In this document: piece after piece, positions 1 to 64,000 of the stretch | How the letters are laid out: every line of letters begins with the position of its first letter | How positions within the stretch are numbered: the first letter of the stretch is position 1 | From: Puniceicoccaceae bacterium | GTDB taxonomy: Bacteria; Verrucomicrobiota; Verrucomicrobiia; Opitutales; Oceanipulchritudinaceae | Direction: 5' to 3' | Length of the DNA stretch: 64,000 nt | NCBI GenBank assembly: GCA_040830765.1 | Contig: JBFOMH010000013.1 | Span: forward strand, 32,001-96,000 | The notes under the pieces: model-generated | The model's input: only the letters and a program-made list of their open reading frames with translations | Databases searched by the model: none | Told to the model about the DNA's origin: nothing | Program-made: the position numbers and the translations under genes

Positions 1-910
1 CATTGACCTGCATCCTCAGCCAAGGCCCGTTGTCACTGGTGAAAAGAATCAGGGTCTTCTTATCAATGCCAGCCTCCCTGAGCGCGCGGACGATCTCCCC
101 GACGCCCCAGTCGATTTCCTCCACCGTGTCACCGTACCGGCCCCGCGGGCTCTTGTCCTCAAAATCCTTCGAGGCGAACAGCGGTACGTGCGGCATCGTA
201 TGGGGCAAATAGAGGAGGAATGGCTCATCCTTGTGCCGATGGATGAACTGGACCGCTTCCTCCGCGTATCGCCTTGTCAATGTGTGCTGCTCCACCGGGC
301 GCTCGATGATACTGCGGTTGCGGTAGAGTGGTATGTCGTACCACCCGGGATCCGCGTTGGGATTCATACTGGCCTCGTAACGGACACGGCCCTCCTCGAT
401 ATTCATGTCATTCGAGTAAAGAAGCCCATAGTAGTAATCAAAACCCTGGCTATTCGGCAGGTGTTCCTCCCCTACTCCAAGATGCCACTTACCGACACAT
501 CCAGTGGCATAACCTGCTCCCTTCAGGACCTCGGCAATAGTGACTTCCCCGGCCACCAGTCCACCTTCATGATGGGGGTAAAGGACACGGCGCTTGGCGT
601 CTCCACTCATGCCACTCCGGATGGGTAGCCGTCCAGTAAGCAACGCGGCCCGGCTTGGGGTACAGACGGATGAGGCAACATAGAAACTGGTCAGCTTCAT
701 TCCCTCGCTGGCCAACCGGTCCAAATGCGGCGTGCGAATCGTCGGGTGACCGAAACCCCCCAGATCCCCGTAGCCAAGGTCATCGGCGAATATGATAATG
801 AAATTTGGTTTGCCGACTTCGTTCCCGGACTCCTCGTCACCCGTTAAAAGAACTCCCGCCAGCAAATGAACAATTAAGGCCAGTGTAAGGCCTCTTTTCA
901 TTTTACTCAT
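1..910 (-). CDS. Sulfatase (arylsulfatase A-like), 3' end cut off by the window edge
   Basis: Not in the ORF track because it has no stop in the window. Hand translation from ATG 910: MSKMKRGLTLALIVHLLAGVLL...KPNFIIIFADDLGYGDLGGFGHPTIRTPHLDRLASEG...CTPSRAALLTGR, i.e. signal-like N-terminus, DD metal site and CxPxR motif. Confidence 0.92.
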   Translation of the reverse strand, partial: MSKMKRGLTLALIVHLLAGVLLTGDEESGNEVGKPNFIIIFADDLGYGDLGGFGHPTIRTPHLDRLASEGMKLTSFYVASSVCTPSRAALLTGRLPIRSGMSGDAKRRVLYPHHEGGLVAGEVTIAEVLKGAGYATGCVGKWHLGVGEEHLPNSQGFDYYYGLLYSNDMNIEEGRVRYEASMNPNADPGWYDIPLYRNRSIIERPVEQHTLTRRYAEEAVQFIHRHKDEPFLLYLPHTMPHVPLFASKDFEDKSPRGRYGDTVEEIDWGVGEIVRALREAGIDKKTLILFTSDNGPWLRMQVN

Positions 911-1075
911 GATGCTTAGCCCTCGTTTCTCTTCATCTACCTATACAAATGTTTAGAATCGTCAACATCTGTTTCGATAGTTAAGAGCCGGGCTAATGAA
1001 AGATTCATCTTCCGTATCCGCAATTTCCCTTTTCAGGAACCTTCGTGGAGGTACCGGATGAGAGAACAAACAAGT

Positions 1076-1148
1076 ACCGTTTGCGAAATGATGGGTTCGC
1101 TGACTTCCGGTCAGCAGGTCGTCAGTTCGAGTCTGACAAATGGTTCCA
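1076..1148 (+). ncRNA. tRNA-like cloverleaf (non-canonical or pseudo-tRNA), apparent anticodon TCC
   Basis: Acceptor ACCGTTT/AAATGGT plus T-CCA; anticodon stem GCTGA/TCAGC with loop CTTCCGG; variable AGGTC; T arm GTCAG-TTCGAGT-CTGAC; short aberrant D arm GAA-ATGATGGG-TTC. Confidence 0.6.
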
Positions 1149-1169
1149 CTTGAATTGGAATGCCCCGCT

Positions 1170-2399
1170 TTATTTCACTTTACCGCTTTTCACCTTAAGC
1201 TGCTCAGCACTCTTACCTCGTCCCTTCAAGAGATTGGAACGAGAAGGTGTTTCGAGAATAGCTGACTGCTGTGCCGGTACGTTACGGGCCAGGCGGAGAC
1301 CATATTCTCCGCTAACAGTATCTATGGCTGATTGCGGCATCGGAAACGCAATGACCGCCCTGGAGGCATCCCTCAAGTAACTTCCCCCGGGGATATACCT
1401 GAGCCCATCGGTAGGCCCATCAAAGACCCACTCCCTGACATTGCCCGACATATCGTAAAGCCCCAACTCATTCGGCAACAAACCTCCGGCCGGCCAGGCT
1501 CCATAGGGAAGTTCTGGGATTATAGGACACTCAGAACCAAGGGAGTTATTTATATACCGGGCAACCTCGTCTGCAACATTGCTGCCGCTGTAGGTATAAT
1601 CCAGGCTCAATTGCCCACCGTGAGCAGCGTAAATCCACTCATCCCGCGTAGGCAGGCGGTAACCGTCAGCACCAGCGTCTGTATAAATAAGGCTGGGAGC
1701 AAGGCTGCCGGATTGATAAACAAGGGTGTACGACGCATCGGTAAAGTACGCCGGACTCAAGCCTTCATACTCACTCCGGGCATTACACCACTTCACGGCG
1801 TCATACCAGTTGAGATTGTTAATCGGATGGGCGGGCTTTACACATCCCCCAGCATTCCAGTTCACGCCAGCATTGTTGGTGAAACTGTAGCCGTTGGACA
1901 GCGCCCAGACATACACCTCATCCCATAATTCCTGGGTAATCTCGAAACGACCGATCTGGAAGTCGCTGGTGGTGACATCGACACCGGCGACATTGACCGT
2001 TCCGCCCTGTACCGAAACAAACTCGTCGGAGGTGTCATCCTCCTTGATGCGGTAAAACTTCTTAGTCCCGGTGACATCGTAGGCACCGGCCAATTCCGTG
2101 GACCAACTGGACAAATCGGAGCTGCTCTCCAAACGGACATGGGCCGGGCTTCCAACCGGGCGATTGACCAGAATGACATTCGAAACAAACGTTGCTTCCC
2201 CATCAGGCGTAACAGCGGCCCGGTAATAGACCGGTGAACTGTCCGAAGCGACCATTCCGGGTGTTGCGGAGGTCCAGGTGGACCCGTCCGGACTTGACTG
2301 GACGTCAACATCCAGACTGGTGGCGAAGGCGACCGAAAAGAGACAAGACAACCCAATGAAGGTTCGAATCCAATTTGCAGCAGATGAAGGTGTTTGCAT
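1170..2399 (-). CDS. Secreted FGE-sulfatase (SUMF1-like) domain protein, probably non-catalytic
   Basis: Motifs FEITQ, HPINNLNWYDAVKWCN, YRLPTRDEW, PNELGLYDMSGNVREW; signal-like N-terminus; start taken at MQTPSS. Confidence 0.85.
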   Translation of the reverse strand: MQTPSSAANWIRTFIGLSCLFSVAFATSLDVDVQSSPDGSTWTSATPGMVASDSSPVYYRAAVTPDGEATFVSNVILVNRPVGSPAHVRLESSSDLSSWSTELAGAYDVTGTKKFYRIKEDDTSDEFVSVQGGTVNVAGVDVTTSDFQIGRFEITQELWDEVYVWALSNGYSFTNNAGVNWNAGGCVKPAHPINNLNWYDAVKWCNARSEYEGLSPAYFTDASYTLVYQSGSLAPSLIYTDAGADGYRLPTRDEWIYAAHGGQLSLDYTYSGSNVADEVARYINNSLGSECPIIPELPYGAWPAGGLLPNELGLYDMSGNVREWVFDGPTDGLRYIPGGSYLRDASRAVIAFPMPQSAIDTVSGEYGLRLARNVPAQQSAILETPSRSNLLKGRGKSAEQLKVKSGKVK

Positions 2400-2472
2400 T
2401 TCGCCCGTATAGCTAGTTACCCGGAAAAATTCCGACAAGACTAATCAATATTGGACAAAATTTTATTGTTAT

Positions 2473-2478
2473 TTGACA
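2473..2478 (+). promoter_or_regulatory. Putative -35 box of the tRNA-Pro promoter
   Basis: Perfect TTGACA after an AT-rich tract, about 45 bp upstream of the tRNA; no clear -10 box. Confidence 0.45.
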
Positions 2479-2520
2479 ATTGGCGGGAAATATCCGCAAT
2501 TCTCCAACCTTCGGGGTCAT

Positions 2521-2597
2521 CGGGGCGTAGCTCAGCCTGGTAGAGCGCTTGCTTTGGGAGCAAGAAGTCGTCGGTTCGAATCCGGCCGCCCCGACCA
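2521..2597 (+). tRNA. tRNA-Pro(TGG)
   Basis: CGGGGCGTAGCTCAGCCTGGTAGAGCG, anticodon arm CTTGC-TTTGGGA-GCAAG, GGTTCGAATCC, encoded CCA. Confidence 0.97.
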
Positions 2598-2659
2598 TGC
2601 TTCGTTCTTCGAACTTCGCATGGCGCAGCCATGCTGAAGTGAGATTAGAACGAAGCATG
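2596..2659. repeat. Long nested inverted repeat attached to the tRNA-Pro 3' end
   Basis: CATGCTTCGTTCT (2596-2608) / AGAACGAAGCATG (2647-2659), with inner ACTTCGCATGG / CCATGCTGAAGT. Confidence 0.85.
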
Positions 2660-2665
2660 CCCTGC

Positions 2666-2740
2666 GTAGCGCAGCGAAGCACGGGCAGTAGCGCAGCGAA
2701 GCACGGGCAGTAGCGCAGCGAAGCACGGGCAGTAGCGCAG
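2666..2740 (+). repeat. Tandem repeat, 22-bp unit, three full copies plus a partial
   Basis: GTAGCGCAGCGAAGCACGGGCA at 2666, 2688 and 2710; partial at 2732. Confidence 0.95.
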
Positions 2741-2798
2741 TAGCCCTGCGGGAGTAAGCTTGTCAAACCGTGAAATGGCGCCTTAACTAGCATCCAAG

Positions 2799-3926
2799 AT
2801 GGCGAAATCGAAGGGAACGATTGGCATTCTGACCGCAGGAGGGGATTGCCCTGGATTGAACGCTGTCATCCGGGGAGTCAGCAAGGCAGCCATGCATTAC
2901 GGATGGAAGGTCCTTGGCATCCAGGATGGCTTCCGCGGGCTGGTAGAAAACCGGATGATTCCCATCGAGAACATCAATGTCAGTGGCATCCTGACCCAGG
3001 GCGGGACATTCCTTGGCAGCAGCCGTGACAAGCCGCACAAGATGCTGATGGGCGACAAGATCATGGACATGACGGACGTCGCCGTGGCCAACTACAACCG
3101 GCAACGGATCGACTGCCTGGTCTGCCTCGGTGGCAACGGTACCCAGAAAAATGCCTACCGGCTCCAGAAGGCGGGAATGAACGTCATTACCCTGCCCAAG
3201 ACAATCGACAATGACGTTGCCGGAACGGACATCACCTTCGGATTTGATTCTGCTATGGCGATTGCTACCAACGCCATTGACCAGCTCCATACCACGGCCA
3301 CCAGCCACCACCGGATCATCCTGTGTGAGATCATGGGGCACGATGCCGGATGGCTCTGCCTCGGGGCTGGCATCGCCGGAGGGGCGGACGTCATCCTGAT
3401 CCCCGAGATTCCCTACAAGCTGGACGTAGTTGCGGATAGCATTCTCAACCGTCGCCGAACCGGAAAGCGGTTCTCCATCATTGCGGTCGCTGAAGGCGTC
3501 CATCCCCATGACCCGAACCAGAACGGGAAGCGCTCCAAGAAGCAAAAGTCCCCCAAGGAAGTCGAGCTGATGGAGCATGCCAAAAACAGTGGCGTTCACC
3601 TGGTGCAGGAACCGGTGGCCAGCCGCATTGCCCGCGAGCTGCAGGGCCTGACCGGCGTGGAGGCACGGGTCACGTCACTCGGTCACGTCCAGCGCGGCGG
3701 AACCCCGACGCCCTTTGACCGGCTGCTCTGCACGCGTCTGGGGACCAAGGTGGGCGAGCTTCTTGATCAGAATCACTTCAACGTGCTCGTCGCTTTCAAG
3801 GGGAATCGCTGCGTACCGGTTCCGCTCGAGGAAGTTGCCGGTAAAAAGCGGATTGTCCCGGTCAACCATCCTTGGATTGCGACCGCCCGACTGGTCGAAA
3901 CCTGCCTCGGGGATGTTGTTGTTTAA
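2799..3926 (+). CDS. pfkA: 6-phosphofructokinase (PfkA family)
   Basis: [51 protein letters not shown]. Confidence 0.95.
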
Positions 3927-3935
3927 GAAAGGACC

Positions 3936-4943
3936 TCAGGCCTTCAGCTTGATGACTTCCTCGGCGATCTGGACCGCGTTGAGTGCGGCCCCCTTGAGCA
4001 GCTGATCACCCACGACGAAAAAGGCCAGTCCGTTGTCGAGGGCGGAATCGATTCGCAGGCGCCCCACCCCGCACTTGTCCTTGCCGGAGTACTGCAACGG
4101 CGTCGGATAAACATTGTTCGCGGGATCATCGCACAATTCCGCTCCGTCAAAGGAACGCACTGCCTCGCGAGCGGCTTCCAGATCAACCGGTCGTTCAAAC
4201 TCCGCATGGACCGCTATCGCGTGTGCCCGCATTACCGGCACCCGGACGCAAGTGGTACTGGCTCCCAATTCTGGCAAAGACATGATCTTGCGGCTCTCGT
4301 TGAGCATCTTGTGCTCCTCCTTGGTGTAACCGTCGTCGAAGAAAACATCCACATGCGGAAAGAGGTTGAAGGCGATCGGGTGGGCGTAATTTTCCGGGGG
4401 GCACTCAGTGCCCTCGTACCATGCCCGGAGCTGCTTCTCCAGTTCCTGCATCCCGGCTACACCGCTCCCCGAAACCGCCTGGTAAGTGCAGGCGACGAAG
4501 CGCTTGACGCCAAATGCCTGATGTAAGGGATGCAATCCCATCAGGGTAATAGCTGTTGAGCAGTTCGGGTTGGCGATAATGCCCTTGTGACCAGCCACTG
4601 CCCTGGCATTGATTTCCGGAACTACCAGGGGAACCTCCGGATCCATGCGGAAAGCGGAGCTGTTGTCGACAACCACACATCCCCGCGCGGCCGCCTCCGG
4701 AGCAAGGGTCTTGGTAATGGTTGCCCCCGCGCTGAAGAGCGCGATGTCCATCCCGTCAAACGCTTCGGGCCGGGCTTCCTCAATGACAAAGGTCTTGTCT
4801 TCGAAGCGGATTTCCTTGCCTGCGGAACGCCCGGAGGCCAATAACTTGAGCGAGGAGAAAGGGATTCCCCGCTCATGCACCAATCGAATGAGCTCCTGGC
4901 CAACCGCTCCGGTTGCGCCGACTATGCCAATTGAAACTGCCAT
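3936..4943 (-). CDS. asd: Aspartate-semialdehyde dehydrogenase
   Basis: GIVGATGAVG, VDNSSAFRM, IIANPNCST, TCVRVPV, DQLLKGAALNAVQIAE. Confidence 0.97.
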   Translation of the reverse strand: MAVSIGIVGATGAVGQELIRLVHERGIPFSSLKLLASGRSAGKEIRFEDKTFVIEEARPEAFDGMDIALFSAGATITKTLAPEAAARGCVVVDNSSAFRMDPEVPLVVPEINARAVAGHKGIIANPNCSTAITLMGLHPLHQAFGVKRFVACTYQAVSGSGVAGMQELEKQLRAWYEGTECPPENYAHPIAFNLFPHVDVFFDDGYTKEEHKMLNESRKIMSLPELGASTTCVRVPVMRAHAIAVHAEFERPVDLEAAREAVRSFDGAELCDDPANNVYPTPLQYSGKDKCGVGRLRIDSALDNGLAFFVVGDQLLKGAALNAVQIAEEVIKLKA

Positions 4944-4949
4944 TTTCCA

Positions 4950-5504
4950 GTGACTGATTTGAATGCTTATTTCGCCTGCCTCGAAGGACATGGCCTGAAA
5001 CGAACGGACCATGTCCTCCTGGCCTCGCTTGGCGAGAAAATTCTACACCACTGGCAGGGCGACACCTGCATTTCCAGCTACCCGATTTCCTTCAGCAAGC
5101 GTCCCCTCTCCTGCCAGGAAGGCTCACTTGGAACACCCTGGGGATTGCATGTCATTGCGGCCAAGCATGGACAGGATTCCCCACCAGGAATGGTCTTCAA
5201 GGGACGGGTTGCCACTGGCGAGCGCTGGCAGGACATGGCACCGGACACAGAGGACCGCAGCCTGGTGACCACCCGTATCCTCCGGTTGAAAGGCCTTGAA
5301 CCGGGGCTCAATAAAGGTCCCGGAATGGATTCCTTCGATCGCTACATCTACATCCACGGGACCAATCACCCGGAGCGGTTCCCGGACAACATATCCGCCG
5401 GCTGCATCCTCATGCTCGATGAGCCGCTGATGGAGCTTTTCGAGAGGGTTCCCGAAGGCAGCCATGTCTTCATCAGCCCGCCAGAGACGGGCCCTCCTTC
5501 ATGA
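4950..5504 (+). CDS. L,D-transpeptidase (YkuD) family protein
   Basis: GTPWG, RILRLKG, YIYIHGT...SAGCI catalytic His/Cys motif; start uncertain. Confidence 0.85.
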   Translation: MTDLNAYFACLEGHGLKRTDHVLLASLGEKILHHWQGDTCISSYPISFSKRPLSCQEGSLGTPWGLHVIAAKHGQDSPPGMVFKGRVATGERWQDMAPDTEDRSLVTTRILRLKGLEPGLNKGPGMDSFDRYIYIHGTNHPERFPDNISAGCILMLDEPLMELFERVPEGSHVFISPPETGPPS

Positions 5505-5581
5505 CTCCCGGAGGGTCCGCGTCCCGCGGACCAATCCATTGATTGAATTGCCAACCACTTCGGAACAACTACCCTGATATC

Positions 5582-6934
5582 ATGCGCTTGAGCGTCCTCG
5601 ATCTCTATACCATCGGTATTGGCCCGTCCTCTTCGCATACGGTCGGGCCGATGCGGGCCGCTGCACAGTTCGCCGCAAAAGTTGCCGGACAGTCGCCTAA
5701 CCGCATCAAGGTTGAGCTATTCGGCTCCCTGGCCATGACCGGGCGCGGTCACGGGACCCATCTGGCTATTGTCGCCGGACTGTCAGGTGAACTGCCGGAA
5801 AGCGTCAATCCGCAAAGCCTCCCCGAAACATGGAAGGCCGCCGAAACCAGCCATACCGTTCCACTGGATGGCAAATCCCCTTTTCCCTTTAAACCCGAGA
5901 AGGACCTGATTTTCAACCGCCGCAAGGTGCTCCCCTTTCATCCCAACGGGATGCAGTTCACGGCCTTTGATGAAAACGAAAAGGTACTGGCCAGTGAAAC
6001 CCTCTACTCCGTCGGCGGCGGATTTGTCGTTCGGGAGACGGATCCGCAGGCGGAAACACGTCCTTGCGCCTATCCTTTTACGACCGGAGAAGAGTTGCTC
6101 GAGTGGACCCAAAAGTGCCCCTTGCCAGTTTCGGCAATCGTCCGGGAGAACGAGACTGCCTGGCGACCGGCCAGGGAGACCAGCAAACGCCTCGATGCCA
6201 TTTGGTCGGCCATGCAGGGCTGTGTCGATGCCGGGTTGCATGCCGAAGGTTCCCTGCCGGGCGGCTTGAAGGTTCCCCGCCGCGCCCCTGGTCTCTACCG
6301 CAAGCTTTGCGAACGCCCGGAATCCGCCCTGCGCGATTCCCTGACTATCCTCGACTGGGTCGATGTCTACGCGATCGCGGTTAACGAGGAGAATGCCTGT
6401 GGCGGGCGCGTGGTAACAGCCCCTACCAACGGGGCTGCGGGGATTATCCCGGCGGTCATGCACTACTGTGATCGCTTCCTTTCTTCTCCGACCAAAAACT
6501 GGCACCGTGACTTCCTCCTGACCGCGGGGGCCATTGGCCTCCTCTTCAAGGAAAATGCCTCCATCAGCGGAGCTGACGTTGGCTGCCAGGGGGAAGTTGG
6601 CGTGGCTTGTTCGATGGCCGCCGGAGCGCTCGCGGAATTCATGGGCGGCTCACCACTACAAGTGGAAAACGCCGCCGAGATCGGCATGGAACACAACCTC
6701 GGCCTGACCTGCGACCCGGTCGGTGGCCTGGTCCAGATTCCCTGCATCGAGCGCAACGCAATGGGCGCGGTCAAGGCCATCAATGCCGCCCGTATAGCTG
6801 TGCGCGGCGATGGACAGCACTCCGTCAGTCTCGATGCCGTCATCCGCACCATGCGGGAAACCGGCAAGGACATGCGCCGCAAATACAAGGAAACCTCCCG
6901 CGGCGGCCTCGCCGTGAATGTGGTTGAGTGTTGA
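5582..6934 (+). CDS. sdaA: L-serine dehydratase (Fe-S, single chain)
   Basis: [39 protein letters not shown]...[17 protein letters not shown]. Confidence 0.97.
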
Positions 6935-6939
6935 GCCAG

Positions 6940-7045
6940 CTACAGGCGGGACGCCTGTAGTCTGTTGACGTACAGACGAGAGGCCTGTCCTACGTTCCAT
7001 CGCTGAGCGCTAAAGCCCAAAGGACTACAGGCATCTTGCCTGTAG
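6940..7045. repeat. REP-like palindrome cluster (family B, 3 copies)
   Basis: CTACAGGCGGGACGCCTGTAGTC (6940), GTACAGACGAGAGGCCTGTCCTAC (6970), GGACTACAGGCATCTTGCCTGTAG (7022), between convergent genes. Confidence 0.85.
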
Positions 7046-7048
7046 ATC

Positions 7049-9613
7049 CTAAAACCGGTAACCCGCGGTCAGCTGCCAGCGACGGCCGGAGCCCTGCAAT
7101 ATTAGCGTGCTGGCGGAAAACACCGGTTCCTGGCCAATCCAATACTCCTTGTCGAAGATGTTTTCGACGTGCAGACGGGCCCACCAGTTGTCGGCATCGT
7201 AACGCAATTGCGCTCCCCAGAGGACATAACCGGGAATGTGCAGCGCATGCTGCATGTCATGGTAGTATCCATCCCGCCAGATGGGTCCGCCGGCCACCTG
7301 CCAGCCCTCAGCAAATTCCCAGGCGGCATAGAGGTGGGCGGAAACTTCCGGCAGCCCGGCAAAAACCATTTCCGGATTATCGGGCGCGGAGCGACCGCCA
7401 GTGGCACTGAGGATGCCCCCGTTCAAGGCCCAGCCCTCCTCGGTTTGCGGAAGAGCCCCAAATCCAAGGACATCGCTGCGCAGGTAAACCCGCTGGGCCG
7501 TAAATGCCCCCAGGACGGTCAATATTTCCACCGGTGACCAGGTCACCTCCACCTCAAGGCCCTTGGCCCGCAGCGGGCGCGCTGAGGCATCACGGGTGGA
7601 AAAGGTCGCCTGGTCCCAATGGTACAGACTGACCGAGGCATAGAGGGTGTCATCGAGCAGGCTGGTCTTGATACCGCCTTCGAACAGCTCCACGTCGGTA
7701 AAGCTATCCGGCCCGGAAACTGTCCCCCCGTCACCCGGGGCAAGCGCCTTGCCCATTTGCAGCGCTCCATAGACGAAAACCCCCGGCATCACCTCCAAAT
7801 GCGGATTCAAGTGAACCTGCCAAAGGAACTCGTCCCCGTCCGCGGCACTGGACTCCCGCTGCGCATCCGAAACCCGGTCGACTTGCGGCGGCAGGGCCAC
7901 ATCGTAGAATGCTTCCTCGACGCGGCCCCCGTAGTAGAGTTTAAACCGGTCACCGGCCTGCAGAACCCCGCTCGTGTAGAGGGCAGCTTGGGTCAGCTCC
8001 GAATCCAAGCTCGCCGTGCCGAAACTGGACCAGGAATTCAGCCCGTCTGGTCCATCCGCCCCGCCTGCCCGGATGAGACTGTTGCCACTGATTGTTTCAC
8101 GGGTCAGGTCACGCCGGGAGAAGGGCTCCGCGTCGAAGTCCTGCAGGACATGGGCATCCGTGTAGCGCAGGTCCAGCCCGACTGAGAAACGGTTCTCCGG
8201 ATTGGCAATGAATCCCTGGTACTCGGTTTTCCCCTGCAGGACCAACTGGTCATGCTTGAAGGCGAATCCGTAGGTGGAAATCTTCTCCGTCTGGAGCCGT
8301 TCCATAAAAAAGCGCGTCACCAGCCGACTGTCGTTATCAAGGCGCGTTTCGAGGTCCGCAAAGGCGATGTAGTCCCGCGAGTCCGCCTTGTCGTCGGGAT
8401 CGGCAAGGACCCGGTTATTTTGTAGTGTATCGGTCAATACACTTCCGCCGGCGGCAAAGTATTCCGGAGTGTAGACATAGGCATCCTGCGCCTGGCGGTC
8501 GACCTGCCCGAGATATTCAACCGCATCATCATATCCCCATGCGGCGAAGCCGGGCACTTCGGAGATCGGCAGCGGGGTCAGCAGATCCTCGACCACGGAG
8601 AGGTCATTGAGGTCATACATTGTATCCAACAAAGCCGGATCGATCCGCTCGCGGGCCACGTTGCCGGGAACGGCCAGCGCGAAGAGTCCCGGGTTGACGG
8701 AAAATGTATAAGGAAAGGCCACCAGTGGACGGACCACTTCACCACCCCATTGGGCGGACGTCAGCAGGGCCGGCTCCCCGATGACGTAGCTGTAGTCCTC
8801 CAGCAGCTCCCGGGTCGGCCGGTTGATGCCCGGAACCTCGCTGCTGCGGAAGTCATAGATCTCCCCACCGACAAAGAGGCGATTCCGCTCCGAAAGCTTC
8901 ATCTTCACCGAAGCGTAGAAGGAGTCAAAGTCATGGGGGACATTCTCATAATAACGGTCGGACCGGTGGTGCGTGTATGAGACCCGGTAAGCCGCCGGTT
9001 TGCCCAGCAGCATCAACGGAGCGCCATAATCCAGGTGCACCTCCCGCTGATCCCACGAGCCGACCTCCAGCTCAATGGATCCCCGGGCCTTGTCAAAGTA
9101 CGGGCTCTTGGGCCGCTGGTTGACCGCTCCCCCGACAAGTGTCGGGCTCATCGAGGCGGGGACCGGGCCCTTGATGATCTCGAGGCCGTCGAGGGCCCCG
9201 AAACTCATCGGCATCTCATTGCGCTGGTAGGCGCGGAGCATGCCGTTGAAGTAAGTACCCGCGCGTGTCCCGCGGAGAAAGGCCGACCCCGCAAGGCCGA
9301 AGTAATTCAGCCGCTGGGTGCCCGCCCCGAAGCGGTCAAGAGACTCATAGGAGTCAATCTGAAGAAGCTCGCGCAGCTCCGGCGACAACACTGTCACGGC
9401 ACGGGGAATCTCCAGCACCGTCTGGTCCTCCCCGAAGAAGGAGTCCAGCCGCATGCTGAGCGGTGAGAGCGTTTCCGGTTGAGTCTGGGCGGTTTCCTCG
9501 ACGATAAACGCCTCTAGCTCATGCACAACATGGCTTTCCTCGTTATCTCCTCGAAGGCTGGTTGCTGCTAACAGCCCCATGGCCCAGACAGGCCATCGTT
9601 TGATCGATTTCAT
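7049..9613 (-). CDS. TonB-dependent receptor
   Basis: Signal peptide, ELEAFIV TonB-box-like segment, plug motifs (IPRAVTVL, LEIIKGP, GGAVNQ), ENIFDKEY and terminal aromatic strand GYRF. Confidence 0.9.
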   Translation of the reverse strand: MKSIKRWPVWAMGLLAATSLRGDNEESHVVHELEAFIVEETAQTQPETLSPLSMRLDSFFGEDQTVLEIPRAVTVLSPELRELLQIDSYESLDRFGAGTQRLNYFGLAGSAFLRGTRAGTYFNGMLRAYQRNEMPMSFGALDGLEIIKGPVPASMSPTLVGGAVNQRPKSPYFDKARGSIELEVGSWDQREVHLDYGAPLMLLGKPAAYRVSYTHHRSDRYYENVPHDFDSFYASVKMKLSERNRLFVGGEIYDFRSSEVPGINRPTRELLEDYSYVIGEPALLTSAQWGGEVVRPLVAFPYTFSVNPGLFALAVPGNVARERIDPALLDTMYDLNDLSVVEDLLTPLPISEVPGFAAWGYDDAVEYLGQVDRQAQDAYVYTPEYFAAGGSVLTDTLQNNRVLADPDDKADSRDYIAFADLETRLDNDSRLVTRFFMERLQTEKISTYGFAFKHDQLVLQGKTEYQGFIANPENRFSVGLDLRYTDAHVLQDFDAEPFSRRDLTRETISGNSLIRAGGADGPDGLNSWSSFGTASLDSELTQAALYTSGVLQAGDRFKLYYGGRVEEAFYDVALPPQVDRVSDAQRESSAADGDEFLWQVHLNPHLEVMPGVFVYGALQMGKALAPGDGGTVSGPDSFTDVELFEGGIKTSLLDDTLYASVSLYHWDQATFSTRDASARPLRAKGLEVEVTWSPVEILTVLGAFTAQRVYLRSDVLGFGALPQTEEGWALNGGILSATGGRSAPDNPEMVFAGLPEVSAHLYAAWEFAEGWQVAGGPIWRDGYYHDMQHALHIPGYVLWGAQLRYDADNWWARLHVENIFDKEYWIGQEPVFSASTLILQGSGRRWQLTAGYRF

Positions 9614-9696
9614 GCAGTTTTCGTTTGAGGATAAGAACACTTCAATGATCAGTGAACCATTGAAGAATCCGCACAGTGGCGAAATCGAAACGGATT

Positions 9697-10725
9697 TCAA
9701 CCAGCTTTTTGGAAAAGATAGTGGGAGACCATCCATTCCTTTCCGTTACGGTAACGGAAGAGCTCGCTGCAGGCCATGTAGAACATCCTCCAGCGCTGGA
9801 TCCAGAGACGGGCGGCCTCCGGTGAGCCATAGGTTTCCTCAAACAGGGGAACCAGTTCCTTTTCCACCGCGTCCTGCTTCTCCAGCCATGCCTCAAGGGT
9901 CTTGCTGTAATGGACCCCGTTAACCCGCCAGTGCTGCTCGATCGTCAGGTCATCCTGGAAACGGAGGAGAAGGTCGTCACTTGGCATCGTTCCTCCGGTG
10001 AAGAAGTAATTGGCCATCCAGTCATCCGGGTCACCGGTATCATCGAAGTGGTAGGCAAAATGACGGTGAGTGAAGATGTGGACGAATAGCTTACCGCCCG
10101 GCTTGAGCCAGGAGTGGATACGCCGGAGCAGCTCCTGGTAGTTCTTCATGTGCTCGAACATTTCCACCGAGACAACCCGGTCAAACGTCCCTTCCGGTTG
10201 AAAGCCATTCATATCGGCCGTGATGACCTCGACGTTGTCCAGTCCCCGCTCGCGAGCCCGTTCGAGAATGAAGGCCCGCTGGGTCCGCGAGTTGGAGACC
10301 GCTGTCACCGTCGCCTCCGGGTAGTGCTGCGCCATCCACAGGGTGAGACTCCCCCACCCGCACCCGAGTTCCAGGATGCGCTGCCCATTAGCCAGGCCGG
10401 CCCGCCGGCAACTGAGCTCCAGCATGGCCGCTTCACTCTCCTCCAAGGTAGTTGAAGTCGACTCCCACCAACCACAGCTGTACTTCAGGCAAGGGCCAAG
10501 GACCTTGAGGAAATACTCCGTCGGCAGTTCGTAGTGCTGCTCATTGGCCTTGTCGGTCTCGATGGCCACCGGGCTTGCTTTCAATTCCTCGACAAAGGCA
10601 TTGATGCTCTCCTCCTTGCCTTCCGCCTGTTCCTTGCGCAGCCGCTCAGCGAGCAGGCGGCGCATGCCGATACGGATCAGAAAATCGGGGAGAAGGCGTT
10701 TGTCGGCTAAGTGTACTAGATTCAT
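9697..10725 (-). CDS. SAM-dependent methyltransferase, cyclopropane fatty acid synthase-like
   Basis: ANEQHYE, LKYSC, ILELGCGWGS, FDRVVSVEMFEH, FFTGG. Confidence 0.9.
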   Translation of the reverse strand: MNLVHLADKRLLPDFLIRIGMRRLLAERLRKEQAEGKEESINAFVEELKASPVAIETDKANEQHYELPTEYFLKVLGPCLKYSCGWWESTSTTLEESEAAMLELSCRRAGLANGQRILELGCGWGSLTLWMAQHYPEATVTAVSNSRTQRAFILERARERGLDNVEVITADMNGFQPEGTFDRVVSVEMFEHMKNYQELLRRIHSWLKPGGKLFVHIFTHRHFAYHFDDTGDPDDWMANYFFTGGTMPSDDLLLRFQDDLTIEQHWRVNGVHYSKTLEAWLEKQDAVEKELVPLFEETYGSPEAARLWIQRWRMFYMACSELFRYRNGKEWMVSHYLFQKAG

Positions 10726-10731
10726 GTGTCG

Positions 10732-12117
10732 TTACTCCGTTTTACGAGAAAGGATTTCCGCCTTGGCCTGTTGGATGGATTCCTGACGCTCCCTGTTGAT
10801 CGGTGTAAGCAGAAAAACAAAACTGGCCAGAATAAACAAACTGCCCACACCGGCACCGAACAACCAGGCAAGGTTGCGGCCGGTCTGCTCGGATTGTTCG
10901 GCAAGGGACTCCTCATAACCGATCAGGTTCAAGAGGATGCCGGAAAGACCAAGGGTAATTGAACGGGCGACCTTTTGACCCATTCGCCAGAATCCGAAGT
11001 AGATCCCCTCGCGGTCCTCCCGGTTGCGGACAAAATCCTCGTCGGCAATATCCGTCAGGAGGGACTCGACGAGGATAACCGCCCCGACGGCAATGCCGCC
11101 TATGATAGCGGCGATGATCGGCCCCTGCACCGAGCCTTGGGGAAAGAGCGGATAGGCGATAACCGTCATGAGCCCGAGGGTCAGCATCCCGCTGAATGCC
11201 GGGAGCTTCTTGCCATATCGGCGCCCGATCCAGACCCAGAAGGGAACGGACAGGACAATGCACAAGGTGAAGATGCTGAGAATGGGTCCCTGGACTGCCG
11301 CCTCAGGGAGTTTCAGGCTGTCCTTGTAATATGGCAGGGCCAGCGTCGAGTTCATCGTCCGGGCCATGGCGGCAATGATGAAGGCGGCAAAGAAAGGCAG
11401 GAAGACCGGATTGGTCAGGATGCGGCTGAGGTTATGGATGAAGTCCTTCCAATGAAAGGTTCCTTCCGGTGCAGGCAGATCAAGGGAGCGTTTCCACGTC
11501 GCCATCACAGTGATTCCCGCTGTCAGGATGACAATCCCTCCCATGAACAGGCTGCCCAGTCCCCGGCTTTGTCCCAGGCCCTCAAGGGTGGCCACGTCAT
11601 TGCCGTTAACCGAGGCCGCCAGCAATGGCGACAGGATGCCGGCAAAGAGCCCCAGCGTCCCGAAGACCAGTCGCCAGCCGTAAAGCTCCGTCCGCTCGTG
11701 GGTGTCCGACGATAAAACCCCGCCCATCGCGATGTGCGGCACACCGATAATGGTCAAGCCGGTATTGACCAGAATGTAGCTGAATAGCAGATACAAAAAG
11801 ATCATCCACTGGCCGTCCCAGCCCGGCGGATTGAAGAGCGCCATCAGGCCCAGTCCGAAAAGCAGTCCACCGGCGGCAAAATAGGGAGCGAACCGGCCGA
11901 AGCGGCTCCGCGTGCGGTCGACAATCCCACCCATGAGCGGATCCGTGATCGCGTCCCAGAGAATGGCCAGGGCGAGTGCGATGCCGGCCAGTGCCGGGGA
12001 CAGTCCGGCCGAGCGGATGTAGAACTCAAGCAGGTATAATTGCAGGAGCAGCTCGCCCCCGGCCAGCCCCAGCTCGGCGGTTCCGTAGCCCGCCTTGATG
12101 CGTTTTGGGAGAGGCAT
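10732..12117 (-). CDS. MFS transporter, GPH/MelB family
   Basis: WDAITDPLMGGIVDRTRSRFGR, ERTEL, DIADED...EGIYFG; many hydrophobic segments. Confidence 0.9.
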   Translation of the reverse strand: MPLPKRIKAGYGTAELGLAGGELLLQLYLLEFYIRSAGLSPALAGIALALAILWDAITDPLMGGIVDRTRSRFGRFAPYFAAGGLLFGLGLMALFNPPGWDGQWMIFLYLLFSYILVNTGLTIIGVPHIAMGGVLSSDTHERTELYGWRLVFGTLGLFAGILSPLLAASVNGNDVATLEGLGQSRGLGSLFMGGIVILTAGITVMATWKRSLDLPAPEGTFHWKDFIHNLSRILTNPVFLPFFAAFIIAAMARTMNSTLALPYYKDSLKLPEAAVQGPILSIFTLCIVLSVPFWVWIGRRYGKKLPAFSGMLTLGLMTVIAYPLFPQGSVQGPIIAAIIGGIAVGAVILVESLLTDIADEDFVRNREDREGIYFGFWRMGQKVARSITLGLSGILLNLIGYEESLAEQSEQTGRNLAWLFGAGVGSLFILASFVFLLTPINRERQESIQQAKAEILSRKTE

Positions 12118-12121
12118 TCGT

Positions 12122-12862
12122 TCAAGCCCTCGGCTTGGGCACGATAGTACCCATGCCCCCATCCATGGAAATCACCTGGCCGGTCATCCATGAAGCATCA
12201 TCGGAGAGCATCCATGCCGCAAGGGAAGAAATTTCGTCGGCTTCCCCCACTCGTCCAAGCGGATGCATCCGCTCGGAAATGCGCAAGGCCTGCTCACTGG
12301 AAGTCAGCATGGAAGTCGCCGGTGTCTTGACCAGACCCGGGGCAATGGCGTTGGCCCGGATACCGTTGGAGGCATAGGTCGCCGCAATGGAACGGACCAG
12401 TCCGGAAACACCTCCCTTGGCCGCGGCGATCGCCTCGTGGTTGGAGAGACCGGCCTGGGCGGCTACCGAACTGAAAAATAACAATGTTCCTTGCCGCTGC
12501 TTGCGCATGTGTCCGATACAGGCCCGGGCGGCGTAGAAGGCCGAATCCAGATTAATACCAATCACCTCCCGCCAATCCTCATCCGAGAGCATGTGCAAAG
12601 GCTTTAGGGAAACATTCCCCACCGCATGGACATAGGCATCCAGCCCGCCCTTTTCATCAACAAAGGATTCAACCGCTTGGGCAACTGCTGCGGAGTCGGT
12701 CGCGTCTGCAGGATAGATGGACAATTCCGGGACAGCACCCTTGAGGGCATCGAGTTTCTCACCCGGACGCCCAAATCCGCCGACAGCATGGCCATCGGAC
12801 AATAGTCGTTTAACCAGGGTTGAACCAATCCCCCCAGCGACACCTCCTAATAATATTCGCAT
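12122..12862 (-). CDS. SDR family oxidoreductase
   Basis: GVAGGIG, FSSVAA, RANAIAPG, WMTGQVISMDGG; atypical IAAAK at the YxxxK position. Confidence 0.9.
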   Translation of the reverse strand: MRILLGGVAGGIGSTLVKRLLSDGHAVGGFGRPGEKLDALKGAVPELSIYPADATDSAAVAQAVESFVDEKGGLDAYVHAVGNVSLKPLHMLSDEDWREVIGINLDSAFYAARACIGHMRKQRQGTLLFFSSVAAQAGLSNHEAIAAAKGGVSGLVRSIAATYASNGIRANAIAPGLVKTPATSMLTSSEQALRISERMHPLGRVGEADEISSLAAWMLSDDASWMTGQVISMDGGMGTIVPKPRA

Positions 12863-13010
12863 GTTGGTATAAAACCACGGGATTAGCCGATTCGCCAGCA
12901 AGGGGCCTGTTTCTGGTCAAAATCAGGGAAGAACGGGGATTTTGTCTGGATTACGGTGCTTCTGCCATTGCCTGTACAGGGAATAATTCCACACTGTGCC
13001 CCTTTGCCTG

Positions 13011-14981
13011 ATGTTGCTGACGGTCAACAACCTCAATCTTGCCTATGGCCCGAAGACCATCTTCCGGGATGCTTCCTGCATGGTGCAGCCTCGGGCGCGG
13101 ACGGGGCTGGTCGGTCCAAACGGCAGCGGCAAAACCACCCTGTTGAAAATCATCAACGGCAGGGGTGAGGCCGACCAAGTCGTCATCGAAACCCGTAATG
13201 ATGTCTGCTTCGGCTACCTGCAACAGGAAGGCATTGTCCTTCAGGACCGGGCCATCATCGATGAGGTGGAGGCGGCCGCCAGCGACGTCCAATCGCTGAA
13301 GGAACACCTTCACCGGACGGAAGTGGAGTTGCAAAAGCTTCCCGAGGACTCGGAGGAATACGCCGAATGCCTCGACCGCTTCAGCCACTATACCACGCAA
13401 CTCCAGGACCTTGAGGCCCACAAGCTGCGGTCCAAGGCGGAAAGCATTCTCTTCGGACTGGGGTTCCGGCAAGCCGACCTTGAACGGCCCTGCGGGGAAT
13501 TCTCCGGTGGCTGGCAGATGCGCATCGCTCTTGCCCGGTTGCTGCTGGAAGAGCCCGACCTGTTGATGCTGGACGAACCGACCAATCACCTCGACCTCGA
13601 TTCACTGCGCTGGTTGGAGAATTTTCTCAAGACCTACGCTGGGGCAGTCCTCCTGATCTCCCACGACCGGGCTCTGCTGGACCAGCTCTGCTCCAGCATC
13701 CTCTCGATTGAAGCCGGCAAGCTGGTACCCTACACCGGCAACTATTCTTCCTTCCTGGAGCAGCGCGTGGAACGTCTGGAGCAGTTGGAGAAGGCCCGCA
13801 AGAGCCAGGACCGGAAGATCGCCCAGACAGAGCGCTTTATTGAGCGCTTCCGCTACAAGGCGACCAAGGCCCGCCAGGTCCAGAGCCGGATCAAGCAATT
13901 GGACAAGATCGAGCGCATCGGGACCGAGCAGTCCGACAAGACCATCCACTTTGAATTCCCTTTATCCCGCAAAAGCGGGCACCAAATCGTGGCCGCGGAG
14001 AACATCGACAAGGCCTACGGGGATATCCGGGTTTTCAAAAACTTCTCTCTTAATATCGAAAAGGGCGACCGCATCGGGGTAGTCGGGCTCAACGGGGCCG
14101 GGAAGTCCACCCTGGCCCGGATCCTTGCCGGTCGCGAGTCCGCAGATGCTGGCGAAGTCACATCGGGTTACCAAGTCGACATTGGCTACTTTGCCCAAGA
14201 CCAGAGTGAGGAGCTGGATACGGAACAAAGCGTCTTCACCGTTGCCTCCGCTCCACCGGTGAAGGCCACCGACACGCATATCCGGTCCATCCTCGGTGCC
14301 TTCCTTTTTACGGAAGACGACATGGCCAAGCCGGTCAGTGTCCTCTCCGGGGGAGAAAAGAACCGTCTCGCGCTGGCCCGGCTCCTTCTCTGCCCCTCGA
14401 ATTTCCTCATCCTCGACGAGCCGACCAACCACCTCGACATGGCCAGCAAGGAGGTCCTGCAGGAGGCATTGCAGACCTTTCCCGGAACAACTTTCGTCGT
14501 CTCCCACGACCGGCACTTCCTTAATCCGGTGGTCAACAAGATACTCGAGATTCAGCCCGGCAGCTACCGCAGTTTTCCCGGGAACCTTGATGACTACATG
14601 TGGAAGATCGATCAAGAGGCGGGACAGGGCGCTAGCGACAAGCGGCTGGCACCTTCCCAAGCGGGCTCATCGCCGAATACCTCCCGCCCTGCTTCCCCTG
14701 AAAATCCCAAGGAGCGTCGCCGCCGCCAGGCACAGCTACAACAGAAGCGGGCCCCATTGAGGAAGAAGTTGCAACAGCTGGAGGCAACCATCGAGTCACT
14801 GGAATCGAACATTGCTTCCCGGGAAACCGAAATGGCGGACAAGGCCTTCTTTGAACAAGGGGAATCCACTGCCAACAAGGTGCGGGAATATGAGGATTGG
14901 AAACGGAAGCTGGCCGTTGCCATGGAGGATTGGGAACAAGCCGCAGCTGAATTGGAATCACTGGAGTCAGAAAACAGGTAA
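13011..14981 (+). CDS. ABC-F family ATP-binding protein
   Basis: Two ABC domains (GPNGSGKT, FSGGW, LDEPTNHLD; GLNGAGKS, LSGGE), no TM segments, C-terminal coiled coil. Confidence 0.95.
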   Translation: MLLTVNNLNLAYGPKTIFRDASCMVQPRARTGLVGPNGSGKTTLLKIINGRGEADQVVIETRNDVCFGYLQQEGIVLQDRAIIDEVEAAASDVQSLKEHLHRTEVELQKLPEDSEEYAECLDRFSHYTTQLQDLEAHKLRSKAESILFGLGFRQADLERPCGEFSGGWQMRIALARLLLEEPDLLMLDEPTNHLDLDSLRWLENFLKTYAGAVLLISHDRALLDQLCSSILSIEAGKLVPYTGNYSSFLEQRVERLEQLEKARKSQDRKIAQTERFIERFRYKATKARQVQSRIKQLDKIERIGTEQSDKTIHFEFPLSRKSGHQIVAAENIDKAYGDIRVFKNFSLNIEKGDRIGVVGLNGAGKSTLARILAGRESADAGEVTSGYQVDIGYFAQDQSEELDTEQSVFTVASAPPVKATDTHIRSILGAFLFTEDDMAKPVSVLSGGEKNRLALARLLLCPSNFLILDEPTNHLDMASKEVLQEALQTFPGTTFVVSHDRHFLNPVVNKILEIQPGSYRSFPGNLDDYMWKIDQEAGQGASDKRLAPSQAGSSPNTSRPASPENPKERRRRQAQLQQKRAPLRKKLQQLEATIESLESNIASRETEMADKAFFEQGESTANKVREYEDWKRKLAVAMEDWEQAAAELESLESENR

Positions 14982-15012
14982 TGCCAAGTATTTGATCGGT
15001 CAGTTTTCCAAA

Positions 15013-15111
15013 GGAGTACAGGCCTCTGGCCTGTACCACCGCCTACAGGCGGGACGCCTGTAGTCCTTTGCACCAGCCCGGCCATAACTGCAGGCGGGAC
15101 GCCTGTAGTCC
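15013..15111. repeat. REP-like palindrome cluster (family B, 3 copies)
   Basis: GGAGTACAGGCCTCTGGCCTGTAC (15013), CTACAGGCGGGACGCCTGTAGTCC (15043), CTGCAGGCGGGACGCCTGTAGTCC (15088). Confidence 0.88.
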
Positions 15112-15178
15112 TTGAGAGAGTATCGGCAAAGGCCCAATTTGGCTTCCCTCCAGCGTAACTTTTGGTTAAGCTGGCCAC

Positions 15179-15871
15179 ATGAGTGTGGAGAAAAGTTCAC
15201 TGGAGCGCTGCCAGTCATTCATTGACAGCAATTTTGTCAAAACCCGGCAGGAGAAGCCGCGCAAGCGCCTTGCCATTACCCTCTCCCGCCAGAAGTTCAG
15301 CAAGAGTCACGCGATTGCCGATCAGTTGATGCCCCTCCTGCAGCGGGACAAGATCCTCGGCACGGACCACTGGGCCCTCTTCGACCGGGATCTTGTCCAT
15401 CGGATCCTTGAGGACCATAACCTTCCCGAAACCATTGCCCGCTACATGCCGGAAGACCGGGACCACGACGTGACCGGGCTCATCAACGAGATCCTCGGTC
15501 TCCATCCCTCTTCATGGAAGCTCTTCCACTATACCTGCGACACCATCCACAAGCTGGCCTCAGTGGGCAATGTCATCGTCATTGGCCGCGGCTCCCACAT
15601 TATTACCCGGTCCATGCCGCATGTCCTCAAGGTACGGATAATTTGTCCCCTCGAGAAACGTGTCGAACGGGCAGCCCGTCTCCTCGACCTGACACTCGAG
15701 GAGGCGCAGAAGATCGTGAAACAGGACGATGCTGCCCGGACCGCCTTTGTCCGTTCCCACTTTGATGAGGATATCGCCGATCCCCTCGCCTACGATCTGA
15801 CTATCAACACGGAACACCTGTCGGTGGAGGACGGGGCCTACATCCTGCTCCAAGCGCTTCGGGATCACTGA
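15179..15871 (+). CDS. Cytidylate kinase-like family protein
   Basis: ITLSRQ, NVIVIGRGS, LKVRIICP..RVER, YDLTINT; P-loop degenerate. Confidence 0.8.
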   Translation: MSVEKSSLERCQSFIDSNFVKTRQEKPRKRLAITLSRQKFSKSHAIADQLMPLLQRDKILGTDHWALFDRDLVHRILEDHNLPETIARYMPEDRDHDVTGLINEILGLHPSSWKLFHYTCDTIHKLASVGNVIVIGRGSHIITRSMPHVLKVRIICPLEKRVERAARLLDLTLEEAQKIVKQDDAARTAFVRSHFDEDIADPLAYDLTINTEHLSVEDGAYILLQALRDH

Positions 15872-15907
15872 GTTGACAAATGATGGCTTCCAGCCGTCCT
15901 TTAGACC

Positions 15908-16225
15908 ATGCCGACCGTCCCCCCGCCCGAGTCCATTGAACTGATAGGAACCATGGTGGCCATCCGCTGGCCGGATGGACGCGAGGACTTCTATCCCATG
16001 GAGCGGCTCCGCGCCCTCTCCCCCAGCGCCGACAACATCGGCGAGCCGGATATCTTCGGCAACATCCATGGAGCCGATCCGCGGACCGAGTTTCCCGGCG
16101 TCACCGTCAACGACTACGAAATTGTCGGCCGCTATGCCGTCCGCTTCATCTTCAGCGATGGCCACCAGACCGGCTTGTTCTCCTTCCCCTATCTGCTTAA
16201 GATTGGGGATGAGATGGCGGACTAA
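15908..16225 (+). CDS. DUF971 / GBBH N-terminal-like domain protein
   Basis: IRWPDG, LRALSPSA, VGRYAVRFIFSDGHQTGLFSFPYL. Confidence 0.85.
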   Translation: MPTVPPPESIELIGTMVAIRWPDGREDFYPMERLRALSPSADNIGEPDIFGNIHGADPRTEFPGVTVNDYEIVGRYAVRFIFSDGHQTGLFSFPYLLKIGDEMAD

Positions 16226-16289
16226 GGACGAAAGACCCATGACAGAGGACAATTTTCGCCCTTCGTCCAGAGTCTTTCGTCCTTAGTCC
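16219..16289. repeat. Palindrome built from 5+5 heptamer repeats, spanning two convergent stop codons
   Basis: GGACTAA GGACGAA AGACCCA TGACAGA GGACAAT T TTCGCCC TTCGTCC AGAGTCT TTCGTCC TTAGTCC. Confidence 0.8.
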
Positions 16290-17248
16290 ACTCGCATCTG
16301 CCGTTCCTCGAGGAACGGTTCCGGATCGGAGGCAAAGTGCCCGGGGGATACTTCCGTCATTTCCGCGCGGGCGCGCTCACCGGCACCCAGCATGAAGAGC
16401 GGTGACGGCGGATCCCCTTCAAGGACAATGCGCTTGCGGGAGCGTTCGACATCAGGATCGGGGACGGGAATGGCGCTGATCAGCGCCTTGGTGTACGGAT
16501 GGTACGGATTGTCCATGATCTCGGTGGCCTCGCCCAGCTCAACCAGGCGTCCGAGGTACATGACCGCGATGCGGTCGGAGATGTATTTCACCACGGAGAG
16601 GTCATGGGAAATGAAAATCATCGTCAGGCCCATCTCCGCAGTCAGCTTCTTGAGCAGGTTGAGGATCTGCGACTGGATGGAGACGTCGAGGGCGGAGACC
16701 GGTTCGTCGGCAATGACCAGCTTTGGTTCCGGCGCGAGGGCCCGGGCAATGGCGATGCGCTGGCGCTGGCCACCGGAGAACTCGTGCGGGTACTTCTTCA
16801 TCTGGGCCGGGTTGAGGCCGACGGTCCTCATCAGGACCCCGACCGCATCCGCCAGTTTGGATCCCTTGAAATCATGCCGCGTGCGGATGGCCTCGGAAAG
16901 GGTGTCATAGACCGTCAGGCGCGGATTCAGGGAAGCGTACGGATCCTGGAAAATCATCTGGAAGTTGAGCCGCTCCTGGCGCACCGCTTCCTGCGAAAGA
17001 CTGGTCAGTTCCTTCCCCTCAAGGGTGATGCGCCCCTCGGTGGCAGGCTGGAGCTGCATGATGGTCCGGGAAAGCGTGGTCTTCCCACAACCCGACTCGC
17101 CCACCAATCCAAGGATTTCCCCTTTCCGCAGGGAAAGGCTGATCCCGTCTACCGCCCGGACATGCCCGATGGTGTGCTTCCGGATAACGCCCTTGGTGAT
17201 CGGGAACCAGGTCTTGACCCCTTCCATGTTCAGGAAATCCTCAGCCAT
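16283..17248 (-). CDS. oppF: Oligopeptide ABC transporter ATP-binding protein
   Basis: GESGCGKT, FQDPYASLNP, YPHEFSGGQRQR, DEPVSALD, HPYTKAL. Confidence 0.93.
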   Translation of the reverse strand: MAEDFLNMEGVKTWFPITKGVIRKHTIGHVRAVDGISLSLRKGEILGLVGESGCGKTTLSRTIMQLQPATEGRITLEGKELTSLSQEAVRQERLNFQMIFQDPYASLNPRLTVYDTLSEAIRTRHDFKGSKLADAVGVLMRTVGLNPAQMKKYPHEFSGGQRQRIAIARALAPEPKLVIADEPVSALDVSIQSQILNLLKKLTAEMGLTMIFISHDLSVVKYISDRIAVMYLGRLVELGEATEIMDNPYHPYTKALISAIPVPDPDVERSRKRIVLEGDPPSPLFMLGAGERARAEMTEVSPGHFASDPEPFLEERQMRVD

Positions 17249-18239
17249 CGAGCACCTCCTCCAGTGGTGGTAGAATAACATCCGATTCCCGTACCCAATG
17301 GGTATCGGAAACCTGCCTTAGCGGCGGTGGGGTGTTGTCCCACTTGCCGCCACTGGTGATGCCTTCCCGCAGGGCAAAGGCATCGCCGGGAATCGGCCGC
17401 GAAAGATCCGGCGGGAGGCCTGGGATGGTGTAAAGCGGCTTCCCTTTACTCCCAAGTGACGGAATGCTCCGCTGCAGGGCAACGGTGTAGGGATGCTGGG
17501 CGTTCTTGAAAATGTCGTCCGCGGTCCCGCTTTCGACAATCTTGCCGGCGTACATGACGTTGATCCGGTCGCACATGCCCGCGACAACCCCGAGGTCGTG
17601 GGTGATGAGGATGACCGCACTGTTGTTGGCCCTCTGGCGCTCGCGGATCAGCTCCAGGATCTGGGCCTGCACGGTCACGTCGAGTGCCGTTGTTGGCTCG
17701 TCGGCAATGAGCAGTTCCGGGTGGGTAATCATCGACATGGCGATCATCACCCGCTGGCGCATGCCACCGGAAAACTCGTGCGGATAAAACTGGATACGGG
17801 TCGAGGCCTCCGTGATGCCGACTTCCTCCAATGACTTGATGGCCCGGGCGAGGGCTTCCTTCTTGCTCAGCTTTTCATGGATGCGGAGGGCCTCGATCAA
17901 CTGCGTGGAAACCCGCAGGTACGGATTCAGGGAGGTCATCGGATCCTGGAAAATCATCGAGATCTTCTTGCCCCGGATGCCCTGCAGGGTCTTCTCGCTG
18001 GCGGAAAGCAGGTCGACCTTGCCGTCAAGGATAGCTTGGCCGCCCTCAATGCGACCGGGTGGCTGGGGAATCAGTCCCAGCAGGGAATAGCAACTGACCG
18101 ACTTGCCGGATCCCGACTCGCCGACAATCCCTAGCGTCTCGCCCCGGGAAACGGAGAAGGACACCCCATCCACTGCCCGGACAACGCCGTTGCGGGTATG
18201 GAAGTAGGTCTTCAGGTCCTTGACTTCAAGAATGGGCAT
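17241..18239 (-). CDS. oppD: Oligopeptide ABC transporter ATP-binding protein
   Basis: GESGSGKS, FQDPMTSLNP, YPHEFSGGMRQR, DEPTTALDVTVQAQ. Confidence 0.93.
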   Translation of the reverse strand: MPILEVKDLKTYFHTRNGVVRAVDGVSFSVSRGETLGIVGESGSGKSVSCYSLLGLIPQPPGRIEGGQAILDGKVDLLSASEKTLQGIRGKKISMIFQDPMTSLNPYLRVSTQLIEALRIHEKLSKKEALARAIKSLEEVGITEASTRIQFYPHEFSGGMRQRVMIAMSMITHPELLIADEPTTALDVTVQAQILELIRERQRANNSAVILITHDLGVVAGMCDRINVMYAGKIVESGTADDIFKNAQHPYTVALQRSIPSLGSKGKPLYTIPGLPPDLSRPIPGDAFALREGITSGGKWDNTPPPLRQVSDTHWVRESDVILPPLEEVLDG

Positions 18240-18242
18240 CGA

Positions 18243-19166
18243 TCAATCCTTGCTGGACTTCGGGTCGAGGGCGTCGCGCAGGCCGTCGCCGAGAAAGTTG
18301 AGGGAGAAGAGGGTCACGGAGAAAAACAGGGCCGGGATAATCAGCAGGTAGGGGAAGAGCTGGATGTTGTCCGCCCCGAGCTTGATGAGGCTTCCCCATG
18401 AGGGCATCGGCGGTTGCACCCCGAGACCAAGGAAGCTGAGGAAGCTTTCCAGCAGCATGACAGCCGGCACCGTCAGGGTCGCATAGACCACGACCACCCC
18501 GAGGACATTCGGGATGATGTGCCGCAGAATGATGCGGCGCGTGGAGTATCCCAGCGAGACCGCGGCCTCGACAAATTCCTGCTTCTTCAGGCTAAGCACC
18601 TGGCCGCGGACAATACGGGCCATGGTCAGCCATTCCACTGCCCCGATGACGATAAACAGGAGCACAATACTTCGCTCGAAAATCGTCATTAGGAGAATGA
18701 CAAAGATCGTGAACGGCAGGGCGTAGAGAACATCGACCACGCGCATCATGGCCGCATCAACTTTCCCCCCGATATAGGCCGCCGTGGCCCCGTAGGTAAT
18801 CCCGATGAGGAGCGAGACGGTGGTGGCGATGATCCCCACCCCGAGGGAAACGCGCCCCCCGACCATGACCCGGGTCAACTGGTCGCGGCCAAGGTCATCG
18901 GTCCCGAAGGGATGCTGCAGGCTCGGGGAAAGAAGCGTCTTTTCCAAGTCGTTGCTGCGATAGTCATGGGGGGAAAGAAACGGTCCGATGAAACAGAAGA
19001 CGCCCATGAAGATGAGGACCCAGAAGGAAATCAAGGCGAGGTGGTTCTTCTTCAGGCGGTGCCAGGCATCCTGCCACAGGGAGGTCCCGGCCTCGATGGC
19101 ATCAAGGTCGACCGTTGCCTCCGGGAGGCGCTTTTCGGATGGACTGAGGTTGGCTTTCACGGACAT
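18243..19166 (-). CDS. oppC: Oligopeptide ABC transporter permease
   Basis: [33 protein letters not shown]. Confidence 0.93.
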
Positions 19167-20086
19167 CAGGAATCTTCGAAGCGCAGGCGCGGGTTAAGGA
19201 TGACCTGCACGATATCAACGAGCAGGTTGGCAGCGGTGATAAGGACGGCGTAGAGGATGACCGTCCCCAGCACGAGGGTGTAGTCACGGTCAAAGGCGGA
19301 GCTGACAAACTCGCGCCCCATGCCGGGAATCTGGAAAATAGTCTCGACGACGAAACTGCCGGAAATGATTCCCGCCAGCGCAGGCCCGAGGAAGGAAATG
19401 ACCGGTAGCAATCCACCCTTCAGAGTGTGCAGGACAATGATGCGGATAAAGGGGACCCCCTTGGCCTTGGCCGTACGGATAAAGTCCTGGGAAAGGATTT
19501 CCAGCATGCCGCCGCGGGTAATCCGGGCAATGAAGGCCGCATAGACCAGCCCGATGGTCAGGGCAGGCAGGACACGGTCCGCCGGGATAAACCAGCCGGA
19601 GACATTAAACCACCCGAGCCAGACCCCGAAGACCAGGGCCAGGATCGGGCCAAGGACAAAGGTGGGCAGGCATATCCCGATCATGGCCATCGCCATGGGA
19701 AAGTAGTCGGCAAAAGAATTGCGGAAGACCGCTGCCGTTATTCCCACCGGCAGGCCGATGCACAACGCGATCAGCAGTGCCCAACCACCCAGCTCAAGAC
19801 TGACCGGGAAACTGGCTTTCAGGATCTGGTTAACCGAGCGGGTTTCGGTGAAGGAGGGCCCAAGGTCCCCTTTCAGCAGCTGGCCGAGGTAATTCCCATA
19901 CTGCACCATCAAGGGCTGATCGAGGCCGTAGTGCTCCATCAAGCGCTGCTTGATATGCTCCGGCATCTTGCGCTCCGCACTGAACGGATCGCCCGGTGCA
20001 AAGCGAACCATGAAAAAAGTGACTGTAATAATGACGAAGATGACCAGTACCGACTGGGCGATTCGTCTGAGGATGAACTTTAACAT
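19166..20086 (-). CDS. oppB: Oligopeptide ABC transporter permease
   Basis: APGDPF, GDLGPSF, DFIRTAKAKG, VETIFQIPGMG, LNPRLR. Confidence 0.93.
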   Translation of the reverse strand: MLKFILRRIAQSVLVIFVIITVTFFMVRFAPGDPFSAERKMPEHIKQRLMEHYGLDQPLMVQYGNYLGQLLKGDLGPSFTETRSVNQILKASFPVSLELGGWALLIALCIGLPVGITAAVFRNSFADYFPMAMAMIGICLPTFVLGPILALVFGVWLGWFNVSGWFIPADRVLPALTIGLVYAAFIARITRGGMLEILSQDFIRTAKAKGVPFIRIIVLHTLKGGLLPVISFLGPALAGIISGSFVVETIFQIPGMGREFVSSAFDRDYTLVLGTVILYAVLITAANLLVDIVQVILNPRLRFEDS

Positions 20087-20143
20087 GGATTCCGAATTCC
20101 TTGGCCGCGGATGCAGACTCTGCGGGAGTGGTTTCCCGGCCGC

Positions 20144-21781
20144 TTATTCGCTCAAATAAATGTATTTGTAGGGACGGTTGTCCAGTAGTTTCGGGTTCCA
20201 GTTCTTCACCCGGGGATCCTTGAGGTAGATGCGGGTATACCAGTAGAGTGGCGCGATGGGCAGCTCATCCAGAAGGATCTGCTCAGCCTCAAGGAGGTAA
20301 CCGAAGTGCTCCTCCTCGGTCCCGGACCGGAAGGCGGCTGCGATCAGCTCGTCGTACCGTTCATTGGACCACCCGGTGTCATTGTTACCATTACCGGTGG
20401 TGAACATTTCGAGGAAAGTAATCGGGTCCATGTAATCCCCGATCCAGCCGGAGCGGCAGATGTCGTAATCAAGGTGGGACTGGGCATCGAGGAAGACCTT
20501 CCATTCCTTGTTCTCCAGCTGCATGTTGATGCCGAGGTTCTTGTTCCACATGGCAACAATGGCCTCGGCAATCTTGCGGTGGCCCTCCGAGGTGTTGAAA
20601 AGCATGTAGAGCTCGGGGAATCCTTCCCCGTTGGGATAACCGGCCTCGGCCAGAAGCTGGCGGGCCCTTTCGGGATCGTAGCCAAGCGTGTCCGGTGAGG
20701 GGTAACCATTAAATCCAGCCGGGACAAAGGCATGCGCCGGCTTCTGGTCCCCAAGGGCAACCTTTTCCACAATGGCCGTACGGTCGATGGCCAGGTTGAA
20801 GGCCTGGCGGACCAGTGGATTATCCAGCGGTGGCCGGGTAACATTGAACCGGTAGAAGTATGTCCCGAGGTAATCATCAATATGGATGAGGTCCGGCTCC
20901 GTTTCCTTGAGCACCGGCACATCGTTGGTTGGGACCGTGCTGGTGAGGTGCATGAGACCGGAATCAAACATCCGGTTCTCGGTATTGTCATCCTCCACCG
21001 GGTAAAAATAGATCGCGTTAAGTCGCATGGTCTCGCGGTCCCAGTAGGTCGGGCTCTTGGATACCCGGATGAACTGGTTCGGCCGCCATTCATCGAGGAT
21101 GAAGGGCCCGTTGCCGACGAAGTTCTCCGGCAGGGTCCACTCCCCGCTCATGTCGAACATTCCCCCATGGGCCTCGATGGTCGGGCCATGGACCGGAAAC
21201 CAGCTGTAATGCTTCAACATGTTGAGGAAGTACGGAGTCGGGCCGATGAGGTCCATCTGCAGCGTCTTCTCATCCAGCGCAGTCACGCCGACGTCCGCGA
21301 AATCACTCACTTCTCCACGATGGTACTCCTCCCCGTTTTTCAGCATAAAGAGCATCTGCAGATACTCACCGGGGGAATCCGGATGGAGCATGCGATTGTA
21401 GGAATAGACAAAATCCTGCGCAGTGACCGGATCACCATTGCTCCAATAGGCATCCTCACGGATACGGAAGGTCCATGAGGAGGCATCCTCGTTGGATTCC
21501 CAGCTTTCCGCCATGCCCGGCTCCGGCAGGTTGTCATCCAGCGGATGGTAGGTGATAAGCCCCTCGATGAGGGCGGAGATAATGTGGTTCTCGGTCACCC
21601 CGGTGGCCCGTTGCGGGTCCAGGGTCTTCGGCTCGGCCCCGTTGCCGTAAAGCAGGATACCCTGCTCGACCGCCTCATCGGCATTGGGGACGCCTTCCCC
21701 GCAGCCGGAAAGAAAGAGCCCGGCCCCCGCCAGCAGGAAGAGCATGGAGGCCTTGGAAATACAGGAAACTAGCGAATTCAT
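20144..21781 (-). CDS. oppA: Oligopeptide ABC substrate-binding lipoprotein
   Basis: Lipobox LSGC, EPKTLDP, WSNGDPVTAQDFVYS, GNGPF, RSGWIGDY. Confidence 0.93.
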   Translation of the reverse strand: MNSLVSCISKASMLFLLAGAGLFLSGCGEGVPNADEAVEQGILLYGNGAEPKTLDPQRATGVTENHIISALIEGLITYHPLDDNLPEPGMAESWESNEDASSWTFRIREDAYWSNGDPVTAQDFVYSYNRMLHPDSPGEYLQMLFMLKNGEEYHRGEVSDFADVGVTALDEKTLQMDLIGPTPYFLNMLKHYSWFPVHGPTIEAHGGMFDMSGEWTLPENFVGNGPFILDEWRPNQFIRVSKSPTYWDRETMRLNAIYFYPVEDDNTENRMFDSGLMHLTSTVPTNDVPVLKETEPDLIHIDDYLGTYFYRFNVTRPPLDNPLVRQAFNLAIDRTAIVEKVALGDQKPAHAFVPAGFNGYPSPDTLGYDPERARQLLAEAGYPNGEGFPELYMLFNTSEGHRKIAEAIVAMWNKNLGINMQLENKEWKVFLDAQSHLDYDICRSGWIGDYMDPITFLEMFTTGNGNNDTGWSNERYDELIAAAFRSGTEEEHFGYLLEAEQILLDELPIAPLYWYTRIYLKDPRVKNWNPKLLDNRPYKYIYLSE

Positions 21782-21870
21782 GCCATGCACGGTCACGAAT
21801 TTGCGGGAAATTGCAATTCCGATTGAATTTCTCCGGCGATCGAGGACACTGCAGCTCAAATCTTATAGAA

Positions 21871-22704
21871 ATGCCGCTGTCCACCACTCACAAACGTTTC
21901 GACTGCCACATGCACACACCCCTCTGCGGGCACGCTTCCGGCGATCCAGAGGAGTATGTCGACGCAGCCGCCATCCGTGACATCCGCCTCATCACCTTCA
22001 CCTGTCACATCCCGATGGCTGATGCCGCCTTTGCCCAGGAAGGGATCCGCATGACGCCGAATGAAATCAGTGAGTACCGCCGGATCATTAACCGGGCCCG
22101 CAAATACGGGGAATCGATAGGAGTGGAAGTTCTCTATGGCATTGAGGCGGAAATCCACCCGGATGAGGCTGCGATGCGGGAGATGGACAAGGTCCTGGCC
22201 GCCGAGCCATTCGACTTCGTGCTCGGTTCCCTTCACCACATGCTCCCGGCTTTCCGGGATTGGCTGGCGGAAAACCAGTATGAGACCGATGCGGAGAAAA
22301 TCGCCGCTTATTTCCATTGTCTCGGCGAAGGCGCCCGCAGCGGGCGCTACCACAGCCTTTCGCATCCGGATGTGATCCGTATCTATGGTTCATTGGCCAG
22401 GCCCTTCGAACCGGAAAAACACGAAGCCGTCATCAGCAGCTTCCTCGACATTGTCGCGGATGCTGGCATCTGCCTGGAGATCAATACCAGCGGCCTGATC
22501 AAGGGCGATTATGTCGTCCATCCCGATCCCTGCATCATGCAGTGGGCACTGGAGCGCGATATTCCCTTCACCATCGGATCCGATTCCCATGCTCCCCGGA
22601 TGGTGGGACAGTTCTTCGAGGAGGTCATTGCCGACTTCAAGCCGATGGGCCTGCGTCAGCTCCACTACTTCCGGCAGGGCCAGCGCATTGCCGTACCCCT
22701 GTAA
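21871..22704 (+). CDS. PHP-family histidinol-phosphatase-like protein
   Basis: DCHMHTPLCGHA, GIEAE, DFVLGSLH, HPD, LEINTSG, GSDSH. Confidence 0.85.
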   Translation: MPLSTTHKRFDCHMHTPLCGHASGDPEEYVDAAAIRDIRLITFTCHIPMADAAFAQEGIRMTPNEISEYRRIINRARKYGESIGVEVLYGIEAEIHPDEAAMREMDKVLAAEPFDFVLGSLHHMLPAFRDWLAENQYETDAEKIAAYFHCLGEGARSGRYHSLSHPDVIRIYGSLARPFEPEKHEAVISSFLDIVADAGICLEINTSGLIKGDYVVHPDPCIMQWALERDIPFTIGSDSHAPRMVGQFFEEVIADFKPMGLRQLHYFRQGQRIAVPL

Positions 22705-22748
22705 CCCATCCCTCGTCCTTCGTCCTTCGTCCTTGGTCCAACCAAGGT
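22705..22748. repeat. Heptamer tandem repeat (TTCGTCC-like) plus small hairpin
   Basis: CCCATCC CTCGTCC TTCGTCC TTCGTCC TTGGTCC, overlapping CCTTGGT/ACCAAGG. Confidence 0.75.
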
Positions 22749-22794
22749 TTCTTCTCGCCTTGGGGCGTGACACCGCCCAAAGTCTGGGCCCAAC

Positions 22795-24531
22795 ATGGCA
22801 AAGGCAGCGAAAGAATCATGGAATTCGCGTATCGGGGTCATTTTGGCTGTCTCCGGAAGCGCGGTGGGATTGGGTAATTTCCTCCGGTTTCCGGGACAAG
22901 TGGCCGAATACGGTGGCGGCGCCTTCATGGTGGCCTATTTCATCTCCTTTCTGCTAATTGGGCTGCCCATCTGTTGGGCGGAATGGACTATGGGGCGCTA
23001 TGGCGGGGAGAGGGGCTTCCATACCGCGGTCGGGATCTTCAACGCCATTACCAAGCATCCGGCTGGCAAGTACCTCGGCATCATCGGCATCAATATTCCC
23101 GTGATCATCTACATGTACTATGTCCTCATTGAGGCATGGTGCCTGGGTTACGCGGTCAATTTCATGGCCGGCCGGATGAACTTTGAAAACGCCGGCGAGG
23201 TAGGTACGTTCTTTGCCGCCTTTACCGGGGCCGCCGCTGACGGGAGCGGCCTGGGATTCAGCGGTATCTCCCAGGTTGGCATCTTCCTGCTCATCTGCTT
23301 TGCCTTGAATTTCTACCTCATCTACCGGGGGCTGTCCAAAGGCATCGAGCTCTTCTGTAAATACGCCATGCCCGCCCTGGTGGTCCTTGCCGTCATTATC
23401 CTCATCCGCGTCCTGACCCTCGGTACACCCGACCCAAGTACTCCGGAGAAGTCCATCAACGCCGGACTTGGCTTCATGTGGAATCCGAACAAGGTGATGC
23501 TGGTGGAAACGGTCACCCAGGCTGACGGAAGCGTCTCGACCACGGAAAAGCCGGTCTTTGGAAAGGCCTTCATCGCGGAGGCCGAAGCAGCGGCCGCGGC
23601 ATCGGAGTCCCTGGCCATCCGCCGCATCGGCATTGGCCAGCAATTGAAGAATCCGCAACTCTGGCTGGCCGCTGCCGGGCAGATCTTCTTTTCCCTCTCC
23701 GTTGGCTTTGGCATCATCATGACCTATGCCAGCTACCTGAAAAAGTCCGATGATGTGGTCCTCAGCGGCCTTGCCGCCACCAGTGCCAATGAATTCTGCG
23801 AAGTCGCGCTGGGTGGCCTGATCACCATTCCAGCGGCAGTGGCCTTCCTTGGGACCGCCGGGGCCGTGGGCAGCACCTTCGCCCTTGGGTTCAATGTGCT
23901 TCCCATGGTCTTTAGCTCCATGCCGGCAGGAAGCTTCTTCGGCTTCCTCTTCTTCTTCTTGCTTTTCCTCGCGGCAGTTACCAGTTCCCTCTCCATGCTG
24001 CAGCCTGGCATCGCCTTCCTGGAAAACGCCCTCAGCATCAACCGGAAACAATCAGTGGCCATTCTCGGCTTCATGACCGGCATCGGCACCCTTATGGTGG
24101 TCTACTTCTCCAAGGACTTGAAGGCACTGGACACGCTCGACTTCTGGTGCGGCACCTTCCTCATTTTCATCCTCGCGACGACCCAGATCATCGTCTTTGC
24201 CTGGGTCATGGGCATTCCCAAAGGATTTCAGGAAGCGCACAAGGGGGCCAACATGCACATTCCGAGGATATTCGGCCCCATCATGAAGTATGTGACCCCT
24301 GTCTTCCTGCTGGGCATTTTCTTCTTCTGGATTTCCGAGAACATCTTTGGCTACAACCTGATCACGGGCCAGGCCCAGCCCTCCGGGTACGTCCAGGATC
24401 TGTTCGGGGAGAATCCCAACCAGGTCGCCTGGCTTTCCATGGTTATCATTCTCTTGCTCATTGGGTTTACTTTCCTAATCGTCAACTCCAGCGCACATTT
24501 CCGGAAAACCTCGCATACCAACATTAAATAA
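22795..24531 (+). CDS. Sodium-dependent transporter (NSS/SNF family)
   Basis: WNSRIG, GSAVGLGNFLRFP, GGGAF, QIFFSLSVGFG, AAVTSSLS. Confidence 0.95.
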   Translation: MAKAAKESWNSRIGVILAVSGSAVGLGNFLRFPGQVAEYGGGAFMVAYFISFLLIGLPICWAEWTMGRYGGERGFHTAVGIFNAITKHPAGKYLGIIGINIPVIIYMYYVLIEAWCLGYAVNFMAGRMNFENAGEVGTFFAAFTGAAADGSGLGFSGISQVGIFLLICFALNFYLIYRGLSKGIELFCKYAMPALVVLAVIILIRVLTLGTPDPSTPEKSINAGLGFMWNPNKVMLVETVTQADGSVSTTEKPVFGKAFIAEAEAAAAASESLAIRRIGIGQQLKNPQLWLAAAGQIFFSLSVGFGIIMTYASYLKKSDDVVLSGLAATSANEFCEVALGGLITIPAAVAFLGTAGAVGSTFALGFNVLPMVFSSMPAGSFFGFLFFFLLFLAAVTSSLSMLQPGIAFLENALSINRKQSVAILGFMTGIGTLMVVYFSKDLKALDTLDFWCGTFLIFILATTQIIVFAWVMGIPKGFQEAHKGANMHIPRIFGPIMKYVTPVFLLGIFFFWISENIFGYNLITGQAQPSGYVQDLFGENPNQVAWLSMVIILLLIGFTFLIVNSSAHFRKTSHTNIK

Positions 24532-24548
24532 TCCCAGGAGAATTGAAT

Positions 24549-24713
24549 ATGAACAGTGGCGGATGGTTTATCATGTTTTTATCGGTGGGCACGGTCAGCC
24601 TGCTGTTTGTCTATTGCATTTACCGGGTTCTCACCACGCCCGGAGAGACCGAAAAGCTCCACGGGTTTGAAATGGAGACCCCTGACGAGAAGGAACTGCG
24701 CGAGGACAGCTGA
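24549..24713 (+). CDS. 54-aa single-TM protein, candidate NSS transporter small subunit
   Basis: Not in the ORF track. AGGAG RBS, then MNSGGWFIMFLSVGTVSLLFVYCIYRVLTTPGETEKLHGFEMETPDEKELREDS*; 17 bp after the NSS stop. Confidence 0.8.
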   Translation: MNSGGWFIMFLSVGTVSLLFVYCIYRVLTTPGETEKLHGFEMETPDEKELREDS

Positions 24714-24781
24714 GGTGGCTGGCAGCCGATTTAGGGTTGCCTCCGATTGCCCCATTGGCCACGAATTTAGTTTTCGCAACA

Positions 24782-26278
24782 ATGGAAGCAAATACCGACT
24801 ACACCAAACTCCTTGAACAACTAAAGCGCCTCAACCGCCTGGGCTCGATCGGCGGTATCGTGGGATGGGACGAACAGGTGAACATGCCGCCCGAGAGCGC
24901 CCCCCTGCGGGCGGAGCAGCGCGCGGTCTTTACCGAAATCTATCACCGCGAAGCCTCCAGCTCAACCATCGGAGGGCTGATTGAACAAATCGAGGCCGTC
25001 CGGGACCAGCTGACCCCGGAGCAGGCAGCCGTCATCCGCGACGCCCGCAAGGACTACGACCGCCTGACAAAAATCCCGGCGGAATTCGCCGCCCGCAAGG
25101 CCAAGACAGAGAGCCTCGCCTTCCAGGCATGGATCAAGGCCCGGGAAGCGGATGACTATTCAGCCTTCCAGCCCCATCTGGAGGAGCAATTGCAACTGGC
25201 CAAGGAGGAAACCACCTACCTCGGGGTTGAGAATGCCTACGATTACTGGGTCGACCAGTTCGATCCGGGCATGAACTGCGCCACCATTGAGCGTCTCTTC
25301 AACGAGTTGCAGCCGGAACTGAAGGCCATCGTCGATACTATCCTGGCCTCTCCCAATCAACCGGACACGTCCATTTTCAAGGGATTCCCGGTGGACAAGC
25401 AGGAGATCTTCCTTCGCGAAGTGGTCACTGCGATGGGCTTTAATTTCAATAAGGGAAGGCTAGACACTGCTGTCCATCCATTCTGCGGCGGCCACCCGCA
25501 GGATACCCGGATGACAACCCGCTACAACGCGGACAATCCACTGGACTCCCTTTCCAGTTCCATGCACGAGACCGGGCATGCCCTTTACGAGCAGGGGCTG
25601 CGGGACGAGTACGCCGGGACTGCCCTTGGCGACTCCGTCGGCATGGCCGTCCACGAATCGCAATCGCGCATCTGGGAAAACCAGGTTGGTCGCAGCCGCG
25701 CCTTCTGGCAGCGCTGGGAGCCACGGTACCGGGAATTGTTCGGCGAGCAATTGAAGTCGGTCTCCTCGGAGGACCTCTACCGTGCGGTCAACAAGGTCGG
25801 CCTGACCCCCATTCGGGTCGACGCGGATGAAGTCACCTACAACCTCCATGTGATGATCCGGTTTGAACTCGAGAAACGCCTCTTTTCCGGAGAACTACTG
25901 ACAAAGGACCTTCCGGAGGCATGGAATGAGGCATCAACCCGCATCCTCGGCTATACCCCGAAGAACAACGCCGAAGGGTGTCTTCAGGATGTCCATTGGT
26001 CGGGCGGCATGTTCGGGTATTTCCCGTCCTACTGTCTCGGCAACATCGTGGCCGGACAACTGTGGTACACCATCCTCGATGCCATACCCGACCTCAAGGA
26101 GCAGTTTGCCGCCGGCAACTACCAGCCACTTCTCGGCTGGCTGCGGGAGAACGTCCACTCCAAGGGTCGGCGTCATTATACGCTCGAGTTCACCCGCGAA
26201 GTCACCGGGGAGGAACTATCTCCGCGTTTCCTTGTCAGATACCTCAAGGAACGCTACCTGCCTCTTTACGAAAACTAG
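24782..26278 (+). CDS. Carboxypeptidase, M32 (Taq-like) family
   Basis: HPFC, RMTTRY, HETGHALYEQ, HESQSR, IRVDADE, QDVHW, GYFPSY. Confidence 0.95.
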   Translation: MEANTDYTKLLEQLKRLNRLGSIGGIVGWDEQVNMPPESAPLRAEQRAVFTEIYHREASSSTIGGLIEQIEAVRDQLTPEQAAVIRDARKDYDRLTKIPAEFAARKAKTESLAFQAWIKAREADDYSAFQPHLEEQLQLAKEETTYLGVENAYDYWVDQFDPGMNCATIERLFNELQPELKAIVDTILASPNQPDTSIFKGFPVDKQEIFLREVVTAMGFNFNKGRLDTAVHPFCGGHPQDTRMTTRYNADNPLDSLSSSMHETGHALYEQGLRDEYAGTALGDSVGMAVHESQSRIWENQVGRSRAFWQRWEPRYRELFGEQLKSVSSEDLYRAVNKVGLTPIRVDADEVTYNLHVMIRFELEKRLFSGELLTKDLPEAWNEASTRILGYTPKNNAEGCLQDVHWSGGMFGYFPSYCLGNIVAGQLWYTILDAIPDLKEQFAAGNYQPLLGWLRENVHSKGRRHYTLEFTREVTGEELSPRFLVRYLKERYLPLYEN

Positions 26279-26302
26279 AAAGGCAGCGTTTTCGCCTGCT
26301 CA

Positions 26303-27694
26303 ATGAACAAAGTCGCTCTCAGTCTAATCTTGATATTGGCCGGTATTCTGCCCCTGCAGGGGGACATCCTGGTCAATACCCGTCTCAGCCCGGAAGCAAG
26401 TGTCACAAAGTCCCAGGCGCTGGAGCTGGACTTGCGGGATTTTTTCCAAGTTTACCCGGAGCCGGGTCCGGTGGCTACCTTCAATTTCCGTATGCCGGTC
26501 CAGGCCGGGCCGCGACAGCTGTCCCTTAATGACGGAGGCCAGACTTACCAAATCATGACCTACGAGCTGGAGTCAGGCGGAACCTATGACAACTTCTATG
26601 ATGTCCGGGCCACTGACTTCAAATGGGAAAGCCATTCCCTGCAATGGCAACTGCTGGCCGATGTTGCCCCTGTCACGGTCGCCAATTTCATGACCTATGC
26701 TGATTCCGGAGCCTATACGAACACAGTAATTCACCGGAGCGAGATCGACGTCCTCCAAGGCGGTGGCTGGGTTCATGACTGGGATGGCAGTTTCCCACTC
26801 GGATGGATCGAGACCAACCCACCAATTCCACTCGAGCGGACCCTGGCTAACCCAGCGGGCTCCCTCGCGATGGCCCGGCGGGCGGAGGAGAACTCCGCGA
26901 CTTCCCAGTTTTATATCAATGTGGCCGATAACAGTTCCGGCTTCGGGGACAATTACGCTGTTTTCGGGCAACTGCTTTCCCCGGCCAACGCACTGCCGGT
27001 CCTTGAGGATATGAGCAATGTCACTGTCTGGAATTACGGGGGTGCCTTTTCCGCCCTGCCCATCTATGCCGGATATCTCGAGGATGTGGATAGCTGGATG
27101 CACTTTGATTCCATAGTCGTCTCAGAGGGCAATCCGGATGGTGTCAATTACAGCTGGGAATGGATGGATACGGATGGCGATGACATCCTGACGGATGCAG
27201 AACTCAACAACCGCTCAGTATTTTCAATCTCGCTGGAGAACGGCATCCTGAAGATTGACCGCAATGATTCGGGCGACGGCCGCATCCGTATCACGGGTTC
27301 CGCCATTGGGCAGTCCAAGAGTATCGAAGTCTACCTGCTGGGCATGAATCCCGATGCCCTGTTCACCTTTCCGGAATCCAGCATCCACCGGGGAGGCTTC
27401 ATCAGCAACGACTGGTACGGGTGGATCGCCGCCGAAGACTATCCGTATATCCAGCATCTCAATCACGGGTACCAGTATGTCTGGTTCTATTATGGGGATG
27501 ATCCCAGCCAGGATGCCTGGTATTTCTATGACTTCACCATGGAGAGCTGGCTCTACACAAGACCCTCCTTCTATCCATACCTGTTTGCCTATGGCCGCGA
27601 CGCCTGGCTCTGGTACGTAATCGATACAGGGAACGGAGTGAGTGAGAAACGCTGGTTCTACGATTTCAAACTGGGCGATTGGATACAGGAATAA
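26303..27694 (+). CDS. Secreted cyclophilin-type peptidylprolyl isomerase with aromatic-rich C-terminal domain
   Basis: Signal peptide; APVTVANF, YTNTVIHRS, LQGGG, GSLAMAR, SATSQFYINVADN, YAVFG. Confidence 0.85.
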   Translation: MNKVALSLILILAGILPLQGDILVNTRLSPEASVTKSQALELDLRDFFQVYPEPGPVATFNFRMPVQAGPRQLSLNDGGQTYQIMTYELESGGTYDNFYDVRATDFKWESHSLQWQLLADVAPVTVANFMTYADSGAYTNTVIHRSEIDVLQGGGWVHDWDGSFPLGWIETNPPIPLERTLANPAGSLAMARRAEENSATSQFYINVADNSSGFGDNYAVFGQLLSPANALPVLEDMSNVTVWNYGGAFSALPIYAGYLEDVDSWMHFDSIVVSEGNPDGVNYSWEWMDTDGDDILTDAELNNRSVFSISLENGILKIDRNDSGDGRIRITGSAIGQSKSIEVYLLGMNPDALFTFPESSIHRGGFISNDWYGWIAAEDYPYIQHLNHGYQYVWFYYGDDPSQDAWYFYDFTMESWLYTRPSFYPYLFAYGRDAWLWYVIDTGNGVSEKRWFYDFKLGDWIQE

Positions 27695-27780
27695 TCGTCA
27701 AGATGCCCGCCCCCGCCTCGGTTTCCGCCATTTGTCCCTTTACACCATCTGTTAAAAATTCAATAAGTCTGCCAATCACC

Positions 27781-29214
27781 ATGCGTCAGATTCTTAAATT
27801 TGCCCTTCCCCTGCTGGCTCTCTCCGGCTCTGCCAGCGCGGAAGTACTCGTCAATACCCGTCTCTATGATTCCGAGATTATCGGCAAGGACACCACTTTC
27901 CAACTCGACCTGCGGGAGTTTTTCCAGCTTTACGCTGATCCGGGCCCTGTGGCCACTTTCACGCTCTACATGCCGAACCAGTCCGGATTCAGGGAACTTG
28001 TCCGCGCCGACGGGTCGCTCCTCGAGGTAACTGAGGAAACGCCGGAAGATGACCAGTACATGACCTATGAGCTGACGGGTGGCGGAACCTACGACAATGC
28101 CTATGACGCGCGGGCCGAGGATTTTGTGTGGTCACAAACGGACATTCAGTACCAGCTGCTGGCAGATGAGGCCCCGATTACCATCGCCAATTTCCTGAGT
28201 TACCTCCGGGACGGGGTTTACGAGAACACGATTGTCCACCGCAGCGATGTCAACGTGGTCCAGGCGGGTGGCTGGTCGATCAGCGAATCCGATGATTTTC
28301 TCCTCAAGTTCATCGAGAAGCGCAGCCCCATTGTCCTTGAGCAAACCCGGGACAATACACAGGGCACGCTCGCCATGGCTCGTCAGCAGACAGCCAATAC
28401 CGCCACCTCGGAGTTCTTCATCAACCTCGAGGACAATACCGGCTTTTTCCGCAATTTCTACGCGGTCTTTGGCGAGCTCCTGAATCCGGAGACGGCCCTG
28501 CCCTTGTTGCAGCAAATGGGCGATGCCTTCGTCTATAACATCAGCCCGTTTATCCGCACAGCCCCCTTGGTCACGACCCCGTTGTATACTCCCTACTGGG
28601 ATGACAAGGACAGCTTCCTTCGCTTCCAGTCGATCAGCGTCCCGGAAGGCAATCCGGACGGTGTCAGCTACAGCTTTGAATGGGTCGATGTGGATGGTGT
28701 TGAAGGAACCAGCGAGGAAGAAGCCGCCAATCAGGCCCTCTTCAATGTTTCCATTGACGGATCCACGCTTAATATCTCCCGCTCCGGAACCGGCACTGCT
28801 CCCATTTCCATTATCGGCGAAGGTGGCGGCGATACCCGTAACTTCGAGATTTTCCTTATCGCCTTCAACCCGAGTGCACTCGAGGCTTTTCCCGCTTCGA
28901 ATATCCTCGCGGACGGCTGGCTGGAAAACTCCTGGTTCGGATTCCTCGTGGCGGACGACTTCCCCTATATCCAGCACCTGAACCACGGATTCCAGTACGT
29001 AGTCTACGTGGAGGGAGAGAGCACCCTTTCATCCACCTTCTACCTGTACGACTACCAATTGGGAAGTTGGCTCTACACAACGCCGAATACCTATCCGTTC
29101 CTCTTCTCCTATGCTCTCGATACGTGGCTCTGGTATGAGGAGGAAACCGGCAATGGCGTGGATGGGGACCGTACCTTCTTCAACTACGCAACTGGCGAAT
29201 ACATCCAGGGCTAA
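27781..29214 (+). CDS. Secreted cyclophilin-type peptidylprolyl isomerase, tandem paralogue
   Basis: Signal peptide; APITIANF, YENTIVHRS, VQAGG, GTLAMAR, TATSEFFINLEDN, YAVFG; collinear with the upstream gene. Confidence 0.85.
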   Translation: MRQILKFALPLLALSGSASAEVLVNTRLYDSEIIGKDTTFQLDLREFFQLYADPGPVATFTLYMPNQSGFRELVRADGSLLEVTEETPEDDQYMTYELTGGGTYDNAYDARAEDFVWSQTDIQYQLLADEAPITIANFLSYLRDGVYENTIVHRSDVNVVQAGGWSISESDDFLLKFIEKRSPIVLEQTRDNTQGTLAMARQQTANTATSEFFINLEDNTGFFRNFYAVFGELLNPETALPLLQQMGDAFVYNISPFIRTAPLVTTPLYTPYWDDKDSFLRFQSISVPEGNPDGVSYSFEWVDVDGVEGTSEEEAANQALFNVSIDGSTLNISRSGTGTAPISIIGEGGGDTRNFEIFLIAFNPSALEAFPASNILADGWLENSWFGFLVADDFPYIQHLNHGFQYVVYVEGESTLSSTFYLYDYQLGSWLYTTPNTYPFLFSYALDTWLWYEEETGNGVDGDRTFFNYATGEYIQG

Positions 29215-29247
29215 TAAGGCGCGACAACTGCCAGCGCTCACGTCCGA

Positions 29248-29541
29248 TCAGGAATCTTCCGGCTTCCAGCGCTGGACCTGGTTGAACTCCGCCTTGAGCA
29301 ATTCCTTCATCTCCTTTTGCAGGGATTCCGGGATTTTCTGCAACGCCTCCTGCAGCTGGAGTTGACTTGTCGAACGGTCCGCCGGGGGTCCGTCCTCAAC
29401 CGGCTTCTCTTCCGCTAAAACATCTGGCTTGGATAAACTTTCCGGGACATCGGCAGGCACTGCCTCGTCAACCCGGTTCTCGATCTCTGGCTCCTTGAGA
29501 ATGATCGGCCGGACCTCAAGCGCCCGGGGCGGAATCAGGCT
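29248..29541 (-). CDS. -1 frame continuation of dnaX (candidate tau-specific C-terminus)
   Basis: Open from the A10 run (AGC CTG ATT CCG...) to TGA at 29248, 97 codons; Pro/Glu-rich linker then helical tail [30 protein letters not shown]. Confidence 0.7.
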
Positions 29542-30671
29542 TTTTTTTTTCCGCTTTCCTCCGGAGCTTCCTTGAGCCCCTTCAGTTCACGGACCAGGTT
29601 GTCCAATGCCCGGACCTGGCTCGCTTCGACCGCCCGCAAGAGGGCAACCTCGAAATTGACTTTCTCCGAGAGTCCCTTCTGCAGGGCAAATTCACTCTTC
29701 TGGAGGGCATCCAGCATCCGCAGAAGGGATTCCGAGGATAGGGAAGCACCCAGCTTTTCGGAACTGCCACCATTTTGGATGGCCTCCATCAGGGCTTCGC
29801 GGACCAGCGTCTCCACATCATGCAGCACCCGGTACAAGTCCCGCCCCTCGGCGCTGAACGTCTCTACCAGTTCCACCAGTTTCGGGTAATCCCCTGACCC
29901 CATGGCGACTCCAAGCTCATGGATCCGGTCGGGTCCAACCAGGCCATAGACATCCAGCACATCAGCTTCGGAGATATTGTCCCCACAAAAGGAAATCATC
30001 TGGTCAAGGATCGACTGGGCATCGCGCATTCCCCCACTGGCCAAACGGGCGATGGAACGCAGGGCTCCCTCATCCACCTTGACCTTTTCCGACTCAGCGA
30101 TGCGGGTCAGCCGCTCAACCAGAACCTCTTCGGAAATGGGCCGGAATTCAAAGCGCTGGCATCGGGAAATGATCGTCGGGAGGACCTTTTGAGACTCCGT
30201 CGTGGCGAAGATGAACTTAACGTGCGACGGTGGTTCCTCGAGCGTCTTCAAGAGGGCATTGAAGGCGGAGGCCGAGAGCATGTGGACCTCGTCGATGATG
30301 TAGATCTTGAAGGTGCACTGCGCCGGGGCGTACTGGCATTCCTCCCGCAGGTCGCGGATCTGGTCAACCGAGTTGTTGGAGGCCCCGTCGATTTCAATCA
30401 CGTCCATGCAACTGCCGTTCATGATTGCCTGGCTGAGGTCGGAATCGTCGGAAGGAGCGATATTGGGCCCACCCTCCGCGTTGAGCGCCTTGGCAAAGAC
30501 CCGTGCAGTTGAGGTCTTGCCGGTCCCCCGTGGTCCAACAAAGAGGTAGGCATGGGCAATCCGGCCAGTCTCGATGGCATTGCTCAACGTGCGGACGATG
30601 TGGTCCTGTCCCACGATGTCCTCAAACTGCTGGGGGCGCCAGCGTCGCGCAATAACCTGGTAGTCTGCCAT
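29535..30671 (-). CDS. dnaX: DNA polymerase III subunit gamma/tau (zero frame, 378 aa)
   Basis: [57 protein letters not shown]. Confidence 0.97.
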
Positions 30672-30698
30672 TCCGGATAAACAAGAAAGTTAAAAAAG

Positions 30699-30797
30699 TG
30701 GGCCAGGCACCCTACGGCACATGCGGGTTCCGGTTACCGTTGCTGCCTTCCGGCCCTGGCGGGATTCACCACCCCACATTGCATAGGACCCGGCCCA
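30699..30797 (-). ncRNA. ffs: Signal recognition particle RNA (bacterial small type)
   Basis: Minus strand has GCCAGGGCCGGAAGGCAGCA (helix 8, GGAA loop), closed by TGGGCC/GGCCCA; directly upstream of dnaX. Confidence 0.92.
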
Positions 30798-30866
30798 TCG
30801 TGACCTTCCTGCATCGGCCCTTTCATTTCAACCCCTTTTTTCGGAAGTTTGCTCAGGTGCCATCAA

Positions 30867-30892
30867 TGTTACAGTCATGTTACAATGTTACA
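30867..30892. promoter_or_regulatory. Triple TGTTACA direct repeat, candidate regulator site
   Basis: TGTTACA at 30867, 30878 and 30886 in the divergent ffs/tonB intergenic region. Confidence 0.5.
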
Positions 30893-30987
30893 TATAGGTT
30901 ACCAATCTGTCGCAATTGCGTTGACCATTAGCAGAGCTTAACCTACGTTGACGTAACATTAAGAATTAACCTCAACCATCCGATTAT

Positions 30988-31377
30988 ATGAAAACACTGG
31001 TTAAATTTCTTGTCGCTGCCGCGTTGACGCTAAGTGCTGTCAATCTTAACGCTGACCAAACTGAGCCGAAGCTGGTCGTTGGTGAATTGCCGGATTATTC
31101 CGTCTTTGCCCGCTCCCATGATGTGCAGGGAACCGTAGTTGTTGAAGCCCTCATCGATGAGGAAGGTCGCGTCTTTGCGGCGGACATCGTCGAATCCGTA
31201 CACAAGGAACTCGACAACGCGGTGCTGGCGGCGGTTACTGACTGGACTTTCGAGCCGGCCACCGAGGACGGGGAACCTGTCATGAAAGTGGTCCGGATAC
31301 CGGTCAACTTCAACCTCGTTGACCCACTCAAGGAATCTCTACGGTCCCACGATTCGGCGCTTGCGTCGAAGAAGTGA
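30988..31377 (+). CDS. TonB C-terminal domain protein
   Basis: Signal peptide; QGTVVVEALIDEEGRV, LDNAVLAAVTDWTFEPA, IPVNFNL; no proline-rich spacer. Confidence 0.85.
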   Translation: MKTLVKFLVAAALTLSAVNLNADQTEPKLVVGELPDYSVFARSHDVQGTVVVEALIDEEGRVFAADIVESVHKELDNAVLAAVTDWTFEPATEDGEPVMKVVRIPVNFNLVDPLKESLRSHDSALASKK

Positions 31378-31410
31378 AGGCTGTTAGGAACAAAAATATA
31401 TAATCGGAGG

Positions 31411-31440
31411 CGGTGTTCCGGCAACGGAACACCGTTTTCT
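31411..31440 (+). terminator. Rho-independent terminator
   Basis: CGGTGTTCCG-GCAA-CGGAACACCG followed by TTTTCT. Confidence 0.85.
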
Positions 31441-31481
31441 GTTTCAAAAAGGGAAACAGAGGCTCGGGCAACCCGGGTTGC

Positions 31482-32003
31482 CTACTGGTGCTTGAAAGCG
31501 ACCTCAACCATCAGGTCGCTGGCGAGATTCTCAAGGTTGGCCTGAAGGGCATCAAGGGAGACTCCTTCCGGAATGCGAAGACTGGCCCTGGCCTCAAAAA
31601 CAGGCGTTCCGGACCAGGGAGCCGCCTGTAATCCAGTACTCAATTCCTCCACGTTGACACCGCTTTCGCGGAAAGCACTGAAGATAGCATGGACGATTCC
31701 CGGATGGTCCTGACCGGAGAGCTCAAGGCGGGCTGCTGCACCCTTTGACTCGCCGGGTATCAGTTCGGCGGGCTGAATGGCAAATTGGAATCCAGCTCCC
31801 TTGAGGAAGGCCTCCACTTCATCGCCGAACGACGCCAAGGCACCCTCCGGAATGGAAATGCGGAGGATTCCCGAGAAGTAACCACCGAGCCGAATCATCC
31901 GGCTATCCAACCAGTTACCCCCGCGGGCCTCCACGATGGCAGCAATACGGGCAACGATTCCGGTGGCATCCGGACCAATCAAGGTGAGCATCACATCCTT
32001 CAT
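31482..32003 (-). CDS. GcvR-like double ACT domain protein
   Basis: LTLIGPDATGIV...NWLDSRMIRLGG; LSGQDHPGIV...NVEELST; the long upstream extension in the ORF track overlaps dctM and was discarded. Confidence 0.85.
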   Translation of the reverse strand: MKDVMLTLIGPDATGIVARIAAIVEARGGNWLDSRMIRLGGYFSGILRISIPEGALASFGDEVEAFLKGAGFQFAIQPAELIPGESKGAAARLELSGQDHPGIVHAIFSAFRESGVNVEELSTGLQAAPWSGTPVFEARASLRIPEGVSLDALQANLENLASDLMVEVAFKHQ

Positions 32004-32058
32004 GACTTCCAGAAAATGAATGTCGCGGCGAAAGGCGAGCCTTCTCGGACCGATGGAA

Positions 32059-33351
32059 TCAAAGGCCGAGGAGGCGGGGCAGCCACAGGGAAACCGCCGG
32101 TATATAGGTAATCGCCAGTAATCCGATGACCATGGCAATGAAGATTGGCAGAAGCGGTCGGATGACACTCCCCAGCGAAACACCGCCGACGCTGCAGCCA
32201 ACGAAGAGACAGGTCCCAACAGGCGGGGTGCAGAGCCCGATACAGAGGTTGGCAATCATCAGGATTCCGAAGTGGGTCGGGTCCATTCCCATGGCCACGA
32301 CAACCGGCAAAAAGATCGGCGTGAAAATCAACACTGCGGGTGTCATGTCCATGAATGTACCGACGACCAGCAGGAGAATATTGATTATGATAAGGATAAC
32401 GAGCGGGTTCTCAGAGATCGTCAGGAGGGCGTTACTGACAGTCTGGGGAACACTTTCATAGGCAAGCACCCAGCTCATGGCCTGGCTGCAACCGACAAGA
32501 ATCATCACAATGGAGGTTGTCTTGACGCTCTTGAGAAGAATCCGCGGAAGGTCGGCGGGCTTGATTTCCCTGTAGAGGACGACTCCGAGCAGAAGGGCAT
32601 AGGCCACCGCCACGGAGGAAGCTTCCGTGGCTGAAAAGACGCCACCAAGGATACCGCCAAGAACAATGACGATAAGGAAGAGGCTGGGAATGGCACCGAG
32701 GAAGGTTCGCCCAACTTCCTTCCAGTCGGCCACCTTCTCCACTGCCTGGACATCCTTGGGATTGAGGAACCAGGCAGCGATCATGATCAGCAGACCGATC
32801 AGGATTCCCGGAACCACTCCGGCCATGAAGAGGGCTGCCACGCTGACGTTCCCCGAGACCACCGCGTAGACAATCATGATGTTGCTCGGCGGAATCAGAA
32901 GCCCGGTGGTCGCGGAGGTAGTGGTCAGGGCGACACTGAATTCCTTCCCGTAGCCCTTGCGGGTCATTTCCGGAATCATGAATCCCCCGATGGAAGAGAC
33001 TGCCGCTGCCGCCGAGCCGGATACCGCGCCGAACATCATGCAGGTCATGGTGTTGACATAGCTGAGTCCGCCCCGGAAGCGTCCGACAACCGCATTGGCA
33101 AAATCAATCAGGCGGGTGGCCATTCCACCCTCTCCCATCAGGATGCCCGAGAGTATAAAGAACGGGATCGCCAGCAGCGGGAAGCTGGCAATGCCGGTCG
33201 AGATGCGCTGCGCCACAACATAGCCCGTCGGGACATCGCCCAGCGAGAAGATGGTCAGGACCGTCGCCAACCCGATGCAAATGGCAATAGGGACATTCAG
33301 CAGGAGCAAAACGACAAAGCTCAGGAGAAGTATGAGAATTTCCGTATCCAT
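32059..33351 (-). CDS. dctM: TRAP transporter large permease
   Basis: FPLLAIPFFIL, FGAVSGSA, LIPPSN, GLCTPPVG. Confidence 0.95.
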   Translation of the reverse strand: MDTEILILLLSFVVLLLLNVPIAICIGLATVLTIFSLGDVPTGYVVAQRISTGIASFPLLAIPFFILSGILMGEGGMATRLIDFANAVVGRFRGGLSYVNTMTCMMFGAVSGSAAAAVSSIGGFMIPEMTRKGYGKEFSVALTTTSATTGLLIPPSNIMIVYAVVSGNVSVAALFMAGVVPGILIGLLIMIAAWFLNPKDVQAVEKVADWKEVGRTFLGAIPSLFLIVIVLGGILGGVFSATEASSVAVAYALLLGVVLYREIKPADLPRILLKSVKTTSIVMILVGCSQAMSWVLAYESVPQTVSNALLTISENPLVILIIINILLLVVGTFMDMTPAVLIFTPIFLPVVVAMGMDPTHFGILMIANLCIGLCTPPVGTCLFVGCSVGGVSLGSVIRPLLPIFIAMVIGLLAITYIPAVSLWLPRLLGL

Positions 33352-33356
33352 TTTTC

Positions 33357-33890
33357 CTATACGTCTTCTATGGGATTGTCATTTTCGGATTCAACTGCCC
33401 CTTGCTTCATCAGGCGGACCAGGTGTTCCACCGCGAAGAGCGTGAAGAACAGGCCACTGACCGGTGCCGCAAGATAGATAAAACCCATCGGCCAACCCAG
33501 TGTCGGGGAAACCTGGCCCGCGGCCAAGGTCTTCGAAACCAGCATCCAGCCACCATAAAGTAATCCAAAAACGGAGAAGAGGAGAACCATCAGCTCAACG
33601 ACAATTGAGGCCAGGAACTGCGCCTTCTTTTCCAGCTTCTGGACAAAGTAATCAACGCCCAAGTGCCCCCGCTCGCCATAAGTCAGGCTGGCTCCAAGGA
33701 GGGAAATCCAGATCAGCAGGTAAATAGCCAGCTCTTCGGTCCACCGGGTTTGTGATCCGAGGATAAACCGCGAAAACACCCCCCAGAGGACATCCAGCGT
33801 CATGGCCGCCATGGCCACGATTAGCAAAACCTCCAAGGGCTTGACGAGGAAACGCCGGAACCCGCCGCCAACAGGGCCTTCCCCGCTCAT
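33357..33890 (-). CDS. dctQ: TRAP transporter small permease
   Basis: WTEELAIY, GHLGVD, four TM segments, between dctP and dctM. Confidence 0.92.
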   Translation of the reverse strand: MSGEGPVGGGFRRFLVKPLEVLLIVAMAAMTLDVLWGVFSRFILGSQTRWTEELAIYLLIWISLLGASLTYGERGHLGVDYFVQKLEKKAQFLASIVVELMVLLFSVFGLLYGGWMLVSKTLAAGQVSPTLGWPMGFIYLAAPVSGLFFTLFAVEHLVRLMKQGAVESENDNPIEDV

Positions 33891-34906
33891 TGGACGGCCT
33901 CCACCCGTTCAATAAGCTCATACAGGGATGTCCCCTTGAGGGCATCGTACATTGGCCGGACCTTCTCCCGGAAGGGCTCCTTCTCGGGATAATAGACGGT
34001 GACCCCGGCGGCTTCCAGTTTATCGAGCGACTCCTGGGTCTTCACCTTCCACAATTCACGCTGGAAGGTAACGGAGCGGTTGGCTGCCTCCTGCATCCAC
34101 CGCTGTTGCTGTGGAGTCAGGTCATCCCAGATCTTCTGGCTGAAAAGGACGATGTCCGGAATCCGCGAATGCTCATCAAGAGAGTAATGCTTGGCCACTT
34201 CGTAATGCCGGCTGGTGTCCACACTGGGTGGATTGTTCTCCGCTCCGTCAACCATGCCCTGCTGGAGGGCGGTGTAGAGCTCGCCGAAAGGAATTGGGGT
34301 GGGCGATCCCCCCATTGTGGAGATCATCTCGATCGATGTTTTGCTGCGCATGACCCGGATTTTCTTGTTCCTGAGGTCATCCGGATGGAGGACGGGAGAA
34401 TCGATAGTGTAGAAACTCCGGCTGCCGCTGTCGTAATAGATGAGGCCCTTCAGGCCGACGCCACTGCCCTTGGCCAGCAGTTCCTCACCGACGTCGCCAA
34501 GGAGGACATTCCAGTAATGTTCTGAGTCCCTGAACAGGTAGGGCAACCCAAAGAGGGCCATGTCCGGGATAAAGCCCTCGAGGGGTGCTGTTGAGGTCTT
34601 GACCATGGCCAAGACCCCCTTTTGCACCTGCTCGATACTGTCGGTTTCCGAACCCAGCTGGCCATTGGGAAAAATCTGCAGTTCCATCAACCCACCGGAA
34701 ACAGCATCCAGTTCCTCGGCCATGTTCTCCATCGCCAAATGAACAGGATGCGACTGGTCCAGCACATGGGCCAGCTTCAGGACAACTTTGCCGGCTGCAC
34801 CTTCCTCCTGACCACTTCCCCGTCCCAGCCAGGAAAATAGCATGACTGTCAGGATAATCCCGACTGCGAGACCGACACTAAAAAAGGAGACTGCTTTTCG
34901 ATCCAT
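33887..34906 (-). CDS. dctP: TRAP transporter substrate-binding protein
   Basis: FPNGQLG, KKIRVM, PIPFGELYTALQQGMVDGAENN; start could be 34927. Confidence 0.93.
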   Translation of the reverse strand: MDRKAVSFFSVGLAVGIILTVMLFSWLGRGSGQEEGAAGKVVLKLAHVLDQSHPVHLAMENMAEELDAVSGGLMELQIFPNGQLGSETDSIEQVQKGVLAMVKTSTAPLEGFIPDMALFGLPYLFRDSEHYWNVLLGDVGEELLAKGSGVGLKGLIYYDSGSRSFYTIDSPVLHPDDLRNKKIRVMRSKTSIEMISTMGGSPTPIPFGELYTALQQGMVDGAENNPPSVDTSRHYEVAKHYSLDEHSRIPDIVLFSQKIWDDLTPQQQRWMQEAANRSVTFQRELWKVKTQESLDKLEAAGVTVYYPEKEPFREKVRPMYDALKGTSLYELIERVEAVQ

Positions 34907-34974
34907 AATCTTAAAACTTAAATTCAAGACACCATACTCAGGGGTTGTAAAGCTTCTTCACCGAATTTCATTAG

Positions 34975-35937
34975 CTAATTCATGAAATAGCTGTCCAATG
35001 CGGTGTCCTTGTACGCCGCATACCACTTATCCAGTAGTTCTTTCACCGGCTCCCCATCGAAGGCAATGATTCGATATCCCGCCTGATAAACGTTTCCAGG
35101 TTGAATATCGAGTGAACCGAGGATCGGTGGAGAAAAAACAAAATACGGCATTACCGGGTGGATGCGGACCGGCTGGGGATGGCGGAAATTGGATGGATGG
35201 TCCATAATCACCACACCAGCCGCTTCACCCTTGATTGGCCCATAGGCAGAGAACCAGCCTGGCCGTTCATTGTTCGCCTCCTCGAGATTGGTTGTTCCCA
35301 AACCGGTCAGGATGCGCATCGGGGACTCGTATGCCGGGTCACCATCGCTGTTCCAGGTCGCGCTTCCCCGAAAGGCGAATCCCCCGTAGTGAAACTCCCG
35401 CACATGAACAGGCTCATCCGTCGCTGTCTTCTGGCGCAGGGCAATGTCGATGATGTAAACCCCGTCTCCCTCCTCCACATGCACATCCCATGTCTCCAGG
35501 ATGGCCGGTCCAAACTCGCGACTGACCATCTGGCGAGTTACCCTGAAGCTGTGCTCCTTAACCTTGTCTACCGAGACGGCCTCATTGTAGCCCGTCAATC
35601 GGTGCTTGTTCCAAAAGTCGACGCGCTCTCCATGGAAGGTGGTACGGGTCCATGCGGAAAAGATTCCGTGTTGATGGGCATGGCCAACGGGAAAGGGATC
35701 CGTGAGGATGCGGCCGGAAGGGGACCACAGGGGATGGATAAATCCACTACCCGCATAATAAGCCTCCATCCCCTCCGGAGGCGGAATTTTCTTAAGCTGG
35801 AAATTCAGCACTGGCTGCCCACTGGCCGAGACATGAATTCCGTCTTCATTCTGCTCGATCGTCACCTCGCCAAAAAGAACCGCGGGAAGAATAGAGAAGA
35901 GGAAGCAGCATGCCTTTGCGAATGTGGGGAATTTCAT
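34975..35937 (-). CDS. DUF6807-like secreted protein
   Basis: Signal peptide; FIHPLWSPSG..LTD.FP..HAHQHGIF.AW, YGGFAFRG, MDHPSNFRHP. Confidence 0.7.
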   Translation of the reverse strand: MKFPTFAKACCFLFSILPAVLFGEVTIEQNEDGIHVSASGQPVLNFQLKKIPPPEGMEAYYAGSGFIHPLWSPSGRILTDPFPVGHAHQHGIFSAWTRTTFHGERVDFWNKHRLTGYNEAVSVDKVKEHSFRVTRQMVSREFGPAILETWDVHVEEGDGVYIIDIALRQKTATDEPVHVREFHYGGFAFRGSATWNSDGDPAYESPMRILTGLGTTNLEEANNERPGWFSAYGPIKGEAAGVVIMDHPSNFRHPQPVRIHPVMPYFVFSPPILGSLDIQPGNVYQAGYRIIAFDGEPVKELLDKWYAAYKDTALDSYFMN

Positions 35938-36080
35938 GATTCAAGCCTACAGTCCCTTTCTCCGATGCCGAGGAATTTTTTCCATGGGTGGAGATCACCG
36001 GGCATGATGATTGACATTCGCATGCCGTTGGCTACCGAATAGGGCTCTCTTGCCCCGCATAAGGGAATGCTTCCTGAACC

Positions 36081-37568
36081 ATGAAACCACCCCTTCCCAA
36101 CCTTTCCCGTCGTTCCTTTATCAAAGGTGCCTCCCTGACCGCGTGTGGCATCGCCACATCCGGTTGCAGTGGCCTCTTTGGCAAATCAGAAGTCCGCTTC
36201 GCGGTGGTTGGCATGCGCATTCGCGGGATGCAATTGATTCGTCAATTCCTCTCCCAAGGCAAGGATGAGTCAGAACCATGGGACATACCACCTGTCCGCC
36301 TGGTGGCGATCTGTGATGTGGATTCTGAGATCCTTGCTCAAAGGGCGAGGGAAATTGAGGAAATAACGACTGAAAAGGTCGAGACTTACGACGACTACCA
36401 GGTACTGCTGCAGCAGAAACACATCGATGCCGTGGTCATTGCCACCCCGAACCACTGGCACGCGCTGCAGACGATCTGGGCCTGTGAGGCCGGCAAGGAT
36501 GTCTATGTCGAGAAGCCGGTCTGTCACTCCGTATGGGAAGGGCGGCAGATGGTGATTGCGGCACGGCGCCACAAGCGGATAGTCCAGTCCGGAACCCAAA
36601 ACCGTTCTGACCTAGGCCTGCTCGCGGCTTTCCCTCGCCTTCTGGCCGGGGACCTCGGGCCCATCCGCCATGTCCATGGCCTCTGTTTCAGGGACCGGAA
36701 AAGTATCGGCAAACAGGAAGCACCGCTCACGCCACCTCCATCGGTCAACTATGATCAGTGGCTTGGTCCGGCTGAGGACCTCCCGATGTACCGTCCCAGG
36801 TTTCATTACGACTGGCACTGGTTCTGGAACACGGGCAACGGTGACATTGGCAACCAGGGTCCGCACGAAATGGACTTGATCCGATGGGTCCTGGGGGATC
36901 CCGACCATCCGCAGGAAGTCTTTTCTTTCGGCGGCCGGTTTGCATGGGATGATGCCGGCGAGACTCCGAACATGCAGGTGGCCAGTTTTAAAATGAACAA
37001 CATCCCGGTCACTTTCGAGGTCAGGAACCTGACCGTGGATGCGGAAACAAACGCCGCCCCAAGCTACAAAGGTACCCGGGTCGGCGTAGTCGTGACTTGT
37101 GAAGGCGGCCAGTTCCGGGGTGGCCGCGGCGGTGGATTCTTCTACGACAACGATGGCAAGCGGATGCAGGCTTTTCCAGGTGATGGTGGCGGCGATCATA
37201 TGGCCGGCTTTTTCCGTGCCGTTGCCTCGAGACGGCGGAGCGAACTCAAGAGCCCCGTGCGGGAAGGGTACATGTCAAGTTGCCTCGGCCACTTGGGGAA
37301 CATTTCCTATCGTCTGGGAGAAACCGTGGGAGATGACACATTGCGCTCCAGCATCGCCGATGATCCATGGCTCTCGGCAGCACATGAGCGCCATTTGGAA
37401 CAACTCAAGGCATGGAACCTTGATCCGTCCCAGCTTCAGTGGACCCATGGCCAGGCCCTCCAGTTTGATGCAGCATCCGAACAATTCCATGGCGAAGCTG
37501 CGAATCGGGCCAATCCCCTCCTTCGCCGTGAAGGACGCGCTCCCTACACGATACCATCATACGTATAA
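36081..37568 (+). CDS. Gfo/Idh/MocA oxidoreductase with Tat signal
   Basis: SRRSFIK, IATPNHWH, DVYVEKP, GTQNRS, NQGPHEMD. Confidence 0.92.
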   Translation: MKPPLPNLSRRSFIKGASLTACGIATSGCSGLFGKSEVRFAVVGMRIRGMQLIRQFLSQGKDESEPWDIPPVRLVAICDVDSEILAQRAREIEEITTEKVETYDDYQVLLQQKHIDAVVIATPNHWHALQTIWACEAGKDVYVEKPVCHSVWEGRQMVIAARRHKRIVQSGTQNRSDLGLLAAFPRLLAGDLGPIRHVHGLCFRDRKSIGKQEAPLTPPPSVNYDQWLGPAEDLPMYRPRFHYDWHWFWNTGNGDIGNQGPHEMDLIRWVLGDPDHPQEVFSFGGRFAWDDAGETPNMQVASFKMNNIPVTFEVRNLTVDAETNAAPSYKGTRVGVVVTCEGGQFRGGRGGGFFYDNDGKRMQAFPGDGGGDHMAGFFRAVASRRRSELKSPVREGYMSSCLGHLGNISYRLGETVGDDTLRSSIADDPWLSAAHERHLEQLKAWNLDPSQLQWTHGQALQFDAASEQFHGEAANRANPLLRREGRAPYTIPSYV

Positions 37569-37601
37569 GTAGCGAATTTCGACTACAATAATTTTTCGAC
37601 C

Positions 37602-39095
37602 ATGAAACTATTAACCGGGCTCATTATCTGGTTTGTCGCTTCCACGGCAATGGCGACTGACCGGCCGAACGTTCTATTCATCATGACGGATGACCTGAAC
37701 TGCAACATAGGAGCATACGGTCACCCCCTTGTCCGGACCCCTCACATCGACCGGCTCGCCGAGGAGGGTTTGCTCTTCGAGAATGCCTTTTGCAACTTCC
37801 CTCTTTGCGGTCCATCCCGGGCAAGTTTCATGACTGGTCTTTATCCCGATCAGAATGGGGTCACCCGCCTGAGGAGGATGTTCCGCCGCTATGTTCCGGA
37901 TGCAGTCACCCTGAGCCAGCATTTCATGAATAACGGCTACGCGGTTGCGCGCGTGGGCAAGATTTACCATTACGACAATCCGGGTGGAATCGGTACCAAT
38001 GGCCACGATGATCCATTGTCTTGGGAGGAAAGGATTAATCCCAGGGGACGGGACAAGGAGGAACAGCATCTCATAGAAGTCATCCGTGGTATAAGTACGG
38101 ACAAAATTGGCGGGACTCTCAGTTGGATGGCCGCTGGCGGGGATGACCTTGAGCAGACGGATGGAATGGTGGCGACAGAGAGCATCGCATTGATGAGGGA
38201 ATATACAGCCCAGGGCAGGCCCTTCTTTCTGGCGGTGGGCTTTTATAAGCCCCATACGCCTTTTGTCGCTCCAAGGAAGTATTTCGACTTATATGATCCG
38301 GAGGAAATTGAGATACCACGGGTCCCGGACGGCTACTTTAATACCCTGCCCGCGCCGGCGGTCAAAACCCTGACCGTCAAAAAGGCCCAGCTCGACCTGC
38401 CTGAAGCGACACAGCGGGAGGTAATCCATGCCTATTACGCCACCATCAGCTTCCTTGATGCCCAGGTTGGACGGTTGATAACAGCGCTGGAGGAGTTGGA
38501 ATTGAAAGATCACACCATCGTCCTCTTCAGTTCAGACCACGGGTACCACATGGGTGAGCACGACCACTTCCAAAAGCAAACCCTCTTTGAGGACGCGGAC
38601 AGGGTGCCGTTGATCCTGTCTGTTCCAGGTATGGCAAGTGCAGGAAAAAGGACCCCTGCCATTGTTGAGATGATCGATTTCTACCGCACCCTCACTGAAC
38701 TAGCTGGTCTCGAGCAGCCACCGTCGTACATCCAGGGCAAAAGCATGGTTTCTGTCCTCAATGATCCTGAAAAGCAGACGCGAGAATCCGCCCTGACCCA
38801 GCACTATGAGGGCTACACGATCCGTACGAAGCGCTACCGCTATACCTACTGGCCGGATGCCAATGGATTGAATGCGGAGTTGTACGACCGCCTCAACGAT
38901 CCGGCGGAAATGGTCAATCTTGCCGGTCATGCCAACTATGAAGACGTGCAAATGCAATTGCATGCACTTTGGAAGCAACGGGTCGAAGAGGCTAAGGCCA
39001 TCCCGGACGGACTCGAATTCATTCCTCCGGGGCCCGAGGACAATGGAATCGGATCTGCTGAGGCCTTGAGGCTGTTCAAGGAAGGGAAATTATAA
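37602..39095 (+). CDS. Sulfatase (iduronate-2-sulfatase-like)
   Basis: PNVLFIMTDDLN, CGPSRASFMTG, GKIYH, GFYKPHTPF, SDHGY. Confidence 0.93.
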   Translation: MKLLTGLIIWFVASTAMATDRPNVLFIMTDDLNCNIGAYGHPLVRTPHIDRLAEEGLLFENAFCNFPLCGPSRASFMTGLYPDQNGVTRLRRMFRRYVPDAVTLSQHFMNNGYAVARVGKIYHYDNPGGIGTNGHDDPLSWEERINPRGRDKEEQHLIEVIRGISTDKIGGTLSWMAAGGDDLEQTDGMVATESIALMREYTAQGRPFFLAVGFYKPHTPFVAPRKYFDLYDPEEIEIPRVPDGYFNTLPAPAVKTLTVKKAQLDLPEATQREVIHAYYATISFLDAQVGRLITALEELELKDHTIVLFSSDHGYHMGEHDHFQKQTLFEDADRVPLILSVPGMASAGKRTPAIVEMIDFYRTLTELAGLEQPPSYIQGKSMVSVLNDPEKQTRESALTQHYEGYTIRTKRYRYTYWPDANGLNAELYDRLNDPAEMVNLAGHANYEDVQMQLHALWKQRVEEAKAIPDGLEFIPPGPEDNGIGSAEALRLFKEGKL

Positions 39096-42000
39096 TTGCC
39101 CCAACAGGAAGTTGCTCGCCCGGGTATCGTAGTTCCCGTCTGATTCACTGATCGATTCAAGAACCTCCTTAAACGAAAGGATGTAATCGGTGTCCATAAA
39201 GCTGAGGACATTCAGGGCATGCACGCGGACCATTTCCTCATTGTGCTGCAGGGCCGCTTCCATTGCGGCACGGATTTTCTCTTCATCACCACGGCGGTAA
39301 AGGGCTTCGGCTGCGGCAATGCGGACGTCCGGTGAGGTGTCCTCTAGAAGTCGGTGAAGCAGCTTCCTCGTCTCAGCACAATCCTGCTCCAACCGGGCAA
39401 AGGCGGTCGCGGCCCAGTAGCGGACGCCGCTGTCACGGTGGCAGGAGAGTTCCATTAACTTGGGCAGGTCGTCAACGGAAGCAGCAGAGGCGAAGTTGGC
39501 GGCCTCAACCAGATCCTTGACGGGATACTCTTCCGAGCGCACGTAATCATAGCCATTTGTATTGGCATTGCGAATACGAATATTCAACTCACCTTCTGGG
39601 AGCAGGCCACTGTCCCGGGTATCCAAAACCCATCCATTGAGAGCACTTTTCATTCCCTCCAGGACATCGGCGTACCGGGGATCTTCGGCGAGGTTCCTGA
39701 CATTGTGGGGATCATTCAGACAATCATAAAGCTCCTCGGAGGGTTTTTGCGGATTGAAGAACACGGATTGCTCCGGGGCCAGGTTGCCCTCCAGGTAAGC
39801 CTTCTCCCAGGCACGGGTGGTTGGTGCCCTCCACAAATACTCGATGTACTGTCCATAGGGCCGGTGCGGCATCCAGTTACGGGTGTAGCGGTAGCGGTCA
39901 TCGCGAATGGTTCGTGAGCGGTCGATGCGCTCATCCATCCGACCCCTCAGGCTGTAAGCATACTGGCGAGGTGAATCGACGAAATTGCCGAGAAAGGCCA
40001 GCCCCTGCATATGGTTTGGCGGTTCGATCCCGGCCAGGCCAAGGACCGTTGGTGGAAGATCGGCAAAGGTAACAATTCTTCCGGATTGGCTGCCCGGTTG
40101 ATCCGGGGCGAGCTGGCTCCACTTCTCCGGGACGTGGACAATCAAGGGCACATGCAAGCCTGAATCAAAAAGGAATCGCTTGCTCCTCGCGAGAGCTCCT
40201 CCGTGGTCGCTGTAATAAAAGACAATTGTATCATCCTCCAGTCCATCGGCCTTGAGTGTTTCCAGGAAATTGCCGATCTGCTGGTCGAGTTCAGTCACCC
40301 GATCGTAGTAAACCGCCCAGTCCTGACGCACCTCCGGCAAATCAGGATGGTAAGGTGGGACCGGTGCCACCTGTGGGTCATGAAGAACCGGTTCGGTTCC
40401 CCGATGCAGGCTGCTTTCGTGACTGACCGTGAAATTCTGCACGTGAAAAAACGGCTGACCGGGGCGGCGGTTACGCCATGAGGCCGTCTTACTGCTTTCG
40501 TCCCAGGATCCTTCCGGTTTTATGGTGTTATAGTCTTCCTTGGAATTGTTGCTGCAGTAGTAACCGGCTTCCCGGAGATAACCGGAAAGGAAGCGGACGT
40601 TCTCCGGAATGGCATTCTTGCTCCGCATTCCTTCCGTACCGGCAGTATTCGGGTAGAGCCCGGTGGCCAGGGTGAAGCGCGCGGGCGCACAGACCGGCGC
40701 CGTGGCAAAGGCGTGGGTATAACGAATTCCCTGTGCGGCCAGGGCATCCAAATTCGGCGTCACGGCATAGGCATCACCATAGCATCCCAGCAGTGGACTA
40801 TTATCCTCGCTGACCAACCAAAGGATGTTAGGCCGATCCCGCGAATGAGACACTTGCTCCTGTCTTTGGCGGACCAGATATTCCGGCCAGGTTGTTGAGG
40901 AAGCTGGAGCCCAAAGTCGGTTGGTTTCCGGTAACCGTTTCTTCAGGCTGGCCTTTGCATCCATGTAAGTGGCTTTAGCAGCGACATTGGTGTAGGCATG
41001 CGGATCCGCCTTGCGGTCATACAGTTCCTCCGACCCATCCTCCCATTGTATATAATGCAAATCCTTGCTGATAACAGCATGGTTGTTGCGGCCGTAGGTA
41101 ACCAAGGCAGTAGCATCCTCAGGCAGCGGTTCCCCGCGCAGTACCGGAACAAGGCTTTCTCCTTCATTCCGCGGGTTTGGTTCGAGCCCCGCCAACTCCA
41201 CCAGGGTCGGATAGAGGTCCAGCAGCTCCACCGGTCCGGAAACAACTTGGCCAGCCTCAATACCAGGGCCGTTAAAAATCAAGGGTACCCGGGTCCCCTC
41301 TTCCCAGAGGCAATGTTTGGCAAAGGTCCCCTTTTCGCCAAGGCGGTAGCCATGATCTGAAAGAAGAATGACAATCGTATTATCAGCATTCGGACCATCC
41401 TCAAGAGCTTCAAGGATCTCGCCGACGTAGTGATCAACGAAGGTGACACAGGCCAGATAAGCCTCGATGATGTTCTGCCACTCGTTGTTCTCGATGGCCC
41501 ATTCCGTTGTCGGCATCATCGGCAGATCATCAATCCGGGATACGATGTCAGGGATGTCGTCGAAATCGTCGGAGCGGTAGGGAGGCGTGACGACGTCACC
41601 GGTTTCATAGAGGTCGAACCACTTTTGCGGGACATACCATGGGACATGGGGCCTCAGGAATCCAACACCAAGGAAGAAGGGCTGGTCATAGTAGCGGCCC
41701 AAACGCTCGATGGTCCACTGGGCCGACTCATAATCCGGCATTTCTTCATCGGTATCCGGAAACGCGCCCCAGTCGGTGCTGGTGCCCTCCCCTTTCCATT
41801 TGAAATATGTCCCATCGGCAGGCTTGGGACCGAAACCCGGTTCCCTCCCGCCGGATTCGTCCAGCAAACCATCCGGTGCATGCTGGTGAAACAACTTGCC
41901 AATGCCCATGGTGTGATAGCCGCGCTCCTTGAAATACTCCGGGAGAAACGCAATCCCCTCCATTGCTTCACTGGAGGTGCGGATGGCGTTGTCCTCGATG

Positions 42001-42281
42001 TGCCCGTAGACGCCCGTTGTGGATGGCCGCAGCCCGGTCATCAACGATGTCCGGGAGGGCCCGCAAATGGGAGCCTGGCAGTGGGCATCCTCAAACAAAA
42101 CACCCTCCGCTGCCAGCCGGTCCATATGGGGCGTGAGGGCGTTGGGATGACCAAGACTGCCCACGTAGGCATTCAGGTCATCCACCATGATCAGGAGGAT
42201 GTTCGGCGGCTGTTCCGCCCAGGCAAGGGGCGTCAGGGCCAGCGATAGGAGGAGGGGGACAATACTAAGCCGTTTGCGCAT
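39090..42281 (-). CDS. Tandem double-sulfatase fusion with C-terminal HEAT-like repeats
   Basis: Domain 1 PNILLIMVDDLN/CGPSR; domain 2 PNILWLVSEDN/CAPAR; tail VRYWAA, DVRIAAAEAL, VRVHAL. Confidence 0.92.
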   Translation of the reverse strand: MRKRLSIVPLLLSLALTPLAWAEQPPNILLIMVDDLNAYVGSLGHPNALTPHMDRLAAEGVLFEDAHCQAPICGPSRTSLMTGLRPSTTGVYGHIEDNAIRTSSEAMEGIAFLPEYFKERGYHTMGIGKLFHQHAPDGLLDESGGREPGFGPKPADGTYFKWKGEGTSTDWGAFPDTDEEMPDYESAQWTIERLGRYYDQPFFLGVGFLRPHVPWYVPQKWFDLYETGDVVTPPYRSDDFDDIPDIVSRIDDLPMMPTTEWAIENNEWQNIIEAYLACVTFVDHYVGEILEALEDGPNADNTIVILLSDHGYRLGEKGTFAKHCLWEEGTRVPLIFNGPGIEAGQVVSGPVELLDLYPTLVELAGLEPNPRNEGESLVPVLRGEPLPEDATALVTYGRNNHAVISKDLHYIQWEDGSEELYDRKADPHAYTNVAAKATYMDAKASLKKRLPETNRLWAPASSTTWPEYLVRQRQEQVSHSRDRPNILWLVSEDNSPLLGCYGDAYAVTPNLDALAAQGIRYTHAFATAPVCAPARFTLATGLYPNTAGTEGMRSKNAIPENVRFLSGYLREAGYYCSNNSKEDYNTIKPEGSWDESSKTASWRNRRPGQPFFHVQNFTVSHESSLHRGTEPVLHDPQVAPVPPYHPDLPEVRQDWAVYYDRVTELDQQIGNFLETLKADGLEDDTIVFYYSDHGGALARSKRFLFDSGLHVPLIVHVPEKWSQLAPDQPGSQSGRIVTFADLPPTVLGLAGIEPPNHMQGLAFLGNFVDSPRQYAYSLRGRMDERIDRSRTIRDDRYRYTRNWMPHRPYGQYIEYLWRAPTTRAWEKAYLEGNLAPEQSVFFNPQKPSEELYDCLNDPHNVRNLAEDPRYADVLEGMKSALNGWVLDTRDSGLLPEGELNIRIRNANTNGYDYVRSEEYPVKDLVEAANFASAASVDDLPKLMELSCHRDSGVRYWAATAFARLEQDCAETRKLLHRLLEDTSPDVRIAAAEALYRRGDEEKIRAAMEAALQHNEEMVRVHALNVLSFMDTDYILSFKEVLESISESDGNYDTRASNFLLGQL

Positions 42282-42293
42282 GGTCAGCCTGAA

Positions 42294-43649
42294 TCAAAGA
42301 GTCAACTCCCAGCCAGGTTCGTAGTCCCTGCCCCAATACTTTTTCATGACCGCCTTGTCCGTAAACTTGCCCGTTTTGGCATCAATCTCCAACTGGTTCC
42401 CCTCAACGCGTGAGGCGACATTGGTGTAATGGGTCAGATGCGTGCTGACGGCACCAATGGCCATCGGCGTCCTCAATGCTGCATTCCCGCGAATGGCATC
42501 GATGAAATTCCGGACATGGCTGGTGGTCAGGTCCCCGCCCCCACCGAGGGCAACACCGGCTTCCGTGCCACCGATTTTCTCCTCCAGCAATTCGCCTTTC
42601 CTTGAGAACAACCGGTAGCCGCCCCGGTCAACATAGACGCTCCCCTCCGTTCCATAAACGATGGTTCCACGACCCGAGCCATAGGTGGTGTAGCCATTGC
42701 GGCTCTTGCCATCCCACTGCAGCTCCTTGCCGCCCGGGAAGCGGAAAGTGACCAGCATCGTATCGTACATCGCCCATCCGTCGTCGACAAAGTGATACTT
42801 GCCCCCCTGCGCCTGGACATGTTCGGGATACTCCACTCCAAGCGCCCAGCGGGCCACGTCCATTTCATGGGTACCGTTGTTGGCCGACTCAGCCGTGCCG
42901 TAGTGCCAGTCCCAGTGCCAGTTATAGTCTTCGAGGATATCGAGGAAGGGACGCCGGGGAGCGGGACCTTGCCACAATTCCCAGTCGAGATGCGGCGGCA
43001 CCTCAACTTGCTGGGGTACCGGTACCTCACCACGGCCGTTACTGTAGAAAGCGAGGGCCTTGTATGGATCACCGATGGCCCCCTCGTGGATGGCCTTGAT
43101 AATTTCCATGGTCTCCGGGGAAGAGCGCTGCTGGGTGCCCATCTGAATCTTGAGGTCACTGTATTTCTCCTCCAGCGCCATCAGGAAGTCATCCTCGGCG
43201 AGGTTATGACTGCAGGGCTTCTCAACATAAACATGCTTCCCGTTCTGCAGGGCAATCATGGTACCGTAGGCATGCCAATGATCCGGGGTGGTAATGACCA
43301 CTGCGTCGACATCCTCCCGCTCGACGACCGCCCGCATGTCCTTCTCCGTTGCCGGCAGGTAACCGAGGGTCAATTGCGCCTCCTCAAGGCCCTTGGCCAT
43401 CTGGTTGTCGTCCACCTCGCAGATACAGGTGACGGCAACATTCTCAATCTGGGCCATTGATTTCATGAGTGGTATCCCGCGCCGCTTGAGCCCGATCACC
43501 GCGACCCGGACCTTGTCGTTGGCCCCGACAACCGAGGCATAGCTGCTGGCGCTGGTCATCATGGCCAGACCGGCCGTCCCGACAGCTGTTTTTCTGATAA
43601 AATCCCGACGGTCAATCGTGCCGGATGGGTTGAGGGTAGTGTGCTTCAT
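42294..43649 (-). CDS. Gfo/Idh/MocA oxidoreductase with Tat signal
   Basis: DRRDFIRK, TPDHWH, HVYVEKP, GTQQRS, NNGTHEMD. Confidence 0.92.
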   Translation of the reverse strand: MKHTTLNPSGTIDRRDFIRKTAVGTAGLAMMTSASSYASVVGANDKVRVAVIGLKRRGIPLMKSMAQIENVAVTCICEVDDNQMAKGLEEAQLTLGYLPATEKDMRAVVEREDVDAVVITTPDHWHAYGTMIALQNGKHVYVEKPCSHNLAEDDFLMALEEKYSDLKIQMGTQQRSSPETMEIIKAIHEGAIGDPYKALAFYSNGRGEVPVPQQVEVPPHLDWELWQGPAPRRPFLDILEDYNWHWDWHYGTAESANNGTHEMDVARWALGVEYPEHVQAQGGKYHFVDDGWAMYDTMLVTFRFPGGKELQWDGKSRNGYTTYGSGRGTIVYGTEGSVYVDRGGYRLFSRKGELLEEKIGGTEAGVALGGGGDLTTSHVRNFIDAIRGNAALRTPMAIGAVSTHLTHYTNVASRVEGNQLEIDAKTGKFTDKAVMKKYWGRDYEPGWELTL

Positions 43650-43765
43650 GTGACTCCATTGATATTGGGGTATCCGGGGAATTCCGGAGTCCCACAATCT
43701 CAGTTTCACCACTCTCCAGTCCAGAGACAAGGATTTCCAACCGTCCCTTGAATTTACCTGAAAAC

Positions 43766-43790
43766 AAAAAAATCCCGCCTCTGCGGGATT
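43766..43790 (-). terminator. Rho-independent terminator after tRNA-Val
   Basis: Minus strand AATCCCGC-AGAG-GCGGGATT followed by TTTTT. Confidence 0.8.
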
Positions 43791-43822
43791 ACAAATGGGC
43801 CTGATTTAATTATAAATTTGAT

Positions 43823-43867
43823 GGCTTGCCATCCGAAGCTTCGAGCAGAGCGAGGAGAGAAGGATGG
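43823..43867 (-). repeat. REP-like element starting at the tRNA-Val CCA
   Basis: Minus strand CCATCCTTC...TCGAAGCTTCGGATGGCAAGCC; resembles the tRNA-Pro 3' flank. Confidence 0.65.
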
Positions 43868-43941
43868 TGGGAGATACTGGAGTTGAACCAGTGACCTCAT
43901 GCGTGTCATGCATGCGCTCTAACCAACTGAGCTAATCCCCC
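43865..43941 (-). tRNA. tRNA-Val(GAC)
   Basis: GGGGGATTAGCTCAGTTGGTTAGAGCG, CATGC-ATGACAC-GCATG, GGTTCAACTCC, encoded CCA. Confidence 0.95.
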
Positions 43942-44007
43942 AAGATCCGCGGCAGGATTTGCCGAAAGAAGGGCTAAGGTGGGAATTGAATCCCATTTGT
44001 CAACCCC

Positions 44008-45219
44008 TTAGGACTCGCTGAGCCGCTTTTCGGGCTCGGCATAGAGGAGTTCGTTGGCCTCCTCAAGGACATCCATGAGAAGGTTTCCTGCCGGAAGGCG
44101 ACTGAAGAGTTGTTCCAGATCCCCACGAACGCTTTCCATCCGCTCGGGACTGGCCATTTGGCCAGGGAACCAGTCGGCGGCGTTTCCGAGGAGATTGTAC
44201 CGGAATTTGCCGTAATCGACCATGTCATAGGCCTTGGCCAGGTTGCGCAACTGGACGATGCGGCCGATGTTGATCTGGCCGGGGATGTCGGCAATCGGGG
44301 GAAGGCCGAGGGTCCAGGGGTGACGCAGCTCGGGTTCGATTTTGTCCTCATACCGCTCCGCGAGACGTCTCAGGATGGGCTCCAACAGGGAATCCGCATT
44401 ATCGAGATGCGGCAGGGCATCGAGGTGCTCATCGAAATCGGAAGGCCGGGCCGCCCCGACACTAAGGGTGTCGATATCGTTGCGGAGCAGGCAGAAAAGG
44501 TCGTTGAAGGTAATCGGGTGCAGGGGTGCGCAGAGCTCATGAAGGAGCGGCGGAGCCTTGTAGAGTTGGCCTCCCTTGTCGCTGGGGCTGATGATAAAGA
44601 CGCCCATGTCCCTTTCCTTGGCCGCCTGCAGGCAGGTCGTGGTCTCCTGGTAGATGTAGTACCAATGGAGGTTAAGATAATCGAAACTGGCCCCCGTCTT
44701 CTGGTCCGTATGCTGAATCGCCCGGGTGATCACATTGACGGATCCGTGGGTGGAAAAACCGATAAAGCGGCACTTTCCCTCCTCACGCAACCGGAGAGCC
44801 ATCTCAAAGCAACCCCCTTCGCGGGTTGTCCAACCCAGCTTTTCCTCGTTGTTAATCCCATGGATACCCAGCAGGTCGACCTGCTCCAGCTGAAGGCGTT
44901 CCATCGAGTCGAGGACATTGTTGTAGAAAACCTCCGCATCCGCATCCGGACCCACCTTCGTCTGGATGATCAACTTGTCCCGTTCCAGCTTGGGAAGATA
45001 CTGCCCCAGTTGCCGTTCAGAAGGACCGTACCCACGGGCGGTCTCAATGTGGTTAATTCCAACCTCAAGGGCCCGGCCCACGGTCGCTTCCAGGTTAACT
45101 TGTGTCTTCGGATCAATTTCTCCCAGCGGCTTGTCGGTCCAGCCGTCCTGGTAACGCATGCCGCCGCAGGAGAACACCGGCATCTGGAGTTCGGTACGGC
45201 CAAAACGTCGGTACTGCAT
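44008..45219 (-). CDS. Aldo/keto reductase
   Basis: MQYRRFGRT, GINHIETARGYGPSE, IQTKV, RFIGFSTHG. Confidence 0.9.
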   Translation of the reverse strand: MQYRRFGRTELQMPVFSCGGMRYQDGWTDKPLGEIDPKTQVNLEATVGRALEVGINHIETARGYGPSERQLGQYLPKLERDKLIIQTKVGPDADAEVFYNNVLDSMERLQLEQVDLLGIHGINNEEKLGWTTREGGCFEMALRLREEGKCRFIGFSTHGSVNVITRAIQHTDQKTGASFDYLNLHWYYIYQETTTCLQAAKERDMGVFIISPSDKGGQLYKAPPLLHELCAPLHPITFNDLFCLLRNDIDTLSVGAARPSDFDEHLDALPHLDNADSLLEPILRRLAERYEDKIEPELRHPWTLGLPPIADIPGQINIGRIVQLRNLAKAYDMVDYGKFRYNLLGNAADWFPGQMASPERMESVRGDLEQLFSRLPAGNLLMDVLEEANELLYAEPEKRLSES

Positions 45220-45389
45220 AACAAATTAGCCGGCTTGGCCGTACGTTTTCTGTGGGGTTAAGACTACTTGGTTCGGACTCATGACATTTATTGAGCCATA
45301 GCTTCGAGGAATGGCAACCCCTGGCTGGTATTAAATCGCCTTGCTCTTGAACAGGGGGATGGCAAGTTGATGCCGTAACCGTATCCACC

Positions 45390-47057
45390 ATGCTGCACTC
45401 CCTGCGAATAGAGAACCTGGCCCTGATGGACGCAGTCTCGTTGGAATTCGAGGAAGGGTATACAGCTGTCACCGGTGAGACCGGAGCCGGCAAGTCCGTT
45501 CTTCTCGGAGCGCTGGCCCTCTTGTCCGGCTCCCGGGCCGACAAGACGCTTATTCGCCAGGGCACGGATACCTGCACTCTCGAAGCGGGCTTCGGATTTG
45601 CAGACACCCGCTCCCTTGACGCCCTTCTGGAGAATCTCGACCTGCCCGGCACTGAGGAAGGCCAGCTGCTTGTCCGGCGGACCGTCTCCACCGGAAAAGC
45701 GTCCCGCATCCAGGTCAACGGGGCCATGGCCACGCTGGGACAGTTGCAGAAAATCGGCCGCCAGTGGATTGATTTCCACGGGCCTGGAGAACCCCAGAAA
45801 CTTTTTCACGAAAGCGAACAACTGGCCCTCCTGGATCTTTATGCCGGCCTGCGCAGCGAACTTGCCGACTACCGTGCCGGGTACACGGAGTGGCGGAGGC
45901 AACTGGAGGACATGGAGCGCCTCCGCAACGAGGCGCGTCTATCACCCGAGGAGGCAGCATTCCTCAAAGCCCAGATCGAGGAAATCGATGGCCTCAGTCC
46001 AACGGAAGATTCAATTGCCCAGCTTGAACAGGACTTCCGGCGAGTCTCATCTGCCCAGGACCTGCGAGATCTCTGTGCCCAGCTGGACGAGCGCTTCCTC
46101 GGCTCCAAGGCTATTTGCGACCGGCTCCAGTCGGTTCTTCCGCTGGCCCGCCGGTTGGCTGAGTTGGATCCATCGGTGGCTTCTCTGGCGGACCGGGTGG
46201 AATCGCTCGTCATCGAGGCCAATGACCTATCGGGGGAATGGCGCGCCCTGGCTTTTGAATCGGATTACAATCCCAACCAGGTCAAGCAGATCGAGGAACA
46301 AATGGACTCCTGGATGAGCCTCCGGCGGCGCTATGGAGGGACCGTGGAAGGGGTCCTTGCGAAACGCGCCGCCATGGCCGAGCGTCTCGCCGTCCAAGGC
46401 GACCTCGAGGGTGCTTTGGAGTCCCGTCAAGCTGAGGCGGATAAGTTGGAAGCGCATCTCCGCAAGCAGGCGGCAACGCTTCGCTCGGCCCGCTTGAAGG
46501 CGGCACATGACCTTTCCCATAAAAGCGAGGAGCTCCTGCGCGGTCTGGGATTCAAGAAGCCGAAGCTGGGGATCGAGATTACCGCCCGGGAAAAGCTAGG
46601 AACGACCGGGGATTGCGACTGCAGCATGACCTTTGCCCCTAACCCGGGAAGCGCCCTCCTGCCCCTGAACAAGATCGCTTCCAGTGGGGAGATGGCCCGG
46701 GTGATGCTTGCCCTGAAGTCGGTCCTTGCCGAGGTTGATTCAACCCCGGTCCTGGTTTTTGACGAGGTCGATTCCAACATCGGGGGAGAGGTGGCCACCT
46801 CCGTGGCCCGCCTGCTTGCCGATCTGGGCAAGGAACATCAGGTGTTCTGCATCACCCACCTCCCGCAGGTGGCCGCCGTCGCGAAAAACCACTACGTTGT
46901 GGAAAAGGATCAGGAAGAAGATTCGACCACCATCCGCATCGAATGTCTCAATGGCAACAGGGAGGCCCGACTGGAGGAGTTTGCCCGCATGCTGGGCGAC
47001 CGTTCAAGCGAGTCCGCCCGGCAGCATGCGGCAGCCTTGCTCGAGAACGGTATTTGA
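45390..47057 (+). CDS. recN: DNA repair protein RecN
   Basis: TGETGAGKS, coiled coil, KIASSGEMARVMLALK, VFDEVD, ITHLPQVAA. Confidence 0.96.
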   Translation: MLHSLRIENLALMDAVSLEFEEGYTAVTGETGAGKSVLLGALALLSGSRADKTLIRQGTDTCTLEAGFGFADTRSLDALLENLDLPGTEEGQLLVRRTVSTGKASRIQVNGAMATLGQLQKIGRQWIDFHGPGEPQKLFHESEQLALLDLYAGLRSELADYRAGYTEWRRQLEDMERLRNEARLSPEEAAFLKAQIEEIDGLSPTEDSIAQLEQDFRRVSSAQDLRDLCAQLDERFLGSKAICDRLQSVLPLARRLAELDPSVASLADRVESLVIEANDLSGEWRALAFESDYNPNQVKQIEEQMDSWMSLRRRYGGTVEGVLAKRAAMAERLAVQGDLEGALESRQAEADKLEAHLRKQAATLRSARLKAAHDLSHKSEELLRGLGFKKPKLGIEITAREKLGTTGDCDCSMTFAPNPGSALLPLNKIASSGEMARVMLALKSVLAEVDSTPVLVFDEVDSNIGGEVATSVARLLADLGKEHQVFCITHLPQVAAVAKNHYVVEKDQEEDSTTIRIECLNGNREARLEEFARMLGDRSSESARQHAAALLENGI

Positions 47058-47058
47058 G

Positions 47059-48138
47059 TCAAAAGCCGATGCCTGCCTGAATGGAACCGAACTGGTGCCC
47101 GGTTTCCTGGGATTCAAACTCCTCTGTGCGGAACGTTCGCGAATAGGTGAGGCTGAATTGACTGATGCGCAGACCAAACCCAATGAGCACCTCGCCGACC
47201 CACGCCTCCGAGGAAACCGGGGAATTATAACTCCTGAAAACCGGTCCATCGAGGGTAATGTCATGCAGGACCGCACTCCCCCGCACCCCTCCAAAGGCGT
47301 AGATCGAGATATTTGAAAAGCGCGAGCCGTCCCGGATGAAGAGGCTGTGGGAATAGCTCCCGACACGTATGCGCGGTGTCATATACTGCACCGGCAGGTT
47401 GTAACCGGCACGGACAAGGGATCCAACATAGGCATCCGTACGGAAATTACCCAGTGCCGCGCCCCACTCAAGGTACCCGTCAAACTCAATCAGCCAGTCC
47501 CGCGTCCGGTCGCTGAGGAACGCCATTCGATGCTTTCGATCAAAGTTCAGGTTGAGGGTCAATTCAGCCGGAATCTGGCTGTCCCATCCCTGGAAAATGG
47601 GCGAGTTACTGATATTGCGATGGACCCACTCCTGCGTCTCCTCAGCAAAGGAGTACTTGCCAGTAACACCAATCGAGAAAATGACCGAGCTCAGTGCCTG
47701 GCTATCCTTCGCGTGCAGGGAAAATTCAGTCCCCAGCCAGCCGGCATAGGGCCGCTGCCCGGGCGGGGCCTCCAAGGCTTCCGGATCCTGTGGTGTGAAC
47801 ATGAGCTGGGTCAGCCCGATTCCCCAATCATACCGGATATCATCAGCGTTGACGAAAGACGTCAGGTCGCCAAAGACGGGATTACCCTTCGCCCCGGTGA
47901 GGCCCTGGAGCCACTCCTGAAAGTTGTTCAGCTTCTCCTCGCTGATCGGTCGCATGTAGGCCAGGCGGGCTCCATTGGTGTAATCGCGGTCCGACCCGGT
48001 AAAGAGGTCGTTATCCAGCTGGAATATCAGGTAGGAAGGTTTCTTTGCCGAGCGCTCATCAGCAAGCGCAGCAAGTCCGCCTGCCAGCAGAAATAGGATG
48101 CCCGCCCCCAGAAGGTGTCTAAACAATGTCCTCTTCAT
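47059..48138 (-). CDS. Lipid A deacylase LpxR / DUF2219 family outer membrane protein
   Basis: DNDLF..SDRDYTNG, QLMFTP, RPYAGWL, GWDSQI, C-terminal Phe; ATGA overlap with the upstream gene. Confidence 0.82.
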   Translation of the reverse strand: MKRTLFRHLLGAGILFLLAGGLAALADERSAKKPSYLIFQLDNDLFTGSDRDYTNGARLAYMRPISEEKLNNFQEWLQGLTGAKGNPVFGDLTSFVNADDIRYDWGIGLTQLMFTPQDPEALEAPPGQRPYAGWLGTEFSLHAKDSQALSSVIFSIGVTGKYSFAEETQEWVHRNISNSPIFQGWDSQIPAELTLNLNFDRKHRMAFLSDRTRDWLIEFDGYLEWGAALGNFRTDAYVGSLVRAGYNLPVQYMTPRIRVGSYSHSLFIRDGSRFSNISIYAFGGVRGSAVLHDITLDGPVFRSYNSPVSSEAWVGEVLIGFGLRISQFSLTYSRTFRTEEFESQETGHQFGSIQAGIGF

Positions 48139-49751
48139 TCGCTTTCCAGGTAAACAAACTTCATCGGTCGCTGGTTGACCAGCTTTGGAGTCCATTCCTT
48201 CACCCTGGGATCGATGAGGAAGACATTGGTGTACCAGTAAACGGGAATGACCGGTTCGACTTCCATGAAAATCGCTTCCGCCTGCCGGATGAGCTCGTAG
48301 CGCTTCTCCATGTCCAGGGTCCGGGTAGACTCCTCCAACAACCAGTCAAATTCGGGGTTGTCGAACCCAGTATCGTTATTCGGGCTGTAGGAAAGGAAAA
48401 TGCGCAGGAACGAGAAGGGGTAAAGGTTGGCAATCCAGCCGGCCCGGGCGATGTCGTAGTCCATCTCCTTGGTTGTATCGAGGTAGACCTTCCACTCCTT
48501 GTTGGTCAGGGTGATGTCAATGCCCAGTTCCTTGCGCCACATGTTCTGCACCGCCTCGGCAATCTTGCGATGATTGTCGCTGGTATTGAAGAGCAGCTCG
48601 ACCCCCGGCCAGCCCTCACCCCCGGGAAATCCTGCTTCCGCCATCAGCCGCCGGGCCTCCTCCGGGTTGTAGACCTCGCTTTCCGGAAAGACATACCCAC
48701 CCGTTCCCTCCGGGATGTAGGATGTAGCGACTCGCTCATTACCACCTAGCAGCTGACGGACAATGACCTCCCGGTCAATGGTCAGGGAAAGCGCCTTCCG
48801 CACGCGCACATCGTCCAGCGGTGGCCTGGTAGTGTTTATGCGGTAGAAATAGACCCCGGCAAAGGGATCAAACCGGATCTTTTCGGGAAAGTTTTCCTTG
48901 TAGTAGTTTCGCATGTTTGCCGGCACGGTTCCGGTGACATGCAGCTGCCCGCTCTCGAAGGCCCGCAACTCCGTATTGACATCATCTATCGGATAGAACT
49001 CAAACGCGTCCGTCCGCACCGATCCAGCATCCCAGTAGTAGGGATTGCGCTCCACCCGGATAACCGAGTTCGGCTTCCATTCCACCAACCGGTAGGCCCC
49101 GTTACCGATGTAGCTCTCCGGACGGGTCCAGCCACTCTGGCGGATCCCCGGACCCCCATGGGCCTCAATCGTCGCCTTGTGCACCGGCAGGAAAGTATGG
49201 TTGAGGAGCATTTTCAGGAAATCCGCCGTCGGCTGGCGCAAGACCACCTTGAAGACCCGGTCACTCTCAGCCACAATGCCAACCTTTGAGACATCGGTCA
49301 GCTCCCCCTTGTGGAAGGCTTCAGCTCCGTCGATCATGTACATCCAGTCGGCATACTCGTTGCCCAGTCCCGGTTCCAGGACCCTGCGCCAAGAGTAAAC
49401 AAAGTCATGGGCCGTCAGCGGATCCCCATTACTCCAGCTGGCCTCGCGGAGGAAGAAACGCCAAGTCCTCCCGTCCTCTGAGGTCTCCCATCTCTCAGCG
49501 ATGCCGGGATAGGGAATCTCATCCGTGGTCGGGTGATAGGCCACCAATCCCTCCAACAGTGTCAGGATAATCCTCACTTCCGGAGTACCGGATACCGTAT
49601 GGGGATCGAGATCCCGCGGCTCGCCGCCGTTGCCGATGCGGATCACGGAGCCGTCATCGACAACCTCAGTCTGGCTGCATCCACCAAGTAGCAGGAAACC
49701 TGTCCCAATCAGGAGAACCGGCAGCAGCTTGAAAAATTTTCTCATGGCCAT
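48135..49751 (-). CDS. Peptide ABC substrate-binding lipoprotein (second, orphan OppA-like)
   Basis: Lipobox LGGC, EPRDLDP, WSNGDPLTAHDFVYSW, RAGW; paralogue of 20144-21781. Confidence 0.92.
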   Translation of the reverse strand: MAMRKFFKLLPVLLIGTGFLLLGGCSQTEVVDDGSVIRIGNGGEPRDLDPHTVSGTPEVRIILTLLEGLVAYHPTTDEIPYPGIAERWETSEDGRTWRFFLREASWSNGDPLTAHDFVYSWRRVLEPGLGNEYADWMYMIDGAEAFHKGELTDVSKVGIVAESDRVFKVVLRQPTADFLKMLLNHTFLPVHKATIEAHGGPGIRQSGWTRPESYIGNGAYRLVEWKPNSVIRVERNPYYWDAGSVRTDAFEFYPIDDVNTELRAFESGQLHVTGTVPANMRNYYKENFPEKIRFDPFAGVYFYRINTTRPPLDDVRVRKALSLTIDREVIVRQLLGGNERVATSYIPEGTGGYVFPESEVYNPEEARRLMAEAGFPGGEGWPGVELLFNTSDNHRKIAEAVQNMWRKELGIDITLTNKEWKVYLDTTKEMDYDIARAGWIANLYPFSFLRIFLSYSPNNDTGFDNPEFDWLLEESTRTLDMEKRYELIRQAEAIFMEVEPVIPVYWYTNVFLIDPRVKEWTPKLVNQRPMKFVYLESE

Positions 49752-49800
49752 ACCTTACCGCATCTCACGCAAGGAGCAAGAAAGTGCTGACAAATGGGTC

Positions 49801-50460
49801 ATGAGGACGAACAGTAAAGAGATGGGAGAAACCGTCGATTGGGGTCGAACCGCCTACCGTGAGGCATGGGACCGGCAGATGGAAGTGGTCGACAAGCGTC
49901 GGTCCGGGGAATGCCCCGATACCCTCATCTTCACGGAGCACGAACCGGTTTTCACCATTGGGGCTCGGCCGGGAGCTGAACAGCACCTCGTCTGGACCGA
50001 GCAGATGCTCCGGCAACAGGGCATCGAGGTCGTCAAGACCAACCGGGGGGGCGATATCACCTACCATGGCCCGGGACAGATTGTCGGTTATCCGATTATC
50101 AGTCTTCAGGAAAAGCGGGACCTGCATGCCTACCTGCGGGACCTTGAGGAAGTCCTCATCCGAACAGTGGCACACTTTGGGATCACTGCGGACCGTCGAG
50201 AAGGCAAGACCGGTATCTGGATCGGGGAGCGGAAGATCGCCGCCATCGGGGTTGCCGTAAAAACCTGGGTGACCTACCATGGCTTTGCCCTCAATGTGAA
50301 TCCGGAACTTTCCCACTTTGCCGGTATCGTCCCCTGCGGTATCACGGATGGTACGGTAACCTCCCTTGAGCAGGAGTGCGAAAACCCTCCGCTGATGGGA
50401 TTGGTCAAATCCCGGCTGAAGGCGGAATTCTGGGACCTGTTTGGCGGGCATCGGGCCTGA
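49801..50460 (+). CDS. lipB: Lipoyl(octanoyl) transferase
   Basis: EHEPVFTIG, RGGDITYHGPGQIVGYPI, KIAAIG, HGFALN, IVPCG; start could be 49822. Confidence 0.96.
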   Translation: MRTNSKEMGETVDWGRTAYREAWDRQMEVVDKRRSGECPDTLIFTEHEPVFTIGARPGAEQHLVWTEQMLRQQGIEVVKTNRGGDITYHGPGQIVGYPIISLQEKRDLHAYLRDLEEVLIRTVAHFGITADRREGKTGIWIGERKIAAIGVAVKTWVTYHGFALNVNPELSHFAGIVPCGITDGTVTSLEQECENPPLMGLVKSRLKAEFWDLFGGHRA

Positions 50461-50504
50461 TTTTAGCTTTGTCTCGTGGGGAGTGAAGACCTATCCTCCT
50501 GACG

Positions 50505-51515
50505 ATGAATAATCCACAACCCTCTCCGAATCCCCAACACGAGGGCAACAATTCCGGCTTGCTCAATGCATTCACCCTTAACGGTCAGGGAGGTGGTAAT
50601 GCCCTCGAATGGGAGCATATCCGGGATTGGCATAAGGAGGGGGCGCCCCTTTGGGTACACCTCGACCGCAAGTCCCGCAAGGCGCAGTCCTGGTTGAGAC
50701 ACGATACCGGCCTGAGTCCAGTCATTTGTAACGCCTTGCTGGCTGAGGAAACACGTCCACGGGCACAGGTCTTCGAGGATGGCATGCTGGTCATCCTCCG
50801 GGGGGTTAATCTCAATCCGGGGGAACAGCCGGATGACATGATTTCCGTTCGGGTATGGATTGAAGCGAACCGGATCATCACCCTGAGGGCTCCCAAGCTA
50901 ATGGCCGTCTCCGATGTCCGGGATTCCCTCAACAGTGGACGCGGTCCCGCCAGCCCCATGGGCGTACTGGTCTCCATAATTGAAAATCTCGGGCACCGCA
51001 TGGCCCCGGTTGTCGCCAACCTCGATGAACTGACCGACCAAGTCGAGGAATCGATGCTCGAGGATCCCGACACCTCACTCCGTTTGAACCTCGTCAACAT
51101 CCGGCGCCAGGCCATTGCCCTGCGACGCTACCTTGCTCCGCAAAGGGAGGCCATTTCCTACCTTATCGGTTCCCAAGCGCCCTGGATTCAGGCCGCGCAA
51201 AAGGCAATCCTGCAGGAGTGCCGTGATGCCGCAACCCGCTATGTCGAAGACCTGGACAGCATCCGGGAACGCTCCTCGATCGTTCATGAGGAACTATCCG
51301 CCCGGATGTCGGAACAAATGAACCGGACCATGTTTCTCCTCTCCATTGTTGCTGGCATATTCCTGCCCCTGGGCTTTGTCACCGGTCTCCTCGGGATCAA
51401 CGTCGGGGGCATGCCGGGAGTCGACAACCCCTACGCCTTTGGCATCGTCTGCCTGCTCCTCATTGCCATGGGACTTTTTGGCGTCTGGATATTCCGGCGG
51501 ATGCGGCTCTTCTAG
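50505..51515 (+). CDS. zntB: Zinc transporter ZntB (CorA family)
   Basis: LLAEETRPR, LRGVNLNPG, RRYLAPQRE, FLPLGFVTGLLGINVGGMPG. Confidence 0.9.
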   Translation: MNNPQPSPNPQHEGNNSGLLNAFTLNGQGGGNALEWEHIRDWHKEGAPLWVHLDRKSRKAQSWLRHDTGLSPVICNALLAEETRPRAQVFEDGMLVILRGVNLNPGEQPDDMISVRVWIEANRIITLRAPKLMAVSDVRDSLNSGRGPASPMGVLVSIIENLGHRMAPVVANLDELTDQVEESMLEDPDTSLRLNLVNIRRQAIALRRYLAPQREAISYLIGSQAPWIQAAQKAILQECRDAATRYVEDLDSIRERSSIVHEELSARMSEQMNRTMFLLSIVAGIFLPLGFVTGLLGINVGGMPGVDNPYAFGIVCLLLIAMGLFGVWIFRRMRLF

Positions 51516-51602
51516 GGATAACAATTCCTGTGCACACATATGCGATGTTGTTGACTTGATTCGGCAGCAGACCACCCTTTTGCAGCAGCACTTGAACCAT
51601 TG

Positions 51603-52655
51603 ATGCCGAAACCGAATCAGCAGCAAATCGCCGACCTGTTGGGTCTCTCCCGGACAACAGTATCCCGCTGCTTCACCCATAATTCCCGGATCAATCCGGA
51701 GACCCGGGCCCGGGTTTTCGAGTGTGCCGCCAAGTTGGGCTACCGTTACCACCCGCAGCGAACGATCATGGGGGAGGAGGTCCGTATCCGGAAGGACCGG
51801 GTTGCCGTACTCATCGGTTCCCCCGACCCGGCCGCCAAGGACACCGCAGCCGCCAAGGCCATCATCGGTGGACTTAGCAAGCAGGTGAACGCAGAGGGCT
51901 TGTCCCTTGAGGTGCATTATGTGGATCCCGCCACCTTCCAACCCAAGCCCCGCAGCCGGCGCATTGTCGGGGATGCCTCCTGGAGTGACTGGCTTGGCAT
52001 CATCATGCTCTATCCCTTTGACCAGGCAGCTATCAGTAACCTCAAGCTGCGACGCCCCCTCATCTCTCTTCTCGAGGATTACGAGGATGATGATGTCGAT
52101 TACATCGACACCGACCACGGCCGGGGTATTTCCCGCCTGATGGACCATCTCCAGGGTCTGGGCCATCGCCGGATTGGGTTCCTCAGCTGGAAATACTCCA
52201 TTCCCGTCCATTGGGCGGAACGCCGCTTTGGGGCCTACGTGGAAAGCCTCTTCCGGCATAATCTAGAATTCGACCCCTCCATTGTCCTCAATATTCGTCG
52301 CGACCAGCACATCCACTCCAGTGAACTCCCGGACCTCGTTATCCGTTCCATGGAAAAGGGCGTTACAGCATGGGTCTGCGCCGCCGACCACCAGGCTGTT
52401 GAGCTTATCAAAGCGCTCCAGAAGCGGGGGATCGACATCCCCCGGGACCTCTCGATCACCGGCTTCGACGGCATTCCCGTTCCGGAGGGCCTTCCCGCCC
52501 TCACCTCCATCCGCATGCCCTTCGACGAAATCGGGCGCAGCGCCGTCGCCACCCTTCTCCGCCGCACCCAGCAACCTACCGCGGAACGGCGCCAGGTCAT
52601 GATCAGCGGCCAGCTCATCAAGGGCCAGACAACTGCCCAACCGGCGAAAGACTGA
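51603..52655 (+). CDS. LacI family transcriptional regulator
   Basis: QQQIADLLGLSRTTVSR HTH, LGHRRIGF, PRDLSITGFDG, LTSIR. Confidence 0.92.
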   Translation: MPKPNQQQIADLLGLSRTTVSRCFTHNSRINPETRARVFECAAKLGYRYHPQRTIMGEEVRIRKDRVAVLIGSPDPAAKDTAAAKAIIGGLSKQVNAEGLSLEVHYVDPATFQPKPRSRRIVGDASWSDWLGIIMLYPFDQAAISNLKLRRPLISLLEDYEDDDVDYIDTDHGRGISRLMDHLQGLGHRRIGFLSWKYSIPVHWAERRFGAYVESLFRHNLEFDPSIVLNIRRDQHIHSSELPDLVIRSMEKGVTAWVCAADHQAVELIKALQKRGIDIPRDLSITGFDGIPVPEGLPALTSIRMPFDEIGRSAVATLLRRTQQPTAERRQVMISGQLIKGQTTAQPAKD

Positions 52656-52718
52656 CCCAATCCACCAAAGTGGATTGAGCCTTGAATTTTGGCCCCTTTT
52701 GGGAAACGGTATCCGTTT

Positions 52719-53594
52719 ATGGACGAAAGAAAGCCCAACTGGCTGCGGGCCAAGCTGCCGACCAGCCCGGAGTACCGCAAGACGCGCGAGATCGTCGACC
52801 GGACCTCCCTGCACACGGTCTGCCAGAGCGCCCAGTGTCCCAACATGGGGGAATGCTGGAGCCGCCGCACGGCGACGGTAATGATCCTCGGCAATACCTG
52901 CACCCGCGCCTGCACATTCTGCGCCATCCATACCGGGCGACCCACCGAGCTGGACCTCGCCGAGCCGGCACGGGTAGCCATGGGGGTCAAGGAAATGGGG
53001 CTGCGGCACGCGGTCATCACCTCGGTGGCCCGGGATGACCTGAAAGACGGCGGTGCCTCAGTCTGGGCCGCCACCATCAAGGCCATCCGCTATCGTTGCC
53101 CGGAGACTGCCATTGAGGTCCTGATCCCGGATTTCCGAGGCAATCTCGATCAACTGGACACCGTCCTCGATGCCCGGCCGGACATCCTCAACCACAATAT
53201 GGAAACCGTGAAACGCCTCCAGCGCCCGGTGCGCAAGACAGCTTCCTGGGACATCACGACCAAGGTGCTGGTGCATTCCAAGTCGCGCGACTTCACCACC
53301 AAGTCGGGCATCATGCTGGGTATTGGCGAAGAGGAACAGGAGATCGAGGAAACCATCCGCCACTTTGCTGACATCGGTCTGGATATCCTGACCATCGGCC
53401 AGTACCTCCGCCCCACTCGCGAGCACCGCAAGATGTTCCGCTGGGTCACTCCAGAGGAATTCCGCCACTGGAAGGAATTCGGGCTCAAGCTTGGTATTGG
53501 TGTAGTTGAATCCGGCCCCCTCGTCCGCTCCAGCTACCATGCCGACGAGCAATCCGACCGTTATACCCGCTCCGCCGAGGCCGCGACAGCGTAA
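52719..53594 (+). CDS. lipA: Lipoyl synthase
   Basis: CQSAQCPNMGEC, CTRACTFC, NHNMETV, GQYLRP, LVRSSYHA. Confidence 0.97.
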   Translation: MDERKPNWLRAKLPTSPEYRKTREIVDRTSLHTVCQSAQCPNMGECWSRRTATVMILGNTCTRACTFCAIHTGRPTELDLAEPARVAMGVKEMGLRHAVITSVARDDLKDGGASVWAATIKAIRYRCPETAIEVLIPDFRGNLDQLDTVLDARPDILNHNMETVKRLQRPVRKTASWDITTKVLVHSKSRDFTTKSGIMLGIGEEEQEIEETIRHFADIGLDILTIGQYLRPTREHRKMFRWVTPEEFRHWKEFGLKLGIGVVESGPLVRSSYHADEQSDRYTRSAEAATA

Positions 53595-53598
53595 AAAT

Positions 53599-53653
53599 GA
53601 GTCGGCCCTTCAGGGCCGGTCACGCCACAACCGGGCCTGAAGGCCCGACTCCT
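53599..53653. repeat. REPIN (inverted REP doublet, family A), left copy
   Basis: GAGTCGGCCCTTCAGGGCCGGTCACGCCACAACCGGGCCTGAAGGCCCGACTCCT; identical copy at 54334. Confidence 0.92.
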
Positions 53654-54257
53654 TTGTTTCAGATGGTTCCTTGATTCCGCTATCCGCAGATGGATAGGTT
53701 AGGAGGATTTCCTGTGCCTGTTTTATCCCGAGTTGATTCGTAAATTCAAGTGCACTCGACCAGGGCCAATCATTCTTGTTCAAAGAGTAACCGTGATGAA
53801 CAGGATTTTCATGAATGTAATTGAGTACAGAGTAATATTGTCGGTTTGAACGTATGATTCTATCAAACACTCGGAACCAGACTTTCCTCCCAGTACACTT
53901 ATCTTCCAAATTCCATTGCCGGGATGTTCTTCCATGCAATTTACCTAGCGTCAAGCGGAGTGCAGCAATGTCATTTCCCTCGACGAGAAGGTGGTAATGA
54001 TTCGGGAGCACACAGAAAGCTTCTAAAACGAAATCAGCCCTGATTACCTCTGACAAAAGATTTTCCGTGAACGTACCCATTCGCTCATTGGAAGAGCCAA
54101 GTACAGGTTGATGCTGGTAATTGGCTCCAGTGAGGAAAAATATGCCTGCGATGCCATCAGTGAAATGTGGCAGGTCATGGGCTGGCTGCCCTTTATGCAT
54201 CCATTCCTTGAGCACTTTTCGCCGCTCTGAAACATCCAATTTCTGCCATGCATACAT
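53610..54257 (-). mobile_element. REP-associated tyrosine transposase (RAYT, HUH Y1 family)
   Basis: FFLT, AFCVLPNHYHLL (HUH), FDRIIR, NYIHENPVHHG, WPWSS; visibly AT-richer than neighbours; REP-flanked. Confidence 0.9.
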
Positions 54258-54333
54258 AATCCTTAGCCTGCCTCTGACCCCTTATCCATCAATCATCTCC
54301 ATTACCCTAATTTGAGTATCGGCGAACTAAAGA

Positions 54334-54415
54334 GAGTCGGCCCTTCAGGGCCGGTCACGCCACAACCGGGCCTGAAGGCCCGACTCCTATTACTCTAGCC
54401 TGAAGGCCCGACTCC
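54334..54415. repeat. REPIN right copy plus an extra half REP
   Basis: 55-bp identical copy at 54334-54388, then GCCTGAAGGCCCGACTCC at 54398. Confidence 0.92.
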
Positions 54416-54482
54416 CAAAGGATATCCTAAAGTCGTGATCGGTCTTTACTCCACGGCGGTTTTGGATGAAATTAGCCAGGTC

Positions 54483-54635
54483 ATGTGGCAACTTTTCAAG
54501 GAATTCCTCCTTTTCCTGAGACAGGAGAAAAAGTGGTGGCTGATCCCGCTGGTGGTCATTCTGCTCCTCCTTGCGGCCATCATCGTATTCACTGGTGGCT
54601 CCGTTCTGGCCCCGCTGATGTATCCGTTCATGTAG
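54483..54635 (+). CDS. SxtK-like / DUF5989 small membrane protein
   Basis: MWQLFKEFLLFLRQEKKWWLIPLVVILLLL...LAPLMYPFM. Confidence 0.85.
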   Translation: MWQLFKEFLLFLRQEKKWWLIPLVVILLLLAAIIVFTGGSVLAPLMYPFM

Positions 54636-54644
54636 GAGAGTCGC

Positions 54645-56462
54645 GTGCGTCACATCCTCGGCATCTCCGCCTATTACCACGACTCAGCCGCTGCCTTGCT
54701 GAAGGACGGTGCTATCGTTGCAGCCGCCCAGGAGGAACGCTTTTCCCGGAGAAAGAACGATGAACGATTCCCGCGTCATGCCGTCGCCTTTTGTCTTGAA
54801 AAAGCGGGCCTGACAGAGGCCGATCTCGATGCGGTGGTCTTCTATGACAAGCCGATCGTCAAGTTCGCCCGCCTTTTGGAATCCTATCTGGCCGTTGCTC
54901 CGGCCGGCTGGCTGACCTTTCCCCGTGTCGTCCCTCCATGGCTGGGTGAAAAGCTTAATCTTCGCGGCACCATCCGCCACGAAATGCCGGGACTCGATAC
55001 GGAGACTCCCGTCCTCTTTACCGAGCACCACCAATCCCATGCCGCCAGCGCCTTCTTTCCTTCGCCCTTCGAGGAGGCGGCTATCCTGACGGTTGATGGT
55101 GTCGGTGAATGGGCCACCACGACGATTGGCTATGGCGAGGGGAATGACGTGGAGATCCTTAAGGAACTGAAATTCCCCCACTCCCTCGGACTGCTTTACT
55201 CCGCCTTCACCGCTTATTGCGGGTTCCGGATCAATTCAGGGGAGTACAAGTTAATGGGACTGGCCCCCTATGGGGAACCGAAGTACGTCGACCGGATTTA
55301 CGACCACCTCATCGACGTCAAGGCAGACGGCTCCCTGCGGCTCAACCTGGATTACTTCCATTTCCTGCGCGGTTTCAAGATGACCAATGGAAAATTCGAC
55401 CAGCTGTTTGGTGGACCGATGCGCAAGCCGGAGACCCAGTTGGAGCAACGTCACATGGACCTCGCCCGCTCCATCCAGGTGGTCACCGAGGAGACGATGC
55501 TCAAGCTGGCCCGCCATGCCCGGGAGGTGACTGGCAAGGCCAACCTTTGTCTCGCCGGCGGCGTGGCGCTCAACTGTGTCGCCAACGGGAAGATTCTCCG
55601 GGAAAAGATCTTTGACAACATCTGGATCCAGCCGGCCGCTGGCGACGCCGGTGGCGCACTGGGTGCGGCTCTCGCCGTCTGGCATATGCACAAGGAACAC
55701 CCCCAGCCGCGCACGGTGCAAAAGCCGGACTCCATGCAGGGGGCATTCCTCGGACCCGAGTTTTCCGACGAGGCAATCGAAGCGCTCCTCAAGCAGCACA
55801 ATGCGGTCTACCAAAAGTTGGACCCTGCTGCCCTTCATTCGACCATCGTCAACCTATTGGAAAAGGGCCATATCGTGGCCCGCTTCCATGGCCGCATGGA
55901 GTACGGTCCCCGGGCCCTAGGCCACCGATCGATCCTTGGGGATCCCCGCTCGGAGAAAATGCAAACCGTGCTCAACCTCAAGGTGAAGTTCCGCGAGTCC
56001 TTCCGGCCCTTTGCCCCGGCCGTGCTGGAGGAAAGGGTGGGTGAGTTATTTGAGCTCAAGACCCCCTCCCCCTACATGCTCATTGTCGCCCCGGTCCATC
56101 AGGAGCAACGGCTGCAAGTGGAGCCTGGGGCCAGTGGACTCGAACGCCTCAAGCAGCTCCGTTCAAGACTTCCGGCCATTACCCATGTCGATTACTCCGC
56201 CCGGGTCCAGACAGTCAGTCAGGATACCAATCCCGACTTCCATGCCATCCTCAAGCGCTTTGAGGAGCAGACCGGTTGTCCTGTCCTCGTCAATACCTCC
56301 TTCAATGTCCGGGGCGAACCGGTTGTCTGTTCTCCCGACGATGCCTACCGTTGCTTCGTCAACACTGAGATGGACTACCTGGCCATCGGCAGCTTCCTTC
56401 TTGAACGCAACGCCCAGCCCCATGAGGGCGTCAAACAACAATTTCATCCTGTTCCCGATTAA
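54645..56462 (+). CDS. O-carbamoyltransferase (NodU/CmcH family)
   Basis: ILGISAYYHDSAA, EERFSRRK, EHHQSHAASAF, DGVGE, EYKLMGLAPYG, GPRALGHRS, RESFRPFAP, NTSFN. Confidence 0.96.
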   Translation: MRHILGISAYYHDSAAALLKDGAIVAAAQEERFSRRKNDERFPRHAVAFCLEKAGLTEADLDAVVFYDKPIVKFARLLESYLAVAPAGWLTFPRVVPPWLGEKLNLRGTIRHEMPGLDTETPVLFTEHHQSHAASAFFPSPFEEAAILTVDGVGEWATTTIGYGEGNDVEILKELKFPHSLGLLYSAFTAYCGFRINSGEYKLMGLAPYGEPKYVDRIYDHLIDVKADGSLRLNLDYFHFLRGFKMTNGKFDQLFGGPMRKPETQLEQRHMDLARSIQVVTEETMLKLARHAREVTGKANLCLAGGVALNCVANGKILREKIFDNIWIQPAAGDAGGALGAALAVWHMHKEHPQPRTVQKPDSMQGAFLGPEFSDEAIEALLKQHNAVYQKLDPAALHSTIVNLLEKGHIVARFHGRMEYGPRALGHRSILGDPRSEKMQTVLNLKVKFRESFRPFAPAVLEERVGELFELKTPSPYMLIVAPVHQEQRLQVEPGASGLERLKQLRSRLPAITHVDYSARVQTVSQDTNPDFHAILKRFEEQTGCPVLVNTSFNVRGEPVVCSPDDAYRCFVNTEMDYLAIGSFLLERNAQPHEGVKQQFHPVPD

Positions 56463-56465
56463 GCC

Positions 56466-56864
56466 ATGCTCCGACTCAAGGAAAAGCCCTCCGAATGGAT
56501 CCAGTTCACCGCCGTCATGGGACTGGGGGCCAATATCATTGTCTGGCTCCTGGCACGGCAGGGAATCGTGTCGCCCGCCGTCTCCCTCACCACGGCCATC
56601 CTCGCCCTTCTGGCCATTGCTATTGCCTTCGCCCGGCCCCGATGGTTCAGGGGCTTCTATCGTGGAGGAATGACCGTCAGCTTCCACATCGGCCAGACCT
56701 TCGGCAAGGTCCTCCTCATCCTCTTCTTCTTCCTCCTCGTTACGCCCATGGGACTCCTCCTCCGACTCCTCGGCAAGGACCTTCTTCATCTAAAGCCCAG
56801 CGCTGGGGAAAAATCCTGCTGGCAGAAGGCCAATTCCAGCCGCGAATTCGATAGGATGTTCTAG
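56466..56864 (+). CDS. SxtJ-like membrane protein
   Basis: Hydrophobic; FFFLLVTPMGLLLRLLGKDLL, ends FDRMF; 3 bp after the carbamoyltransferase. Confidence 0.8.
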   Translation: MLRLKEKPSEWIQFTAVMGLGANIIVWLLARQGIVSPAVSLTTAILALLAIAIAFARPRWFRGFYRGGMTVSFHIGQTFGKVLLILFFFLLVTPMGLLLRLLGKDLLHLKPSAGEKSCWQKANSSREFDRMF

Positions 56865-56872
56865 TCCAAAAA

Positions 56873-56934
56873 GAGTCGGGTCCCGCATTGGCGGGAACCG
56901 GTTGTTTCGTAACCGGCCCTGAAGGGCCGAATCC
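56873..56934. repeat. Diverged REPIN (family A)
   Basis: GAGTCGGGTCCCGC...GCGGGAACCGGTTG...AACCGGCCCTGAAGGGCCGAATCC. Confidence 0.75.
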
Positions 56935-56950
56935 CTAAGTTCACTTATTC

Positions 56951-56980
56951 AAAAAAACCCGCACTCCGAAGAGTGCGGGT
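56951..56980 (-). terminator. Rho-independent terminator of PEP-CTERM gene 1
   Basis: Minus strand ACCCGCACTC-TTCG-GAGTGCGGGT followed by a T run. Confidence 0.9.
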
Positions 56981-57020
56981 CGTTCATAAGGAATGGAATG
57001 TTCCCAAATTTAAGTTAAGC

Positions 57021-57602
57021 TTACGCCTGCTTGCGACGACGATACAGGACAAATCCGAGAGCGGCAAACCCACCCAAGAGGGCAAAAGTTGAGGGCTCAG
57101 GTACAACACCAACGTTGTCGAAACCAGTATTCCCGCCGGCCACAGAAAGCGGCACAAACTTGAGAAAGGTTGCAGCAGCATTGATGGTATACTCAAAGGT
57201 GTAAGTGTCCCAACTGGTAGTTGGATCAAACAATACATCACCAGTGCCGTTGTCGAGGAAACCACCACCGTTCCAGGATTCAATCTTTAAACCGGCAACA
57301 ATAGCATCATCGGCCAAATCGATCATATCCCATGAAATAGTAACTGTGTCCCCAGCACTCAGGCCATTTGATGCCAGGTCAAAATCGCCTACAAGAACGC
57401 CCCAACCAGTGGTTGAGTCAATTACACCATATCCGCCGGGATTTCCGCCAGTGGTAGGGTAGCTGAAAGTGGCAGGACCATCTGCTGCGACCCAACCTGC
57501 CCCGTCAGGTGTCTCGAAGTCACCGTTGGGGACCAAAACAAGTTGAGCACTTGCAACTGTTGCGATAGACAGAGCTGCCAGGCATAGGAATAGTTTCTTC
57601 AT
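57021..57602 (-). CDS. PEP-CTERM sorting domain protein
   Basis: Signal peptide; NGDFE carbohydrate-binding-like start; VPEPSTFALLGGFAALGFVLYRRRK. Confidence 0.93.
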   Translation of the reverse strand: MKKLFLCLAALSIATVASAQLVLVPNGDFETPDGAGWVAADGPATFSYPTTGGNPGGYGVIDSTTGWGVLVGDFDLASNGLSAGDTVTISWDMIDLADDAIVAGLKIESWNGGGFLDNGTGDVLFDPTTSWDTYTFEYTINAAATFLKFVPLSVAGGNTGFDNVGVVPEPSTFALLGGFAALGFVLYRRRKQA

Positions 57603-57828
57603 AAGTCTAAGAATTAGTGATTATCGTTGGTCAAACTCGGATAAGGTATCCGAACGATAACCATGCAATACAATGCTGTTCGGTTGTCAAATAAAAGATG
57701 CAATAAAATGCAATTTTAATTTTACAAACACCGGGCTAATTCCCCTTTTTATGCGGTCTCCAGCCGTTATTATGCAAAAATCTTAACATAAAAACTGCCT
57801 TGGGCAGGATATCCTGCATAAATTCCAC

Positions 57829-59718
57829 TTATTTTCGCAAGGAAGGATAAGCGGCGAGAATCCGGTCGAGCTCATCCTTGGCAAAGGACTGGTTGGGATC
57901 GATCTCCAATGCCTTCCGTAAATACTCCACGGCTTCCTTGAAGCGATCCTCCTTGGCCAACAATGATCCGACGAAATAATGCGGCCAGGGGGCATGAGGC
58001 AGGAGAGTACAAATCTCCTTTCCCTGATTGATGGCTTCAGGCAATGCACCCGTCATCTCAAAAAATTGCGCATAGTTCCACCTGATCAGAGTGTCTTCCG
58101 GAGACCGGCGGAGCGCATCCTCATAAGATTTTTGATCTCTCGCAGGCGTAGCCGATGTCGTTCGCGAATCCACTTCAAGCATCCTGTCCTTACAGTATTG
58201 GACATTTGAAGGGTGACTGGACTGGGAAATAAAGGGGGCCACAGAAATGCGCCCGAGGGCAACATCCCATACGCGCTTCTGGTCCCATAAGGTAATCGCC
58301 AATTGGCGAACACAGGCTTGGTATTCATACTCAGACGTGTTCTCCCTGTGATTCTCTACGATCGACGGTGGTAGTAATTCGCCGACCCTGCCGGCAAGGA
58401 TTCGAGCCAGGCGATAGTTCCCCTCGAGCGTGAAATGTACGTGCTCGTAGAACAGTTCTTTTCCCGGAATACCGTAAGACGCCTGATTCGCCAACGCCTT
58501 TTCCGCATCTACACCGAGCACCGAAGCATCGACGTGCTTGGCCGCCGCGTCCATGATAATCCGGTTGATCCTCGTGTCCGCTCGAACGGCAAGCGCATCA
58601 AGATCCCTTGCCCGGTTGAAGGCCTCCATCGCAAGATCATTGTCCCCCAGCTTCAGGTAACATGATCCAATACGGAACTGAAGCTCCGCAAAACCAGCAT
58701 CAATCGCCGCCGCCTTCAGGTAATCATCCAACGCGGCCTCAAGCGAGCCGGTCTTCTCCAGTTTAAGTCCATTTTGATAAAGGAGATCCCATGCGCTTAG
58801 ATCCTCGCCAGTCAGATGCGTGGAGTGCAATGACGAAAACGGTGAACAATTCCTCAGATTACTAACCACAGTACTCAGGACAACCGGGACACCTGCCTTT
58901 TCGCCTTCCCTGATAATATCCTCAAGATTTCCCCTGAAATTCTCATAGGCTTTCAATCGCGCCGGATCATCATGCCGGAGCAGATTTTTGCTGAACATTT
59001 CGATGCCACCCCACGCCTCTGGTTCACCGGATCCACCCCTTGCTAAGGCAATCATGTCGGCAATGAGCTGACCGATTCGGGTCGACTTCAAAAGGAGGCT
59101 GGTTCTGACAACTGTTAAACCGGGTGCTTTTTCGCCGAATACGGTACCCGCACCGAACGGGCCAACCATCTCGTTGTTGCCCATGTAGATGAGCCACATA
59201 TCACCGTCCCGCTTGGCACAATCCCGGGCAATGGGGAGAATAACGTGTGAATTGATGGCTGTTATGGCGACGGGAACCACTTCAAAATTCGTATCCGGAT
59301 AACGCGTTTCAAGAAGCACCTCCAGAAAGCGGCCCATCCCGAAGGAGGGATCCGGATCTCCATACGCGGCGGATTCCCCGAACAAGAAAATCCTGAAGGT
59401 ACCCTCTGGCTTCTCTGCCGCCATTCGCATCGGAAGTGGCGCACGAGCGAGTGCTGGCGGGAAAAATCGATGGGTGAACTTCCGGTTGGGGATCAAGTAC
59501 TCCTCTCCTTCGATCGTGCTGGGCACAAAGTAATCTGTGTTATACCCGTATCCGGAAAAACGGAGCAACAACTCCAATCCCCCCAGTATAAGGAGTGGCA
59601 TGAATACCATCGCCACAAGACGCATGAGCCAACGACGACCTTCAGGAGCGGAAGGCTGTTGCGAATCCATGCCTTCAGGTGCTTCTCGCAAGTCGCTTTC
59701 GGTAGGAATTAAATTCAT
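57829..59718 (-). CDS. Membrane-anchored SGNH/GDSL-like hydrolase with TPR repeats
   Basis: N-terminal TM with LELLLR; RIFLFGES, IYMGNNE, YEHVH blocks; TPR-like helices in the middle and at the C-terminus. Confidence 0.82.
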   Translation of the reverse strand: MNLIPTESDLREAPEGMDSQQPSAPEGRRWLMRLVAMVFMPLLILGGLELLLRFSGYGYNTDYFVPSTIEGEEYLIPNRKFTHRFFPPALARAPLPMRMAAEKPEGTFRIFLFGESAAYGDPDPSFGMGRFLEVLLETRYPDTNFEVVPVAITAINSHVILPIARDCAKRDGDMWLIYMGNNEMVGPFGAGTVFGEKAPGLTVVRTSLLLKSTRIGQLIADMIALARGGSGEPEAWGGIEMFSKNLLRHDDPARLKAYENFRGNLEDIIREGEKAGVPVVLSTVVSNLRNCSPFSSLHSTHLTGEDLSAWDLLYQNGLKLEKTGSLEAALDDYLKAAAIDAGFAELQFRIGSCYLKLGDNDLAMEAFNRARDLDALAVRADTRINRIIMDAAAKHVDASVLGVDAEKALANQASYGIPGKELFYEHVHFTLEGNYRLARILAGRVGELLPPSIVENHRENTSEYEYQACVRQLAITLWDQKRVWDVALGRISVAPFISQSSHPSNVQYCKDRMLEVDSRTTSATPARDQKSYEDALRRSPEDTLIRWNYAQFFEMTGALPEAINQGKEICTLLPHAPWPHYFVGSLLAKEDRFKEAVEYLRKALEIDPNQSFAKDELDRILAAYPSLRK

Positions 59719-59907
59719 GGATTTAAAGGTAGAAAGCTTTTAGACAATGAGGGAATAAATTACTAATGCTTCAATCTTCTCCGTTTGTGCAAGCGTCAAG
59801 TTGTGGTCATCACTACGCTAAGTGGACCACGAGCAGTATGGCCTAAAATCTCTAAACCAACCAGAACAAGTGGTTGGACTCTCACTCTCCGAGCTGACCG
59901 ACTGACA

Positions 59908-60199
59908 ATCGAGTAGCTAGGGGAGATTGCTCTCCCCCGGCTCTCAAACCACCGGACGAACGGGTCACCTATCACGGCGGTTCCTAGCCAGATGCTGTTC
60001 TCAGTTTCATCAGGTAATCGAAGACGGAAACGAGTCCCCATTCGGAGAGGAGGCGCTTTGCCATGGGCTTCCTCCCCACGACCACCTCGCGATGCCGCAG
60101 CTGACCTTCGGCTAATCCTTCCCCTTGCCGGGTGGATAACTGACTTTCATGGGTCTTGCTCATGATCACTGTCAAGCAGTTGCGCCCTGACGGGCGCCC
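59908..60199 (-). mobile_element. Internally deleted group II intron (class IIC-like), no RT gene
   Basis: 5' GGGCGCCCGTCAGGGCGCAAC right after a terminator T run; DV AACCGCCG...CGGTGGTT; DVI GGGGAGA-GCAA-TCTCCCC; 3' end CTACTCGAT. Confidence 0.8.
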
Positions 60200-60201
60200 A
60201 T

Positions 60202-60231
60202 AAAAAAACCCGCCATCCGAAGATGGCGGGT
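60202..60231 (-). terminator. Rho-independent terminator of PEP-CTERM gene 2 (intron target)
   Basis: Minus strand ACCCGCCATC-TTCG-GATGGCGGGT followed by a T run. Confidence 0.9.
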
Positions 60232-60265
60232 AGTAGAAAAAGACGTTAACTCAAGACCGGAGCGA

Positions 60266-60907
60266 TTACTTGCGCTTCCGGTAGATAACGAATCCGAGAG
60301 CCAACAGGCCACCCAGAAAGGCAAAGGTGGACGGCTCAGGTACGAGGACCAGAGACATGTCATCCAAGTAGAAGCCCTGCGGGTCAACCGCGGTGGAACC
60401 AAACTCGATGAAAATACCGAAAGGTTGGATCTTGGTAGTACCGGCTGGTGCGGTAGCTGTGATCGACATCGGGATCCATTCGCCGACCGGCTGGCCAGGG
60501 AACATCTGGAAGTCAGCACTGGCAGTTCCAGGACCGGCTTCAACAGTACCTAGATCAGTTCCAGCGTCATCGAAATAGCTGATTTGGATACCGCCGAAAA
60601 CCGTACCGGATTCCAAGGCGACGGGCATGTAGCCCCAACCCGTCAAGGTGTAGACTTCACCCGGTGCAGCGGGAAGTGCTTCGAAGGCACCAGGAACGTT
60701 GTCCTTGGTGTAGAACTTGCCGGAATAAGTACCGGTGCGGACGATTTCCGTAGAGAACTCTGCCCCGTTGAAGAATTCCCAGCCGCCAATACCGCCGGCT
60801 GCTCCGGGGGTGTTGGATTCGAATCCGGGATCGGAGAGGAGATTCTGAGCAGTAACTGAACCCCATGCGAGGGTCATCACACATAAGGTGGCGATTACTT
60901 TCTTCAT
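60266..60907 (-). CDS. PEP-CTERM sorting domain protein
   Basis: Signal peptide; NLLSDPGFE; YLDDMSL; VPEPSTFAFLGGLLALGFVIYRKRK. Confidence 0.93.
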   Translation of the reverse strand: MKKVIATLCVMTLAWGSVTAQNLLSDPGFESNTPGAAGGIGGWEFFNGAEFSTEIVRTGTYSGKFYTKDNVPGAFEALPAAPGEVYTLTGWGYMPVALESGTVFGGIQISYFDDAGTDLGTVEAGPGTASADFQMFPGQPVGEWIPMSITATAPAGTTKIQPFGIFIEFGSTAVDPQGFYLDDMSLVLVPEPSTFAFLGGLLALGFVIYRKRK

Positions 60908-61041
60908 ATGTCTAATAAGTTGAGGGTTGATTAAGGGTTAAAAAACTTATCGAAATCTTGAATGAGATAAAATCCAACGGCCATCCAACCCCTCTGTCAA
61001 CCCTTATTAGTGCAATTTGGTGCGATTTTTTACGGGGGTAT

Positions 61042-61071
61042 AAAAGGGGCCGCCCCTTTTTGGAGCGGCCC
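61042..61071 (-). terminator. Putative terminator after amtB
   Basis: Minus strand GGGCCGCTCC-AAAAA-GGGGCGGCCC then CTTTT. Confidence 0.7.
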
Positions 61072-61099
61072 ACAAAGAATTATCTCGATTTGTAAAAAC

Positions 61100-62413
61100 C
61101 TAGATCTCGTAGCCCTGCTCGTCGTGCAGGTTAAGGTCGAGGCCGGAGACCTCAACATCCTCGGAGACCCGCAGGCCGATCGTGAGGTCCAACACCTTGA
61201 GGACGACGAAGGAGACGACCCCGCTCCAGACGATGGTGAAGAGGACGGACAGGGTCTGGGCCCAGACCTGGGCACCGACGCCAACGCCATCCAGCCCAAT
61301 ACCTCCCATGAAGGAGGCGGCACAGAGGCCGGTGAGGATGGCCCCGACAATCCCACCGATGCCGTGGACGCCAAAGACGTCGAGACTGTCATCGTAGCCG
61401 AATTTCTTCTTCACGCTGGTGGCGAAGTAATAGCAGAGGGCGCTGGAGACAAAACCGATAAGGACGGCTCCCAGGGGTCCGGCGGTACCGGAAGCAGGGG
61501 TGATGGCGACCAGGCCGGCAACGGCCCCGGTAATGATACCAAGGACACTCGGCTTCCCGTGTCGCATCCACTCAATAAACATCCAGGTGACGGCAGCGGT
61601 GGCAGTGGCGAAGTGCGTCACGAGGACAGCCATTCCGGCAACGCCGTCAGCCGCCAGCTGGGAACCGCCATTGAACCCGAACCATCCGACCCAAAGCATA
61701 CATCCGCCAATGACGGCCAGTGGCAAACTGTGCGGTTTGATGGGCTCGTTCGGGTAACCGGTCCGCTTGCCGAGCATGATACAGGAGACAAGGCCGGCGA
61801 TCCCGGCGTTGATGTGGACAACCGTGCCGCCCGCGAAGTCAAGGACGCCCCAGTCATGGAAGAGTCCCCCACCCCATGCCATGTGGCAGATTGGGAGATA
61901 GGAAAAAACGGTCCAGACGAGAAGGAAGAGCAGCATGGCGCTGAACTTCATCCGCTCGGCAAAAGCACCCACCACAAGGGCTGGCGTGATAATGATGAAG
62001 GTCATCTGGAACATGACGAAGACCGCCTCCGGAATTGTCCCGCTGACGGTATCGACGGACATGTGCTTCAGGAAAGCGAAGTCGAGCCCCCCGATAAATT
62101 TATTGAGTCCGCCCGGACCTTCCGAGAAGGCCAGGCTGTAACCGAAGGCCAGCCACAGAAGGGACATCACTCCGGCCATGGCCATGCAGTGCATCAGTAC
62201 ACTGAGGACGTTTTTCGCGCGCACGAGGCCGCCGTAGAAGAGCGCCAACCCGGGCAGGGTCATGAAAAGCACAAGGGCACAGGCGACAATCATCCAGGCC
62301 GTGTCGCCAGTGTTGATGGTCGGGATTTCAATCAATTCCTCGGCTTTCAGGGCCGAAGGGAGGGTGGCCAATGCAGTGGCCAGCATTGTTGGTTTCAACA
62401 AGGATTTCATCAT
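61100..62413 (-). CDS. amtB: Ammonium transporter
   Basis: GLALFYGG, FQMTF, DFAGGTVVHINAG, WFGFNGGS, DDSLDVFGVHG. Confidence 0.97.
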   Translation of the reverse strand: MMKSLLKPTMLATALATLPSALKAEELIEIPTINTGDTAWMIVACALVLFMTLPGLALFYGGLVRAKNVLSVLMHCMAMAGVMSLLWLAFGYSLAFSEGPGGLNKFIGGLDFAFLKHMSVDTVSGTIPEAVFVMFQMTFIIITPALVVGAFAERMKFSAMLLFLLVWTVFSYLPICHMAWGGGLFHDWGVLDFAGGTVVHINAGIAGLVSCIMLGKRTGYPNEPIKPHSLPLAVIGGCMLWVGWFGFNGGSQLAADGVAGMAVLVTHFATATAAVTWMFIEWMRHGKPSVLGIITGAVAGLVAITPASGTAGPLGAVLIGFVSSALCYYFATSVKKKFGYDDSLDVFGVHGIGGIVGAILTGLCAASFMGGIGLDGVGVGAQVWAQTLSVLFTIVWSGVVSFVVLKVLDLTIGLRVSEDVEVSGLDLNLHDEQGYEI

Positions 62414-62463
62414 ACTGGTGTCATTGATGGTTAAACGATGTTAGTGAAAAACCCTTCCCATAA

Positions 62464-62480
62464 AGCAGGAAACGAGCCAA
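62464..62480 (-). promoter_or_regulatory. Sigma-54 (-24/-12) promoter of amtB
   Basis: Minus strand TTGGCTCGTTTCCTGCT with exact GG-N10-GC spacing, 50 bp upstream of amtB. Confidence 0.65.
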
Positions 62481-62625
62481 TCAGATCAGGGTGCTTCATA
62501 TTGGCGACCTCCGGGGTGAGCTGAGCAGAAATTGGCCAAAACTGGCCATTTCCGGGGTGGAAATTAGCCAACCCGGATGGCAATGGTGCTTTCGCTTGCC
62601 GCTGGGAAGCGGAGCCCCCAACCTG

Positions 62626-63039
62626 ATGGGGATGGAAGAGGTCATGTTCAGCTGGGAATCCGAAGTCCGCGACTACGAGTGCGACTTGCAGGGCATCGTC
62701 AACAACGCCACCTACCAGAATTACCTTGAGCACGCCCGCCACCTATTCCTCAAGGAGAAGGGGATCGATTTTGCCGAAGTCACGGCCCGGGGCATTTTCC
62801 TCATCGTGGTGAGGATTGAGATTGATTATAAAAGTCCGCTCAAGAGCGGCGACTCCTACCGGGTGGACTTGCGGGTGGAGCGGGTTTCCCGCATCCGCTT
62901 TGCCTTTGTGCAGGAGATTGTCCGGCTTAATGATGACAAGACCTGCATCCAGGCCCGGGTTATTACTTCCGCCATGAACGAACGCGGCCGGCCGATGTTT
63001 CCCCGGGAAATCGAAGACCTGCTCCCGGAAGCGGATTGA
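62626..63039 (+). CDS. Acyl-CoA thioesterase (YbgC/FadM-like)
   Basis: VRDYECDLQGIVNNATYQNYLEHAR, IDYKSPLKSGD; start uncertain. Confidence 0.9.
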   Translation: MGMEEVMFSWESEVRDYECDLQGIVNNATYQNYLEHARHLFLKEKGIDFAEVTARGIFLIVVRIEIDYKSPLKSGDSYRVDLRVERVSRIRFAFVQEIVRLNDDKTCIQARVITSAMNERGRPMFPREIEDLLPEAD

Positions 63040-63116
63040 GCCAGGACAACTAAACGGCACCCCGGCATCTGAACATTCCTCTGGAATGCGTCGTCCAATA
63101 CCGGTACATTGCCATT

Positions 63117-63761
63117 ATGCGAAATTTCCCGCGCTACATAGTTCCCGCTTTTCTTACTACCTGTGTGGTTGTGAGCGGCTTTTTCTGGCTCCGTGAGGAA
63201 GTCACCTCGCAAATCTACCGCAACAAATTGGAATCGATGGCAGCGGAGTACGCCGAACTCGCCGACCGCTATAACGATGCCGTGCGGCAGTCGGCGGTCA
63301 CCGAACTGGAAGTGACCGAAGACAGCGTGGCGGTCCTGATCCGGACCATTGACGGGGACCTCAAGCGCATCCCCACCCCATATGATCCGAAGGAGGAGAT
63401 TTTCGTCGATTACCTGGTCGGGAACGGGCGCATCTGGATCCGGCGGGTCTTTGATGAAAACACCGCTCCCGGGAACGGTCTCGTCATCGATCCGGTCTGG
63501 GAAGTGGTCGACTGGAAGGACAGCGCACTGAGCTATGGCAAAATTGTCTACCGTTCTCTTGAACCGGGCATCTGGTCGATCCAGGTCAGTGGCAACGGTG
63601 CCCTCAGCCTCGAGCCGGCCGCGGAATCCCATCCCGAGGCGCTGACGGCCGCCCCGGAACTCCGTTCATTCGAGGAAATCCAGCTTTCCCTTGATGCGGA
63701 AGTGCAGTCCATCACCCTTGCCGACTTGTGGGATTACTGCTGCGGACTCTTTGACGAATAA
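63117..63761 (+). CDS. Hypothetical membrane-anchored protein with short coiled coil
   Basis: 214-aa ORF, N-terminal hydrophobic helix, YRNKLESMAAEYAELADRYNDAV; no family recognised. Confidence 0.7.
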   Translation: MRNFPRYIVPAFLTTCVVVSGFFWLREEVTSQIYRNKLESMAAEYAELADRYNDAVRQSAVTELEVTEDSVAVLIRTIDGDLKRIPTPYDPKEEIFVDYLVGNGRIWIRRVFDENTAPGNGLVIDPVWEVVDWKDSALSYGKIVYRSLEPGIWSIQVSGNGALSLEPAAESHPEALTAAPELRSFEEIQLSLDAEVQSITLADLWDYCCGLFDE

Positions 63762-63800
63762 AAAAACGACCGCCGCACCTGGATCAAGGGTACGGCGGTC
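63760..63800 (-). terminator. Putative terminator between convergent genes
   Basis: GACCGCCG...CGGCGGTC hairpin with an adjacent A run (T run on the minus strand). Confidence 0.6.
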
Positions 63801-63847
63801 AACGAGATAAGGGAATCTGGAGTTAGTGAGATTCCGTTTAATGTACC

Positions 63848-64000
63848 TTACGGTGAGATTGGTTGCCAGGAAGCGGTGACGTAATCGTAGTACCATCCGC
63901 TCATGGCATTAATAAAGACCCACTTGTATCCTTTGGGGATGTAGGCAAAAAAGCCATCGGGAGTACCGCCCTGCTCGTAGACCCACATCCATTCGCCGTC
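63848..64000 (-). CDS. 3' end of a protein with an aromatic-rich C-terminus (starts outside the window)
   Basis: Hand translation DGEWMWVYEQGGTPDGFFAYIPKGYKWVFINAMSGWYYDYVTASWQPISP*. Confidence 0.7.
   Translation of the reverse strand, partial: DGEWMWVYEQGGTPDGFFAYIPKGYKWVFINAMSGWYYDYVTASWQPISP

Follow-up and report, generated by a model that had tools for sequence, protein, structure and literature searches.

The window, the whole stretch of DNA that was analysed (64,000 nt), corresponds to positions 32001-96000 of contig C13 of this genome, designated G000. Close to its left end, a sulfatase gene and an FGE-sulfatase domain gene are found on the minus strand, followed by a tRNA-Pro gene on the plus strand. 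ARAGORN called a tRNA-Gly(tcc) exactly at 1076-1148, in the spacer between the stop codon of the FGE gene and the promoter region of the sulfatase gene. An earlier reading based on the letters of the DNA (the sequence-only reading) had placed a cloverleaf at the identical coordinates, between sulfatase and FGE-domain genes, and both the call and the neighbours (PF00884 and PF03781) were confirmed. The element is referred to below as the pseudo-tRNA. The features of the locus are as follows.

2..910, minus strand: sulfatase gene (full gene C13:31465-32910), last gene of a 33-kb block; PF00884, E 2.2e-64; ortholog in the sister species G010 at 93-94%.
1054..1156, no strand: 103 nt without counterpart in the sulfatase-FGE spacer of G010; MAFFT, two spacers.
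1076..1148, plus strand: pseudo-tRNA, called as tRNA-Gly(tcc); ARAGORN, Rfam score (26.1 vs 29) and folds.
1076..1098, plus strand: 5' 23 nt with the acceptor 5' strand, linker and D region, the pairing of which completes the cloverleaf; alignment against shuffles.
1099..1148, plus strand: 50-nt copy of tRNA-Thr(UGU), from the anticodon stem 5' strand to CCA; alignment with C13:102-177.
1104..1110, plus strand: anticodon loop CTTCCGG (TTTGTAA in tRNA-Thr), of which the outer bases can pair, closing the loop to 3 nt; alignment and folds.
1111..1138, plus strand: 28-nt core equal to tRNA-Thr(UGU), with the anticodon stem 3' strand, variable loop, T arm and first acceptor base; alignment.
1138..1144, plus strand: 3' acceptor strand AAATGGT (AGCTGGC in tRNA-Thr); alignment.
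1170..2438, minus strand: FGE-sulfatase domain gene, the ancestral downstream neighbour of tRNA-Thr as in the relative G005; PF03781, E 5.7e-25; positional orthologs in G010 and G005.
2521..2597, plus strand: genuine tRNA-Pro(UGG), conserved right-hand anchor of the locus; ARAGORN, Rfam 68.5 bits, Lys-Thr-Pro order in relatives.

The sequence-only reading had described a complete 73-nt cloverleaf with a TCC anticodon and a CCA end, and every structural detail that it gave is present in the sequence. The acceptor stem (ACCGTTT/AAATGGT) has seven pairs including one G-T, and a GC linker (G8-C9) replaces U8-N9. The D stem (GAA/TTC) is A-T rich and 3 bp long, base 26 is missing, and the GG of the D loop and the T loop are both there. 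The anticodon stem GCTGA/TCAGC carries the loop CTTCCGG, the variable loop is AGGTC and the T arm GTCAG-TTCGAGT-CTGAC, and the element ends in a T discriminator and an encoded CCA. Four core features of tRNAs, namely U8, a 4-bp D stem, base 26 and an open 7-nt anticodon loop, are not found in the pseudo-tRNA.

The tRNA model of Rfam (RF00005) aligned 1076-1145 end to end with a score of 26.1 bits. This is below the gathering score of 29 bits, which was used as the tRNA cut-off. The pseudo-tRNA was not listed in the gathering-threshold scan of the window, in which the genuine tRNA-Pro and tRNA-Val scored 68.5 and 68.1 bits. A bacterial small SRP RNA is also located in the window (30698-30795, minus strand, 72.6 bits).

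The identity set of tRNA-Gly, of the E. coli type, comprises G1-C72, C2-G71, G3-C70, U73, C35 and C36. In the pseudo-tRNA this set is incomplete: C2-G71, U73, C35 and C36 are present, as had been claimed, and A1-U72 and C3-G70 replace G1-C72 and G3-C70. By the alignment described below, G70, G71 and U73 were inherited from tRNA-Thr; the sequence-only reading had listed U73 and C2-G71 as identity elements of tRNA-Gly.

ARAGORN made 46 tRNA calls in the whole genome of G000. They include the canonical tRNA-Gly(UCC) at C4:203411-203484 and, at C13:23-177 on the plus strand, a pair formed by tRNA-Lys(ctt) and tRNA-Thr(tgt), 33 kb upstream of the pseudo-tRNA. Contig C8 ends in ~120 nt that recur at the beginning of C13 (tRNA-Lys and the first part of tRNA-Thr), and these two contigs thus abut. 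Two calls are odd, a 91-nt tRNA-Pro(cgg) and a 70-nt tRNA-Met with the anticodon at position 29 (C4:271848-271938 and C17:51966-52035), and may be fragments or atypical genes.

When the region was compared with its own genome by BLAST, the sole other match was between window 1111-1148 and the tRNA-Thr gene's 3' end (C13:140-177, 92%). Aligned with tRNA-Thr(UGU) (C13:102-177, plus strand), positions 24-73 of the pseudo-tRNA (window 1099-1148; C13:33099-33148) have 42 of 50 bases in common, with an exact run of 28 nt at window 1111-1138. The eight differences comprise five of the seven loop bases (TTTGTAA to CTTCCGG) and three of the seven bases of the 3' acceptor strand (AGCTGGC to AAATGGT). 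By this alignment the 3' 50 nt are clearly homologous to tRNA-Thr(UGU), and the remark that the body recalls tRNA-Thr genes was well founded.

The 5' part behaves differently. The global alignment score of the 5' 23 nt against the first 26 nt of tRNA-Thr was matched or exceeded by 11217 of 20000 shuffles and by 8754 of 20000 random genomic 23-mers; 1076-1098 are unrelated to this gene. No further copies of the 5' part were found in G000, where the search returned only chance matches of 13-14 nt and the generic T-arm word GGGTTCG. The acceptor stem had been considered as a case of three compensatory double changes relative to tRNA-Thr. This was rejected: the 5' strand has no homology to tRNA-Thr, and its pairing is therefore no covariation. 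A foreign tRNA-Thr carrying this acceptor stem was also considered as a source and rejected, as a scan of 401 genomes of the phylum gave 29 places versus about 20 in the reversed control, none of them Thr-like.

The order of genes around the Lys-Thr pair was compared with that of relatives. In G008 and G009 the order is Lys-Thr-Pro-PFK, with 65 or 174 bp between tRNA-Thr and tRNA-Pro, and in G005 it is Lys-Thr-FGE'-Pro-PFK, with the stop of FGE' 4 nt away from the tRNA-Thr 3' end. In each of the six relatives compared, the genes that lie upstream of tRNA-Lys are conserved. The relatives show that the ancestral order is Lys-Thr-(FGE)-Pro-PFK, and the genuine tRNA-Thr of G000 has kept this ancestral position behind tRNA-Lys. 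In G000 the stop of the FGE gene is 21 nt from the tRNA-Thr fragment's 3' end, and the fragment beside the FGE gene thus occupies the spot of the genuine tRNA-Thr in G005. The FGE protein is 60-62% identical to its positional ortholog in G010, where neighbouring proteins reach 93-98% (PFK 98%), and 44% identical to the G005 ortholog (PFK 86%). It is a fast-evolving gene in a conserved position.

Two other ideas on the flanks were dropped. Entry of the FGE gene and the fragment from a foreign donor, considered in view of the 62% identity of FGE to its G010 ortholog, was abandoned as the sole close homologs in 37 genomes of the family are the positional orthologs of G010 and G005. A 3' flank of tRNA-Thr shared by G000 and G009 (tgcttcgc...gcatggcgcagcc) was rejected as proof of a kept ancestral flank, as this motif follows many tRNA genes of G000.

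In G000 a metabolic block of 33 kb separates tRNA-Thr from the FGE gene, and the fragment is located exactly at the junction of block and FGE gene. Based on Pfam, the block encodes a HAD hydrolase, an aldehyde dehydrogenase, citrate-synthase-like proteins, an RpiR regulator, MFS transporters, an aquaporin-type channel, PhoD, GDPD, a glycerol-3-phosphate dehydrogenase-like protein, a TonB-dependent receptor and the sulfatase. Each of the 21 ORFs of the block that were queried is matched in G010 at 78-97% identity, and a contig break falls within the block there. The 702-aa protein at the right end of the block was found in three of 13 genomes of the genus (G000; G010, 87%; G002, 37%). More distant congeners are without the block at this locus, tRNA-Thr being followed by FGE and/or tRNA-Pro. 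As the block is common to G000 and G010 and its right-end protein is limited to three of 13 genomes, it would have been gained in the common ancestor of these two species. No recombinase domain was detected in the 23 ORFs scanned in the block region of G000, and the five six-frame matches to PF00589 in this genome are all outside contig C13. The block is compositionally native, with a GC content of 0.560 versus 0.564 and a larger tetranucleotide distance in 22% of genome windows. In G010, about 2.9 kb of DNA, situated between tRNA-Thr and HAD gene, lies within the trailer of this tRNA (L039:2991-5947, contig C136); it carries an IS110-family transposase (3306-4238) and a 446-aa ORF (4373-5713, minus strand) with no Pfam family.

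The same tRNA gene is occupied elsewhere in the genus. In G004, an island of 10.6 kb (L040:2170-12846, contig C11) is bounded by tRNA-Thr on one side and, on the other, by a fragment beginning in the loop TTTGTAA and forming a 45-nt repeat. The island holds a tyrosine integrase (2307-3749), a DndB-like gene (3894-6221), a D12-class adenine (Dam-type) methylase (6187-7029) and six ORFs without Pfam family, and looks like a defence island. Similar tRNA-Thr fragments were observed in G012 and G017, exact from the anticodon loop onward as in G004. None of these three fragments is called a tRNA by ARAGORN. From these cases, tRNA-Thr(UGU) is a recurrent insertion site in the genus.

The pseudo-tRNA itself was found in a single genome. 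In a MAFFT alignment of the two sulfatase-FGE spacers, G010 has a gap of 103 nt opposite window 1054-1156, and the rest of the spacer is partly alignable. A search of 41 genomes gave matches in 18, all starting at a query position of at least 71, within the 3' part resembling tRNA-Thr, except in G000 itself. The conservation check that accompanied the sequence-only reading therefore went against it, the pseudo-tRNA being absent from the sister species and 40 relatives. Public sequences were scanned with two exact patterns. The pattern of the loop region had one hit in genome contigs, which falls in the S1-like coding region of a MAG from Clostridia, and none in viral contigs; that of the T-arm/acceptor junction had none in viral contigs and two in metagenome contigs, which are not tRNA-like. 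These are only chance hits. The pseudo-tRNA is present without any difference in contigs of three studies; these contigs are identical throughout the covered stretch and thus hold no information on constraint.

With the 3' 50 nt homologous to tRNA-Thr, chance need supply just the 5' completion of 23 nt. The frequency of such a completion was assessed in random contexts. Random genomic 5' context joined to positions 26-73 produced an ARAGORN call in 379 of 20000 trials, and random genomic sequence joined to positions 36-73 in 55 of 20000. Pairing of the acceptor stem at 7/7 was seen in 2313 of 400000 random contexts, and in 188 of 400000 together with a 3-bp D stem. The latter combination is rare for a single locus and is now and then expected when many tRNA fragments are screened, which makes it explicable by ascertainment across many windows, though not proven to be chance.

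Folding predictions do not favour the cloverleaf. Its energy is -15.4 kcal/mol (-19.7 kcal/mol with an extended anticodon stem) versus -27.8 kcal/mol for the minimum free energy structure, a rod which destroys the T arm, and the cloverleaf is thus predicted to be worse by 8-12 kcal/mol. The predicted folds extend the anticodon stem to 7 bp, closing the loop CTTCCGG to 3 nt. For the genuine tRNA-Thr, the minimum free energy structure is the cloverleaf, at -30.9 kcal/mol.

No sigma-70-like promoter was found in window 850-1300. An assembled contig from an oligo-dT metatranscriptome spans window 700-1700 in one piece, which shows neither transcription nor a discrete RNA.

Many genuine tRNA genes of G000, and its tmRNA gene, are directly followed at the 3' side by a conserved palindromic trailer, TGCTTCG...CGCATGGCGCAGCC...CGAAGCA, for which no Rfam family was found. 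The strict motif follows nine of the 47 tRNA/tmRNA genes (ARAGORN), and looser variants follow several more. In the window it is located at 2598-2660 on the plus strand, behind tRNA-Pro, where it forms a hairpin of about 63 nt beginning at the CCA end (-45.2 kcal/mol, z -5.8); other sites are, for example, C4:203485, C5:55203, C12:26669 and C27:88970. A second trailer type, TCGACAAGCTCATGGCAGGCCAAGCGAG, occurs behind several of the Ser, Val, Leu and Arg tRNA genes; behind Arg-ccg it stands in tandem. Behind the pseudo-tRNA no trailer was found, neither the palindromic one in its strict or looser form nor the second type.

Taken as a whole, the pseudo-tRNA is probably a dead fragment of tRNA-Thr(UGU) at the distal border of the 33-kb insertion, with a cloverleaf completed by unrelated upstream DNA, and was later lost in G010. 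Recombination within or beside tRNA-Thr would have brought the block into the common ancestor of G000 and G010, and the same event would have duplicated the gene's 3' part. Loss of the integrase would have followed. The fragment would then have been deleted in G010, and in G000 it would have decayed in the loop and the acceptor strand. Since the fragment happens to find pairing partners in the 23 nt before it, gene finders would complete the cloverleaf and take the mutated loop for an anticodon UCC. The element most likely does nothing.

The sequence-only reading had mentioned, as an alternative, a pseudo-tRNA or the att scar of an island extending to the left. This alternative was right in that tRNA-Thr is found to the left, at a distance of 33 kb, and more distant relatives are without the block; the integrase is lacking. 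A match of the 3' half alone to a tRNA flanking an integrase had been named as an observation that would refute the sequence-only reading: the match of the 3' part was found, and an integrase in the block was not. The favoured proposal of that reading, a functional non-canonical tRNA-Gly-like RNA serving as aminoacyl donor or mimic, was not upheld, given a 5' third that is not tRNA-derived, the absence in relatives, a score under the Rfam cut-off and a disfavoured cloverleaf.

Some observations fit less well with a scar of the 33-kb block. Among them are the missing integrase, the native composition of the block and the rarity, in random contexts, of full acceptor pairing together with a D stem. 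In the anticodon loop, the starting point of the fragments in G004, G012 and G017, five of seven positions differ from tRNA-Thr, as do three of seven in the acceptor strand, with the 28-nt core between them exact. Differences on both sides of the core in one copy are not predicted by a single crossover within the tRNA. At four-fold sites, 454 of 1550 positions differ between G000 and G010 (0.29; JC 0.37). For a neutral fragment predating the split of these species, about five changes in the core are expected and none is seen, the chance of which is estimated at roughly 0.5-1%. The intact core would be accounted for by any one of gene conversion from tRNA-Thr, later origin and constraint, and the absence in G010 fits a later gain in the G000 lineage equally well.

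In the case of a later and separate origin, the sulfatase-FGE spacer would have gained about 100 nt that include part of tRNA-Thr once G000 and G010 had split, leaving a dead sequence that is not the scar of the 33-kb block. Break repair or gene conversion templated by tRNA-Thr are possible routes, as is the remnant of a second element that had inserted at a secondary site and was then deleted. Such an origin would account for the lack of exactly 103 nt in an otherwise alignable spacer in G010, for a core unchanged despite a four-fold divergence of 0.29 and for the differences on both of its sides in the same copy, which a single crossover does not predict. It requires a coincidence, however, as the fragment lies exactly at the border of block and FGE gene and on the strand of the tRNA, the expected place of a scar. 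Moreover, G000 has no second copy of the 5' part. We regard this origin as unlikely. Considerably less likely still is recruitment of the fragment as a functional, lineage-specific tRNA-like RNA that acts as mimic, processing signal or non-ribosomal aminoacyl donor with a UCC-type loop and has its stems under selection. All four arms can pair and the CCA is encoded, the changes relative to tRNA-Thr cluster in loop and acceptor stem around the intact core, and full acceptor pairing with a D stem is rare by chance (188/400000). The identical sequence in contigs of three studies and the one oligo-dT metatranscriptome contig across the pseudo-tRNA might also be cited in its favour, but the former are identical throughout and uninformative on constraint, and the latter is no sign of transcription. 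A function is further at odds with the absence from G010 and all other searched genomes, the Rfam score under the threshold and an alternative fold that is 8-12 kcal/mol more stable. U8 and base 26 are lacking, the D stem has three A-T-rich pairs, and the loop can be closed to 3 nt. There is no promoter-like site and no trailer of the kind found after nine of 47 genuine tRNA/tmRNA genes, and the identity set of tRNA-Gly is at odds with A1-U72 and C3-G70.

If such an RNA existed, it would be a young, species-specific, tRNA-shaped molecule in which the T arm, variable loop and anticodon stem were kept by selection or repeated gene conversion while the acceptor stem and the loop were reshaped away from tRNA-Thr; we give this very little credence. 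It might be a decoy or a substrate of a tRNA-binding enzyme, and if the function were true, a new tRNA-like RNA would have been born from an integration scar. As a dead border fragment, the preferred reading, the pseudo-tRNA is of interest in other respects. It mainly calls for caution, since a full Gly cloverleaf is seen by tRNA finder and careful reader alike in what the tRNAs of the same genome and the sister species reveal as a tRNA-Thr fragment. It also dates and delimits an acquired 33-kb block of glycerophosphodiester, phosphate and sulfatase genes at tRNA-Thr(UGU), and marks this tRNA as a site of repeated insertion in the genus.

The pseudo-tRNA was compared with known tRNAs and tRNA fragments. 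With the canonical tRNA-Gly(UCC) of G000 (C4:203411-203484) it has the loop bases UUCC, U73 and C2-G71 in common. It differs from this gene in its Thr-derived body, in A1-U72/C3-G70 for G1-C72/G3-C70 and G37-G38 for A37-A38, in the lack of U8 and base 26, and in its score below the threshold. The non-proteinogenic tRNA-Gly species of staphylococci are full, conserved and expressed genes with altered T-loop features, which act as donors for peptidoglycan bridges. Like these, the pseudo-tRNA adds a further Gly-type anticodon to that of a canonical tRNA-Gly; unlike these, it is a fragment of a single genome, with a canonical T loop that comes from tRNA-Thr.

The island of G004 is a closer counterpart. 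It has the same target tRNA and orientation as G000, and its fragment also spans the anticodon region to CCA. In contrast to G000, an integrase is located beside the fragment, the 45-nt repeat is exact and the fragment is not called as a tRNA. Another tyrosine integrase gene of G000 itself (C18:1107-1706, plus strand; PF00589, E 1.1e-41) lies beside a tRNA-Gly(gcc) (C18:1853-1928) near a contig end, and is probably part of another tRNA-linked island.

Displaced tRNA gene fragments at the borders of islands and prophages integrated in tRNA genes are reportedly the basis on which the Islander database was built, and integrases are said to prefer sublocations such as the anticodon loop (Williams 2002). 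The G000 block is unlike typical cases in having no integrase, in being compositionally native and in being common to the sister species; the repeat is inexact in the anticodon loop, where the crossover is expected, and in the acceptor strand, and G010 is without the fragment. The likeness to island-border fragments is found in a 3' partial copy on the same strand, tens of kb downstream of the intact tRNA, and in the way the fragment and tRNA-Thr bracket DNA that is absent in relatives, with the fragment next to the ancestral neighbour FGE. It extends to detection by a tRNA finder with the wrong isotype and a low score. In a published account (PMC9897764), partial tRNA genes from mobile-element integration are described as commonly listed as standard tRNAs, and GtRNAdb as listing island-border tRNA fragments as tRNAs. 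The pseudo-tRNA is an ordinary element of this kind, a fresh instance of the known island-border fragments.
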